Positions 1 through 50,886 of a stretch of 50,886 bases of DNA are shown here, piece by piece (the stretch's first letter is position 1; every line of letters starts with the position of its first letter). This stretch comes from Pseudomonadota bacterium (GTDB taxonomy: Bacteria > Bdellovibrionota_G > JALEGL01 > DATDPG01), in contig JAZDIZ010000196.1 in NCBI GenBank assembly GCA_043804515.1, positions 1 through 50,886 of the forward strand. Reading direction: 5' to 3'. The position numbers and the translations under genes were made by a program. Under the pieces are notes generated by a model, which was not told the DNA's origin, did not search any database, and was given only the letters and a program-made list of their open reading frames with translations.

Positions 1-407
1 TCCTTCCCTCCCGGAGACGAAAGATCGCGCAGCGAACCGACCCGGCCTTCGGCCAAGCGTATGTCCAAAGTCATGGGTGGGTGCGCTCCGACCGAGTCCC
101 GGTACGATCGAAACCCCACCTCCATCCCGGACGAGGTTTTAAACCATTGGCCGGAGCCCGCCGGCCCTTTCTTCACTTCTTGATATCCGAGCCGTCCCAG
201 ATACGCCCGAAAGTCCTTCTCCGAAAACGGCACGCCCGGGTACAAGGTCCCGGCCGCCGCGTAGATCCTGGACGGAAGCTTCCACCTTTGCCCCCCCATC
301 CTGCTCGTCACCAGGTGCGCGGCATGCAACGCGTAGGCCACCACGCTCACGACCAGAACGATCGCGAACCAGAAAGCCACCCGCCTGGAAAATCGCTTCT
401 TCTTCAC
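1..407 (-). CDS. mrcB: Penicillin-binding protein 1B, N-terminal part (runs off the window edge)
   Basis: Not in the ORF track. Manual translation from GTG 407 gives MKKKRFSRRVAFWFAIVLVVSVVAYALH (basic stretch plus TM helix), then GGQRWKLPSRIYAAAGTLYPG...LGRLGYQEV, which resembles the PBP1B segment leading into the UB2H domain. Frame is open to position 1. Confidence 0.7.
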   Translation of the reverse strand, partial: MKKKRFSRRVAFWFAIVLVVSVVAYALHAAHLVTSRMGGQRWKLPSRIYAAAGTLYPGVPFSEKDFRAYLGRLGYQEVKKGPAGSGQWFKTSSGMEVGFRSYRDSVGAHPPMTLDIRLAEGRVGSLRDLSSPGGK

Positions 408-439
408 AGAATTCCGATCCCGGTTACAATCGGGCCGCT

Positions 440-1222
440 TTGAGAGACCGTGTGTTCCATGCCTACCATTTGGCTGACCGCCTTAAACTTACCGCGGTTC
501 TCAAACTTTTTTCAGAAAAACCCTTCCGGGCTTCCGGTACCGAGGTCGCCTACCGTTTCGGGAAAAATCAATACCTCATTATTTACAATTTCGGGTCGAT
601 CGTCCTCTTCGACGTGGATCCGGTCAAGGAGCAGCAGGCACTGGCCATTCTCGAGCAATTCGCTGGATCCAGGACGGAGATCCTGCCCCACGAGGAGTTT
701 TCCCTGGCGGAGGGAAAATCGTCCTCCGTGGATTTTCACCGCGTCGTCGTGGACGAGATCACGTATGAAAAAGTCCAGATCGTGGCGCTCGTCCTGGCCC
801 AATCCACGGCCCTGGATTCGTATGAAACGCTCGTAGACGCGGTTTTGGACAAATCGGGAGCGTTTACCGAACTTTTGGAACGGGAAGGCAGGATCGGCAG
901 AAAGGTCACGGAACTGAAAAAATTCATCGGCTTCTGCCTCAACACCAAACAGAAGGTCATCAGTTCCACATACCTCCTGGATACTCCCGATCCCACGTGG
1001 GACAACCCGGCGCTCGAGACGCTCCACAAACAAATGACCGACATGTTCGAGATCCGCGATCGGTTCCGAACGTTGGAGTACAAGTTGAGAACGATCCAGG
1101 ACATGTTGGAAATTCTCTCGGATCTCGCCCAATCCCAGCGGACGCTGTACCTGGAAATCGCGATCGTGGCCTTGATCACATTCGAGATCGTGATGTCCTT
1201 GTACTTAAATTTCCTTCGTTAG
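440..1222 (+). CDS. RMD1/DUF155 (YagE-like) family protein
   Basis: Motifs YNFGSIVLF, LAQSTALDSYE, FEIRDRFRTLEYKL and a C-terminal TM helix LEIAIVALITFEI. Confidence 0.8.
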   Translation: MRDRVFHAYHLADRLKLTAVLKLFSEKPFRASGTEVAYRFGKNQYLIIYNFGSIVLFDVDPVKEQQALAILEQFAGSRTEILPHEEFSLAEGKSSSVDFHRVVVDEITYEKVQIVALVLAQSTALDSYETLVDAVLDKSGAFTELLEREGRIGRKVTELKKFIGFCLNTKQKVISSTYLLDTPDPTWDNPALETLHKQMTDMFEIRDRFRTLEYKLRTIQDMLEILSDLAQSQRTLYLEIAIVALITFEIVMSLYLNFLR

Positions 1223-1268
1223 AGCACAGTGCGCCATAATTCGGCTCCTTTTCAGAAGCCGTCACAAT

Positions 1269-1323
1269 TAACTTGTTGAAATCAATTGATTTTTTGTGGG
1301 GGTTGATTGGAACGGTGGTTGCT
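1269..1323 (+). promoter_or_regulatory. Putative sigma-54 promoter with upstream IHF-like site
   Basis: TGGAACG-GTGG-TTGCT at 1308-1323 (GG-N10-GC). TAACTTGTTGAAA at 1269-1281 is the reverse complement of TTTCAA-N4-TTA. Confidence 0.6.
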
Positions 1324-1341
1324 ATGGTAAAAGGATAGCCG

Positions 1342-1800
1342 ATGCGCAAGTCCCAACGAGCCCACGAACGCCTCCCCATCAACGCCCCCGTTGAATACGA
1401 GGGGTTTGAGCGCTTTCATCCGGACCGGATTTCCAACATCAGCGCCGGAGGAGCCTACATCGTGACGGCGAAGCCGCTTCCGATCAACAAGCTCGTAACG
1501 CTCACCTTTTCCCTACCCGATCTCCCCAACAGCCGGATTCGCGCCACCGGCACCGTCGTATGGACGCCTCAGACCTCTTCCGGAACAGGTGCTCGGCATC
1601 CGATGGGAATGGGGATCGAGTTCGATGACTCCAACCGCGATCTTCTGCGTCTCCTGGACCAGTACGTCACGGTCAGCTCGGGGCTTCGTTCGGTCGACAC
1701 CAGGATCGGCTTCGAGTTGCCGGCCCACCTCCGTTCCGCGCTCTCGACCCGGAACGGAATCTCTCCGACCGTGGACGTCCCCGACACTTGGACGATCTAA
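1342..1800 (+). CDS. PilZ-domain (c-di-GMP-binding) protein
   Basis: RxxxR (RAHER) and NxSxGG (NISAGG) motifs; GMGIEF near the end of the domain. Confidence 0.85.
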   Translation: MRKSQRAHERLPINAPVEYEGFERFHPDRISNISAGGAYIVTAKPLPINKLVTLTFSLPDLPNSRIRATGTVVWTPQTSSGTGARHPMGMGIEFDDSNRDLLRLLDQYVTVSSGLRSVDTRIGFELPAHLRSALSTRNGISPTVDVPDTWTI

Positions 1801-2306
1801 AATCACCGGTGATTTGGAGCGGAGGTCAGACTGGCGTGGACCGCGCCGCGTGGGATGCCGCCATTGACTCCGGCTTGAAACAGACCGGCTGGGTCCCGAA
1901 AGGCCGTCAAGCGGAGGACGGCGTGATTCCCGATCGGTACGAGGCAAGAGAGACGGATCGTCCCGATTACGTCGGGCGGACGGAGCGGAATCTCCGCGAG
2001 GCCGATTGCACGCTGATCGTTTCATTCGGCCCTCCACAAGGCGGCACTCTCTTCACGATGCAGATGTGCCGGAAATACCGGAGGCCTCACATCGCGATCG
2101 ACCTGGAATTAATGCAACCGGAAGAAGCTCGAAAAAGAGCCTTGGAGTTCCTCCGCCGGCAAAACCCCTCCTCCATCAACGTCGCTGGCCCTCGCGGAAG
2201 TTTCCGGCCCGATGTGTACCCGCGCGCCTATGAATTTCTGAAGGCCCTATTCGACGACCTGCGGAAATTGGGGACACGTACGAATTTCACAGGCCCGCGG
2301 AACTGA
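1788..2306 (+). CDS. Putative molybdenum-cofactor carrier / SLOG family protein
   Basis: SGGQTGVDRAA, GWVPKGRQAEDG, RTERN, GGT and NVAGPRGS motifs. Confidence 0.85.
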   Translation: MDDLKSPVIWSGGQTGVDRAAWDAAIDSGLKQTGWVPKGRQAEDGVIPDRYEARETDRPDYVGRTERNLREADCTLIVSFGPPQGGTLFTMQMCRKYRRPHIAIDLELMQPEEARKRALEFLRRQNPSSINVAGPRGSFRPDVYPRAYEFLKALFDDLRKLGTRTNFTGPRN

Positions 2307-2330
2307 ACTGCTTTATGAGGCTAAATTTGT

Positions 2331-2374
2331 TACCAATTTTCTAATTGGTACGTGTCCCCAATTGGCTCTATAAG
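2331..2374 (+). promoter_or_regulatory. nadA promoter with overlapping palindromic operator candidate
   Basis: TACCAATT-TTCT-AATTGGTA at 2331-2350; TTGGTA-18 bp-TATAAG ends 6 nt before ATG 2381. Confidence 0.45.
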
Positions 2375-2380
2375 CGATCC

Positions 2381-3382
2381 ATGGCCTTGGAGTTGAATTA
2401 CATCCAGCCCGTTCCTGCGCCGCTCACTCCTGATGAAAAGAAGCGGGAGGACGAGCTTGTATCCGAGATCCAGGAACTGAAGCGGAAGAAAAACGCCTAC
2501 ATTCTCTGCCATAACTATCAGCAACCGGGCGTTCACCGCGTAGCGGACCAGGTGGGCGATTCATACGGCCTCTCCGTAGCCGCCAAGAAAACTCAGGCCG
2601 ATATCATCGTGTTCTGCGGAGTCCGGTTCATGGCCGAAACCGCCCACATTCTGAACCCGACAAAGAAAGTGCTTCTCCCCGAGGAGATGGCGGGCTGCGG
2701 TTTGGCCAACACGATCACGGGCCGCGACATCAGGGTCCTGCGCAAGGAACACCCTGAAGCCAAGATCGTCATGTACATCAACTGCTCGGCGGAGGTGAAG
2801 GCCGAGTCCGACGCGATCTGCACGAGTTCCAACGCGCTTCACATCGTGGATTCGATCGAGGGAGACACGGTGGTCTTCGGGCCCGACGCCAACCTGGCCC
2901 ACTTCATCAGGCCGAAGACCAGGAAGAAACTGATCACGTGGGAGGGCTATTGCCCCGTTCACAAGGCCGTCACGCGCGAGATGTTGGAAAAGACGCTGGA
3001 GCTCTTCCCCGATGCTGTGGTGATCGTCCACCCCGAGTGCAATCCGGATGTCGTGGAATTGGCGGACGAGGTTCTCTCCACAAGCCAGATGATCGACGTG
3101 ATCGGAAAGCGCCGCGAAAAACGCTTCGTCGTGGGAACTGAAATCGGCCTCATCCAGAAAGCCCAGCAGCTCTATCCCGAAAAGGAGATTCATCCGATCT
3201 ACCAGCACAAGAGCTGTGACCAGGCCTGCGCCTGTCCCTATATGAAAATCACGACGCTCGACAGCGTCTTAAGGTCGCTCCGGACGGAGACCCACGTCAT
3301 CACGCTGCCCGAAGAGATCCGTGTGCGGGCGCTACGCTCGGTGAACCGGATGTTGGAACTGGGGCTTCCTAAGAAGTCGTAA
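2381..3382 (+). CDS. nadA: Quinolinate synthase NadA
   Basis: HNYQ, GDSY, FCGVRFMAET, CTSSNA, HPEC and the three Fe-S cysteines (AGC, YCPVH, CPYMK). Start moved to ATG 2381. Confidence 0.95.
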   Translation: MALELNYIQPVPAPLTPDEKKREDELVSEIQELKRKKNAYILCHNYQQPGVHRVADQVGDSYGLSVAAKKTQADIIVFCGVRFMAETAHILNPTKKVLLPEEMAGCGLANTITGRDIRVLRKEHPEAKIVMYINCSAEVKAESDAICTSSNALHIVDSIEGDTVVFGPDANLAHFIRPKTRKKLITWEGYCPVHKAVTREMLEKTLELFPDAVVIVHPECNPDVVELADEVLSTSQMIDVIGKRREKRFVVGTEIGLIQKAQQLYPEKEIHPIYQHKSCDQACACPYMKITTLDSVLRSLRTETHVITLPEEIRVRALRSVNRMLELGLPKKS

Positions 3383-4910
3383 CCGGATTCGAACGAAGAC
3401 AAATGGGAGCCGGCGGCTCCAGAAGATCCTCGCGCAACAATCGCCCGAAATCGGGGGCCGCAAACGTCTTCTTGTCCGGATTCAGGAGACCGTGGGGATC
3501 GAACGCTGCGCGTACCGCCTTGAAGAGGTGCCCAAGCCCGCTCCACTGCCGCCCCGCGAATTTCCCCCGAAGGAGGCCGTCACCGTGCTCGCCCGCGATG
3601 GAGCCACCGAGCCGCAAGAGAAGCGAATACGCGTCTTCCATCAGACTCTCCAACCGCCGGGGAAGATGCGCAGCTCTCAAGTTCACCATGGGATTGACGT
3701 GAATGTGAGCGTCACCCGCGTGGCCGAAGACCGCGCCGTCGCAGTCATGCCGGAGGAGAATCTCACGAAGCTCGGCTACATACGCCCCGAGATGAGGTGC
3801 CGGGACGACGCCGTCCTCAATGCAGCGAAGGGGGCGCCGGGACCCTCCCGCCTCCTGCAAGGCCTTGGACGCCCGGGAACGAAGGTGCCACAGATGCTCT
3901 TGTTCCTGGGATCCCTTCAAAGTCACGGCATGCGAGGAAAGGGTTATGTCGGGGGCCTGCCCCTCCCACTCCACCCAAAGTGAGGCCTCGGCGGTTCCAA
4001 GAGCGAGCCGATCGGATATCCCCGCATCCAGACCCGCCAACGCATGAAGAATGTATTGATCTACAAGTTCGATCGCCGCAGGCCGGCTGGAGCGCAGAGC
4101 TGGAACCGCGGCCAAAGCGTCTTCCATGCTCTCAAAAGCGAATACAACCGTGGACGTAACGGCCGGGACCGGAATCGTTCTGAGTGTGATCTCGCTCACG
4201 AGGGCCAGCGTGCCCTCCGATCCGACGACGAGCCCCGTGTAATCGGGACGCTTCGACAGAAGCGACGCCAAGGCATATCCGCTCGAGTTCTTGGCCGTCT
4301 CCGGCTGGGCCGCCCGGATCTCGCTCCCGGATTTTCGGATCTCCTCGGTCAGAGTTTGAAAGCGCTCCGGCATTTCATCACTCTCGAGCGCGGTACCGTC
4401 GGCCAAGACGGCGCGAAGCCGGGCTACATGGCAGCGCGTATCTCCGTGCTTGAAGGCGTGCGGCCCCGAGGCGTTGTTTCCGACCATGCCGCCTACGGTG
4501 CACGAGGCCCTGCTGGACGGGTCCGGGGCGATCCTTCTTCCTTTTTGCGCCAGGACGGAATTTACGTGATCCAAGACGACGCCCGGTTGCACGATCACGT
4601 GATCGCCTGAGACGTCCAAAATCCCGTTCATGTACCTCGTGAAATCCAGGACGATTCCCGGACCGATCGCCTGGCCGGCCACCGACGTACCGCCACCCCG
4701 GGCCGTGAGCGGAACTCTGAAATGCCCGGCGATTTCCACGGTGGATTGGACATCCCGCTCATCGCGCGGCGCCACGATCACGCGTGGGACGATCCGGAAT
4801 ATGGATTCGTCCTTGGAGTACTTGGCCCGGTCTTCCTCCGACGCGAGGACATTCCCCCGAAGTTGCGCGCTAAGCTCGCGGGTGAGGCCATCAACTACGC
4901 TTTGGGACAT
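3369..4910 (-). CDS. FAD-linked oxidase (GlcD / D-lactate dehydrogenase family)
   Basis: RGGGTSVAGQ, PDPSS, GGMVGNNASG, GSEGTL, GHAGDAHIH, GEHGDG and FDPHGLLNP. Start placed at ATG 4910, just after the nuoB stop. Confidence 0.87.
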   Translation of the reverse strand: MSQSVVDGLTRELSAQLRGNVLASEEDRAKYSKDESIFRIVPRVIVAPRDERDVQSTVEIAGHFRVPLTARGGGTSVAGQAIGPGIVLDFTRYMNGILDVSGDHVIVQPGVVLDHVNSVLAQKGRRIAPDPSSRASCTVGGMVGNNASGPHAFKHGDTRCHVARLRAVLADGTALESDEMPERFQTLTEEIRKSGSEIRAAQPETAKNSSGYALASLLSKRPDYTGLVVGSEGTLALVSEITLRTIPVPAVTSTVVFAFESMEDALAAVPALRSSRPAAIELVDQYILHALAGLDAGISDRLALGTAEASLWVEWEGQAPDITLSSHAVTLKGSQEQEHLWHLRSRASKALQEAGGSRRPLRCIEDGVVPAPHLGAYVAELREILLRHDCDGAVFGHAGDAHIHVNPMVNLRAAHLPRRLESLMEDAYSLLLRLGGSIAGEHGDGLLRGKFAGRQWSGLGHLFKAVRAAFDPHGLLNPDKKTFAAPDFGRLLREDLLEPPAPICLRSNPVTTS

Positions 4911-4917
4911 GGGGGTC

Positions 4918-5424
4918 CTACGCGACGATCGGCGCCGACGCCTCCGGCTTTCGGACCAGGAATTTTTCCCGTTTGATCTTTTCCGCAAGCATCAGCAGCC
5001 CTTCGGTCAGCGCTTCCGGCCGAGGCGGGCAACCCGGAATGTAGATATCGACCGGCACGATCTTATCAACACCCTTCATGACCGAATACGCCAGGGAGAA
5101 AAGTCCACCGCACGTGGCGCAGCTCCCCATCGAAATAACGTACTTCGGCTCGGGCATCTGGTCATAGAGCAGCTTGAGCCGGATTCCCATTTTGTACGTG
5201 AGCGTCCCCGCCACGATCATGACGTCGGATTGGCGCGGCGTCGCCCGGGGGATCGCGCCGAAGCGGTCGATGTCGGCGCGCGGGCCGCCGGTTTGCATGA
5301 GTTCGATGGCGCAGCAGGCCAGGCCGAACAGGAGATACCACTGCGAGTTGGCCCGGGCCCAGTTCAACAGGTCGTCCACGCGGGTCGTGAAGAAGTTCCC
5401 GCCCATTTGACCGTACAGACTCAT
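4918..5424 (-). CDS. nuoB: NADH-quinone oxidoreductase subunit B (stand-alone copy)
   Basis: [28 protein letters not shown] and PGCPPRPE (N2 cluster ligands). Confidence 0.93.
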
Positions 5425-5469
5425 TAGAAGGCGTTTTGTATCAGTGCGGGGGGAAAAATTCCATCCCCC

Positions 5470-6552
5470 TCAGCGGGCGGTCGCCGGCGAACCGTTCTTC
5501 GCCTTTTTGCGCGAATCCTCGTTCTCCGCAAGGATCGGGACGCGCGGGCGGTCCGCCTTCCCGATCGCGCGCAGGAAATCGGTCTCCAACTGGTCCTCCA
5601 GTTCATGGACCTGCCATGGTTCCAGGTCCGGGATGTAGATCCTTCCGCCGGCGATCAAGCCGTGCCCTCCCCCGGCCCCGCGCTCTTTCACCAGCCGTTT
5701 CATGACCCGCCCCGCGTTGGCACGGATGTATGTAGTCCGAATCGAGAGGTAGATCGCGCCTTTGTACTCCCCCAGACAGAACGCCCAAACGGCCCCGCGG
5801 TGCCGAAGCATGAGGTCCGCGATTTCGGGGATCATGTCGGGGTTGTCGACGGCGCCCACCCTCGTGACGATCGCGTTCCCGACAAAACCGGCGTTCTGAA
5901 TCGCGTTCAGGAGCCAACGATAGTAGTTCGGAGGCACGCGGGAATGGACGATCTTGGCGAGGAGTTTCTTGTTCGCGATGGGAAAGAGGCGGATGTACTG
6001 GTCCACGTCGACCTGGCTCGCTTCCCGCCCCAGATCCTGCGTTTCCGACTTGATGCCGTACAGAAGCGCCGTGGCCAGGTTGCGGTCCACATCCAGGCCG
6101 AAATACTGCAGGTACTCCGCCAGGATCGTGGCCGTGGCCCCGTAGTCACTCTTGATGTCCACGTACGGGACTTTCTTCGTGGGCGCGATCATCGGATGAT
6201 GATCGATCACCAGGTCCGGAATCCTCCGCCCGTCCAGAGAGTTGTTGCCCGTCCGCGGTTGCGTATCCACCAGTGCGATCTTCGAGAACTGCTCGGAGTC
6301 CACCTTCTCGATGGGTTTGATCTTGAGCCTAAGGTACTGCACCATGTGCGCGTTTTCAGCCCGGCCGATGATGCCTCCGTAGGCAATCGTTGTTTTCGCC
6401 GTGCCGAGGACCGACGCGATTTCCTGAAGGGCAGCAGCGCTTGAAATGGAATCCGGGTCCGGGTTGTCGTGCGTGATGATCAGAAGCGTGTCGCCACGCT
6501 TGAACTCATCAAAAAAACGGTCCAGGACCGTTCGATCCGTTGTCTCTTCCAT
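5470..6552 (-). CDS. DHH/DHHA1 family phosphoesterase (NrnA-like)
   Basis: HDNPDPD, VDT, IDHH and GGGH motifs. Confidence 0.87.
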   Translation of the reverse strand: MEETTDRTVLDRFFDEFKRGDTLLIITHDNPDPDSISSAAALQEIASVLGTAKTTIAYGGIIGRAENAHMVQYLRLKIKPIEKVDSEQFSKIALVDTQPRTGNNSLDGRRIPDLVIDHHPMIAPTKKVPYVDIKSDYGATATILAEYLQYFGLDVDRNLATALLYGIKSETQDLGREASQVDVDQYIRLFPIANKKLLAKIVHSRVPPNYYRWLLNAIQNAGFVGNAIVTRVGAVDNPDMIPEIADLMLRHRGAVWAFCLGEYKGAIYLSIRTTYIRANAGRVMKRLVKERGAGGGHGLIAGGRIYIPDLEPWQVHELEDQLETDFLRAIGKADRPRVPILAENEDSRKKAKNGSPATAR

Positions 6553-6796
6553 ATGGTACCCGCCGAATAAGGCGCCATTCTATAGGTGGTTTTTCGTTCT
6601 TCGCAAGGAATGGTGAACAAAGATTTATTTAATGCAATATTAAGTAGTTACGGGCAATTCTTTAATGTAATAGATTATATCAATGGGTGCTGTGGGGTCT
6701 GGTGATTTGACGCTAGGTACCTGGTACTTTTCTCATGCCAAGTATGTTTTTGGCCTCGTCAGCGGCGCGAATTGCCATTAAGAATAACGCCTTTCT

Positions 6797-8455
6797 ATGA
6801 GTGACACTGATCGAGAAACCCTGGAAGTAGACGTTCTCTTCGTCGGTGGCGGCCCGTCCAGCCTTGCGGGGGCGATCCGCCTGGCGCAAAAGGCCCAAGC
6901 CGCCGGGATCGAAATGCCCCAAATCGCGGTGATCGAGAAAGGGGCCGAGATCGGAAACCACCAGATGTCGGGGGCCTTGATCCAGCCCGGGCCGCTCCAG
7001 GAACTTCTTCCGGATTTCCTAGCGAAAGGCTGCCCCGTGGAATCGGAAGTGACGTCCGAGGCCGTTCATTTCCTGACCCGCTCACGGAGCCTCAAGTTTC
7101 CTATCCTGCCGCCCCAGATGCACAACCACGGGAACTACGTCGTCTCTCTCGCCAAAGTCACCAGGTGGCTGGGGGAGCAAGCGGCAGCCCTCGGCATCAA
7201 CCTGTTCACCGGCTTCGCCGGGACGGAAGTGTTGTACGAGGGGGACCGCGTCGCGGGTGTCCGGACGGGCGACAAGGGGATCGATGCCAAGGGACAGCGG
7301 AAGGGAAACTTCGAACCCGGCGTCGATCTCCGCGCCACGTGCACGGTTTTCGGCGAAGGCGTGCGCGGCTATCTCACGAAACAACTCGTTCCTCGCCTGA
7401 AGCTCGGCGAACGGAAGAATTCGCCCACGTTCGAAACGGGCGTCAAGGAAGTGTGGGAATGTCCTGCCGGGCGGATCAAACCCGGGATGGTGATCCATAC
7501 GATGGGCTATCCCCTCTCGCCCGACACGGCGGGAGGTTCATTTCTCTATGGAATGAAGGACAACCTTCTGGTCGTGGGTATTGTCGTGAGCCTCGACTAC
7601 GAGGACCCGTTTCTCGAGCCGTACGCCGAACTCCAGAAGCTCAAACAGCATCCCCTCGTCGCCAAGCTGATCGAAGGGGGGAAACCGGTGGCGTACGGCG
7701 CCAAGGCCATCGCCTCCGGAGGCTATCATTCCATTCCGCGTCTCTATTTCAACGGCGGAATGATCATCGGGGAATCGGGCCAACTGCTCGACATGTCCAG
7801 GCTCAAGGGCGTCCATGTCGGAATGCGCTCGGGAATGATCGCGGCGGACGTGATTTTCGAGAATCTGAAGGAGAAACGGGATTTCTCAGCCTCCAATCTG
7901 AAGCCTTATCAGGAGCGCCTGATGGTTTCGGACGTGGGCCGGGATCTCCACGGGGCGCGGAACTTCCATTGGGCGCTGACGCGCGGGATGCCCTGGTCTT
8001 TCATCCATCTCGGCCTGCAGCAGATCACGGCCGGCAGGGGTTTGATCGATGGCGCACGGACCAAGCGCGATCTTCTGCACTACGAGACCGTGGAACGGCG
8101 GTACGGCCGGAAGGATGTCCCGCTTCCCCAGATGAAGGACCGGTTGAACTATGTCGAGAAACTGACGGCCGTGTTCAACGCGGGGACGCTGCACGAGGAG
8201 AACCAGCCAGCTCACCTCAAGATCCACGACACGAACCGTTGTTACAAGGAATGCATCGAGGAGTACCGTTTCCCCTGCAACCGCTTTTGCCCGGCCGGCG
8301 TTTACGAAATGTTGAACGAGGCCGGAACGTGGCGGTTTCAGATCAACTTCACGAACTGCGTCCACTGCCAAACGTGCGACATCAAGTGCCCCAAGGACAA
8401 CATCCTGTGGACTCCGCCCGAAGGCGGCGGAGGCCCGCGGTACGCAATTCTCTAG
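6797..8455 (+). CDS. Electron transfer flavoprotein-quinone oxidoreductase
   Basis: GGGPSSL FAD motif, EKGAEIGNH, GVKEVWE and the C-terminal 4Fe-4S region CPAGVYE...NCVHCQTCDIKCP...WTPPEGGGGPRY. Confidence 0.93.
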   Translation: MSDTDRETLEVDVLFVGGGPSSLAGAIRLAQKAQAAGIEMPQIAVIEKGAEIGNHQMSGALIQPGPLQELLPDFLAKGCPVESEVTSEAVHFLTRSRSLKFPILPPQMHNHGNYVVSLAKVTRWLGEQAAALGINLFTGFAGTEVLYEGDRVAGVRTGDKGIDAKGQRKGNFEPGVDLRATCTVFGEGVRGYLTKQLVPRLKLGERKNSPTFETGVKEVWECPAGRIKPGMVIHTMGYPLSPDTAGGSFLYGMKDNLLVVGIVVSLDYEDPFLEPYAELQKLKQHPLVAKLIEGGKPVAYGAKAIASGGYHSIPRLYFNGGMIIGESGQLLDMSRLKGVHVGMRSGMIAADVIFENLKEKRDFSASNLKPYQERLMVSDVGRDLHGARNFHWALTRGMPWSFIHLGLQQITAGRGLIDGARTKRDLLHYETVERRYGRKDVPLPQMKDRLNYVEKLTAVFNAGTLHEENQPAHLKIHDTNRCYKECIEEYRFPCNRFCPAGVYEMLNEAGTWRFQINFTNCVHCQTCDIKCPKDNILWTPPEGGGGPRYAIL

Positions 8456-8472
8456 GCCTGGAGAGTAAGGGG

Positions 8473-11400
8473 TTACTGGAGCGTGCGCTCGGCGCGCACA
8501 ATCAACCGCTGAATGAACGAAAGTCTGTCATCCCCGGCCAGGAGCTTCGTGATCGCGCTTTCCACCGTCGCGCCGGTCATCGAGATCCGTGTCGCGGCTT
8601 CCAAACTATCTTGTCTTAAAAACTGCGCTACCGTCCGGGGCAATTGGACATCCCAGAAAGCATGGGAGGAGAATCGCGCTTGGGCGTCCCGATCCAGGAG
8701 AATCTTCAACTGATGGTAAGCGCCGTCTTCCTCAGCCAGCCACTGCTGGGCCAGGCGACCCAAGACGCGCAGTTTTCCCGCCGCTTCCACGAATCGTCGG
8801 CCGGAAGCCAGGGCTTCCGGCGACAAGGCAACCCCTCGATGGTTCCGCAGGGGTTCCGCCTCCTGGATTCCTTGGGCTGCACGAAGAAAACGATAGGCCG
8901 TATCCGCCACATCCTCAGGTGTTACCGAAGCCAGGGCTTCCAAACGACCGACCAACTCGGCCCGGGAAACAACGACCCGGTCGATGAATTGGCCGGGGCT
9001 GACGGCCGCCGCTGCAGCCGATTCGAAGAAACGCCTTCGTTGATTGAAGGGGATCCGGGCTACTTGCTCCAGGAACACGATGTGCTTCTGCACGTTGTCC
9101 AGGAACAGGACGAGCGAGGGCTGGAAGACGCCCTGAATGAGCCTGCCCGCCTCACCTTCCACGTCCCCCCAAAAATAGGCCTCGCGCTCAATGGGGGCCT
9201 TCAACTCCACGCGGAACGAATGCAACGTCAGGGGTCGAAGGAGCGTCGATGTCGCGGCCTTCCATTGGTCCTGGGACCGGGCATTGTGCTTCTTCCTTTT
9301 CTCACTCCAGGTCGCCGCATATTCTTCCGGCGTCCGGCCGTCCCGCAGATTTCGATATTCGCTCTCCAGAGCGACGGCTATCGCGATCGTCAGAGCCGTT
9401 CCCAGGAGAGGAACGGGAACCAATGCGTGTGAAAGGGTGCCCGCCACCGTGATCACGGCAGCCGAAACGGCGACATCCAGAAGGCGGTCCGTCAACAGCG
9501 CCTCGCCGAACTTGGTTTGAGCGGACATCGTCTCGTCCAGGAGCTTTTCTTGGAAGATCCGATCAAAGACCGGCGAAACCTCGCCCTGCATGCCACCGGA
9601 CAAGAGGCCGATAAACGGGTCCAACTCGCCCGGCAAACCTGGTGACGGGTTTCCCATCAGGCTGCCCATCATCCGGTCCAACTCAAAATAATTCAGGTTG
9701 GGTGCGACCTGGGATTGAACGAAGGCTCGTTCGACGTGCCCCAATTGAAAATAGCGGCTGATCACGTTCTGCAGATAGATCCCGGGGGCCAGGCTCGCGC
9801 GCGCCATGAAGCTGGAGGCTCGTTGAAAAACCGCCGTCGCAATCTTGTACTCCGCTTCACTGTCGATCCCCGCCAGCGCGTCCGCGAAATTCGCGCTGAG
9901 AATCCGCTGACTACCCAATTGAACCGCGGTGCTCCCCACGACGAAGCCGCCTAACGAGAGCAAATTTTCATGCGATTTGGCCTCATGGAACGCCTGCACA
10001 GCGGCTTTGGCCGTGGGCACGCCCGAGCGAGCTAACTCCTGGGCCCGCATCAGAAACGACACGAACAAGAACTCCAGCTGACCCAACGCGAGATCCCCCA
10101 GCGGCAACCCCTTTTCTCGCAGGGTCCTCTCCATCTCTTCCTTCATCACCCGGAACATCTCCCGGCCCAGTGAGTCCAGAACCTTCACCCGCCGCTGCGC
10201 GATGGGTTCGGCGGAGTCCCGGACGATCCGCGCCACGGCGGCCTGCAATACTTGACCCGGGTCTTGATTCGGGGTTGCCCCCATCATGCGCTCAAAGGTG
10301 GCCCGGATCTGTGTCCTCTCAGACGGAGTCAGAAGCTCCAGCCGGGACAAAATGATTTCGGGATCAACAGTGCTCTGGCGCCCTCGCTGGGCCGCCCGGC
10401 TCGTCTTCGGTTTCCCGTTCTTCGATCCGGCCTGGGCTTTACCGGCCGGGCGACTTTGGGAGGAAGGTTCTCGGGGCGGATTCTCATCGCCGGGCTGTGA
10501 AGGCGCGGCGAGACCGCGAGTCTTAGGTGGAGGGGGAATTCTTCCTTCCGGTTTCACGTTTGAAAACGCGGCCAGCTCCTCCGCCAGAACTTCGGAGGAC
10601 GTACCCCGAATCCCCTGCCTGGTTCCGGGAACCAAACCGGGCCGGGCGGGTGCCGCTCGTTCGGAGCCCTCCTCGGTCAGCAGAGCTACGGGTCCGCTGC
10701 CGGACGGAGGTGGACGACCGGAACCTCCGGCCGGGGGTTCATTATCCCTCGGTGACTTTGGAGGTCCCGAGCGCCCTTGGTCCGTATCGCCACGCCCCGG
10801 CGGATTCTTCCCACGGAGGGCGCGAATCTGCCGTTGCACCTTTTCAATGAGATGTGTTGTAAAAGGAAACAGGCCCCCCGCCGGTCCCACATCCTTCAAC
10901 AATGCCGCATGCTTCACCGATCGAATGAGGAGTTGGGTCTCCAAATCGGTCAGCTCCCGCTCGGTCAACGACCCCTCGAAGAGTTCATCCCCGACCTTTT
11001 CAACAATCAGCGGCTGTTGATCCTGAATACGCATGTATTCGGCGGCGCGCCGCATGATGAGCGAATAGAGTTCCCCCAACTCTTGGATTTTGGAAGGGTA
11101 CCGATCGGTCGAAAAGGCCGGGCCGACAACGTCAAAATATCCCTCGGGGGACCTGACCACATGGATGCTGGTTAGTCCCTTCACGTCCGGTGTTTTCTCC
11201 GGTACCGCGCCCATGCGAAGCCTCACGTTTTTGAATCCGGCGCTCTCCGATGAAAGGCGTTTCAGGATTTCATCAATCAGGGCCCGGCGTATTTCCACCT
11301 GCGTGTTCGATACGCCGGCTTGCATGCGCGGCGTCCGGCTTCCTTGCGCCCTTTCTTTGTCGGCTGGAGGAGGTAATGGAGGTCCTTTCGACTCCTCTCC

Positions 11401-14400
11401 GGAACCGCCATCCGGGGGTGCCTTGTCCTTCGGTGACTCCGGCGGCCTCGAAGCCCCTTGGTCCGGGCCCTCGTCTTTGGGCCCTGGACTCTTCCTGGCT
11501 CCACTTGCCGGGGGTTCGCCACCTTTCTTCCTCATGATCCACGTTTCCACCATCTCCCACGTCGCACGAAGGGACAATTTGCGCGTCTTCGCCTCGGAAA
11601 GTTCTGCGTCCAATTCGCCGAGAAGTCGCGCAGACATCGGAAAGCGGAGATGGACCAGGATCGCCTTACGTACGCTATTCGCAAATTCGTATGCGGATTG
11701 AAGTTGCGATCTTTCATATTTCGGAAGCGTCCTGATCTGCCGAGCCTTCTTCAGGCCCGGGAGTTGGGCCTCGCTTTGAAGCAGTACCTTCAACTTCTGC
11801 TGTTGATCCCCCTCACCCGGGACCAGCCGGTCTCGGTGAACCGCGGGCGAGTTCTCAGGTAAATCCCCCATCCAGTCCGTCAGGTTTGGATACCGGGCGG
11901 CGAAATCAACTGTCGATTCCAGCAGCGGAGCCAGGTATTCGGGAAGGTTCGTGCCGGAAACCGCGCACCGGATCTCTCCCCCATCCATGAACACCCGCGC
12001 GGCCTCGCCCTCACGCAAGTACTGCCGAGTGGCGTCTACAAAGACGGCCACCTTTCTTTGAAACTTACTACCGAGATGAGCAAGGTCCCGCTCGAGGAGC
12101 GCAAATTCTTCCGGCGGCATGAATCGCACTTTCAGGCCCGGACGCTCTTCGCGGTACAGCGGGAAGCCGATTCCTCGCAATGCTCGCCTTGGAAGACTTG
12201 TGCTTTTCAGCCCGAGGGGAATCAGGCGCCCCTCCAAAGCTTCACGCTGAACTTCCTCCTGAGCCGTGAGAGGCCGGAGTTGACTGCGCGTATGGAATTC
12301 TTGCCAGAGCGTTCGCGCAAGAAGGGTTTGTTCGGCCGGCGTCAGGCCCGGAGGCCCTCCCCTTTCCAGCGCACCCAGGAGGTCTTGAATCGGCGGACGC
12401 GAGGCCGGATTCAGAAACGGGGCAATGTGTTGGAAGCTCACGGGGTCTTCAAGCGCCGATAGCGTCTGCGCCACGCACTCGGCAAGTTCTTTATGGGTCG
12501 TTATGCCCCGCACGATCGTCGGAGCTTGAACGTCGAAGACCCCCTGGTTTTGTGACACTTGCACCGAACGAGACACCTTGGAAGGGTCCTGTACCTGGCT
12601 CGGAGACAGGATCGGGATCTCAAGCGCCCCCAGATCCGGGAGGTGCCGACCTTCAGGCTCGTGCCTCTCGAGCTGGCGAGCTCTCATCTCTTCAATCTCG
12701 GCTTTCTTGGCGGTTAAGCGTTCTACCTGGATCCGGATCTCCTCCTCGGTAGCCGCGTTCCGCTCAGTCGCATCTTGAGGAGGGTGCATGGACGCCGGAT
12801 CAGTTGGCGGGATTATTCCGGTATCCGGCCGATCCGGCCCTTTCCGGTCGGAAGCGGGCTTTTCTGGGGTCCGTGGGATAGGAGGAGCAGAGCGCAGCAA
12901 TTCGATCAGCGTGTGATCATTCCGTTGCGCTATGTCGAGGCGTTCTTTGGCCTGCTGATATTCGGTGGAAAACTCGGGAAGCCCGCCTTTGTTAACTACG
13001 GCGCGCAGAGCCGCCAGCGTCAGATTGTTTTGGGCCCAGACGATCCGCGCCTCTTCCGAAGACACCTGCTTATCTCTCAGCCGTGCTTCGATCTCCTCTA
13101 CGCTCAGATCCTTGTGCCCTTGGGAGTCCGCCTTAAGTCCCGCCAACAGTGGTTCCGCGACAAGAAATTCAGCCATGGCCTCGAGCGTCACCAATACGGC
13201 TTTCGTGATCGGCGCGCTTTTTCTTGGAAGGATCACCCGTAGACGCAACCGTTCACCGGCACGCTGGACATTGATCCCCCAGCCCTCCCCACGATTGTGG
13301 AGGAATTCCGTTTCGGCCCAACCGTACCGGCGGGCGAGGTTGTGGATTTTCGACTGGAACGTTTCGACCTCGGAGCCGGCTACGGCAGGTATCGGTATCT
13401 CCACGCTTGTCGGGAACACGGGCAACTGTCTGAGTTCCAGGATCTCTCGGCGCAATTCTGACGAGAGACCGTTCACGGCCAGGACGCGATCCATCGCCCC
13501 GGCTAACCCGGGGCGCGCAGGCATCGTATGAATCCAGTCGGCCAAAAGCTTCACCGCGAGGCGCCGCTGATATGCGTCCCCACGCTCGATCCGCTCCAGC
13601 CAAAACTTGAACCTGGGAATCGCAGCAATGTCCGGCTCGCGCCCGTTTTCTTGAAACGGGTTGATCCCGCCGTCCGGGAGTGTTTTTCCCGCCGTCCGCA
13701 ATCTGTCCGCCAGTTGTCTCCGGCTATCGATGGCAATTCTCGGCCCGGCCTCGTCGCGCCGCAGCGCCTTCTCCTCCGCCAAGGCCCGAGCCTGGTATTC
13801 CAGGACGAGGGCGGAGATCTCGCCTGGGAAATATTTCACCAGGATTTCGTCGTACCAGCGCCCGACCTGAGAGGCAGGCACGAATTCAAGCTGAAAGCTC
13901 GCCAGCGTGCGCCAGAGATTTTGAGCCCGGGCCGTGACGCCGGTGAAAACCAGGGAAGTCCCGGGTCGGTCTGTGAGGACAACGCTATTGGGGCGCATAT
14001 CCACATGCAGAAGGAGCTCACGCGCCGCCGAAGAAGTGCGGGAGATCGCGCCGAAGAGGGCCTCGGCACCGTTGAAAATCTCCTGAAGATAGCGCTCACG
14101 GTAATTTTCGATGGTACTCAAGGCGGGTCCCAGTGCGGAGCTTAGGAAGGCGACCACAAAGCGCGGGTGTCCGCTTGCATCTTTAGATACATAATGCCCC
14201 GCGTATTTCGGCAGGAAATCCAGGTCCGGCGGCATTCGGCGCAGAAGCCTGAGTTCCTGTTCATCCATGAGCCGCATCACGAACAGGCGGCGGTCTCCAC
14301 CTTTCAGATCCAGCGACATTTCAAAGGTCCGGAAATCCCCTGCGTCCTGCCTTGAAAGCTGGATCCAGCCCGCCTCCATATCTCCGACCGGCGTCCCCGG

Positions 14401-16056
14401 TTTGACTTGGTCCAACAGTTCGGTCCAGAATTTCGGGGTTCGGATAATCGGCTGGAGGAGCAGCCGCATTCCTTCGGGCAGCCGATGCAAGCTTACGTTC
14501 GCATTTCCGACTCTGATGGCCTCCGGTCGGTCTCCTGGCGCAGCTCTCGTGACCCTGGGTTTGGCGCGTTTCGCCCCCCCCATTTCCACGAGTTCCCGTG
14601 AATACCCTTCCGGCGGAACGATCACCCCTTGTTGAACGGCGTGCACCACAAGGGAGAAGGCCTCCTGGATCGCGCGATCCACCAAAGTTTCCGTCGCTTC
14701 GGGATGCTGTTTGCGAAGACCCGCGCGGTCGATCATGGTGGGCCATCCCAGAATCGTCCGGACCAACGGGGCCAGTTTCGGGGATCGTTCAAGATGCGCT
14801 TCGGAGACCAGATGTTGGATCGTGTCCGTGCCTTGTTCATCCCGGTTTTGGAATCGGGCCGCCTGGACAAACCAATGCATGGCGCCGATCACGTCGGCCA
14901 TCGGGGTTCCGCGCAAGGCATGCAGGACCCAGACGCGTGACGCCACGTTGTCCACGGTCAGTGACGCCGGATTTTCCAGGAGAAAACGCAGGAGGCTCTT
15001 CTGATCCCGTGTCAGCGCGATCGGTCGGAACGATCCTCGCTCGCTGTCGATCATCAATGCGGCCGCGTCGATCCCTTGCGGTAAGGTGACCCCCCCTTCA
15101 ATTCCTTTCCGCACAAGGCGGCTGAATCCGATGATCTTGTGTTCACAGATCTCCGCTTCCGTTATGGGGTTAAGACGCGCCGCCATCAGGTCGGCCGTTG
15201 AAATTCCGCTTCCGCCCAGAATCCGCGTCCAGGTTTCCAGATACTTCGAGTCTTTATCGCCGGGCAGAACCACGACACCCCGAAAGCGCTCAGGGGAGTT
15301 GACTTTGGGATCACGGCTCCCCTCGATGAACCGATCCACGATACCCATCGCGTCCGTCTCCTCGAGCCCGGGGATACCTCGAACCGCGGCCTTAAAGGCC
15401 TCCTGGTATTTCGAGCCGACCAAACGTACCAAGGCCTGCGCCATGCGTTGAAGGAAGCGTTTTTCCAAGGACGCCGCTGAAGCCGGCGCACGTTCCTCTC
15501 GGGCATCGCCGGCGCCTTTTCCGGGGGACGGGTCGAACTTCACTTCCCGAGGCAATTTGACGGCGGATTGCGCCGAGCGCGCGCAATCCAGGGCGGCCAG
15601 AAGCCCCTGTACCAGAGCGTTTCGGATGGCCGCCAGTGAAAATCGCATTCCGGCTGTGGAGGGCAGCCCCTTCATCTGATTCGAGAGAGGAGAAAAGTTT
15701 TCCGAATGAAGGCATCCCTCCACAACCTCCTGGTGTGTCGGCATAAGCCGGGGTTGAATCTCTTTCCAAGCCGTCTCCCAGTAACTTGTCCGGCCGATTT
15801 TCCAGAGAAGCCATTCGATCGCATCGTAGAGTCGGTCCTCAGAGGTACCCCTCAGACTGTTCCGGAGCCGGGCCATGAAGGCGTCCGGATCCTTGCCATC
15901 CCAGCGCGTGTATTCGTCCACGACCGCCTGGGCCGTCTTTGCCAGCTCCTGCGGATTCGGCTGGTTTCCTTGCCCTAAGACGAGACACGGCACCAGAAGA
16001 GCCAAGCCCAGGGCCGGCCCGATTTTTCGGAATAAAATCAATATCCCCGAACGCAA
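8473..16056 (-). CDS. Giant (~2,530 aa) exported protein of unknown function, with a kinase-like segment, Pro-rich linkers and hydrophobic C-terminal helices
   Basis: 7.6-kb uninterrupted ORF with signal-peptide-like RKIGPALGLALLVPCLVLG. Start moved to TTG 16056 (GAGG upstream) because the track start at 16104 lies upstream of a sigma-54 motif. Confidence 0.8.
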   Translation of the reverse strand: MRSGILILFRKIGPALGLALLVPCLVLGQGNQPNPQELAKTAQAVVDEYTRWDGKDPDAFMARLRNSLRGTSEDRLYDAIEWLLWKIGRTSYWETAWKEIQPRLMPTHQEVVEGCLHSENFSPLSNQMKGLPSTAGMRFSLAAIRNALVQGLLAALDCARSAQSAVKLPREVKFDPSPGKGAGDAREERAPASAASLEKRFLQRMAQALVRLVGSKYQEAFKAAVRGIPGLEETDAMGIVDRFIEGSRDPKVNSPERFRGVVVLPGDKDSKYLETWTRILGGSGISTADLMAARLNPITEAEICEHKIIGFSRLVRKGIEGGVTLPQGIDAAALMIDSERGSFRPIALTRDQKSLLRFLLENPASLTVDNVASRVWVLHALRGTPMADVIGAMHWFVQAARFQNRDEQGTDTIQHLVSEAHLERSPKLAPLVRTILGWPTMIDRAGLRKQHPEATETLVDRAIQEAFSLVVHAVQQGVIVPPEGYSRELVEMGGAKRAKPRVTRAAPGDRPEAIRVGNANVSLHRLPEGMRLLLQPIIRTPKFWTELLDQVKPGTPVGDMEAGWIQLSRQDAGDFRTFEMSLDLKGGDRRLFVMRLMDEQELRLLRRMPPDLDFLPKYAGHYVSKDASGHPRFVVAFLSSALGPALSTIENYRERYLQEIFNGAEALFGAISRTSSAARELLLHVDMRPNSVVLTDRPGTSLVFTGVTARAQNLWRTLASFQLEFVPASQVGRWYDEILVKYFPGEISALVLEYQARALAEEKALRRDEAGPRIAIDSRRQLADRLRTAGKTLPDGGINPFQENGREPDIAAIPRFKFWLERIERGDAYQRRLAVKLLADWIHTMPARPGLAGAMDRVLAVNGLSSELRREILELRQLPVFPTSVEIPIPAVAGSEVETFQSKIHNLARRYGWAETEFLHNRGEGWGINVQRAGERLRLRVILPRKSAPITKAVLVTLEAMAEFLVAEPLLAGLKADSQGHKDLSVEEIEARLRDKQVSSEEARIVWAQNNLTLAALRAVVNKGGLPEFSTEYQQAKERLDIAQRNDHTLIELLRSAPPIPRTPEKPASDRKGPDRPDTGIIPPTDPASMHPPQDATERNAATEEEIRIQVERLTAKKAEIEEMRARQLERHEPEGRHLPDLGALEIPILSPSQVQDPSKVSRSVQVSQNQGVFDVQAPTIVRGITTHKELAECVAQTLSALEDPVSFQHIAPFLNPASRPPIQDLLGALERGGPPGLTPAEQTLLARTLWQEFHTRSQLRPLTAQEEVQREALEGRLIPLGLKSTSLPRRALRGIGFPLYREERPGLKVRFMPPEEFALLERDLAHLGSKFQRKVAVFVDATRQYLREGEAARVFMDGGEIRCAVSGTNLPEYLAPLLESTVDFAARYPNLTDWMGDLPENSPAVHRDRLVPGEGDQQQKLKVLLQSEAQLPGLKKARQIRTLPKYERSQLQSAYEFANSVRKAILVHLRFPMSARLLGELDAELSEAKTRKLSLRATWEMVETWIMRKKGGEPPASGARKSPGPKDEGPDQGASRPPESPKDKAPPDGGSGEESKGPPLPPPADKERAQGSRTPRMQAGVSNTQVEIRRALIDEILKRLSSESAGFKNVRLRMGAVPEKTPDVKGLTSIHVVRSPEGYFDVVGPAFSTDRYPSKIQELGELYSLIMRRAAEYMRIQDQQPLIVEKVGDELFEGSLTERELTDLETQLLIRSVKHAALLKDVGPAGGLFPFTTHLIEKVQRQIRALRGKNPPGRGDTDQGRSGPPKSPRDNEPPAGGSGRPPPSGSGPVALLTEEGSERAAPARPGLVPGTRQGIRGTSSEVLAEELAAFSNVKPEGRIPPPPKTRGLAAPSQPGDENPPREPSSQSRPAGKAQAGSKNGKPKTSRAAQRGRQSTVDPEIILSRLELLTPSERTQIRATFERMMGATPNQDPGQVLQAAVARIVRDSAEPIAQRRVKVLDSLGREMFRVMKEEMERTLREKGLPLGDLALGQLEFLFVSFLMRAQELARSGVPTAKAAVQAFHEAKSHENLLSLGGFVVGSTAVQLGSQRILSANFADALAGIDSEAEYKIATAVFQRASSFMARASLAPGIYLQNVISRYFQLGHVERAFVQSQVAPNLNYFELDRMMGSLMGNPSPGLPGELDPFIGLLSGGMQGEVSPVFDRIFQEKLLDETMSAQTKFGEALLTDRLLDVAVSAAVITVAGTLSHALVPVPLLGTALTIAIAVALESEYRNLRDGRTPEEYAATWSEKRKKHNARSQDQWKAATSTLLRPLTLHSFRVELKAPIEREAYFWGDVEGEAGRLIQGVFQPSLVLFLDNVQKHIVFLEQVARIPFNQRRRFFESAAAAAVSPGQFIDRVVVSRAELVGRLEALASVTPEDVADTAYRFLRAAQGIQEAEPLRNHRGVALSPEALASGRRFVEAAGKLRVLGRLAQQWLAEEDGAYHQLKILLDRDAQARFSSHAFWDVQLPRTVAQFLRQDSLEAATRISMTGATVESAITKLLAGDDRLSFIQRLIVRAERTLQ
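10718..11464 (-). repeat. Two 66-bp intragenic direct repeats (10718-10783 and 11399-11464)
   Basis: 51/66 identical by manual alignment; they encode DQGASRPPESPKDKAPPDGGSG and DQGRSGPPKSPRDNEPPAGGSG. Confidence 0.8.
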
Positions 16057-16078
16057 AAACGCCTCGTCTACACCATCA

Positions 16079-16120
16079 GCAAGGTGCGTACCAGAGTAAA
16101 ACACGCCTAACTCATTGAAA
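16079..16120 (-). promoter_or_regulatory. Putative sigma-54 promoter and IHF-like site for the giant ORF
   Basis: Minus-strand TGGTACG-CACC-TTGC (16093-16079) and TTTCAA-TGAG-TTA (16120-16108). Confidence 0.6.
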
Positions 16121-16291
16121 TTGCTGACTTAGATCATGCTTTTTCGTGCCTCAAAATGGCCCTTGGACGCCACCTTCGTCCCCAATCTGTCGCAGGCGTC
16201 CCGGAGGGGGTTCGGGCGATCGGTCAGGGGAAAGGAAGCGGGTATCCCGGAATCTGGGACGGAGTCGGATGTCTCGATGCCGGATTCAGCC

Positions 16292-17137
16292 CTAGATCTC
16301 TACACTTTCGCCCGCCGTCCAGCCCCGCTCCCCTGCGACGATTCGCGCGGCCGCGATCTTCGGGTCGTGTTCGTAGAAGAGAACGAAATCGGTCGTCTTT
16401 GCCAGAGAGAGAACCTTCTCTTTCTCCTCGAGCATTTTGAGCGGTTGGAGGTCGTAACCCATGATCCAAGGGATCGGAACGTGCGCGGACGTCGGGATCA
16501 GATCCGCCGCATAAAACAGCGTCGTGCGGCCGTCGGAAACCTGGACGTGCTGCTGAGCCTCCGTGTGGCCGAACGAAACGAAGAGCTCGACCAGAGGAAA
16601 AACCTTTTCGGGGCCCCGGAGCGAGCGAAGCCGTTTCTCCCGGAGCAGCGCTTCGAAACTCTCCTTTAAGTAGCTCGCCTTCTCCCTCGGATTCGGGGCC
16701 TGAGCCACGGCCAGATTCCTCGCCTGGATGTAATACGTGGCGTTCGGAAACGTGGCCGTGTACGTCCCGTCGGCCGTCCGGCGTGTGGCGCCGCCTCCGT
16801 GGTCGAAGTGAAAGTGTGTGATGACCACGTCCGTGATATCCGCCGGCGTAAGGCCCAGGGCCGCCAGCGATTTTCCGACGTTTTTGGCCTCAACATCCAC
16901 GTTGTACATGTCGCGGAATTTTTCCCCGCCTTTGTCTCCCACGCCGCAATCCACCAGAATTTTCCGCCCCTCCCCTTCCAGCAAGAGCGCGCGCATGGCG
17001 AGCCGGATCCGGTTCTTCCCGTCCGGCGGGTTCGTTTTCTCCCACAACACGCGCGGGACGGTTCCGAACATGGCGCCGCCGTCGAGGGAAAACTCCCCCG
17101 TTTCGACGGAAGAAAGTTTGTAGGGTCCGATCTGCAT
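16292..17137 (-). CDS. Metallo-beta-lactamase-fold hydrolase (YtnP-like)
   Basis: LDGGAMFG, THFHFDHGGG (HxHxDH), GHT, ADL and HDP motifs. Confidence 0.9.
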   Translation of the reverse strand: MQIGPYKLSSVETGEFSLDGGAMFGTVPRVLWEKTNPPDGKNRIRLAMRALLLEGEGRKILVDCGVGDKGGEKFRDMYNVDVEAKNVGKSLAALGLTPADITDVVITHFHFDHGGGATRRTADGTYTATFPNATYYIQARNLAVAQAPNPREKASYLKESFEALLREKRLRSLRGPEKVFPLVELFVSFGHTEAQQHVQVSDGRTTLFYAADLIPTSAHVPIPWIMGYDLQPLKMLEEKEKVLSLAKTTDFVLFYEHDPKIAAARIVAGERGWTAGESVEI

Positions 17138-17156
17138 CTCGGGATCCGTTTTCCGG

Positions 17157-17642
17157 TCAGGTTCTTTGAGTCTCGATCTTGTGATAATCGTCCAGGAGAA
17201 GCGTTTTTCGGAAGACCAACCCCTCCCGCGAGGCGCAGGACATGATGTGTTCGTCCGACATGACGATGGCGTCTTTCGGGCACGCCTCCTCGCACATCCC
17301 GCACACGATGCATCTGCCCAGGTCGATGATGAACTCAGCCGGCACGCGCTCCCTAAGGTCCTGCCGCTCGTATTCCTTGATGTCGATCGCGATGGCGATC
17401 GGCGGGCACACCACTTCGCACAATTTGCACGCGACGCATTTCTCGATTCCGTTCTCCCCCATAACCAGCTTCGGAAAGCCCCGATACTTCGGCGGGTACT
17501 TCCAGCGTTCCTCCGGAAACTGCATCGTAACTTTTTTCCGGAAGATGTGCCGGAACGTGATGCTCAGTCCCTGGAGGATGGGCGGGAGATACAGTTTATC
17601 CCACCAACGGAGGCCGGGGCGCGGAGCTACAATTACCGCCAT
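17157..17642 (-). CDS. nuoI: NADH-quinone oxidoreductase subunit I
   Basis: TMQFPEE, CVACKLCEVVCP and RCIVCGMCEEACP (two 4Fe-4S motifs). Confidence 0.93.
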   Translation of the reverse strand: MAVIVAPRPGLRWWDKLYLPPILQGLSITFRHIFRKKVTMQFPEERWKYPPKYRGFPKLVMGENGIEKCVACKLCEVVCPPIAIAIDIKEYERQDLRERVPAEFIIDLGRCIVCGMCEEACPKDAIVMSDEHIMSCASREGLVFRKTLLLDDYHKIETQRT

Positions 17643-19582
17643 AGCGCTCTCGCGTAGTGATCGTACGTCTGTTTCGATTCAGGGATTTCGCCCAGGGTCT
17701 TCGGATACCCGAATTCTTTCGCCAGCTCCTCGTACACCTGCTCGACACTCAGCGTGTCTTCCACTCCCAGTTTTTGCCGGATGAGCCGCAGCATGGACAT
17801 CGGCTCATACCCTTTCTCGATCAACCGTACCGTCCGGCGAACCGTCTGCACCCGTCCGAATGTGTTTAGATAGGTCCCTTTCTTCTCCAGGCCCGATTCG
17901 AGAGGGAGAACCCACCGGGCGCGCGGGTGGGCCTCGGCCAGCCGGTGGACGGCTTGCACAAAGACGCGCATCCCTCGAAGGTATTCGTCGAAAACCGTCC
18001 CTCCCCGAACCTCGCCGAACCAGAGGACTCCCTGCACTTTTCCACGCTGGATGTCCGCTTCCAGTTCTGCTGTGGGATGAACCGCGGAATCCCATTGGGC
18101 CGCGAGGCCGGCGGCGTTGGCTCCGTTCCAGAGAAGCGAAACCGAAAGCCGCGGGCCACCTGCGCCCCGTGCTTCATCCAGGCATCGAAGGATCGCAGGA
18201 AGCGTCGCCGAATCGACCCATCGATCCGTCAAGAACACGTACGTGAACTCGTCGGCCCTACCCCCCTTGGAAAGTTTCTCGAAAAGGCTTTGAACGGATT
18301 CCGGGTCGCCCGCGACTTCCGTGTGCGATGCCCGGATGTCTTCAAACCCCCTTCGCGCACCCCCAAAGGTCAGAAGGCGGATTTGGTACGCGTGGTACAG
18401 CCTGCGCAAACGAAGCGCCAAAACGGGATGCTCCTCCTCCACCCGTTCGCCCAACAGAAGAACCGTCTTGGCCTGCTCCAACTTCCCGGGGAATCCTCCG
18501 CTCAGGCCTTCACCCGCGAGCTTTCTCGCCAATTCCACGGCCTCTGTCGACAACGGCGCATAGACCTTACCGCCCGCTGCGGCCGCCAGCTTCTTCAAGC
18601 GAAAAAATTCCTCGTTCGTCAGGGAACTCTCGGCCACGAACGCCATGTCTCCGCGCGGGACGCCGCGGATCTCGTCGGCGATCATGGAAGCCACCTGCGC
18701 CGGAGAGGCAAGTGTGGCTCCGTTCCCAGGCTTGTGCGCCGCCGTCAGCCGGTCGGGCGTGATCCGGTGGTGAAGGGAAAACCGCCCCCGGTCGCATAGC
18801 CAGTACTCGTTCACTTCCGGCTCGATCCGGGGAGTCACGCGGAGCAGCTGTGTCTCTTTCTTCCACGCCTGGACGTTGCATCCTAGGCTGCATTCGCCGC
18901 AAATCGTGTCGATCGTCTTCAACTCCCACGGGCGGGCCCGGAAACGGAATTCACGCGTGGTGAGCGATCCGACGGGGCAGATGTCGGCCAGGTTCCCCGT
19001 GAACCCGCTCGTCAATGACGCGCCCTCGGGCACGAAGATCTCGGAATGCACGCCCCGATTCCGGATCTGAAGCTCCTCCCTCCCCGTCAGGTTGCGCAGG
19101 AAGCGGACACAGCGGTTGCAAAGAACGCACCTCTCCGTATCCAGAACGATGTGCTCGCCGATGACCTGGTGTTTCCCCTTTTCGATCTTGTCGAATTCGA
19201 ACCGGCTGTAGGATTGTCCGGCGTCCAACGCGTAGTTCTGAAGCGGGCATTCCCCCCCTTTGTCGCAGATCGGGCAGTCCAGAGGGTGATTGATCAGGAA
19301 GAATTCCAAAACTCCCTTGCGCGCCGTTCTCACCGTTTCCGATTCGCTCGAGACGACGAGGCCTTCTTTGACGGGGACGGTGCAGGAAGTCTGGAGTTTG
19401 GCCACCCCCTCGATCTCCACAAGGCAGAGTCGGCAGCTCCCCTCGATGCCGATCCCGGGGTGATAGCAGAAATGGGGGATCTGAATTCCGGCTTCGATCG
19501 CCGCTTGAAGAAGCGACTTGCCCGCTTCGGAGAGGACTTCCTTTCCGTTGATCGTGAGGCGGACTTTTTTCGTGTCGCTCAT
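17633..19582 (-). CDS. nuoG: NADH-quinone oxidoreductase subunit G
   Basis: [31 protein letters not shown] and CGECSLGC cluster motifs, followed by a molybdopterin-oxidoreductase-like body. Confidence 0.92.
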
Positions 19583-21324
19583 CGGTCGGCCTCCCCCATG
19601 ACCGGATCGATGCTGGCCACCACCGTCACCACATCCGCCACCTTGTGGCCCGGCAATACCTCGCTCAGTACCTGGAGGTTATAGAACGAAGGCGCCTTGA
19701 TCCTCATCCGCCACGCCTTATTCCCGCCGTCGGAGACGATGTAAAACCCGAGTTCCCCTTTCGGCGCCTCGATCGATTCATAGACTTCCCCCGGCGGGGG
19801 CATGAATCCGTTTCCGATGATCTTGAAGTGGTAGATGAGTTCCTCCATCTTCGTGAGCACCTTCTCACGCGGGGGCAGAACCACACCGGGTACATCGGAC
19901 GCGATCGGGCCATCGGGCATCTTCTTCGCCGCCTGGCGCAGGATTTTGATCGACTCGCGCATTTCGATGATCCGCACCATGTACCGGTCGTAGGCATCCC
20001 CCTTGGTGCCCACGGGGACGTCGAAGTCCAGCTCGCCGTAGGAAAGATACGGATGGTCTTTCCGAAGGTCGAACGGCACGCCGGCCGCCCGAAGAATCGG
20101 GCCGGTGACTCCGTATTTTTGGCAAAGCTCCTTGTCGATCAGCCCGATTCCACTGGTGCGCTGCACCCAGATCGTGTTCCGGCTCAAGAGCTTGTCGCAC
20201 TCGTTGATGACTTTCTCCATCCCGTTAAGGGCGGAGAGCAGCTCCTCGAGCCAGCCCGCAGGCAGATCCCGCATCAGGCTTCCGATCCGGGTGTAGCTCG
20301 TCGTCATTCGCGTACCGGTGAGCTTCTCCTGGAGGTTGTAGATCACCTCGCGTTGCTGAAACGTGTAGAAGAATACCGTCGCGGCCCCCAGGTCGACCGC
20401 GTACGTGCCGAAGCTCAGGAGGTGGGCCGAAAGGCGCGCGAGTTCGCAGCAGATCGTCCGGATCATGCTGTTCCGCGGCGTGATCTCGATCCCGATCAGC
20501 TTTTCCACCGCCATCGCGTACGCGACGTTGCTCGCAAGAGCCGCCATGTAATCGAGGCGGTCGGTGTACGGGATGTATTGATGGTAGGTTTTGTATTCCC
20601 CGAGTTTCTCGTACCCGCGGTGGAGATAGCCCACGTGCGGATAGGCCTTCACGATGTCCTCGCCCTCCAGCTCCAGAACCAGCCGGAGCACGCCGTGCGT
20701 GCTGGGATGCTGCGGCCCCATGTTCAGGATCATCGTTTTTTCTTTTGTGGGCTTTTCCTCCGTCGGAACGGGCGGCATGTGGATCTTGGGCGGATACGCC
20801 GTGGCGCGGGAGACCGGATTGATCCTGTGCGACTCCTGGGCCATCTTCTGGACCTGCATCAGGGCCCAGATCACGCCCTCGGGCCTGGGAGGACATCCCG
20901 GCACCATCACGTCCACGGGGATCACCTGGTCCAGCCCCTGCACGACCGGATAACTGTCGAACATTCCTCCCGTGGCCAGACACGCTCCCATCGCCATCAC
21001 CCATTTCGGCTCCGGCATCTGCTCATAGATGCGCCGGACCACGGGCGCCATCTTGTTCGTGAGGGTTCCCGCCACGATCATGAGGTCGGCCTGGCGAGGC
21101 GAAAAACGGAACGCCTCCGACCCGAACCGGGCCACGTCGAACCGTGACGCGACGAACCCCATCATTTCGATGGCGCAACACGAGATTCCCATCGGAAGCG
21201 GCCAAAGCGAATTCTTGCGGGCCCAGTTCACGGCGTCGGCGATCCGGGTCGTGATGATCTCCACGCCGCCTTCTCCCGAAGGTTCTTGAGAGCTGTGCGG
21301 CTTATGGACCGGCAATTCATTCAT
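19579..21324 (-). CDS. NADH-quinone oxidoreductase subunit B-D fusion (no subunit C segment)
   Basis: NuoB part ([21 protein letters not shown]), a short Pro-rich linker, then the NuoD part ([40 protein letters not shown]), all in one 581-aa frame. Confidence 0.9.
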
Positions 21325-21756
21325 GGCGAAACGTCGTTTCTATAAGAAACCCGAGGAGCCGACAACCTATAGGCACCAAAAAAGGAATCCCCGCATGTAT
21401 GGATTCGATCTCCGATCCTCGTGAAAGGTGTCGGATCCAAGCGGCCCACAAAAAGATCGAGGCCGATCCGATACACCGCGGCTCCGTTTCCTTCGAACGT
21501 GGTTTCCGGGACGCGATTGCCGATCAGGAACCCAAGTTACGGTCGGCTTCGCTGATGATGCGTACATGGATCATCCTGAAATCCGCTGTTTCAAACTTTT
21601 CCGAGTAATTCCATCCGCCTCCCGCCCTAAGGTCGCGCAAACAAATGTGTACATTTTTTCATACCTCGGGCGACACTTTTGTTTACGAAATTGAAGGCGT
21701 CCGTTGAAGCCAAAACGTAACTATTGGACATTATTACATAAACGGCCGCGAGAAAC

Positions 21757-21772
21757 CTGGCACGCCACTTGC
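21757..21772 (+). promoter_or_regulatory. Sigma-54 promoter
   Basis: CTGGCACG-CCAC-TTGC, a consensus -24/-12 element ending 17 nt before ATG 21790. Confidence 0.75.
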
Positions 21773-21789
21773 GATCATATTGAAGTGTA

Positions 21790-24045
21790 ATGCGTCGATT
21801 GAAGTTCAATTTAGGGATCGCCCTTACTCTCGCGCTTCTTTGCATCGTAGGTTGCTCGAGCGGAGAGAATCAGGTCATCCTGCACGACTCGCAGGCGCTC
21901 CTGGCCGTAGCCGACGGATCCCGTGTGGATTTCGGGACGGTCGCCCCGGGCACGGTGAGTGAGAAGACCGTCCTCGTCACCAACGCCGGCACCACTACCG
22001 CGACCGAGTTTTCAGTGAATCCGACGACGCTGCCCTCTCCGTTCTCGTTCAAGAGCGGCGTGTTTCCGGGCATCGGCGGATCGTGCCGGATCGGCGGGTC
22101 CATGGATCCCGGACAGATCTGCGTGATCGTCGTTCAATTCGCCCCCGTGCAAGAGGGAACGTATACCCAAGATCTCACATTCGCGTACAACGACGGCGCA
22201 AGCGTCCAAGAGGGGTCCATCGTCCTTACCGCTGCAGCCGCCATCCCGGTTCCTAAGGTGGCGTCGCTCTCCGTAGTCGGCGGATCGCTTGTGGACATTG
22301 GAACGGTCACCCCCGGCGCTTCGCGCGATAAGACGATTTTCATCGCGAACACCGGCACGGGCTCGGCGACTCAATTCACCATCAATATGACCACGCTTCC
22401 GCCGCCGTTTTCATTCAAGGGCGGCGTGTTCTCCGGGGGCGGATCGTGCCAAATGGGCGGGTCGCTTGATCCGGGACAGAGTTGTTCGATCATCGTTCGA
22501 TTCTCCCCGCCGCAACTCGGAACGTACAGGCAAGCTCTGGTCCTCACATACAACGACGGCGCGAACCTCCAGGAGGAGTCATTTTCCCTTGCCGGCACGT
22601 GTGCGCTCTGTGATCCGGACGCCGCGTCTTTCGGCGGCGGCGCCGGAACCACCGGTCTTCCGTACCTGGTCTGCTCGCAGAGCCAGCTTCAAAACATCAC
22701 ATCCCAGCCGGGCAAGGCCTTCCGTCTATTCAAAAACCTGGATCTGGCAAGCGCAAGCTTCGCGCCGATCGGCTCCGCCTCATCGCCGTTCACAGGCACA
22801 TTTGACGGTAATAGCCTCGCAATCGATCACCTGCTGATCCAGGTCACGGACCCGAACGTCGCAACCGGGCTCTTCGGCGCCCTATCCGGCGCCACAGTGC
22901 AAAACCTGACACTCACGAACGTCAGCGTAAGCGGAATCCAGGACGTCGGGGGTATAGCAGGAACAGCTTCGGCAGCCAGCTTGATTAAAAATGTAAGCGT
23001 GACCGGCGCCGTAACGGGCAGCTCATCCCGCTTCGGCGGCCTCGTCGGAAAACTCGTCAACAGCACGATCGACAACTCGCGTGCCACTGTCACGGTCCAA
23101 AACGCAGCGGGACATGCAACGAGCGTCGCGGGCGGCTTGGTCGGCGTGATGCAGCAAAACGCGAACATTACAAACTCTTCCGCCTCCGGGACGGTCTCGG
23201 CCCAGGCTCTCACGGGCGGCTTGGCCGGTGTCATCGACGATCACAGTGCGGTGAGGAATTCGTCAACGAGCGCTTCCGTGAATGCCTCCGGCGGGGCCGC
23301 CGGCGGACTGACGAGCTGGCTCTTGAACGGGAGCATCGTGGACAACGCCTCGGCGAGCGGGGCCGTCACGACCCCTGGCGGCTATGCGGGAGGCCTGGTC
23401 GGGACCGTCCGATACGGAAGCACGATCCAGAATTCGTCGGCGTCCGGGAACGTCACGGCTGGGGCCGACATTGCGGGAGGCCTCGTAGGCTACCTGGGCG
23501 AAAGCACGGTTACCCATTGCCACGCCACCGGAAACGTCGCGGCAGCCGATGTCCGGGTGGGAGGATTCGCCGGGTATGTCCTCGGCGCGAGCACGATCGA
23601 GAAGAGCTTTGCTACCGGTGACGCGGTCGGTTTAATGTCCGTCGGGGGCTTTGCGGGAGGCATCGAAGGTTGGTCCGTGATTAAGAACTGTTATGCGCGT
23701 GGCGCCGCAACCGGAATCGACGACAGGCCGAGCGTCGGAGGTTTCGTGGGCCGGGTCGGATCCGCGGCTTTTGTGAATTCCTATTCGTCAGGTGCCGTGA
23801 TCACCAGGGACCAAGTCGAACTGATGGGAGGATTCGCGGGCGATGCAAACCTGGAGGAGAGAAGCATCACAACGCAGAGTTGCTACTGGGATAGAGAGGC
23901 GAGCGGCCTTTACTGGGATTGGATTCTGAACGCGGCGTTGTTCGGAAAAACGACGGCCCAAATGAAAACCCAGTCCACGTTCGCAGGATGGGATTTCAGT
24001 ACGATTTGGACGCTTCCCTTGAACGGATACCCCATACTTCGCTAG
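21790..24045 (+). CDS. Surface lipoprotein with two tandem Ig-like (choice-of-anchor D / ASH-like) domains and a GLUG-type repeat region
   Basis: Lipobox IVG-C; duplicated ~110-aa unit (VDFGTVAPG...NAGT...PFSFK.G.F.G.GGSC..GGS.DPGQ.C.I.V.F.P); FTGTFDGN; many GG(L/F)(V/A)G repeats; C-terminal GWDFSTIW...YP.L. Confidence 0.8.
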   Translation: MRRLKFNLGIALTLALLCIVGCSSGENQVILHDSQALLAVADGSRVDFGTVAPGTVSEKTVLVTNAGTTTATEFSVNPTTLPSPFSFKSGVFPGIGGSCRIGGSMDPGQICVIVVQFAPVQEGTYTQDLTFAYNDGASVQEGSIVLTAAAAIPVPKVASLSVVGGSLVDIGTVTPGASRDKTIFIANTGTGSATQFTINMTTLPPPFSFKGGVFSGGGSCQMGGSLDPGQSCSIIVRFSPPQLGTYRQALVLTYNDGANLQEESFSLAGTCALCDPDAASFGGGAGTTGLPYLVCSQSQLQNITSQPGKAFRLFKNLDLASASFAPIGSASSPFTGTFDGNSLAIDHLLIQVTDPNVATGLFGALSGATVQNLTLTNVSVSGIQDVGGIAGTASAASLIKNVSVTGAVTGSSSRFGGLVGKLVNSTIDNSRATVTVQNAAGHATSVAGGLVGVMQQNANITNSSASGTVSAQALTGGLAGVIDDHSAVRNSSTSASVNASGGAAGGLTSWLLNGSIVDNASASGAVTTPGGYAGGLVGTVRYGSTIQNSSASGNVTAGADIAGGLVGYLGESTVTHCHATGNVAAADVRVGGFAGYVLGASTIEKSFATGDAVGLMSVGGFAGGIEGWSVIKNCYARGAATGIDDRPSVGGFVGRVGSAAFVNSYSSGAVITRDQVELMGGFAGDANLEERSITTQSCYWDREASGLYWDWILNAALFGKTTAQMKTQSTFAGWDFSTIWTLPLNGYPILR

Positions 24046-24072
24046 CAGGAATCGCGGGCACCTTTTCCGAAG

Positions 24073-24684
24073 CTACCGAAGTTCGGCCACGCATCCTTTC
24101 GGATCGCAGGAAATAAAAAGTAGCGGATGGTTCCTGAACTTCTTTTTTATGGCTCGTACCGGGCCATCATCCGTCAGGAAGACTCCGACCTTTGCCGGAT
24201 CCATTGCCTTCGGATCGCCCCGATCCGGGTTGCCGAACAACGGAACGGAGTATGGTTGCACCGCCGTCCGCACCGTCAGGAATCGTACGGCGTCATCCCC
24301 GTCTCCGTCGCGGCCGGAAAGATGGCTCCGCGTTGTTTCCAAATCGACTTCATGAGCAACTTTGACTTCCAGTGACACGAGACAGGCGGCGGGCAGCGGA
24401 ACCGTGTCACCTTCGAATTTCAGGCGCTCGGACGCCAGGTGCCACTTCCGGCCGTTCTTCGTATCCTCGAACTTGACCGGTAGGGAGACCACGTACCTCC
24501 CTCCCTCGGCTGACAGGCATTCCAACGTCAAGAAAACGGCTATCAGGTGAGGCGTCCTCGCTCCGGAGATCCTTAGTTCCACGTCCGTCTCAAAAGGCCC
24601 CACAACCGGGCCGCTCCACGGCTCGGCGAAAAGCGGTGACGTCGTCAGAAACAGAATCAGCGTGGCGCGAAGAAAATGGGACAA
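24073..24684 (-). CDS. Hypothetical exported protein
   Basis: Signal-peptide-like MSHFLRATLILFLTTSPLFA; fills the gap between neighbours; no recognisable motif. Confidence 0.6.
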   Translation of the reverse strand: MSHFLRATLILFLTTSPLFAEPWSGPVVGPFETDVELRISGARTPHLIAVFLTLECLSAEGGRYVVSLPVKFEDTKNGRKWHLASERLKFEGDTVPLPAACLVSLEVKVAHEVDLETTRSHLSGRDGDGDDAVRFLTVRTAVQPYSVPLFGNPDRGDPKAMDPAKVGVFLTDDGPVRAIKKKFRNHPLLFISCDPKGCVAELR

Positions 24685-24746
24685 CCTGAAACCCCTACGA
24701 TTGATTGAAGTGTACCACAGCTCGCATCCTTCGATCCAGCGGAGTC

Positions 24747-24775
24747 TTGCACCGGGCGGGCAATCCGCCTATAAG
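24747..24775 (+). promoter_or_regulatory. Sigma-70-type promoter, probably giving a leaderless mRNA
   Basis: TTGCAC-17 bp-TATAAG ends 7 nt before ATG 24783; no Shine-Dalgarno sequence. Confidence 0.55.
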
Positions 24776-24782
24776 CAATCCC

Positions 24783-25379
24783 ATGACGTCCCGAACGGTT
24801 CTGGGCATAGCCTCCTCGTTTTTCTTCCTGACATTGAGTGAGCCCGGCTTCGCGGCCGGCGGATCCGCCAAATTGATCGACGGCAGCCTGAGTACCCGCA
24901 GTTATGCTTCGGTCCTGAATTATGAGAACGCGCAATCCAAGTGGGAAGCGTGCGGCAATGTGACGGAAGAAAAGATCGCCGAAACCTTCTGGTATTTGAC
25001 CGGTATCCTTCTGCCCGGTCAGCCGACCAACATCCAGCCACTGGGAATGATGGAACATGGAATCTACAAACGCACGCTGACAATCAACGTGCGCAAAAAG
25101 GCGATCCATGTCCTGCTGGGCGGAGCGGATCCCTCTTTCGTATCTCCCAAGGGCGCTAAGGCCCAGATAGAGTCGAACGTGGACCTAAAAGGTGACCTTA
25201 CGTTTGGAGACGTGGATTCAGACTTTACCTACGGTTATGCGTGCCGTATGTGCAGCGAGAGGCAGATGTTTTGCCGGGTTCTTCGAAACCCGTCTAAATC
25301 TGACAGCCCGCCCGATACGGTGTGGCGTCTCTTTTATAAGGCGCAACCACCCGCAGGCGCGGAAGACCAGAAAAAATAA
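24783..25379 (+). CDS. Hypothetical exported protein
   Basis: Signal-peptide-like MTSRTVLGIASSFFFLTLSEPGFA; four cysteines; promoter directly upstream. Confidence 0.6.
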   Translation: MTSRTVLGIASSFFFLTLSEPGFAAGGSAKLIDGSLSTRSYASVLNYENAQSKWEACGNVTEEKIAETFWYLTGILLPGQPTNIQPLGMMEHGIYKRTLTINVRKKAIHVLLGGADPSFVSPKGAKAQIESNVDLKGDLTFGDVDSDFTYGYACRMCSERQMFCRVLRNPSKSDSPPDTVWRLFYKAQPPAGAEDQKK

Positions 25380-25384
25380 ATCGC

Positions 25385-25741
25385 TTATTTCTGCGACGCG
25401 GCTTTGCGCGCTTCCTCGAGGCGATCCACGGCCCGGCGGAGGTGGGGAATCACGATGGAGCCGCCCACGACAAGGGCGACGTTGAACGCATCGAACATTT
25501 CGGCGTCCGTAGCCCCCTCTTCCACGCAGCGGGTGATGTGGTACGTGATGCAGTCGTCGCAACGAAGCACCATGGACGCGGCCAGGCCGATGAACTCTTT
25601 CGTCTTCACCGGCAACGCACCCTCCGTATAGGCCTGCGTGTCCAAGTTGAAGAAGCGCTTGATCCCCAGATGATCCTCTTCGAGGATTTTTTGGTTCATC
25701 TTCTCGCGGTACTCACGGAATTCTTTGAGACTGTCGGCCAT
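25385..25741 (-). CDS. Carboxymuconolactone decarboxylase / AhpD-like protein
   Basis: GALPVKTKEFIGLAASMVLRCDDCITYH (CxxC..H); GGAGG RBS before ATG 25741. Confidence 0.88.
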   Translation of the reverse strand: MADSLKEFREYREKMNQKILEEDHLGIKRFFNLDTQAYTEGALPVKTKEFIGLAASMVLRCDDCITYHITRCVEEGATDAEMFDAFNVALVVGGSIVIPHLRRAVDRLEEARKAASQK

Positions 25742-25808
25742 TTTCACCTCCCGCTATCCGAAAGGCACTTTAGCCCGGATTATTCAGAAGGCACAATCCG
25801 CCGGAGGC

Positions 25809-26417
25809 TCATTCGTAGTACCTTTGGACGGAAACCACCTTTCCTTGAATGGCCGAGTTTTCGGAAAGGATCTCAATGGATGAAAAATCCGGGTTTTCGG
25901 GGACAAGGCGGACTTTCCCTCCTTTCTTGTAGAAGCGTTTCACCGTGGCCTGCCCGTCCACCAACGCCACGACGATGTCGCCGTGGCGTGCCGTGTTTTG
26001 CTGGCGGGCCACGACCAGGTCGCCGTCGCAGATCCCCGCGCCCGACATGCTTTCGCCGCTCACGCGCAAGGCGAAAAGTTTCTCCTGATTCTTGATCCGG
26101 CTGGGAACCGGGATGGAGCCGAGCGCGAGTTCCACGGCTTCCCTCGGAAGGCCGGCGGCGATCGCCCCCAGGATCGGCACCGATAAGGCCGGAGCCCGGT
26201 GGCGTGAAGCCAGCCGGATCCCCCTCGCCTTTCGCGGATCTTTTTCCAGAAACCCCTTCTGAATAAGGGCCTTCAGGTGATCCTGAACGGTTCCGATCGC
26301 GCTAAAGCCGAATTGGGCACAAATGGCCCGGAGCGTCGGAGAGGAACTCCCCTCGGCTATTTCCCGTTCGATATACGCCAAAATCTTCCGCTGTATCGGG
26401 GTCAGTGACATCACCAT
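25809..26417 (-). CDS. lexA: SOS repressor LexA
   Basis: N-terminal winged HTH (PTLRAICAQFGF...HLKAL..KG), Ala-Gly cleavage site (IAAGLP), catalytic Ser (GESM) and Lys (TVKR). Confidence 0.95.
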   Translation of the reverse strand: MVMSLTPIQRKILAYIEREIAEGSSSPTLRAICAQFGFSAIGTVQDHLKALIQKGFLEKDPRKARGIRLASRHRAPALSVPILGAIAAGLPREAVELALGSIPVPSRIKNQEKLFALRVSGESMSGAGICDGDLVVARQQNTARHGDIVVALVDGQATVKRFYKKGGKVRLVPENPDFSSIEILSENSAIQGKVVSVQRYYE

Positions 26418-26423
26418 ATGTGA

Positions 26424-26738
26424 TTACGCCGCCTCCAATTGCACTTTTAAATTCAACCCGGCGTCCCGGAGTTCGTCCTCCAGGACCAGAGCCACGAATT
26501 GACGAACGGAATATCCCAGAATGTCCGCAAACCGCACCGCGCGTTCAGGTGTAATCTTTCTCCGTCCCTTCTCGATATCGCACAGATGGGCCCGCGAAAT
26601 CCTGAGCTTCCTTGCAAGCTCCGCCTGTGAAAGTCCATCCGCCTTCCGGATGGATTCCAGCATCCGCCCGAACGTAAGCGGACCGCCCCGTACGGACTCC
26701 AAGAATCGCTTCGCTTCGCTCTTCGACTTAGTAGTCAT
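26424..26738 (-). CDS. XRE-family HTH antitoxin (HigA-like)
   Basis: LSQAELARKLRISRAHLCDIEKGRR HTH; overlaps the upstream toxin gene. Start placed at ATG 26738. Confidence 0.8.
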   Translation of the reverse strand: MTTKSKSEAKRFLESVRGGPLTFGRMLESIRKADGLSQAELARKLRISRAHLCDIEKGRRKITPERAVRFADILGYSVRQFVALVLEDELRDAGLNLKVQLEAA

Positions 26739-27012
26739 GTTTCGATACTTCTTCGACGCTCGCCATTTCGACCGTTCCTTCCCTGAAGACGACATAGATC
26801 GCGCGATAGCTCCGGCTCAACCGTATTGACCGTTCCCCTGTCCTCGAACCGTGCAAGGGCTCGTCATGATATCCCGGCAGCTTTCGGACTTCCTCCAACC
26901 CGTTGCGTTCCACGGCATCGACCCACGTCTCCAATTTGTCGACCACGTGACCGGGCACTTTCCAGAGGTCTTTCCGCACCCTCTTGGAAAGACGCACGAT
27001 TTTAATCGACAT
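26728..27012 (-). CDS. RelE-superfamily mRNA interferase toxin (HigB-like)
   Basis: 94 aa, basic; HDEPLHGSRTGERSIRLSRSYRAIY matches the RelE/HigB pattern; toxin-before-antitoxin order. Confidence 0.8.
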   Translation of the reverse strand: MSIKIVRLSKRVRKDLWKVPGHVVDKLETWVDAVERNGLEEVRKLPGYHDEPLHGSRTGERSIRLSRSYRAIYVVFREGTVEMASVEEVSKHDY

Positions 27013-27017
27013 TACGG

Positions 27018-27046
27018 ATTGTACCCCAGATTGGGGTACGCCTCAA
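27018..27046 (-). promoter_or_regulatory. Promoter of the toxin-antitoxin-lexA operon with operator palindrome
   Basis: Minus-strand TTGAGG-17 bp-TACAAT ends 5 nt before the toxin ATG; GTACCCCA-N3-TGGGGTAC at 27021-27039. Confidence 0.7.
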
Positions 27047-27126
27047 GTTAACACAACATCTTCCCCAAGTACTTGAAAGAAAGGGCCGACAATAACGCTT
27101 CCTTCGCAAACAAGCCGGCTTAAGGC

Positions 27127-27156
27127 TTGATACCATACATTTGTATGGTATATGCT
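27127..27156 (+). promoter_or_regulatory. imuA promoter with candidate LexA (SOS) box
   Basis: TTGATA-18 bp-TATGCT; ATACCATACA-TT-TGTATGGTAT (10-bp arms) at 27130-27151 covers the spacer. Confidence 0.7.
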
Positions 27157-27162
27157 CCCCGC

Positions 27163-27780
27163 GTGTTAAAGACAACCGAAAAACGCTCATCGCTTCCGAC
27201 GGGCCTTGCCTCGCTGGATCTCTTCTTGGCGGGCGGGTGGCCGGCCGGAGGGATGACCGTTCTGAGCGGGGAAAAAGGGTGCGGCAAAACCGAACTGGCC
27301 CTTCGCGCCGCCGCCGAGGCCACGAAAGCGGATCGTTGGGTGGCTCTGGTGAGCGCGGGGGAGACTCTCTTTCCCCCCTCCTTCTCGGAGCACGGCGTGG
27401 ACCTGGCCCGCCTCCTCTGGGTGAGGCCCAAAGAAGAAATCCACGCCCGGTGGGCGCTCGAGCAACTCACCCGGAGCGGGCTTTTTACGCTCGTCCTCGC
27501 GAGCCATCTTCATCTCGGCGAAAAAGAAGCCCGCCGCCTTCAACTGGGCTCCGAGCAGACCGGTGCCGCGGCATTGCTTCTGACGGAACCCATTCAAACC
27601 AATTTGTGGGCGCTCACGCTTCACTGTGAAGTGGCTCGCTCCTCCGATCGGATTCTCGTTTTGAAAGTCCGGCGGAGCCGAAAACCCCTTTCACGATTTC
27701 AAACGGAGGTGAACCTCGATGAAAAACCGAATTCTGGCGATCTATCTTCCCAACCCGCCGTCCGCATCGTCGCTTCCTGA
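27163..27780 (+). CDS. imuA: ImuA (RecA-like translesion synthesis accessory protein)
   Basis: PTGLASLDLFLAGGWPAG, Walker-A-like GEKGCGKTE, GVDLARLLWVRP and RRLQL; first gene of the imuAB-dnaE2 cassette. GTG 27163 start inferred from the promoter. Confidence 0.8.
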   Translation: MLKTTEKRSSLPTGLASLDLFLAGGWPAGGMTVLSGEKGCGKTELALRAAAEATKADRWVALVSAGETLFPPSFSEHGVDLARLLWVRPKEEIHARWALEQLTRSGLFTLVLASHLHLGEKEARRLQLGSEQTGAAALLLTEPIQTNLWALTLHCEVARSSDRILVLKVRRSRKPLSRFQTEVNLDEKPNSGDLSSQPAVRIVAS

Positions 27781-29023
27781 TCTGGCGGGGACGCTCCTTT
27801 CGATCTCGCCACGGGTGGGAATCCGCCCCCCCGACATGGTCTATGCGGACCTCACGCCGACACTCCACTTGTTCAGTGAAGAGGAGGTCGTAAAGCGCAT
27901 ACGGAGATACGCCGTCGCCATCGCCGACGACCTCGCGACAGCGGGAGCCCTGGCGCGCCTGGGAAGATCGGAGCCGACCGTGATTCCGGCCGGCGGGAGC
28001 GAAGAAGCTCTGGCGCCTCTTCCGATTCAAACGCTTTCGTTCCTGGCCGACCCCCTCTCTCCTCCCACGCCGAAAGAGAGCAAAGCCGCGGATGGATTGA
28101 TCCGCCTTCTCCCGCTCTTGGGGATCCGGACGCTCGGGAATTTCGCCCGGATCCCGGCTTCCACGATCGGCCCGCGCTTCGGTGCGTTCGGCGTGGAGCT
28201 CCACCGCCGCGCGCGCGGAGCCGCTTCTTCGATCTTCCGGCCGTTCGAACCGAGCCTGACGTACCGGGAAGCATGGGAATTCGACGAGCCGGCTTCTTTT
28301 TTGGAGCCCCTGCTTTTCGTCGCAAAAAATCTTTTGGGACGCCTGGAAGCGCAGATGCAAAAGCATCTCCAGTCGGCGCTCCAGATGGTCCTCTATCTGG
28401 AGACGGAGGATTCCAAGGAAACCGAGATCTCCATTCCGCTTCACCGGCCCCTGAGAAAAGCCCCCGCTCTTTTCGAGATCGTCCGCGAGCGCCTCTCGGT
28501 TCTCACATTCGAATCCCCGATCGTTTCGATAGCGATTGAAATCTCGCTCCCCGTCCGGAGCCTGGGAACCCAGTTCCACCTTTTCGACGCCCACGAACAG
28601 CAAAACGAACGGCTGGATGAACTTCTGGGGCGCTTGGTCGGCAAATTGGGCCCTACGGTGGTGTCCGCAGCGACGCTCCGGGAGCGGCACCGCCCTGAAA
28701 CCGCGTGGGAACCGGCGGCGTTCGAACCTCGGAAGGCTGCGTTCTCCGAAACCGCCGGGACGCTGAAGCGCCCGACGCTGGTTCTCCCCTCGCCCCAGCC
28801 GCTTCGGATTGAAAACCAGAACGGACGGGCGGTTCTTCATTCGGAGCGGGAGCGGTTCATCGTGCGTTCCTTCAAGGGGCCCGAGAGGCTCAAAGGGGAA
28901 TGGTGGAACGAAAAGCCGCTGGCACGCGACTACTTCGTGGCGGAGACCGAAAACGGACGGCAGTTGTGGATCTTCAAGTCCCTTCCCGACCAACGGGTGT
29001 TTCTCCATGGGTATTTCGACTAA
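27719..29023 (+). CDS. imuB: ImuB (catalytically inactive Y-family polymerase homologue)
   Basis: LAPLPI..L, LGIRTLG.FA, HRPE.AW, RP, GPERLKGEWW, RDYF and C-terminal FLHGYFD; GGAGG RBS. Confidence 0.87.
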   Translation: MKNRILAIYLPNPPSASSLPDLAGTLLSISPRVGIRPPDMVYADLTPTLHLFSEEEVVKRIRRYAVAIADDLATAGALARLGRSEPTVIPAGGSEEALAPLPIQTLSFLADPLSPPTPKESKAADGLIRLLPLLGIRTLGNFARIPASTIGPRFGAFGVELHRRARGAASSIFRPFEPSLTYREAWEFDEPASFLEPLLFVAKNLLGRLEAQMQKHLQSALQMVLYLETEDSKETEISIPLHRPLRKAPALFEIVRERLSVLTFESPIVSIAIEISLPVRSLGTQFHLFDAHEQQNERLDELLGRLVGKLGPTVVSAATLRERHRPETAWEPAAFEPRKAAFSETAGTLKRPTLVLPSPQPLRIENQNGRAVLHSERERFIVRSFKGPERLKGEWWNEKPLARDYFVAETENGRQLWIFKSLPDQRVFLHGYFD

Positions 29024-29030
29024 AAACAAA

Positions 29031-29497
29031 TCCGAACCTCGTGGCTGCGAACCAAAGCCGGTCGTGCCGAAAAAGACGCGGTCGCCTCGCGTTACGCCGC
29101 TCGGCGCCACTCGGGTCTCGGCGGTCGTAACATGGATGCATGGAGACGACCGCCTCCGACACGCTTTTTCGTCCCGCCCGCCTTCGCTTCACAGTGAAGA
29201 TCCAGGTTGTTCCCGTATAAACCGTGGCGGGGGTCAATTCGAGGGTCGAAGGGGCCGGCCCGCTACTCCCGAATTGCTCCCCCGGATCAGGATATCGAAT
29301 TTTTCGTGGAGGGTACTCATTTGTAAGGGGGGGCGGGGTGTTGCCATGCGGAGGCGTGCGCAGCGAGCCGTATCTATGCTTCCAATGCCATGGCGAGCGA
29401 GCAGCCGAGCGCCAATTTTTTGGCGTAACAAAAAATCGGTGCGTCCGGAGCAGGGCACGCCCCGCCCCCCTTTTAGCTCGGAGCCTCGTGTCTGAGA
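29031..29497. repeat. Cluster of three palindromic (hairpin) elements between imuB and dnaE2, bracketed by imperfect 20-bp direct repeats
   Basis: Stems at 29068-29171, 29228-29284 and 29325-29472; direct repeats 29031-29050 and 29478-29497 match at 16/20. Confidence 0.6.
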
Positions 29498-32400
29498 TGG
29501 AATATGCCGAGCTGCGGGCGAAGACGAACTTCTCGTTTTTGGAGGGAGCTTCGCATCCGGAAGAGATCGTCCTTCAAGCAAAAGAGTTGGGGCTTTCCGC
29601 CCTGGCCATCACCGACCGGAACGGTCTTTACGGCGTCGTGCGTGCCCATGTCGCCGCCAAAAAATCGGGTCTTCCGTTCATCGTCGGAAGCGAACTCGCC
29701 CTCCCGGCGGGTGAAACCGTCGTTCTTCTGGCCGCCTCCCGCCGCGGCTACGGCCACCTCTGCCGGCTCATCTCCCTGGGGCTCCAGCGCCATGAGAAGG
29801 GGAATCCGTCCATCGAATGGGATGACCTGGCCGCCCATCAGGAGGATCTCTGGGCGCTCTATCCCGCCCCTTACCGTTCCAAGTCGGCCGGGTTTCTGAA
29901 GGATCTTTTCGGCCGGCGCCTTTCGATCGCGCTTCACCGGACGTTGGAGGCTTCGGATGTCCGGCGGACGCTGGAAGCTTTCGAATTGTCCAAGGAGTTC
30001 GGCGTGCCGCTCGTGGCCACCAACGACGTCCACTACCACGATTCCTCCCGCCAGCCGCTGCAGGACGTTTTAACGGCGATCCGCCTCAAGACCACGCTCA
30101 AGGATGCGGGGCGGAAACTCTTTCCGAACGCCGAGCGGCGGCTCAAGTCCCCCTCGGAGATGGAACACGTTTTTCACGACCGGCCGGACGCCCTGGCCCG
30201 ATCGCTCGAAATCGCACAGGCCTGCCGCTTTTCGATGGACGAGCTGCGCTACCGCTATCCGGACGAGTTTCTTCCGCCGGGGAAGACGGCGCAGGAATAT
30301 CTAACCGAACTTACATACATGGGAGCAAAGCTGCGTTATTTCAATAAGATACCTAATGAAGTAGAGAAACAACTTAAGCACGAACTTCGCCTGATCGAGG
30401 AGCTGAAGTTCGCCGATTTCTTCCTGACGATCTGGGACATCGTCACGTTTGCCCGGAGCCGGAAGATCCTCTGCCAAGGCCGGGGCTCCGCCGCCAACTC
30501 GGCGGTTTGCTTCGTCCTGGGAATCACGGCCATCGATCCGGTCCGGATGAACCTTCTCTTCGAGCGCTTCATCTCGGCGGAGCGGGGCGAACCGCCCGAC
30601 ATCGACGTGGATTTCGAGCACGAGCGGCGGGAAGAGGTGATCCAGTACATCTTCAGCCGGTACGGGCGGGAGCGGGCCGGGATGGTGGCCGAGGTGATCC
30701 GCTACCGGCAGCGTTCGGCGCTTCGGGAAGTGGCCAAAGCGCTCGGCATGCCGTTTAAGGAAGCCAACCGCCTCGCCGGATCGTTTCACTGGCGGGATCA
30801 CGCCGACGTGACGGAAGAATTCCTGGCCGAAAACGGCATGGATCCCAAAAGCTCCTTGGCCCGGCAACTGATCGGCCTGACGCGGCAGATCCACCGTTTT
30901 CCCCGCCATCTCTCCACGCACGTCGGCGGCTTCGTCCTCACGCGCGATCCCTTGATCGAAAGCGTTCCGATCGAGAACGCCCGGATGCCCGGCCGGACGA
31001 TCATCCAATGGAACAAAGACGACCTCTCCGCCCTCGGGATGCTCAAAGTGGACATCCTGGGTTTGGGAATTTTGACCGCAATCCGTAAGTGTCTCGAATT
31101 TGTGAACTCCCAAGGGATAACCGGGCCGGGAGTAGCCCCGGGAGCGACTGAGGGGGGGGACCGGCCTGGGGCCGGGGGAGACACTTCCCCCGACGTTGCC
31201 GGTATCTCATGCCAGTGCCAAACCGGGTACCCTTTGGGTGGTGAGGCACTCACCTTACAACGGGCGGAACGAAGTTCCGCCCATTTTGAAGCGAACGGGG
31301 CTGCTACCGGTCCGGACTTACCTCCGAAACTCACTCTGGATTCGATTCCGGCGGAGGATCCGAAGGTCTACGAGATGATGTGCAAGGCCGACACGCTGGG
31401 TGTCTTTCAGATCGAATCGCGGGCGCAAATGGGGATGCTTCCGCGCCTTAAGCCCCGGAAGTTCCACGATCTCGTCATCGAGGTGGCCATCGTCCGCCCC
31501 GGGCCCATCCAGGGAGGCATGGTTCATCCTTTTCTCCGCCGGCGCCGCGGCGAAGAACCGGTCACGTACGCTCATCCCGCTCTCCGGCCGATCCTGGAAA
31601 AGACCTGTGGCGTCCCGCTTTTCCAGGAACAGGTCATGAAGATCGCCGTGGCCGTGGCGGACTTCACTCCCGGCGAGGCCGACGAGCTGCGCCGGGCCAT
31701 GGGGATCTGGCGCACTTCGTACTCCGTCGAACTCACGTCGCTCAAAGAGAAGCTGGTCGGAAGGATGAGGAAGAACGGGATCTCGGAAGCGGATGCCCTT
31801 ACGATCTTCAACCAGATCGAAAGCTTCGGGGAGTTCGGGTTCCCCGAATCCCATTCCGCTTCGTTCGCTCTCTTGGTCTATGCCTCGGCGTACCTGAAAT
31901 GTTACCATCCCGCCGCCTATGCGGCCGCCCTTATCAACTCCCAACCGATGGGGTTCTATCTTCCCCACTCGATTCTGGACGATGCCCGCCGCCACGACGT
32001 GAAGATCTTGCCGGTGGATGTGGTTGCTTCCTTCTGGGATTGCACGCTGGAAGGCGGCGCGATTCGAATGGGGTTCCGCCTGGTGAGGGGAATGGGCGAA
32101 AGCGCGGGCCGCCGGATTGAAGAAAGACGCTCCCAAAGACCGTTCCGTTCCATCGAGGATTTCGCCGCACGCACCGGCCTCCCCTATCCCGCTCTTTTCT
32201 ATCTCGCCGCCGCCGATGCGTTCCGCTCTTTCGGCCTGGACCGGCGGGAAGCCCTCTGGATGCTCAAACTCCTCCTCACGAACGAACTCGATCTCCATGC
32301 GGGCCATCCGTTGCCCGAACCCCGCGTTCGCTTCGAGCCTCTTTCCGATCTGGAAACCGTCACGATGGATTACCGCGTCCTGGGCGCTTCGCCGTTCGCT

Positions 32401-32760
32401 CATCCGGCCGCGCTGTTGAGGGACGAGATGAGCGCGCTCGGCGCCGTCCCCTCGAACGACATCCCGCGCCTTTCCTCCGGGAAAAAGCTCCGGGCCGGAG
32501 GCCTGGTGATCGTCCGGCAAAGCCCCCCGACGGCCAAAGGGATGGTCTTTGTCACGCTGGAAGACGAGTTCGGCTTCGTGAACGTCGCGATCCGGCCGAA
32601 CGCCTATGCCCGGATCCGGCCCGTTCTGAACCGTGAGCCGTTCCTCGTGATCGAAGGGGTCCTGCAACGGGACGGTCTGGCCACGAGCATTCTCGGATCC
32701 GATGTCTGGCCGCTGGTTTTCAAAACCGCGATCCCTGATATGGCGCGCAATTTTCACTAG
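29497..32760 (+). CDS. dnaE2: Error-prone DNA polymerase DnaE2 (ImuC)
   Basis: YAEL...NFSFLEGASHPEE, QGRGSAANS, PPDIDVDFEH, KVDILGLG, GFPESH and the C-terminal ARNFH DnaE2 signature. Start ATG 29497 (GTG 29488 also possible). Confidence 0.95.
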   Translation: MEYAELRAKTNFSFLEGASHPEEIVLQAKELGLSALAITDRNGLYGVVRAHVAAKKSGLPFIVGSELALPAGETVVLLAASRRGYGHLCRLISLGLQRHEKGNPSIEWDDLAAHQEDLWALYPAPYRSKSAGFLKDLFGRRLSIALHRTLEASDVRRTLEAFELSKEFGVPLVATNDVHYHDSSRQPLQDVLTAIRLKTTLKDAGRKLFPNAERRLKSPSEMEHVFHDRPDALARSLEIAQACRFSMDELRYRYPDEFLPPGKTAQEYLTELTYMGAKLRYFNKIPNEVEKQLKHELRLIEELKFADFFLTIWDIVTFARSRKILCQGRGSAANSAVCFVLGITAIDPVRMNLLFERFISAERGEPPDIDVDFEHERREEVIQYIFSRYGRERAGMVAEVIRYRQRSALREVAKALGMPFKEANRLAGSFHWRDHADVTEEFLAENGMDPKSSLARQLIGLTRQIHRFPRHLSTHVGGFVLTRDPLIESVPIENARMPGRTIIQWNKDDLSALGMLKVDILGLGILTAIRKCLEFVNSQGITGPGVAPGATEGGDRPGAGGDTSPDVAGISCQCQTGYPLGGEALTLQRAERSSAHFEANGAATGPDLPPKLTLDSIPAEDPKVYEMMCKADTLGVFQIESRAQMGMLPRLKPRKFHDLVIEVAIVRPGPIQGGMVHPFLRRRRGEEPVTYAHPALRPILEKTCGVPLFQEQVMKIAVAVADFTPGEADELRRAMGIWRTSYSVELTSLKEKLVGRMRKNGISEADALTIFNQIESFGEFGFPESHSASFALLVYASAYLKCYHPAAYAAALINSQPMGFYLPHSILDDARRHDVKILPVDVVASFWDCTLEGGAIRMGFRLVRGMGESAGRRIEERRSQRPFRSIEDFAARTGLPYPALFYLAAADAFRSFGLDRREALWMLKLLLTNELDLHAGHPLPEPRVRFEPLSDLETVTMDYRVLGASPFAHPAALLRDEMSALGAVPSNDIPRLSSGKKLRAGGLVIVRQSPPTAKGMVFVTLEDEFGFVNVAIRPNAYARIRPVLNREPFLVIEGVLQRDGLATSILGSDVWPLVFKTAIPDMARNFH
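31121..31315. mobile_element. 195-bp palindromic (MITE/RPE-like) element inserted in frame in dnaE2
   Basis: 20-bp terminal inverted repeats (17/20), three internal hairpins, length divisible by 3; adds 65 residues not expected in DnaE2. Confidence 0.65.
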
Positions 32761-32794
32761 GCAAAGCATTTGAAACGTCTTAAAAATCGGCATC

Positions 32795-33775
32795 ATGGTT
32801 TCGAATTCCCATCCGGTCACCGCTTTCATCCAGAAGCATTTCCGGCACTTCAACGCCGCCGCACTCGTGGACGCCGCCGAAGGGTACAAAACGCACCTGG
32901 AAAAGGGCGGCAAGATGTTCGTCACGCTGGCGGGAGCCATGAGCACGGGAGAGCTCGGAATCTCTCTCGCCGAGATGATCCGCCAGGAAAAGATTCACGG
33001 GATTTCCTGCACGGGCGCCAACCTGGAAGAGGACGTTTTCAACCTCGTCGCCCACGAACACTACCGGAGGATTCCGAACTACCGGGATCTCACGCCGAAA
33101 GATGAAGAAAGGCTCCTCAAAGAACACCTGAACCGCGTCACGGACACGTGCATCCCCGAGGATGAGGCCGTCCGCCGGGTCGAAACGGCGATGCTGGAAA
33201 TCTGGCAAAAAGCCGATCGCGCCGGCGAATCGTTCTTTCCTTATGAATTTTTCTATCAGCTCTTCAAGAGCGGAAAACTCAAGCAGCTCTACGAAATCGA
33301 TCCCAAAAACAGCTGGCTCCTCGCGGCGGCGGAAAAGAATCTGCCGGTCTTCGTGCCCGGGTGGGAGGACTCCACGATGGGGAACGTGTTCGCCGCCCGC
33401 TGCATCGAGGGGAAGATCAAACGGACTTCGACCGTGAAATGCGGCGTGGAGGCCATGGCGACCCTCGCGGATTGGTATTCGAGAACGGCCAAAGAAAGCA
33501 GCGTGGGATTCTTTCAGATCGGTGGGGGGATCGCGGGGGATTTCCCGATTTGCGTCGTCCCAATGATTCGCCAAGATTTAAAACGCGACGTTCCGCTTTG
33601 GGGATACTTCTGCCAGATCAGCGACTCGATCACGAGCTTCGGCGGCTATTCCGGCGCCGTTCCGAACGAAAAGATCACTTGGGAAAAACTCGCCGCGAAT
33701 ACGCCCAAATTCATCGTGGAGTCGGACGCCACGATCGTCGCGCCCCTGATCTTCGCGTACGTATTGGGCTGGTAA
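32795..33775 (+). CDS. Deoxyhypusine synthase-like protein (probably polyamine biosynthesis)
   Basis: LAGAMST, TGANLEED, PGWEDS, IGGG, GGYSGAVPNEKITWEK and ESDATIVAPL. Confidence 0.92.
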   Translation: MVSNSHPVTAFIQKHFRHFNAAALVDAAEGYKTHLEKGGKMFVTLAGAMSTGELGISLAEMIRQEKIHGISCTGANLEEDVFNLVAHEHYRRIPNYRDLTPKDEERLLKEHLNRVTDTCIPEDEAVRRVETAMLEIWQKADRAGESFFPYEFFYQLFKSGKLKQLYEIDPKNSWLLAAAEKNLPVFVPGWEDSTMGNVFAARCIEGKIKRTSTVKCGVEAMATLADWYSRTAKESSVGFFQIGGGIAGDFPICVVPMIRQDLKRDVPLWGYFCQISDSITSFGGYSGAVPNEKITWEKLAANTPKFIVESDATIVAPLIFAYVLGW

Positions 33776-33810
33776 GCCCTACCTGACGCATAAGACCGTG
33801 TTCGCGGCGT

Positions 33811-35205
33811 CTCGCCGGTGAACGGCGTCGGAGTTTTTCCGGAGGCGAGAGACGAATTTCAGCAGTCGGTTAAGGGGGAGTTCTTCGGGGCACCTTACCG
33901 GTAAGGTGAGTAAAGATCGGTGCGAAAACCGTAGAAAAACTTTAAGAAAGAATGATTTTTTTCTTCGCTTTTTTCTTGACGGGTTTGAAACGGGCATTTC
34001 TTGGTGGTGGTGGTCGATCTCTATAAAGCCCTTATTCCAAGCGCATTTGCCGTGGGTTAATGTTTGTGTGCGTATTTGGATCGTTCTTCAAGTCGCGGTT
34101 TTGCGTGCCTCTGAGGACGTTCCAAAGCCCTTAAACAACGCATGGTAGCCTTCCTCAAAAAGGGAAGAGCCATGGATGATTCTCTCAATCTCGAAAGCCT
34201 TACGGATTCTCAACTCCATCTTCGGACGATGGAAATCGCCCAGAAAGAACAGCAGACGACCTTGGAGCTTTTGCACCATCTCCATGAGGTCGAAAGGCGA
34301 AAGCTTTTCGCCCAAAAAGGCTATGGATCTCTGTGGGAATATGTCGTTTCCGCTCTCTCCTATTCCGAATCCCAAGCCTCGGAAAGAATTGCGGCTATGA
34401 GACTCATGTTTCGAGTCCAAGAAGCCCAAGAAGCCTTAGAAAATGGAAAATTGGGCCTGACCCAGGCGGCCATGGCCGAAAGACACCTTCGGGCGGAAGA
34501 AAAGGAAAGCCATAAATCCGCGTCTGCTGAGGTTGCAAAAGATCTGATTTTCAAGATTGAAGGTAAATCGAAGAAAGAGACGGAACGAGTCTTAGTCTCC
34601 TTACGGCCCCAAGCGCCCAGAAAAGAGCAGATCCGGCCTATTTCCAGTCAAGAGACCGAGATCCGGTTCTCCATTTCAGCAGAAACCCAGAAAGAGATGG
34701 AGAGGTATTGGGAGCTGAAGGGCAAGTGCTCCGTATCCGAGCTCTTTTCCGCCTGTCTCCATTTCTATCTGCGTCAGAAGGATCCCCAGAAACAGGAAGT
34801 CAGGCCCAGATCGAATAAAACGAGGGCACTTTTTCCGGAAAAAGTCGATCCTCCGACCCGGTACATCCCAGCAGAAGTCAAACGAGAGGTCTGGAAGCGA
34901 TCAGAAGGCCGGTGCGAATACGTCGATCCTAGGACCGGGAGACGATGTGAGAGCCAATACCTTCTCCAATACGATCACATCGATCCTTTTTGCACGGGAG
35001 GAGCGCCCGACGAAGACAACCTCCGGCACTTGTGCAGGGCTCACAATCAGTATTTCGCAGGAAAGATGTTCCAGACCGAGGCGGGATTCCTTCGGGAAGG
35101 GCTATGACGCCGGCAGAACAACGGCGCCTGACCCCAGCCCCCTAAACAAATGCTGAAAATCGTCTGCAGACCTTAAATAAACCTCGGCCCACTTCACCGG
35201 CGGAG
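33811..35205 (+). mobile_element. Putative HNH-encoding element with long imperfect terminal inverted repeats
   Basis: 33813-33864 pairs ungapped with 35151-35202 (35/52, including 14/15 and 10/10 blocks); single ORF inside; lower GC than the flanks. Confidence 0.55.
34172..35107 (+). CDS. HNH endonuclease with DUF222-like helical N-terminus and RHH-like middle segment
   Basis: LLHHLHEVERRKLF...GYGSLWEY...LSYSE; RYIPAEVKREVW.R..GRCEY...C...YDHIDPF..GG...NL..LC..HN. Confidence 0.88.
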   Translation: MDDSLNLESLTDSQLHLRTMEIAQKEQQTTLELLHHLHEVERRKLFAQKGYGSLWEYVVSALSYSESQASERIAAMRLMFRVQEAQEALENGKLGLTQAAMAERHLRAEEKESHKSASAEVAKDLIFKIEGKSKKETERVLVSLRPQAPRKEQIRPISSQETEIRFSISAETQKEMERYWELKGKCSVSELFSACLHFYLRQKDPQKQEVRPRSNKTRALFPEKVDPPTRYIPAEVKREVWKRSEGRCEYVDPRTGRRCESQYLLQYDHIDPFCTGGAPDEDNLRHLCRAHNQYFAGKMFQTEAGFLREGL

Positions 35206-35260
35206 CCCACACCTCCGCTATCCGCTATACGACCCTCCGAAACCGGGATTATTTAAGAAG

Positions 35261-36274
35261 CTAGAACAGCTGCGTCCAGTCGCTGCCAACCACCTTCAAG
35301 AGGATTCCGTCGGTGCCGTCAGTTCCGACGGCGAACGAACCCGACGTCAACGCCAGAACACCGGTCAGTGAAAAGCTCTCCCCCGCGGGGTTCGTCACCG
35401 AGGCCCAGGTTGTGCCGTCGGAGACCAGGATCACGCCGTCCGTACCCACCGCCAGAATCCCGGAGTTGGACGTGCCCTGAACGGCGAGCAGGTTTGAAAC
35501 GGTATTTGTTTCATCTAGTTTCCAATTCGCTCCCGTACGATGCAGGATGATCCCCGCGTTCCCCACAATGAAAACGTCGCCCGACACGGGATCGACCCAG
35601 ACGGCGTTCATTTGCGCCCCCGAAGGAAGTAGATTCGTGACTGCGGTACCAATAGCTTCCCAGGTCGCTCCAGAGTTAGCGCTCACCTGAATGGTCTTAT
35701 GCGTCCCAACGGCGAACATCTCCGCAGTTGTGCCCCCGATCCCGAAGAGATTTTCCGTATCTGCCACACTGTTGGTAGTGGGCCCCCAAGACCCGCCACC
35801 TAGTCTTATGATGGTTCCGCTGTTGCCGACAGCCACAACTTCCGACGCGTCCAACGCAAAAACCGCATTTAGGTCGTTCGTTGTGGAACTGTCCTGAGAA
35901 GCCAACGTGGAGCCGTCGAAGAAGAGAATCGCGCCCCCCGTACCCACGAACCACACATTCGTTGCCGACGCGTTTTGAACATCGCACGTGACGCCATTCA
36001 GCGTTCTCTTGGTCGAGTCCAGAACCGTGAATGTGGAGCCGTCGCTGGAAACCAGGGGTTTTCCGCCGTCGCTCGAAACGAATATGTCCCCCCCTCTGGT
36101 CCGGCAAATCGCCGACAACGGGTTTTCCGCAAGGGAAGTCGCCGTCGAGCCCTCGTCGCCCGGTGGCGTCCCCGTCCCACCGACGGGCCCATTGCCGGTC
36201 CCATTTCCGGCATCGCCGGCAATGCAGGCCAGGAAGAGCACGAACACGGGGATCAGGAAAAAGAACCGTTTCAT
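35261..36274 (-). CDS. Lipoprotein with beta-propeller (BNR/Ycf48-like) repeats
   Basis: Lipobox FLA-C; about seven repeats of L..V......VG..G.I...DG..W. Confidence 0.75.
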   Translation of the reverse strand: MKRFFFLIPVFVLFLACIAGDAGNGTGNGPVGGTGTPPGDEGSTATSLAENPLSAICRTRGGDIFVSSDGGKPLVSSDGSTFTVLDSTKRTLNGVTCDVQNASATNVWFVGTGGAILFFDGSTLASQDSSTTNDLNAVFALDASEVVAVGNSGTIIRLGGGSWGPTTNSVADTENLFGIGGTTAEMFAVGTHKTIQVSANSGATWEAIGTAVTNLLPSGAQMNAVWVDPVSGDVFIVGNAGIILHRTGANWKLDETNTVSNLLAVQGTSNSGILAVGTDGVILVSDGTTWASVTNPAGESFSLTGVLALTSGSFAVGTDGTDGILLKVVGSDWTQLF

Positions 36275-36324
36275 GATTTGATCAGACTAACATCGAAACC
36301 ATTCGTGAACCAACCCCGACGCTC

Positions 36325-36963
36325 CTAAACTTCGGCCGACGGGCAGAGCGGGGCCAAGGCACACGACCCGCAGAGCGGCTTCCGGGCTTTGCAGAGCTTG
36401 CGGCCGTGCCAGACGAGGCGATGCGAAAAGATCGTCCAGTCTTTGCGCGGAACGAGCTCCATGAGATCCGATTCCACCTTCACGGGGTCTTCATGACGAG
36501 TGAGGTGCAACCGGCGGCTGACCCTTCCTACGTGCGTGTCCACGACGACTCCTTCGTTCTTTCCGAACGCGGACCCGAGAACCACGTTCGCGGTTTTCCT
36601 CCCCACCCCCCGCAGGCGGGTCAACTCTTCCATCGTGTCGGGGACTCTTCCGCCGAATTCGTCGCGGATCTGGCGGGCCGCCTCCTGGATGGCACGTGCC
36701 TTGCTCCGGAAAAACCCCGTGGACCGGACCAGATCCTCCAATTCCTCCCGGGGGACCTCCGCGAAATCCTTCGCCGTCTTGAGGCGCCGGAAAAGCTCGG
36801 GCGTCACCTGATTCACGCGCTCGTCGGTGCACTGCGCTGAAAGAATCGTGGATACCAGCAGCTGGAGAGGGCTCTCGTGTCGCAGCGCCGTGCGAACGTC
36901 CGGGTACATCTTTGCGAGGATTTTAAAGATTTTCTTCGTTTGTTCAGGCTTTGGCTTTTTCAA
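36325..36963 (-). CDS. nth: Endonuclease III
   Basis: LSAQCTD, HhH motif LRGVGRKTANVV, VDTHV and the 4Fe-4S motif CKARKPLCGSCALAPLC. Confidence 0.95.
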   Translation of the reverse strand: MKKPKPEQTKKIFKILAKMYPDVRTALRHESPLQLLVSTILSAQCTDERVNQVTPELFRRLKTAKDFAEVPREELEDLVRSTGFFRSKARAIQEAARQIRDEFGGRVPDTMEELTRLRGVGRKTANVVLGSAFGKNEGVVVDTHVGRVSRRLHLTRHEDPVKVESDLMELVPRKDWTIFSHRLVWHGRKLCKARKPLCGSCALAPLCPSAEV

Positions 36964-38674
36964 GAGCTTTCTCCATCTGTGCGGCCAAAAGTGTGTTCAA
37001 GACATCGTTCTTCGTCAAGCCGCCTTTGCGCGCCGTGTTCACACCAAACCGGATATCCTTCAACCCCTCCACGTCGTGGGCGTCGGGGTTGATCGAGATC
37101 CTGACCCCTTTCAAACGGGCGTACGGAAGAACGCGCCAGTCCAGGTCCAGGCGCTGCGGGTGGGCATTAAGCTCCATGAATTTTCCAAGCTGGGCCGCCC
37201 GGTCGATCAGCGCGTGAAGATTCACTTTGAAGCCCTCCCGGGCCAGGAGCAGCCGGCCCGTGGGGTGCCCGATCATCGTACAGTACGGATTTTCCAGGGC
37301 CCTCAGGCAGCGCTTCGTCATCTCCGCCTCCGGCATGTTGAACCTGGAATGAATCGAAGCCACGACAAAGTCGAATCCTTTGAGAATCCGGTCCGGAAAA
37401 TCCAGTGATCCGTCGGCCTGGATGTCGGATTCCGTCCCCCAGAAGATCCGCAACTTCGGATATTTTTTTTGGAGCCGGTCCAATTCCTCCTTCTGCCTTT
37501 CGAGATCGGCTTCCCGCAGGCCGTGAGCGTACGCCGCCGACGGGCTGTGGTCCGCGATCCCGACGTACTCAAGCCCCATGTCCGAAACGGCTTGAAGCAT
37601 TTCGGCCAACGAGTTGCGGCCGTCGCTGAACGAAGTGTGGACATGAAGCACTCCGCGCAGATCTTTCAGTTCCACGAGATCCGGAAACGCGCCGTTCCGG
37701 GCGGCGTCAATCTCCCCCGACGCCTCGCGGAGTTCCGGGGGAATGTAGTGAAGCCCCAACTTCCGATAGATCTCCTCCTCGGACCGACAGGCCACCCTCT
37801 TCTCGCCTTTGAACAGGCCGTATTCGTTGAGCTTGAAATCTTGGGCTTTTGCGAGGGCCCGAAGCTCGGTGTTGTGGTCCTTGCTCCCCGTGAAGTACTG
37901 CAGCGCAAAGGGATACTCCTCCTCGGACACGACCCTCAGATCCACTTGAAGGCCGTCCTCAAGGCGAACACTGGCCTTCGTTTCGCCTTCCGCCAGGACC
38001 TCTTGCACGCCCTGCAGCTTTAAAAAGCGTTTGCAGATCCCGGCGGGTTTCGACGATGAGCAGAGAAGATCAATATCCCGGACGATCTCCCTCCCGCGCC
38101 GCAGACTTCCACCCAGGGAGGCTTGCCTAACGCCTGGGAGCTTTCGGATGAGGGACAGAAGACTTTCTCCCCGGTCGATGATCGATCCGTAGAGAAAGCT
38201 TCCCTGGTTTCGCCGCACGTAGGCGATGCCGTCCAACACTTTTTGTTGCGTCTTCTCACCGAACCCCTCCAGCTTGAGGAGGCGGTTCTCCCTGCAAGCG
38301 TATTCCAACTCTCCCAGGGATTTGACCTCCAGTTTCTCGTAAAGCACCTTGACCTTCTTGGGGCCGAGACCGGGGATTTTGAGGAGATCGAACAAGCTTG
38401 GAGGAAACTCCGATTTGAGTTCCTCGTGGCGGGCGAGCCGTCCCGTCGTGGCCAGCGTCGAGATTTGTTCCAGAAGCGAGGTCCCGATCCCTTTGAGCTC
38501 GGCCAGCTTGCCGCTCTCGATCAGTTCCCCCAGGTCCTCATCCGTTCCCTCCAGCACACGGGCCGCATTCGAGTAGGCCCGCACTTTGAAGGGATTCTCG
38601 CCCTTGAGGTCCAGGAGCGTGGCGATCTCTTCCAGAACTTCAGCGACCTGGTGACGGTCCAATTTCAGCTTCAT
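36944..38674 (-). CDS. polX: DNA polymerase X with PHP exonuclease domain
   Basis: GENPFKVRAY, GSLRR...DID, VDLR, YFTGSKDHN; PHP motifs HVHT..SDG, DHS, HP and DAH. Confidence 0.95.
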   Translation of the reverse strand: MKLKLDRHQVAEVLEEIATLLDLKGENPFKVRAYSNAARVLEGTDEDLGELIESGKLAELKGIGTSLLEQISTLATTGRLARHEELKSEFPPSLFDLLKIPGLGPKKVKVLYEKLEVKSLGELEYACRENRLLKLEGFGEKTQQKVLDGIAYVRRNQGSFLYGSIIDRGESLLSLIRKLPGVRQASLGGSLRRGREIVRDIDLLCSSSKPAGICKRFLKLQGVQEVLAEGETKASVRLEDGLQVDLRVVSEEEYPFALQYFTGSKDHNTELRALAKAQDFKLNEYGLFKGEKRVACRSEEEIYRKLGLHYIPPELREASGEIDAARNGAFPDLVELKDLRGVLHVHTSFSDGRNSLAEMLQAVSDMGLEYVGIADHSPSAAYAHGLREADLERQKEELDRLQKKYPKLRIFWGTESDIQADGSLDFPDRILKGFDFVVASIHSRFNMPEAEMTKRCLRALENPYCTMIGHPTGRLLLAREGFKVNLHALIDRAAQLGKFMELNAHPQRLDLDWRVLPYARLKGVRISINPDAHDVEGLKDIRFGVNTARKGGLTKNDVLNTLLAAQMEKALEKAKA

Positions 38675-39335
38675 AGGGTGGCAGGATGTATTCGGTGGAG
38701 TCCACGAAGCCCGCCTCGTTGAACGCCCGCGATCTTTCCGCGCATTTGTTGCAATGGCCGCAATGCATGTCGTTCGCTGGCCTTAGGCAGGAAAACGTGA
38801 GCTCCAGGGGGAGGAAGGAGAAGCGTTTGACGATCTCGGTCTTTGATAGCCCGCGGTACGGCGCCAGGATCTCGACGTTCTTCTCAAGCGCCATGGACGC
38901 CGTTCGGGCCATGGCATCGAAGAATTCCGGCGTGGCGTCCGGGAACGAGTTGCCCTTCAACGTCCCGATATAGACCCGCGGGATGCCGCGGATCGCTGCG
39001 AACGTCGTGACGTTCGCAAAGAGGATGAGGTTGCGTCCCGGGAGATACACTTCCCGATCGTCGCTGAAGGCCCCGGGCACGCCGTATCCCGTCGTGCTCC
39101 AATGCTGATCCATGACCCCCGCCGCCCCTTCCAGCTCCACGACGGGTTTGACGCTGGAGAATCCAAGCGCCTGAATGTAGCGCGCAAGCCAACGGAGTTC
39201 CGTGCTTTCCCAATACAAGCCGGAGCGGACGTAAACCGGCGTGACTTCCATTCCCTGAGCGGCCACCTCCGCCAGGAGGATGGAGCTGTCCACTCCCCCG
39301 CTCGCCAGAACCACCGCCCGCCGGTTCGGATCCAT
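38640..39335 (-). CDS. queC: 7-cyano-7-deazaguanine synthase QueC family protein
   Basis: SGGVDS PP-loop, PGRN, FPD and the Zn site SC...HCGHCNKC..R. Start placed at ATG 39335. Confidence 0.87.
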   Translation of the reverse strand: MDPNRRAVVLASGGVDSSILLAEVAAQGMEVTPVYVRSGLYWESTELRWLARYIQALGFSSVKPVVELEGAAGVMDQHWSTTGYGVPGAFSDDREVYLPGRNLILFANVTTFAAIRGIPRVYIGTLKGNSFPDATPEFFDAMARTASMALEKNVEILAPYRGLSKTEIVKRFSFLPLELTFSCLRPANDMHCGHCNKCAERSRAFNEAGFVDSTEYILPPYEAEIGPSPGR

Positions 39336-39433
39336 GGCCGACTGCCATACCGCCACGAAGTGAATCTTGCAAGAGAGTCCCTCCGCCCATGACGATCCGA
39401 AACCGACTTGACGCGGTAGCGGGGGCGTGGTTG

Positions 39434-39838
39434 ATGGCTCGCATGAACGTGCAAGCACACTACCGGGTCCGGATTGAAGGTTTCTTCGAGGCCGCCCACA
39501 ACCTGCGCTCGTATCAGGGGAAGCCCGAGCCTTTGCACGGCCACAGCTGGAAGGTGGAGGCGGAGGCGGAGGCTTCCAAACCTGACTCGGAGGGAATGGC
39601 TCTCGATTTCGCGGCGCTCAAGAAGGAATTGAATGCGCGGATTGCGAAGCTCGACTGCGCGTACATCAACGAGATTCCCCCCTTCACCGATCTCGCCCCG
39701 AGCGCGGAGAACATCGCGCGCTGGCTGTTCGATGAACTCGAACCCGGGGTCCGTTCAGAGGGTTGTCGCTTGGTGGAGGTGCGTGTGTGGGAAGGCCGGC
39801 ACGCCTCGGCCTCCTATCGGTCGGCGCCGCCTCGGTAA
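39434..39838 (+). CDS. PTPS-family protein, PTPS-III type (ExxHGH, no catalytic Cys)
   Basis: FEAAH, KPEPLHGHSW, DF, SAENIA and VWE; Pro in place of the QueD Cys. Start uncertain (39434 or 39443). Confidence 0.8.
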   Translation: MARMNVQAHYRVRIEGFFEAAHNLRSYQGKPEPLHGHSWKVEAEAEASKPDSEGMALDFAALKKELNARIAKLDCAYINEIPPFTDLAPSAENIARWLFDELEPGVRSEGCRLVEVRVWEGRHASASYRSAPPR

Positions 39839-40233
39839 ACGGCGTACTGCGCGGGAGTCTCCCATAGCTTCACTTCCACGATCGGGAGCCCGCGCTCCTG
39901 GGCCTGAATGAAAATGATCCGGGCGATGTTCTCGGCCGTGGGGTTCGCATCCATCGGAAAGATCGGCTCACGGAGTTTCTCCAACGCCGGCACCAGAGGG
40001 TCGTCCTTGCGCAGAAGCATCCGGTGGTCGACGTGCTCGTCGATCCAATCTTTCATCGTTTTTTTGATGTCGGAGAAATCGATCACCATCCCGCGAGGGT
40101 CCAGGGATTCGGATTCGAACGTCAGCTCCGCCAGGCCGTTGTGGCCGTGCGGATGCGCGCACTTCCCGCTGTATTCCAAGAGACGGTGCCCGTAACAGAA
40201 ATGGATTTGTTGGGTGACCGCGAATCCGCTCAT
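39814..40233 (-). CDS. queD: 6-carboxy-5,6,7,8-tetrahydropterin synthase QueD (CxxxHGH)
   Basis: GHRL...KCAHPHGHN, GMVIDF, DH, PTAENIA and WET; ATGA overlap with the SDR stop fixes the start at 40233. Confidence 0.87.
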   Translation of the reverse strand: MSGFAVTQQIHFCYGHRLLEYSGKCAHPHGHNGLAELTFESESLDPRGMVIDFSDIKKTMKDWIDEHVDHRMLLRKDDPLVPALEKLREPIFPMDANPTAENIARIIFIQAQERGLPIVEVKLWETPAQYAVYRGGADR

Positions 40234-40964
40234 CCGATCAATCTTCCCCCGTCCACGTGCAGGATCGTACCGGTGGCGAAATCCGTGCCTTCCACGAGGA
40301 AGAGAACCGCGTTGGCCACATCCGTAGGCGAGCCTTCCCGGCGCAGGGGGGTGGCTTTCAAAATGGCCTGCCGCTCGGAATCGGTCATGGCTTCGGGAAG
40401 AAGCACCGGCCCCGGCGCCACTCCGTTCACTTGAACGGCGGGGGCCAGCTCCCGCGCGAGGGCCTTCGTGAGACAAACCAGCCCGGCCTTCGATACCAGG
40501 TACGGAAGATAGTGTTTGTACGGGCGCTCCGTGGCCCAATCCACGATGTTGACGATCTTTCCGCGACCGCGACGGACCATCCCCGGCGCCACTTCGCGAG
40601 CCATCAGGAAAGGGGCCTTGAGGTTTACGGTGAGATGCCGGTCCCAGGTCTTCTCCTGGATTTCAGGCCACGGCGTTCGCTCGAAGATCGACGCGCTGTT
40701 GATCAGAATGTCGATGGGGCCGAGGTGTGTCTCCACATCCCGCACGATCTTCTTGATGTCGGCGGGGCGCGATATGTCCCCCCGGACCGAGTCGGCTTTG
40801 ACTCCGAGATTGCGGATCTCGGCCAGTGTGTCTTTCGCCTCACTCTTGGACGTGTTGTAGCTGAAGCCCACATGGCATCCTTTGGACGCAAGCGCCAACG
40901 CGATCGTCCGTCCCACGCGCTTCGCACCGCCGGTAACCAAAGCCACTTTCCCCTGGAGGTCCAT
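40230..40964 (-). CDS. Pteridine reductase-type SDR (FolM/PTR1-like)
   Basis: TGGAKRVG (the Arg is typical of pteridine reductases), D...Y..SK catalytic residues, VNGVAPG and VDGG; adjacent to folE. Confidence 0.8.
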   Translation of the reverse strand: MDLQGKVALVTGGAKRVGRTIALALASKGCHVGFSYNTSKSEAKDTLAEIRNLGVKADSVRGDISRPADIKKIVRDVETHLGPIDILINSASIFERTPWPEIQEKTWDRHLTVNLKAPFLMAREVAPGMVRRGRGKIVNIVDWATERPYKHYLPYLVSKAGLVCLTKALARELAPAVQVNGVAPGPVLLPEAMTDSERQAILKATPLRREGSPTDVANAVLFLVEGTDFATGTILHVDGGRLIG

Positions 40965-41023
40965 CGGCGCGGACGATACGGCCCGGCGTTGGAATCGTCA
41001 AATCACGGCTGTCTCGGCGGAAA

Positions 41024-41593
41024 TCAATCCGCGGCGCTTCGAATGAGGGACATAAACTCGGCCCGCGTCGCTGGTTTCTCGTTGAACACCCCGAGCATGG
41101 CGCTCGTGACGGCCACGCCGTTCTGGCACTCCACACCGCGCATTTGCATGCACAAGTGCTGGGCCTCCATCACAACGGCGACGCCGGCGGGTTGAAGCGC
41201 CTCGGCGATCGTTTGCGCGATCTGTTGCGTCAGCCGCTCCTGAACCTGCAACCTGCGGGAGAACACGTCCACAAGGCGGGCCAGCTTCGACAGACCGATG
41301 ATCCGGCCGTTGGGAATGTAACCGATATGGCATTTTCCGAAGAACGGCAGCATGTGGTGCTCGCAGAGGCTGAAAAAATCCACGTTCTTGAGGATCACCA
41401 TGTCCTTCTGATCCTCGGCGAAGATCGCGCCGTTGATGACCTTTCGGGGATCCTGCTTGTACCCCTCCGTCATGAATTGAAGCGCCTTCGTAACGCGGGC
41501 GGGAGTGCCGAGAAGGCCCGGTCTCTCGGGGTTCTCGCCAAGCGCTTTCAGAATGTCGCGGATCTTTTCTTCCAAACGGCCCTCTCCGGTCAA
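41024..41593 (-). CDS. folE: GTP cyclohydrolase I
   Basis: [35 protein letters not shown] and HLCMQMRGV. Confidence 0.95.
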
Positions 41594-41658
41594 AGTGGAC
41601 GCGGATGCAATCAGATTCCCCCCGGGCGGTCAACCCGGGTTCGGTGTAGAATCCTCCC

Positions 41659-42579
41659 TTGCGTATGGAGTTGGCGGAACGAGATCCTTCTCCCTTTTGG
41701 ATTCCCTTCGGGTTATCCCTGCTGGCCCATGTGCTTCTGGTCCCCATCGCCACGCACGGGTTCACGTCGGCGCCTAGGTTGCCGGGACCGGAGATGCTGC
41801 ACAACCCCGCACGTGTCCGATTCATCACGGAGCGGAATCCATTAAAGTCTAGTGTTGATGTGAGTGGTCAAGTTGTTGATATTTTAGATAAAACACACAT
41901 ATCGAATTTACGATCAAACGACGCCCGATTTTTGAGCGATGAAAACCGTAGAGTGGATCGCGAGACACAGGCACGCCTGACGGGGTTGCCTTCGGCCGGG
42001 ACCCGAGCGGGCGTCCGCTCGCCGGCGTCCCCGGCGACGGCTCCCGGATCCTCCCGGGGGACGGAGGCCAAGCAAACGAAAGCGGGACGAGGACTGGACC
42101 TTTCCGTCCCCGAGAAATTTCTGCGCGGCCAGGTGGTCCGGCCGGGGGAGAGTTCGGGTGGTGATGCCGGTTTGGGCTCTCCGCGATTGGCGGCAATCTC
42201 CCCGTCCAATTATCTCCCGGAAATCGCTTACGGTGACGAGACTATCTTGAACACGAGGGAGTACGCATTCTCCTCCTTTTTCGTTCGGATGAAGCGGCAG
42301 ATGGAGGGCAATTGGGACCCAATCGGGGCGTTGGGCCGCCGTTCGTACCGCCGCGAACAGTTCATCACGGAACTCAAGATCGTCCTCCGCTCGGACGGCT
42401 ACTTGGATCATCTCTCGCTCCTGAGTTCCTCCGGCGTCGACGCCCTGGATCAGGAGGCAATGAAATCCGTACGGAAGGGAGCGCCGTTCCTGAACCCCCC
42501 CAAGCAGCTCGTGGGGCCCGACAACATGATCGAGATCGGTCCCTGGCGGTTCATCGTCTCCCTCGGCGAGTTGCTCTAA
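41659..42579 (+). CDS. TonB/TolA C-terminal-domain membrane protein
   Basis: TM helix with SLLAH motif, low-complexity linker, LNTREY, SSG...LDQEA...VRK..PF.NPP. Confidence 0.72.
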   Translation: MRMELAERDPSPFWIPFGLSLLAHVLLVPIATHGFTSAPRLPGPEMLHNPARVRFITERNPLKSSVDVSGQVVDILDKTHISNLRSNDARFLSDENRRVDRETQARLTGLPSAGTRAGVRSPASPATAPGSSRGTEAKQTKAGRGLDLSVPEKFLRGQVVRPGESSGGDAGLGSPRLAAISPSNYLPEIAYGDETILNTREYAFSSFFVRMKRQMEGNWDPIGALGRRSYRREQFITELKIVLRSDGYLDHLSLLSSSGVDALDQEAMKSVRKGAPFLNPPKQLVGPDNMIEIGPWRFIVSLGELL

Positions 42580-42593
42580 GGATTCATCTTTTG

Positions 42594-42672
42594 GAGTGGC
42601 GTTCCATCGGTGTTCCGTCGGCTCCGCCGGCAATCTAAGGCTGCGCCGCCGGAGCCCCCGATAACGCCACTC
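42594..42672. repeat. 79-bp imperfect hairpin downstream of the TonB-family gene
   Basis: GAGTGGCGTT/AACGCCACTC perfect 10-bp outer stem with an inner GGCTCCG/CGGAGCC stem; no U-tract. Confidence 0.6.
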
Positions 42673-42699
42673 AATATGTACAATCCGTCCTCTGCGCAT

Positions 42700-42847
42700 A
42701 TTCGCAGAGGTCCTCTCTTCATGCGTTGAGGTGCCAGTTGATGCCTCGAGACGATCGCCTGTGGCACGCTTTTTCGGCCCGCCCGCCCCATGAAACGTTT
42801 GATATTCTGGCGCGCATTCGCAGAAGTCCCCTCTTCATGCATTGAGG
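42700..42847 (+). repeat. Two 32-bp direct repeats with a 116-bp period
   Basis: 42700-42731 and 42816-42847 are 29/32 identical. Confidence 0.8.
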
Positions 42848-42979
42848 AATAGGCGAGGTCCTTCGAAGGCTCGGGCGTTCCGAGTTACGGCCTGATGGAC
42901 CACGATTAGCCGGAAGTGGAAACAAAAGTGTCGGAACGTTGGTTCCGCCTCTCCAGTGCCCTGCCGCGCTATCACATCA

Positions 42980-43012
42980 TTTCAATATGTTGGCCGTGGC
43001 ATGCCCCCTGCA
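42980..43012 (+). promoter_or_regulatory. Putative sigma-54 promoter and IHF-like site for the lipoprotein-RHS operon
   Basis: TGGCATG-CCCC-CTGCA at 42997-43012 (GG-N10-GC); TTTCAA-TATG-TTG at 42980-42992. Confidence 0.55.
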
Positions 43013-43035
43013 ACACATCGGGCACAGGACAAGAC

Positions 43036-43437
43036 ATGACGGACTCTTCCTCGGCAAAATTCGGCCTTCCAAGGATCTTCTTCGCTCTATTGGTGTTCGC
43101 ACTAATGGCGTCCTGTTCTTCAAAAAGGGAAACAGGCATCTCTGCGCCGTCGACGCAGGGGCAAAGAGGAATCACGCAAACCACGCAAAACGCGCCGGCC
43201 GTGGCGGCTCTCGAAAAAATATGCGGCAACGGCTTGGTGGAGGATGCCGAGGAGTGCGATGGGGGCGCCTGCTGCACGCGCAACTGCAGATTGATCCCGG
43301 TGGACTGGAACGTGGTTTGCGATCCGGTCGCGGGAACGATTTGCTCGGGAAGCACGGCGGATTGTGCGACCAACCGGTTGACGGAGATCCAGCCGGGCGT
43401 CCGTGCCTTCAACCAGGTTCGAGGCGTCATCCCATGA
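43036..43437 (+). CDS. Small Cys-rich lipoprotein (myxobacterial Cys-rich repeat / disintegrin-like)
   Basis: Lipobox MAS-C; CGNGLVEDAEECDGGACCTRNC...C...CSG..ADC; ATGA overlap with the RHS gene. Confidence 0.72.
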   Translation: MTDSSSAKFGLPRIFFALLVFALMASCSSKRETGISAPSTQGQRGITQTTQNAPAVAALEKICGNGLVEDAEECDGGACCTRNCRLIPVDWNVVCDPVAGTICSGSTADCATNRLTEIQPGVRAFNQVRGVIP

Positions 43438-46400
43438 GTGAACGGGGTTTTATGCCGAAACGCTTCGGTCCGCATTGGATTCTTGCAGCGGCCATCACGG
43501 TTCTATTCTTCGTGTTCATTCAGAGTGTCCGCGGCGAAGAAATACGGATTTCGGACCAGGGCGATCCGGAGCCCGGGAAGGGCGGCCCCCCACCTCCGCA
43601 CCGCTACTACAAATGTTTGGATCTGGGTTTTGTGGACGAGTTCGGTTGTAAGCCTTCAGATGCCCCAAGCGAATGGGATCCGGATGGGCGATGTTTGCCG
43701 GGCGCCACGAGTTGCCTCGGGGCCGGCACACTGCTTCGTCCGGCCGGGGGAGGTTACGCATGGGACCGCGCAGACCCCCTAACGGTACCGATCCGCCCCA
43801 TGCCCATCTCCTGGGGTTTCGGAGGAGGTTCGAACGGCGTCGATCTCCAAAACGGAACATACGGCCGCGTAGTTCCGATTGATGTTCCGCCCTTTCACGG
43901 CTTGGAACCCCGCATCACCGTCGGTTACAGCTCCGGGGCCGGAAATGGGTTTGCCGGTGTGGGCTGGGGGCTCACGGGTTTTTCCGTTCTCACGGCATTT
44001 TCGTCTGAGGTCGGCGGCGAGTTGACGGAGAACGGCTGGCACCGGTTCTTCCTGGACGGCATCGAGATCTTCCCGTGTTCGAAGCCACACGATCCGACTC
44101 CCGGCTGCGACGAATCCTACGGCGATTCATCCTTCATCAAGTATTTCTCGAAGGTGGAAGCGTTTCAAAGGATCGAGTTCCGGCCGGATTCCCATTGGGG
44201 GTCCGGTTACACCAGCGGCACGTGGAAAGTCACGGAACCGAACGGCACCAAGATCAGTTACGTTCAGCTCTTTAAAACTGACCAGGGCTTCGGTTATGGG
44301 TCAACCGCCCTCGTGTACCGATGGGCGGTACAGAAAATCGAGGATCTTCATGGAAATCAGGTGGACTTCGATTGGGCCTTTGACATGGGCAGCACTCGCT
44401 ACGGTGACTTCTATCCCGACCGGATCCGGTACAACGGAAACGAGATCCGGTTTTATCGAGAAAGTCGCCCGGATGTGAGTCAACGAGCGACCGGGGGCGT
44501 GATTCCTTCGGAGATGGGCCTTCGCCTGAAAGCGATCGGCGTGTCGGTAGGAGGACGCCTGCGCTCCCTGCACCGTCTCCGCTATGAGATGGCCAAAACA
44601 GGCCGAAGCAGGCTTCAAACTATCGACACGTACGGCACCAACGCCCACGTGACGGAGCTTGGAGATGTGGACAACGGGGCTGCGCCGCTGCCCGGCTCAA
44701 CGTACGTTTACGCCGATCCTACGCCCTCCCTGGATGCCGGAATTAGCACCACGGTTTCCGGAAAATTCTGCTCCGCGCCGTCCAACAATCAGACCTTCCC
44801 CATCTCGAACAGGTGGGATTCGCTGAATCACACACTGTACACCGACATCGGGAGTTCCGAGCTGGACCCGACGCTCATTCCCGTGGATCTGAACAACGAC
44901 GGGTGCACCGATTTTCTGGTCGAAGAGTACCGCGGCGGCGTCAACGAAGTCCGGGCGTATCTCTCGAATTGCGACGGAACGTTCGGCTCCGCGGTGACGA
45001 CCTCGTTGGGCGGAGGTCACACTCCGATCAGTCTGGGGGATTTCAACGGCGACGGCATCGTGGATCTTTTCCTCGTTTCCACGTTCGCCACGGACACGGC
45101 CGTCACGGTTCCCGTCGGCTTCCCCCTGGGAAGAGTGGCTCCGATCTACGTTTTCCTCGGAAACGGGGACGGCTCATTCACGGAGTTCACCGATCCGACC
45201 GGGACAAAACTCCCTGTTCGCGAGATCCCCCCGAGGATCTTCAACGGGACGAACGGACCGGACGACAAGTACTGGGATGCGGCGACCTGGACATGGAAAC
45301 CCATCAACTACCAGGTCACGACGGCCTCGTACGCACGGGCGAGGGCCACGAAACTCCGCGTGGCCGACATGAACGGGGACGGATGCGATGACATCATCTC
45401 GTTCAACGGCTGCGAGTACATCGGCGATGCGGACTGCGGTCTTCAGAACATGACCGTCTATTTTTCCAGGTGCACGGATTCCAACGGCAACTTCCTGGGA
45501 TTCGATTTGGGATCAGGTACCACGCCCCAGGGCGACTCTGCCGGCGTTCCGACCAATATCAAACTTTTCGTCCATGGAATGAATCGCCCGTTCAAATCCG
45601 ACGGGACCACGATCGGTGAGTACATCGGCCATGCGGGATACATGCTGGCGGATGTCCTCCGCTGCCAGTTGGCTGATTTCAACAACGACGGGCGGCCCGA
45701 CATCCTCTGCATCGAGCCCAGTTCGAGTGGGTATGGTTACGGCAAGCTGTCGGTCTATCTTTCGGAAGGGAATACCGGAACTCAGTTCCAGTTCTTCCAG
45801 AACGCCGGGCCCTCCATCTTTTCCAATGACTACTATGGGTACTTCGTGTCTCGGACCGGAACCGGGGATCAGTACCCGTATTCGATGATGGTCCGTCCGT
45901 TCGACTGGAACGGCGATGGCCTGATGGACGTGGCGATCTTCCCCGTGGCCATGGCGCATTCCGCCAAGATGCAGATCTTCGTCAACCTGGGCAACGGCCG
46001 GTTCGGCGGGCCGTTCGAAGGGCCGAACCAGGACTTCAGCGGATGGCCCGCCGCATATAATCTCCACCTGCCGCAATACGGTCACATCCCCACGAGCGAC
46101 TGGAACGGCGATGGAATCGCCGATCTTGGCGAATTCGACCCCGTGAACAAGAAGTTCCGCATGTATCTTTCCTCCGGCCGGCCGCTCGATTGGACGAATT
46201 TTCCCTCCAGCACGACGCTGCCGGACGTCCCCGTTCAGCAGCCCACTTGCTTCTTCCCCGGGGACTTCAACGGCGACGGCCGGATCGACATCGCCGTCGC
46301 GAAAGATTCGGGGGACTTTACGGGACCGGTCACGATCTATCCCATGGAGTCGAGTCTCCCGCCGGATATTCTTACGGGGATCGACAATTCGATCGGCGGC

Positions 46401-49400
46401 AGCGAGACGATCGAGTACGCGCGAAAAACGGGTTTGATCCATGAAGATCGGCCGTACGGAATCAAGACCATTCCCGCCCCGATGCTGGTCGTGAGCTCCG
46501 TTACGAAATCGAGCGGCAGTCAATTGATTCAAACCACATACGATTATGCGGGCGGAAAACTGGATCGGAGCGATCCGGAAGGCGCGCGTTTTGTGGGCTT
46601 CGCGTCGGCTTCCACGACCGTCCCGCCCGCCGAAGGACAGTTACAGAAGATCGTCAGGACGGTTTACTTCGATCAGAACCCGCAGGGTTCCAAGGTCTGG
46701 AAGACGGAATCGCGCCTCGAGGGCGGACCTCTCCTTTCCCGCGCGACCCATTCGTTCGTGAAGGCGAAAGACCTCCCGTATCTCACGTACCTGTTCCAGA
46801 CTGACGTCGAATCCTACGAGCCGGTGTGCTTAATGACGATGAACCCCCACATCTGCCCCAGCAGCAATCCGGTGTCCCACAAGAAGGTCCGGTTTCCGGA
46901 GCACGACGCCTACGGGAACGTGACCCTGGCGATCGATGATGGGGACATCTCGGTTGCGGGGGACGAGTACGCTACTTCCTACAAGTATGTTTCGAACTTG
47001 GAGAAGTTCATCCTGAGCGTTCCTTCCACGATCCGGACGTATTCCGGCTCGGCGGCGGACCGCGAGAACCTAATCGGGGAAACGCTCTCGTATACAGACG
47101 ACCAGACGGACTCCGATTCGCCGCCCAGAGATTTCGGCCAGATCACTAGGGTGGATCAGCTCAAGTGCGTGGATTGCGCCGTCTCTTGGGGCCAAAAGAT
47201 CGTTTCCGGCCTGTCCTCACTCTTCAAAATGCCGGGCGCCTTTTCGAGCAATCCGGCTTACGCCACGGTCCGGATGGGATATGACGGCTTCGGAAACCTC
47301 CTCTGGGCCGAGGACCCCCTTGGGCACCGCACGACCACGCAGTATGAAGGGACGTACAATCTCTTCCCCGTCACGGTTACCAACGCCCTGGGCCAGACCA
47401 CCGAGACCGCTTGGAACTACGTCTGCGGCGTTCCCTCGGCCGTAACGGATGCCAATCAGCAAACGGCCCGCGTGGCCTTTGATTCGTATTGCCGGCCGAT
47501 TCAATCCCAAGGGCCGACGGGAAGCTACAGCAGGATGGAATACTGCGACATGACACCGGAAGGCTGCGGTCAACCCACGTCTCAGTACACCGCCGTCTAC
47601 GCTCCCAAACCCTCCGGTCCCGGCGAGCTGGTGTCCAAGATCTTTTTCGACGGTCTCGGAAGGACCTATTGTTCGGAAGCCGATGCCGAAACCCCAGGTC
47701 AGAAAGTGCGAACCGATATCCAGTTCGACCCGCAAGGATCTCCTTACAGGAGTTCCTACCCGATTTCGTCCACGTGCGGCTCCGCCACCTCACCCAGCCA
47801 ATGGGTGGAATCTCATGTCGATCCGCTGGGGCGCGTGATCGAGACGATTCTTCCGGACGACTCTCGAGCGACGGCCGAGTATTCGGGCCTCACCGTCACA
47901 ATGACGGACCCGGCCGGCCACAAACGGCGGGAGACGTTCGACACCCTGGGCCGTGTCATCACGATCGAGCATATGGTGAATGGGGCCTTCCAGACAACGC
48001 AGTCGTTTGAATACGACACTGCCGGCCATCTCTCCGCTCTGACCGACGCCATGGGAGCGAAGGAAACCTATGTGTACGATCTCCGCGGCCTCCCCCAAGT
48101 GGTCCAGTCCCCCCACATCGGGACGCGGACGATGACGTACAACGGCGGGGGAAGGCTTCTTACGCAACAGGACTCGAAGGGACAAACGATTTCGTTCGAT
48201 TATGACGTCCTGGGGCGAACCGTCCGCAAGACCATCCAGAATCCGGACGGAACACCCGTCGCGTACATATATTCGTACGATCAGGTTCGGCCGGATTCCT
48301 TCAACATCGGCCGGATGACCGGCTCTTCGGGCCCGAACGAAGTGAATTTCTTCGACTACGATTTAGCGGGACGGATGCACGTCGGTACAAGGATCATCGA
48401 CGGGATCTCCTACGGCTTCCAGTGGTGGTACGACCGGGACGGTCGCGTCCTCGCGCAGAAATTCTCCGACAACGACTTTGTCGGAACGCCCGATGATCCG
48501 TTGACCTACGACAATCTCGGTCGGTTGAAAACCATCCCCGGCTATGTAACCAACGCCGCGTACGACCCGATCGACGGGTCTCTTACGGAACTCCACTATG
48601 CCAACGGCGAAAAGATCTCATATCAGTACGATCCCGACCGAAAATGGCTGACGCAGATTGAAGCCTCCAGGAACGGAACGGCTTTCGAGCGGCTCCAGTA
48701 TCAATCCTTCGACGCCACGGGAAAGCTCCTGGGAATGCAAAAGCTCGACGGCTCCCGGTGGACATACCAATACAACGACTTGAGCGAGCTGACGCGCGCG
48801 CAGTTCAACGATCCGACTCACCCGACCCGGTCCTTCGAACAGACGTTCGACTACAACCTGAACGGAAACCTCAGGTGCAACAGCGCGTTTTCGCCCGACT
48901 CAGGCCTTTGCCGAACTTCCGATAACCAGCCCACCGGCTGGCGCAATTACTACTACGACACGCTCAACAGGCCCCACGCTCTCCGAGCGATTCTGGCGAA
49001 ACCGGGAGGGCGCCTGCCCAGCATGTCCTTCGACTACGACGAAAACGGGAACATGAAACAGAGGAACAACGGCGGGAACGCCCAGATCCTTTGGAACAGC
49101 GAGTCGCGCCCCGTGTCAATCGGGAATATCCAGTTTGTCTACGACGCTCAGAACTCCCGGCTCAAAAAGATCACGCCTTTGGGCACCACGCTCTATCTCG
49201 GCTTCGGCGCCGAGATCGAAAACGGCACGTTCATTAAACACATCTCCTTCGGCGGAATCCCCGTGGCTCAGAAAAAGAACAACACCGTCGAATGGCTTCA
49301 CACGGATCGGACGGGCTCCGTTTATCGGGTCTCCGGGGATCAGGGGCAGGAAATCTGGAAACAGGATTATCGGCCTTATGGCGAGGAAATCACGCCGCAA

Positions 49401-50633
49401 GCCGCTCCCTCGCCCCTGCGCTTCGCCGGGCAGCGCATGGATGATGAAACGGGGCTGATGTTCCTAAACGCCCGATATTACGATCCGGCCACCGGCAAGT
49501 TCATCTCCCCCGATCCGCTCGCGACAACCCACTTCCCACAGGGCACCAACGCCTACCAATACGCGGCAAACGATCCGGTGAATAAGGGAGATGCATCGGG
49601 GCTCTATCCCCGCGGCGATCCACGAAACGACCTTCCCTATCAAACGTGGCACATTCCACTAGGTCATTCCGGCAGCGACACCTCTCCGATCAACTTGGGC
49701 GGCACGACGGCGTCCTCTGGAGCGGAGCTTCCAGCATTGCGCAACATACTCCGTGGCAACGGCTTTCGTATAGATGAACCGGTGGTGACCTCCCCGCCGA
49801 AGCCGGCTCCTGAGCCCGAGCCCGACATCGATGCGCATTTTCCCAACGGTGGTCCGAATATCGCGGCAAGCATGGCGGGCATGTGGTTCGGTTCCAAGGC
49901 CGGCGGGAACATTGCTAATATGTACCGAGGAATGGTCGGCAACTTGGAGCTCGACAGGGCCATGCGCAAGCTTGAGCTCGCCGCCCACGATGTCGCCGGG
50001 GCCCTGCGCAGTGCGGCCAAGCCCTTTGAGGTCGCCGGTAGCGCCATCGTATATAGCCTGGGTACCGCCTACAACGCCGCAAACGTGCCCCTTGCAAGCA
50101 TGGGCCTCGGGTCACGCCGGGCCTACAAGATGCTCACCGGGACTCCGGATTTCGGCCTCTTGGATTATGGCGGGTGGCTGGGTGCGATGGTGGGAGGTCT
50201 CGCTTCTGGTGTAGAAGAAGTACGCGCATTACGGACCACTGCCAAGGTCGTAGAGTTTGCGATCGACAGACCCCCTGGGGTGGCGCGCGTATTGTTGACG
50301 AGTGAAATTCAAATGAATGCAAGCCAGACATTGAGCGAAGTAGGCCAACTTGGTGGAGTTCTTAACCGCCAAACTGGGCAGATCGCACAGTTGCTGGGGA
50401 CTTGTGAGGAAGTGGCGACGCACATCGAAACAGTGAACGCCCTTGGTTGGCAAGGCAAGGCTGTGGGATTTGTCTTATACCGTGGGGGCGATGAACTCCT
50501 CCTGAGCACCGGAACTTCCTATTTCCACGGCTTAAGAGGAGCGGAGCTTCAGGCATTTGAGAATGCCTTTTCCAGCGAACTTCGAGGTATGGGAGTCAAC
50601 GTAACCGGCATCTGGAACCCCTTTAAGAAGTAG
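43434..50633 (+). CDS. Sec-signal SpvB-N / FG-GAP / YD-RHS polymorphic toxin (fused TcB-TcC-like, 2,399 aa)
   Basis: Signal peptide; SpvB-like VPIDVPP..GLEP...YSS..GNG..GVGW; seven D.N.DG..D repeats; YD repeats; RHS core RFAGQ..D.ETGL...ARYYDP..GKFISPDP...YQYA.NDPVN..DASGL; 342-aa C-terminal extension. Confidence 0.9.
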   Translation: MSERGFMPKRFGPHWILAAAITVLFFVFIQSVRGEEIRISDQGDPEPGKGGPPPPHRYYKCLDLGFVDEFGCKPSDAPSEWDPDGRCLPGATSCLGAGTLLRPAGGGYAWDRADPLTVPIRPMPISWGFGGGSNGVDLQNGTYGRVVPIDVPPFHGLEPRITVGYSSGAGNGFAGVGWGLTGFSVLTAFSSEVGGELTENGWHRFFLDGIEIFPCSKPHDPTPGCDESYGDSSFIKYFSKVEAFQRIEFRPDSHWGSGYTSGTWKVTEPNGTKISYVQLFKTDQGFGYGSTALVYRWAVQKIEDLHGNQVDFDWAFDMGSTRYGDFYPDRIRYNGNEIRFYRESRPDVSQRATGGVIPSEMGLRLKAIGVSVGGRLRSLHRLRYEMAKTGRSRLQTIDTYGTNAHVTELGDVDNGAAPLPGSTYVYADPTPSLDAGISTTVSGKFCSAPSNNQTFPISNRWDSLNHTLYTDIGSSELDPTLIPVDLNNDGCTDFLVEEYRGGVNEVRAYLSNCDGTFGSAVTTSLGGGHTPISLGDFNGDGIVDLFLVSTFATDTAVTVPVGFPLGRVAPIYVFLGNGDGSFTEFTDPTGTKLPVREIPPRIFNGTNGPDDKYWDAATWTWKPINYQVTTASYARARATKLRVADMNGDGCDDIISFNGCEYIGDADCGLQNMTVYFSRCTDSNGNFLGFDLGSGTTPQGDSAGVPTNIKLFVHGMNRPFKSDGTTIGEYIGHAGYMLADVLRCQLADFNNDGRPDILCIEPSSSGYGYGKLSVYLSEGNTGTQFQFFQNAGPSIFSNDYYGYFVSRTGTGDQYPYSMMVRPFDWNGDGLMDVAIFPVAMAHSAKMQIFVNLGNGRFGGPFEGPNQDFSGWPAAYNLHLPQYGHIPTSDWNGDGIADLGEFDPVNKKFRMYLSSGRPLDWTNFPSSTTLPDVPVQQPTCFFPGDFNGDGRIDIAVAKDSGDFTGPVTIYPMESSLPPDILTGIDNSIGGSETIEYARKTGLIHEDRPYGIKTIPAPMLVVSSVTKSSGSQLIQTTYDYAGGKLDRSDPEGARFVGFASASTTVPPAEGQLQKIVRTVYFDQNPQGSKVWKTESRLEGGPLLSRATHSFVKAKDLPYLTYLFQTDVESYEPVCLMTMNPHICPSSNPVSHKKVRFPEHDAYGNVTLAIDDGDISVAGDEYATSYKYVSNLEKFILSVPSTIRTYSGSAADRENLIGETLSYTDDQTDSDSPPRDFGQITRVDQLKCVDCAVSWGQKIVSGLSSLFKMPGAFSSNPAYATVRMGYDGFGNLLWAEDPLGHRTTTQYEGTYNLFPVTVTNALGQTTETAWNYVCGVPSAVTDANQQTARVAFDSYCRPIQSQGPTGSYSRMEYCDMTPEGCGQPTSQYTAVYAPKPSGPGELVSKIFFDGLGRTYCSEADAETPGQKVRTDIQFDPQGSPYRSSYPISSTCGSATSPSQWVESHVDPLGRVIETILPDDSRATAEYSGLTVTMTDPAGHKRRETFDTLGRVITIEHMVNGAFQTTQSFEYDTAGHLSALTDAMGAKETYVYDLRGLPQVVQSPHIGTRTMTYNGGGRLLTQQDSKGQTISFDYDVLGRTVRKTIQNPDGTPVAYIYSYDQVRPDSFNIGRMTGSSGPNEVNFFDYDLAGRMHVGTRIIDGISYGFQWWYDRDGRVLAQKFSDNDFVGTPDDPLTYDNLGRLKTIPGYVTNAAYDPIDGSLTELHYANGEKISYQYDPDRKWLTQIEASRNGTAFERLQYQSFDATGKLLGMQKLDGSRWTYQYNDLSELTRAQFNDPTHPTRSFEQTFDYNLNGNLRCNSAFSPDSGLCRTSDNQPTGWRNYYYDTLNRPHALRAILAKPGGRLPSMSFDYDENGNMKQRNNGGNAQILWNSESRPVSIGNIQFVYDAQNSRLKKITPLGTTLYLGFGAEIENGTFIKHISFGGIPVAQKKNNTVEWLHTDRTGSVYRVSGDQGQEIWKQDYRPYGEEITPQAAPSPLRFAGQRMDDETGLMFLNARYYDPATGKFISPDPLATTHFPQGTNAYQYAANDPVNKGDASGLYPRGDPRNDLPYQTWHIPLGHSGSDTSPINLGGTTASSGAELPALRNILRGNGFRIDEPVVTSPPKPAPEPEPDIDAHFPNGGPNIAASMAGMWFGSKAGGNIANMYRGMVGNLELDRAMRKLELAAHDVAGALRSAAKPFEVAGSAIVYSLGTAYNAANVPLASMGLGSRRAYKMLTGTPDFGLLDYGGWLGAMVGGLASGVEEVRALRTTAKVVEFAIDRPPGVARVLLTSEIQMNASQTLSEVGQLGGVLNRQTGQIAQLLGTCEEVATHIETVNALGWQGKAVGFVLYRGGDELLLSTGTSYFHGLRGAELQAFENAFSSELRGMGVNVTGIWNPFKK

Positions 50634-50646
50634 CAGGAACAGAGAT

Positions 50647-50709
50647 AGGAACGGGGACGGAGGTTGGGAGGAACGGGGACGGAGGCGGAAAGGAGCTTGG
50701 AACGGGGAC
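50647..50709 (+). repeat. Short purine-rich direct repeats
   Basis: AGGAACGGGGACGGAGG at 50647-50663 and 50669-50685; GGAACGGGGAC again at 50699-50709. Confidence 0.7.
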
Positions 50710-50886
50710 TGAAAGGTTCTGATTTCGGGAATTTGTAACTTTCGGGCCTTCTTCAGAACCAAATCGTAGATCTAATCTCCCGATTCAGGACATTTTGGGA
50801 ACGTTGAGTCGAAGGTTGGGGAGTAGGGATCCGTTTTCCGATTCATTTGGAGCTTTGCAGGTTGGTCTGGGCGATTTTCTTGCACA

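Follow-up and report, generated by a model that had tools for sequence, protein, structure and literature searches.

A multicopy HNH nuclease gene framed by inverted arms in a bacterial genome, and candidate explanations of its spread

HNH enzymes hydrolyse DNA, and the free-standing HNH homing endonuclease genes of phages target a single homologous site of a related genome. A repeat with an HNH gene in bacteria, REP13E12, was reportedly first described by Gordon et al. in 1999. In the excerpted text of PMC10589994, REP13E12 or '13E12 repeat' denotes the DUF222-HNH genes of Mycobacterium tuberculosis. None of the searched literature mentioning DUF222 gives a mechanism for the spread of such genes. 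HNH genes of this build are nonetheless very common and repeatedly multicopy: a profile search for genes related to the one described here returned 64,957 cluster representatives at E<=0.001, with 7,113 remaining at E<=1e-30. The present locus is a workable example for how these widespread, unexplained nuclease genes multiply, and its genome is an unusually readable case, with a suggested 25 or so copies, two subfamilies, inverted arms, one sharp-bordered subfamily, and palindromes that are conserved in position across distant relatives and are fitted by the predicted fold and dimer. The window, that is, the whole stretch of DNA that was analysed, comprises 50,886 nucleotides of a Bdellovibrionota_G contig (JAZDIZ010000196.1).

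The locus and its inverted arms

The element lies between two convergent host genes, a deoxyhypusine-synthase-like ORF (32795-33775, plus strand; PF01916, E 2.8e-42) and an ORF at 35261-36274 (minus strand) with a BNR/YCF48-like match below the cut-off. Its GC content is 0.43-0.53, as compared with 0.56-0.65 in the flanking genes and 0.594 in the whole genome, in agreement with the original observation of a low-GC unit between convergent genes. Across element copies the unit measures 1.4-1.6 kb, and its sole gene, framed by inverted repeats, encodes the HNH enzyme. HNH was the only Pfam family matched over the unit (22.9 bits; cut-off 21.4), two small ORFs (33906-34148, plus strand; 33779-33997, minus strand) had no Pfam or profile match, and profile searches detected no DDE, tyrosine, serine or HUH recombinase inside the unit, as had been claimed. 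The HNH gene likely starts at ATG 34172, preceded by AAGGGAAG, because all paralogues align from this position onward. The parts of the window copy are listed below, with A and B denoting the subfamilies described further on.

33776..33812, no strand: candidate decayed outermost repeat unit of the left arm (weak; about 60% resemblance by eye to outer units of other A copies)
33813..33849, plus strand: left outer half-unit, CGCCGGTGAA..., inverted-repeat partner of 35166-35202
33850..33880, plus strand: left copy of motif M, AGACGAATTTCAGCAGTCGGTTAAGGGGGAG; A and B copies alike keep it in their left arms
33891..33908, no strand: leader palindrome P1, CACCTTACCGGTAAGGTG, perfect, 18 bp
33971..34171, plus strand: conserved leader from the CTTGAC box (33975-33980) to the start codon, from an alignment of 14 leaders
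34172..35107, plus strand: HNH nuclease gene, 311 aa, with an in-frame upstream ATG at 34142
34828..34845, no strand: ORF-internal palindrome P2, ACTTTTTCCGGAAAAAGT, perfect, 18 bp, encoding the linker ALFPEKV
35138..35165, minus strand: right copy of motif M, inverted (repeat search, shuffles)
35166..35202, minus strand: right outer half-unit, ...TTCACCGGCG, partner of 33813-33849
35203..35260, no strand: candidate decayed outermost unit of the right arm, up to the neighbour's stop codon (weak; by eye, like the outer M units of C79, C31, C22, C102 and C28)

The proposal that the flanks of the HNH gene are reverse complements was borne out. AGACGAATTTCAGCA... (33850-33880) lies opposite CCCCCTAAACAAATGCTGAAAATCGTCT (35138-35165), and CGCCGGTGAA (33813-33822) lies opposite TTCACCGGCG (35193-35202), each as an inverted pair at the stated place, with an equal spacing of 27 nt between the two pairs on the left and on the right. 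The repeat search delimited inner arms of 28 nt (33850-33877/35138-35165; 82%) and outer arms of 24 nt (33813-33836/35179-35202; 75%), and 45 of 70 positions are identical between 33811-33880 and the reverse complement of 35135-35204. When the left flank (33776-34141) was locally aligned with the reverse-complemented right flank (35108-35260), the score was 31, which none of 1000 dinucleotide-preserving shuffles reached (mean 18.0, sd 2.5, maximum 30). Both arms are built from one unit of ~80 nt, consisting of motif M and a spacer, placed in opposite orientations, and the window's inverted repeat is subterminal, being one unit within a longer array. The CGCCGGTGAAG...CCGAG...GAAGG stretch of the left outer half-unit recurs in the end arrays of other A copies. 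The same half-unit contains a terminator-like pattern (33815-33831) followed by a T run.

Motif M is found inverted at both ends of A copies and of B copies, and an M-type inverted repeat was the top match in four of the five copies for which both flanks are available; the paralogues thus keep the inverted flanks, as anticipated. A genome-wide search for the motif with up to four mismatches placed 12 of 13 matches inside HNH elements, showing that the repeat is linked to HNH genes and not generally dispersed, and M varies between the subfamilies in step with the HNH gene. No solo inverted M-M' site, which might represent a homing target, was present in the assembly. Outside this genome, 19 foreign loci (2 genomic and 17 metagenomic) had no flanking inverted repeats at E<0.01, except for a low-complexity run in L043, and their arms had no DNA likeness to those of this genome. 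The lack of flanking inverted repeats in these relatives (19/19) indicates that the arms are lineage-specific.

The HNH protein and the paired palindromes

The protein is predicted to comprise a KorB/ParB-like DNA-binding and dimerisation domain (residues 1-205), a disordered linker (212-226) and an HNH domain (234-310). Comparison of the predicted N-terminal domain with KorB, ParB and SopB DNA-binding domains gave Z values of 8.0, 7.6, 7.2 and 6.0, which are middling and lie in the range where matches may be common arrangements; no ParB CTPase domain was detected. The predicted homodimer reached an ipSAE of 0.71 versus 0.00 for the best control. Of solved structures, 20 of 30 homodimers attain this mark, and so does 1 of 23 monomers. 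Three runs shared at least 93% of contacts, with a partner pLDDT of at least 77, and these models support a dimeric protein. Among 25 relatives, of which 23 matched the HNH family PF01844, D268-H269, N283, N292 and the Cys/His ligands vary little or not at all. DUF222 (PF02720) was not matched in the window protein and was matched in one of the 25 relatives (E 0.0026); members carrying it make up 12-23% of the nearest Atlas clusters, and DUF222 is also the name of one structural neighbour. The NCBIfam IscB model reached 16.7 bits (cut-off 175) over the HNH part only, and neither RuvC nor PLMP parts were found in the protein.

Each element contains two perfect 18-bp palindromes, P1 in the leader, ~280 nt 5' of the start codon, and P2 in the linker codons, and exactly two good palindrome sites were found per element. 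There are 15 instances of the palindrome AACCTTACCGGTAAGGTT in ORFs and 8-12 in leaders, and allowing up to three mismatches gave 33 matches inside elements versus 4 outside. A reading of the palindrome as a host regulon site (LexA-type) was dropped because it is confined to the elements. Core variants of P1 in C61 and C88 carry compensatory changes. Among the foreign loci, 12 of 19 have a palindrome of different sequence at the same ORF position, which in four of these 12 is repeated upstream. The idea, formed by eye, that the outer units of the arms carry degenerate palindromes was also abandoned, as the arm matches were at chance level (~2 expected).

Between P1 and the gene, the CTTGAC box is invariant in the alignment of 14 leaders, two foreign loci included, and a hairpin at 34150-34167 sequesters the ribosome-binding site; no sigma-70 promoter match was found in the leader. 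RNAalifold analysis of the 14 leaders gave no convincing consensus structure (-2.12 kcal/mol), and an Rfam search of 33700-35350 returned only chance-level matches (best E 2.8).

Copies, subfamilies and possible routes of spread

The HNH gene gave 37 tblastn matches (HSPs) on 34 contigs, 31 of them within 110 nt of a contig end, and the family profile gave 34 matches in this genome. Altogether 46 element-bearing segments were identified, of which five are internal and the other 41 lie at contig ends. These numbers suggest some 25 copies and confirm that the HNH paralogues form a multicopy family; most element copies break the assembly. The unit lies between genes in every case. None of the six full ORFs is disrupted, and dN/dS between copies is 0.11-0.22 (dS 0.28-1.0), indicating purifying selection. 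Copies are mosaic, since identity upstream of P2 differs from that downstream (for example, 82% and 93% between C80 and C39). Other long repeats in the genome appeared, by eye, to be ordinary genes in strain duplicates.

Fourteen genomes from the same family or order gave no match to the family profile, 40 relatives gave one weak match, and a tblastn search against plasmids gave no match at E<=1e-8. Absence from the 14 genomes means that the locus is not vertically conserved, as the original prediction implied. Of 49 flanks, each 300 nt long, that were searched against the genome, not one ran on through an unoccupied site, and no pair of empty and filled alleles was found in the assembly or in relatives. 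Beside 11 orthologues of the deoxyhypusine-synthase-like gene (64-71% amino acid identity), neither neighbour gene was present within 1.5 kb, so that these loci speak neither for nor against an empty site.

Two subfamilies or more can be distinguished among the copies. The window copy belongs to A, and B differs from A at the protein level (~60% identity). The ends of subfamily B are sharp and carry a 20-nt terminal repeat. Across 13 B copies the initial 300 nt of the left arm show 90-100% conservation per column, above the leader, with conservation falling at the border. Subfamily A has fuzzy borders, no sharp outer border and no mariner-like terminal repeat. The sharp boundaries that had been expected are therefore a property of B and not of the window's own subfamily. 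Likewise, the description of an IS-like, HNH-only element with long terminal inverted repeats stands as regards the multiple copies, the gene-linked arms and the lack of a recombinase; however, the repeat is subterminal, the A border is not sharp, and B is wrapped in a mariner-like repeat that is shared with MITEs. Since A is multicopy at several unrelated loci without the mariner-like repeat, the cassette itself appears to multiply.

The explanation we favour, at a little short of an even chance, is that of an autonomous selfish HNH cassette with homing-like spread to dispersed sites, of which the window would hold an old, intact copy. The promoter-leader, the one gene and the two inverted arms would make up a self-contained element. 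A helix-turn-helix dimer of the KorB/ParB type, joined to the HNH domain by a flexible linker, may bind both 18-bp palindromes and in this way keep its own expression down, mark its own DNA, or both. The nuclease would break intergenic target DNA near heptamer arrays 3' of genes, and host repair would copy the whole cassette, arms included, into the break. A bolder version of this explanation seems doubtful, if possible, to us: the family may form a new class of prokaryotic mobile element in which a dimeric, protein-only HNH enzyme is the sole mobility enzyme and its KorB/ParB-like domain aims at palindromes and end-array units, reaching non-homologous intergenic sites with no DDE, tyrosine, serine or HUH recombinase. 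It counts against the cassette that HNH enzymes hydrolyse DNA and that the searched literature yielded no precedent for spread to non-homologous sites by HNH alone.

A rather unlikely alternative is that the HNH gene is a passenger in a non-autonomous mariner/IS630-type shell (MITE) that was spread in trans by a lost or unassembled DD(E/D) transposase, the HNH enzyme taking no part in movement. The left B end reads TTAACAGGTTGCTGAAAAAC and the right one TTAACAGGCTGCGGAAAAAC; the TA adjoining ACAGG is invariant. These ends resemble the mariner/IS630 (Himar1) inverted repeat, which, according to the excerpted text of PMC8616859, starts with the same TAACAGGTTGG. About eight HNH-less MITEs of 160-180 bp in this genome have the same terminal repeat as B, as does one 137-bp MITE in the relative G001, which is without an HNH copy; the terminal-repeat pattern had 30 matches in this genome and 6 in G001, versus 0 for the reversed control. 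The sharing of a Himar1-like repeat with HNH-less MITEs speaks against the cassette and points to a DDE transposase acting in trans, and DDE_3 transposases are present in 5 of 16 relatives. However, no match to DDE_3 (PF13358) was found in this genome, whose assembly is 94% complete, and the IS630 model NF033545 gave a 24-bit sub-threshold match; the other transposase genes here are one rve (C50), one or two DDE_Tnp_1 (C144, C145) and five Y1_Tnp genes with flanks unrelated to the element, and the IS630-type genes of relatives have terminal repeats other than B's. A putative TA duplication is read from C51, the single complete B copy with both flanks on one contig. Moreover, a passenger gene would not be expected to remain intact under purifying selection in every copy, and subfamily A is multicopy without any such terminal repeat. 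The B ends adjoin AAGGA/AAGGATT heptamer arrays in 18 of 28 cases, whereas MITEs with the B-type terminal repeat do not lie beside these arrays, so that the targeting of B differs from that of the MITEs. A cassette nested in a mariner-like shell nevertheless cautions against taking each terminal repeat as the HNH gene's own.

The heptamer arrays themselves, which are 20-35 nt long, have palindromic TTAA or CCGG centres and lie just 3' of genes, are an independent dispersed repeat, and the homology that they could offer a homing route is short, which counts against the cassette. They also bear on a second alternative, which we consider improbable, namely that the repeats are not element ends and that an HNH gene on its own has inserted time and again among intergenic repeats already in place. 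Seven of 11 AAGGATT-type arrays and two of seven 'Y' cores are HNH-free, the mariner-like terminal repeat also occurs without HNH, and the foreign loci uniformly lack flanking inverted repeats, all of which fit this idea. Against it, motif M occurs almost only with HNH genes, changes between subfamilies together with the gene, and lies inside the sharply bounded, highly conserved B unit.

More improbable still is a non-mobile family of host-useful paralogues (for example, defence or repair nucleases) that arose by ordinary duplication under host selection: purifying selection on all copies and their age (dS values above) are compatible with it, but the invariably intergenic position, the conserved non-coding arms, the sharp borders, the lower GC, the absence from the relatives searched and the 41 broken contig ends speak against it. 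The original suggestion that the arms pair as a long fold-back RNA or ssDNA used by the nuclease, in the manner of omega-RNA, has scarcely any likelihood, for although the arms are complementary and the HNH domain has its faint IscB match, the CTTGAC box lies 3' of the left arm, the arms are 1.26 kb apart, and there is no Rfam match, conserved leader structure or RuvC/PLMP part.

Comparison with known systems

The HNH cassette shares individual traits with several described systems. Like IscB/IshB (OMEGA) of IS200/IS605, it has an HNH domain, a transposon-borne gene and a long conserved leader, but it lacks RuvC/PLMP, any Rfam match and a conserved RNA fold. As in REP/REPIN sequences with RAYT, a nuclease gene is placed between inverted copies of a short repeat; however, the enzyme here is HNH and not HUH, and the M units are not dispersed as solo copies. 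KorB/ParB proteins resemble the window protein in the N-terminal fold, the predicted dimer and the cognate-looking sites, which are perfect palindromes and of which one lies some way upstream of the promoter region, although the similarity is middling and of fold only, and here the domain is fused to a nuclease. With IS630/Tc1/mariner elements and their MITEs, the family has in common a B terminal repeat that resembles the Himar1 inverted repeat, the TA adjoining the ends and the sharing of that B repeat with HNH-less MITEs; the differences are the lack of a DD(E/D) transposase in the element or assembly and a subfamily A without the terminal repeat. Phage HNH homing genes are similar in being lone HNH genes that may multiply by a DNA break and repair copying, whereas the ~25 copies here are scattered over unrelated sites between genes and come with inverted arms of their own.

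REP13E12 is likewise a multicopy unit of ~1.4 kb with an alpha-helical N-terminal domain, a C-terminal HNH domain and no known recombinase. The window protein differs in falling below Pfam DUF222 and in belonging to another host lineage. Three features described here, namely the M arms in inverted orientation, the pairing of palindromes and the mariner-like shell, were not found in the searched literature. If the HNH-only element is real, the same logic would also account for the '13E12' repeats of DUF222-HNH type and for related genes numbering in the tens of thousands.

Copy number and distribution of the HNH element

In the assembly of the source genome (G000; 2.73 Mb, 203 contigs, 94% complete), a mixture of closely related strains in which the window is contig C196, tblastn with the HNH protein returned 37 HSPs on 34 contigs, 31 of them no more than 110 nt from a contig end. 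Mapping of whole elements gave 46 segments, of which 41 lie at contig ends and 5 are internal; this corresponds to about 25 copies, in line with the frequent multicopy state of such genes cited in the original prediction. No other long sequence in the assembly is repeated nearly as often (depth up to 19). A profile of the HNH family had one weak match among 40 relatives, 34 matches in G000 and no match in 14 genomes belonging to the same family or order; the window locus therefore lacks the vertical conservation that had been named as speaking against mobility. In the nearest relatives the flanking DHS gene is only 64-71% identical and lies beside other genes, and none of the element flanks, compared across the G000 contigs, recurs on another contig. 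Separately, near-duplicate contigs were seen at 80-95% identity (C175:15307-17349 with C27, C45 with C143, and C137 with C62), and their genes look ordinary by eye (SMC-like, Ser/Thr kinase, UDP-glucose dehydrogenase-like).

Architecture of the window copy and of subfamilies A and B

The strings quoted in the original prediction are present in the window, and a repeat search recovered two inverted pairs with the same 27-nt spacing on either side. Over the whole repeat stretch, the left and reverse-complemented right flanks are identical at 45 of 70 positions; their best local alignment score of 31 was equalled by none of 1000 dinucleotide-preserving shuffles (mean 18.0, sd 2.5, max 30), confirming that the inverted flanks are real. 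The lower GC of the unit (0.43-0.53, against 0.594 for the genome), its place between two convergent genes and the lack of any recombinase family within it (HNH is the sole family match) were likewise borne out. The true HNH start codon is probably ATG 34172, and the element, whose outer arm units can be made out by eye only faintly, probably spans the entire intergenic gap 33776-35260.

Features of the window copy and its neighbouring genes
ends 33775, deoxyhypusine-synthase-like gene, convergent neighbour
33813-33836 / 35179-35202, second inverted pair, 24 nt, 75%
33850-33877 / 35138-35165, inverted pair, 28 nt, 82%
33891-33908, palindrome 1, CACCTTACCGGTAAGGTG
34172-35107, + strand, HNH gene
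34828-34845, palindrome 2, ACTTTTTCCGGAAAAAGT
ends 35261, opposite strand, convergent right neighbour gene

End alignments separated the copies into at least two subfamilies: A, which includes the window copy (a protein on C61 is 87% identical to it), and B, which comprises most copies (80-90% identical among themselves, about 60% to the window copy). Both follow a common plan.

Plan of subfamilies A and B, from left to right
Left arm: 1-3 direct copies of a ~80-nt unit beginning with motif M (TTCAGAAGTCGGTTAAGGGGGAG or similar)
Perfect palindrome: after the left arm
Leader: ~200 nt, after the palindrome; its CTTGAC box is invariant, and a hairpin covers its ribosome-binding site
HNH ORF: after the leader
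Right arm: after the ORF, ~80-nt units as in the left arm, inverted

The repeat originally taken as terminal consists of the innermost M unit and half of the next, so it is inverted as proposed but subterminal. Motif M is linked to HNH genes and is not a general dispersed repeat, with 12 of its 13 genome matches (≤4 mismatches) within HNH elements, and paralogues share the inverted flanks, M being the top inverted match in four of the five copies having both. Sharp boundaries hold for B, in which mutual similarity stops at the terminal repeat, but not for A, whose arms fade outward by eye into CAGGAAT/CCGGAAT-like heptamers near the stop codons of neighbouring genes and whose ends have no B-type mariner-like terminal repeat. 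The ribosome-binding-site hairpin lies at 34150-34167 in the window and at the equivalent place in 13 other leaders; by eye, its stem varies on both sides in the leader alignment (CTTCC/GGAAG, TCTCCC/GGGAGA) and reads CTCTT/AGGAG in one foreign locus.

Ends of subfamily B and independent repeats

The left end of B copies is TTAACAGGTTGCTGAAAAAC and the right end its near-complement; over the first 300 nt, conservation among 13 copies is 90-100% per column, against 30-60% outside. This terminal repeat also borders MITEs that have no HNH gene: about eight in G000 (160-180 bp) and one in G001 (137 bp), a relative without an HNH copy. Its first 11 bases are identical to those of the inverted repeat of the mariner Himar1 given in PMC8616859, and a TA is invariant beside it. 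Given this Himar1-like repeat common to the MITEs, and the TA, B looks like the HNH cassette set inside a shell of mariner/IS630 type. The MITE family (137-180 bp; terminal repeat TAACAGGTTG[GC]TGAAAAA, closely like the Himar1 repeat) was noted at the following places.

MITE positions
G000: C125:13021-13180, C86:30026-30205, C107:2830-3010, C175:15133-15300, C59:22046-22217
G001: C89:454-590

The assemblies of G000 and G001 contain no transposase matching the MITE repeat, that of G000 contains no DDE_3/IS630 transposase, and the DDE_3/IS630 transposases of relatives have terminal repeats different from those of B. Movement purely in trans, by a mariner/IS630 transposase not seen here, suits subfamily B but not subfamily A and is unlikely. 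Because A, without the B terminal repeat, is also multicopy, the cassette can multiply by a route independent of the shell.

B ends also differ from MITEs in genomic placement, 18 of 28 adjoining AAGGA|TTAA, part of AAGGATT/AATCCTT heptamer arrays. No HNH gene accompanies 7 of 11 arrays and 2 of 7 'Y' cores, so the heptamers form a small repeat in their own right. That the HNH gene landed among pre-existing repeats holds for the heptamers and for the mariner-like shell, not for motif M, and the idea is quite improbable as an account of the element. The 'Y' elements (C15:6587-6650, C103:1582-1660, C141:4687, C153:1953 and C104:8668) are built of (AAGGATT)n, a 25-nt core GATCCTTGGATTTCAGATCTAAGAG and then (TTAATCC)n, and an HNH-B end is inserted at a TTAA site in 5 of 7 cores. 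Other repeats in G000 include CCGGAAT/ATTCCGG palindromic heptamer arrays (e.g. C51:30140, C106:3560), a REP-like repeat with the hairpin GGGGACACCC-N4-GGGTGTCCCC (C21:6527-6650 and about 30 other places), and the flanking repeats proper to each of five Y1_Tnp (RAYT/IS200-like) genes (C85, C171, C190, C153, C39).

The HNH protein, the paired palindromes and a possible mode of spread

In the AlphaFold model of the HNH protein (mean pLDDT 85.7; linker residues 212-226 below 50), residues 25-147 aligned structurally with the DNA-binding domains of KorB (Z 8.0 and 7.2), ParB (7.6), Spo0J (6.1) and SopB (6.0), and residues 220-304 with HNH nucleases (Z 7.4-6.0), values that are middling by the alignment tool's own warning; Foldseek gave no match below E 0.01. 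Modelling predicts a homodimer, which supports binding without proving it (ipSAE 0.71, with the best of three controls at 0.00; agreement between runs in at least 93% of contacts; partner pLDDT at least 77); among solved structures, 20 of 30 homodimers and 1 of 23 monomers attained this mark. Conservation across 25 relatives extends to the catalytic D-H...N...N residues and to the Cys/His ligands. The family numbers 64,957 representatives at E≤0.001, and the nearest clusters are mostly Bdellovibrionota; Pfam DUF222 is found in 12-23% of members in some of these, and the window protein does not reach its match level.

The copies are old and have been kept intact. Six full-length HNH ORFs give dS values of 0.28-1.0 for B pairs and >1.7 for comparisons of A with B, with dN/dS of 0.11-0.22 throughout, a pattern unlike that of a recent IS burst or a decaying passenger. 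A family of paralogues useful to the host is very unlikely. The only clearly damaged ORF seen is an A-type copy (G000:C19:7917-8183) whose N-terminal part contains an in-frame TGA and changes frame.

The genome's commonest perfect CCGG-centred palindrome, AACCTTACCGGTAAGGTT, is present 15 times within HNH ORFs and 8-12 times within leaders. When up to 3 mismatches are allowed, it has 33 matches in elements and 4 elsewhere, which rules it out as a host-regulon operator. Every element has exactly two good palindrome sites, one ~280 nt before the HNH start codon and one within the codons of the disordered linker (residues 212-226); the two in the window copy differ from each other. At 12 of 19 foreign loci (31-58% protein identity), a 16-24-nt palindrome of differing sequence (ACTTCGGGCGCCCGAAGT, CTTCGCGCGCGCGAAG, TTCACTTTTTCCGGAAAAAGTGAA, CCGACTTCATTCAAATGAAGTCGG) lies at the equivalent ORF position, and at four of these (L042, L044, L047 and L051) it is found again 110-290 nt before the start. 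In their common form, four bases are followed by ten and then by the four complementary bases; the symmetry runs unbroken through the centre, which suits double-stranded DNA bound by a symmetric protein dimer better than it suits a hairpin in RNA. Relationships between copies differ upstream and downstream of the ORF palindrome, which suggests sequence exchange between copies.

Multicopy, bounded, lineage-specific and under selection, the element is a self-contained cassette, apparently built around a DNA-binding nuclease that is predicted to be dimeric and has two sites resembling cognate ones. Quite possibly, and this is the reading we tentatively prefer, it is the HNH protein itself that causes its spread: the dimer would bind the palindromes for autoregulation or self-recognition, much as with KorB operators at a distance, the nuclease would make breaks near intergenic heptamer arrays, and host repair would copy the cassette into the break. 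The fold-back RNA offered as an alternative in the original prediction is barely credible.

Literature searches on DUF222, REP13E12 and HNH multicopy or inverted-repeat elements brought up neither a mechanism of spread nor these element features. The element is not a member of IS630, because it has no transposase; it differs from REP/RAYT systems in having neither an HUH enzyme nor solo repeats, and from IscB/IshB in having no omega-RNA. The REP13E12/DUF222-HNH repeat family (PMC10589994), the spread of which is unexplained, is the closest known system.
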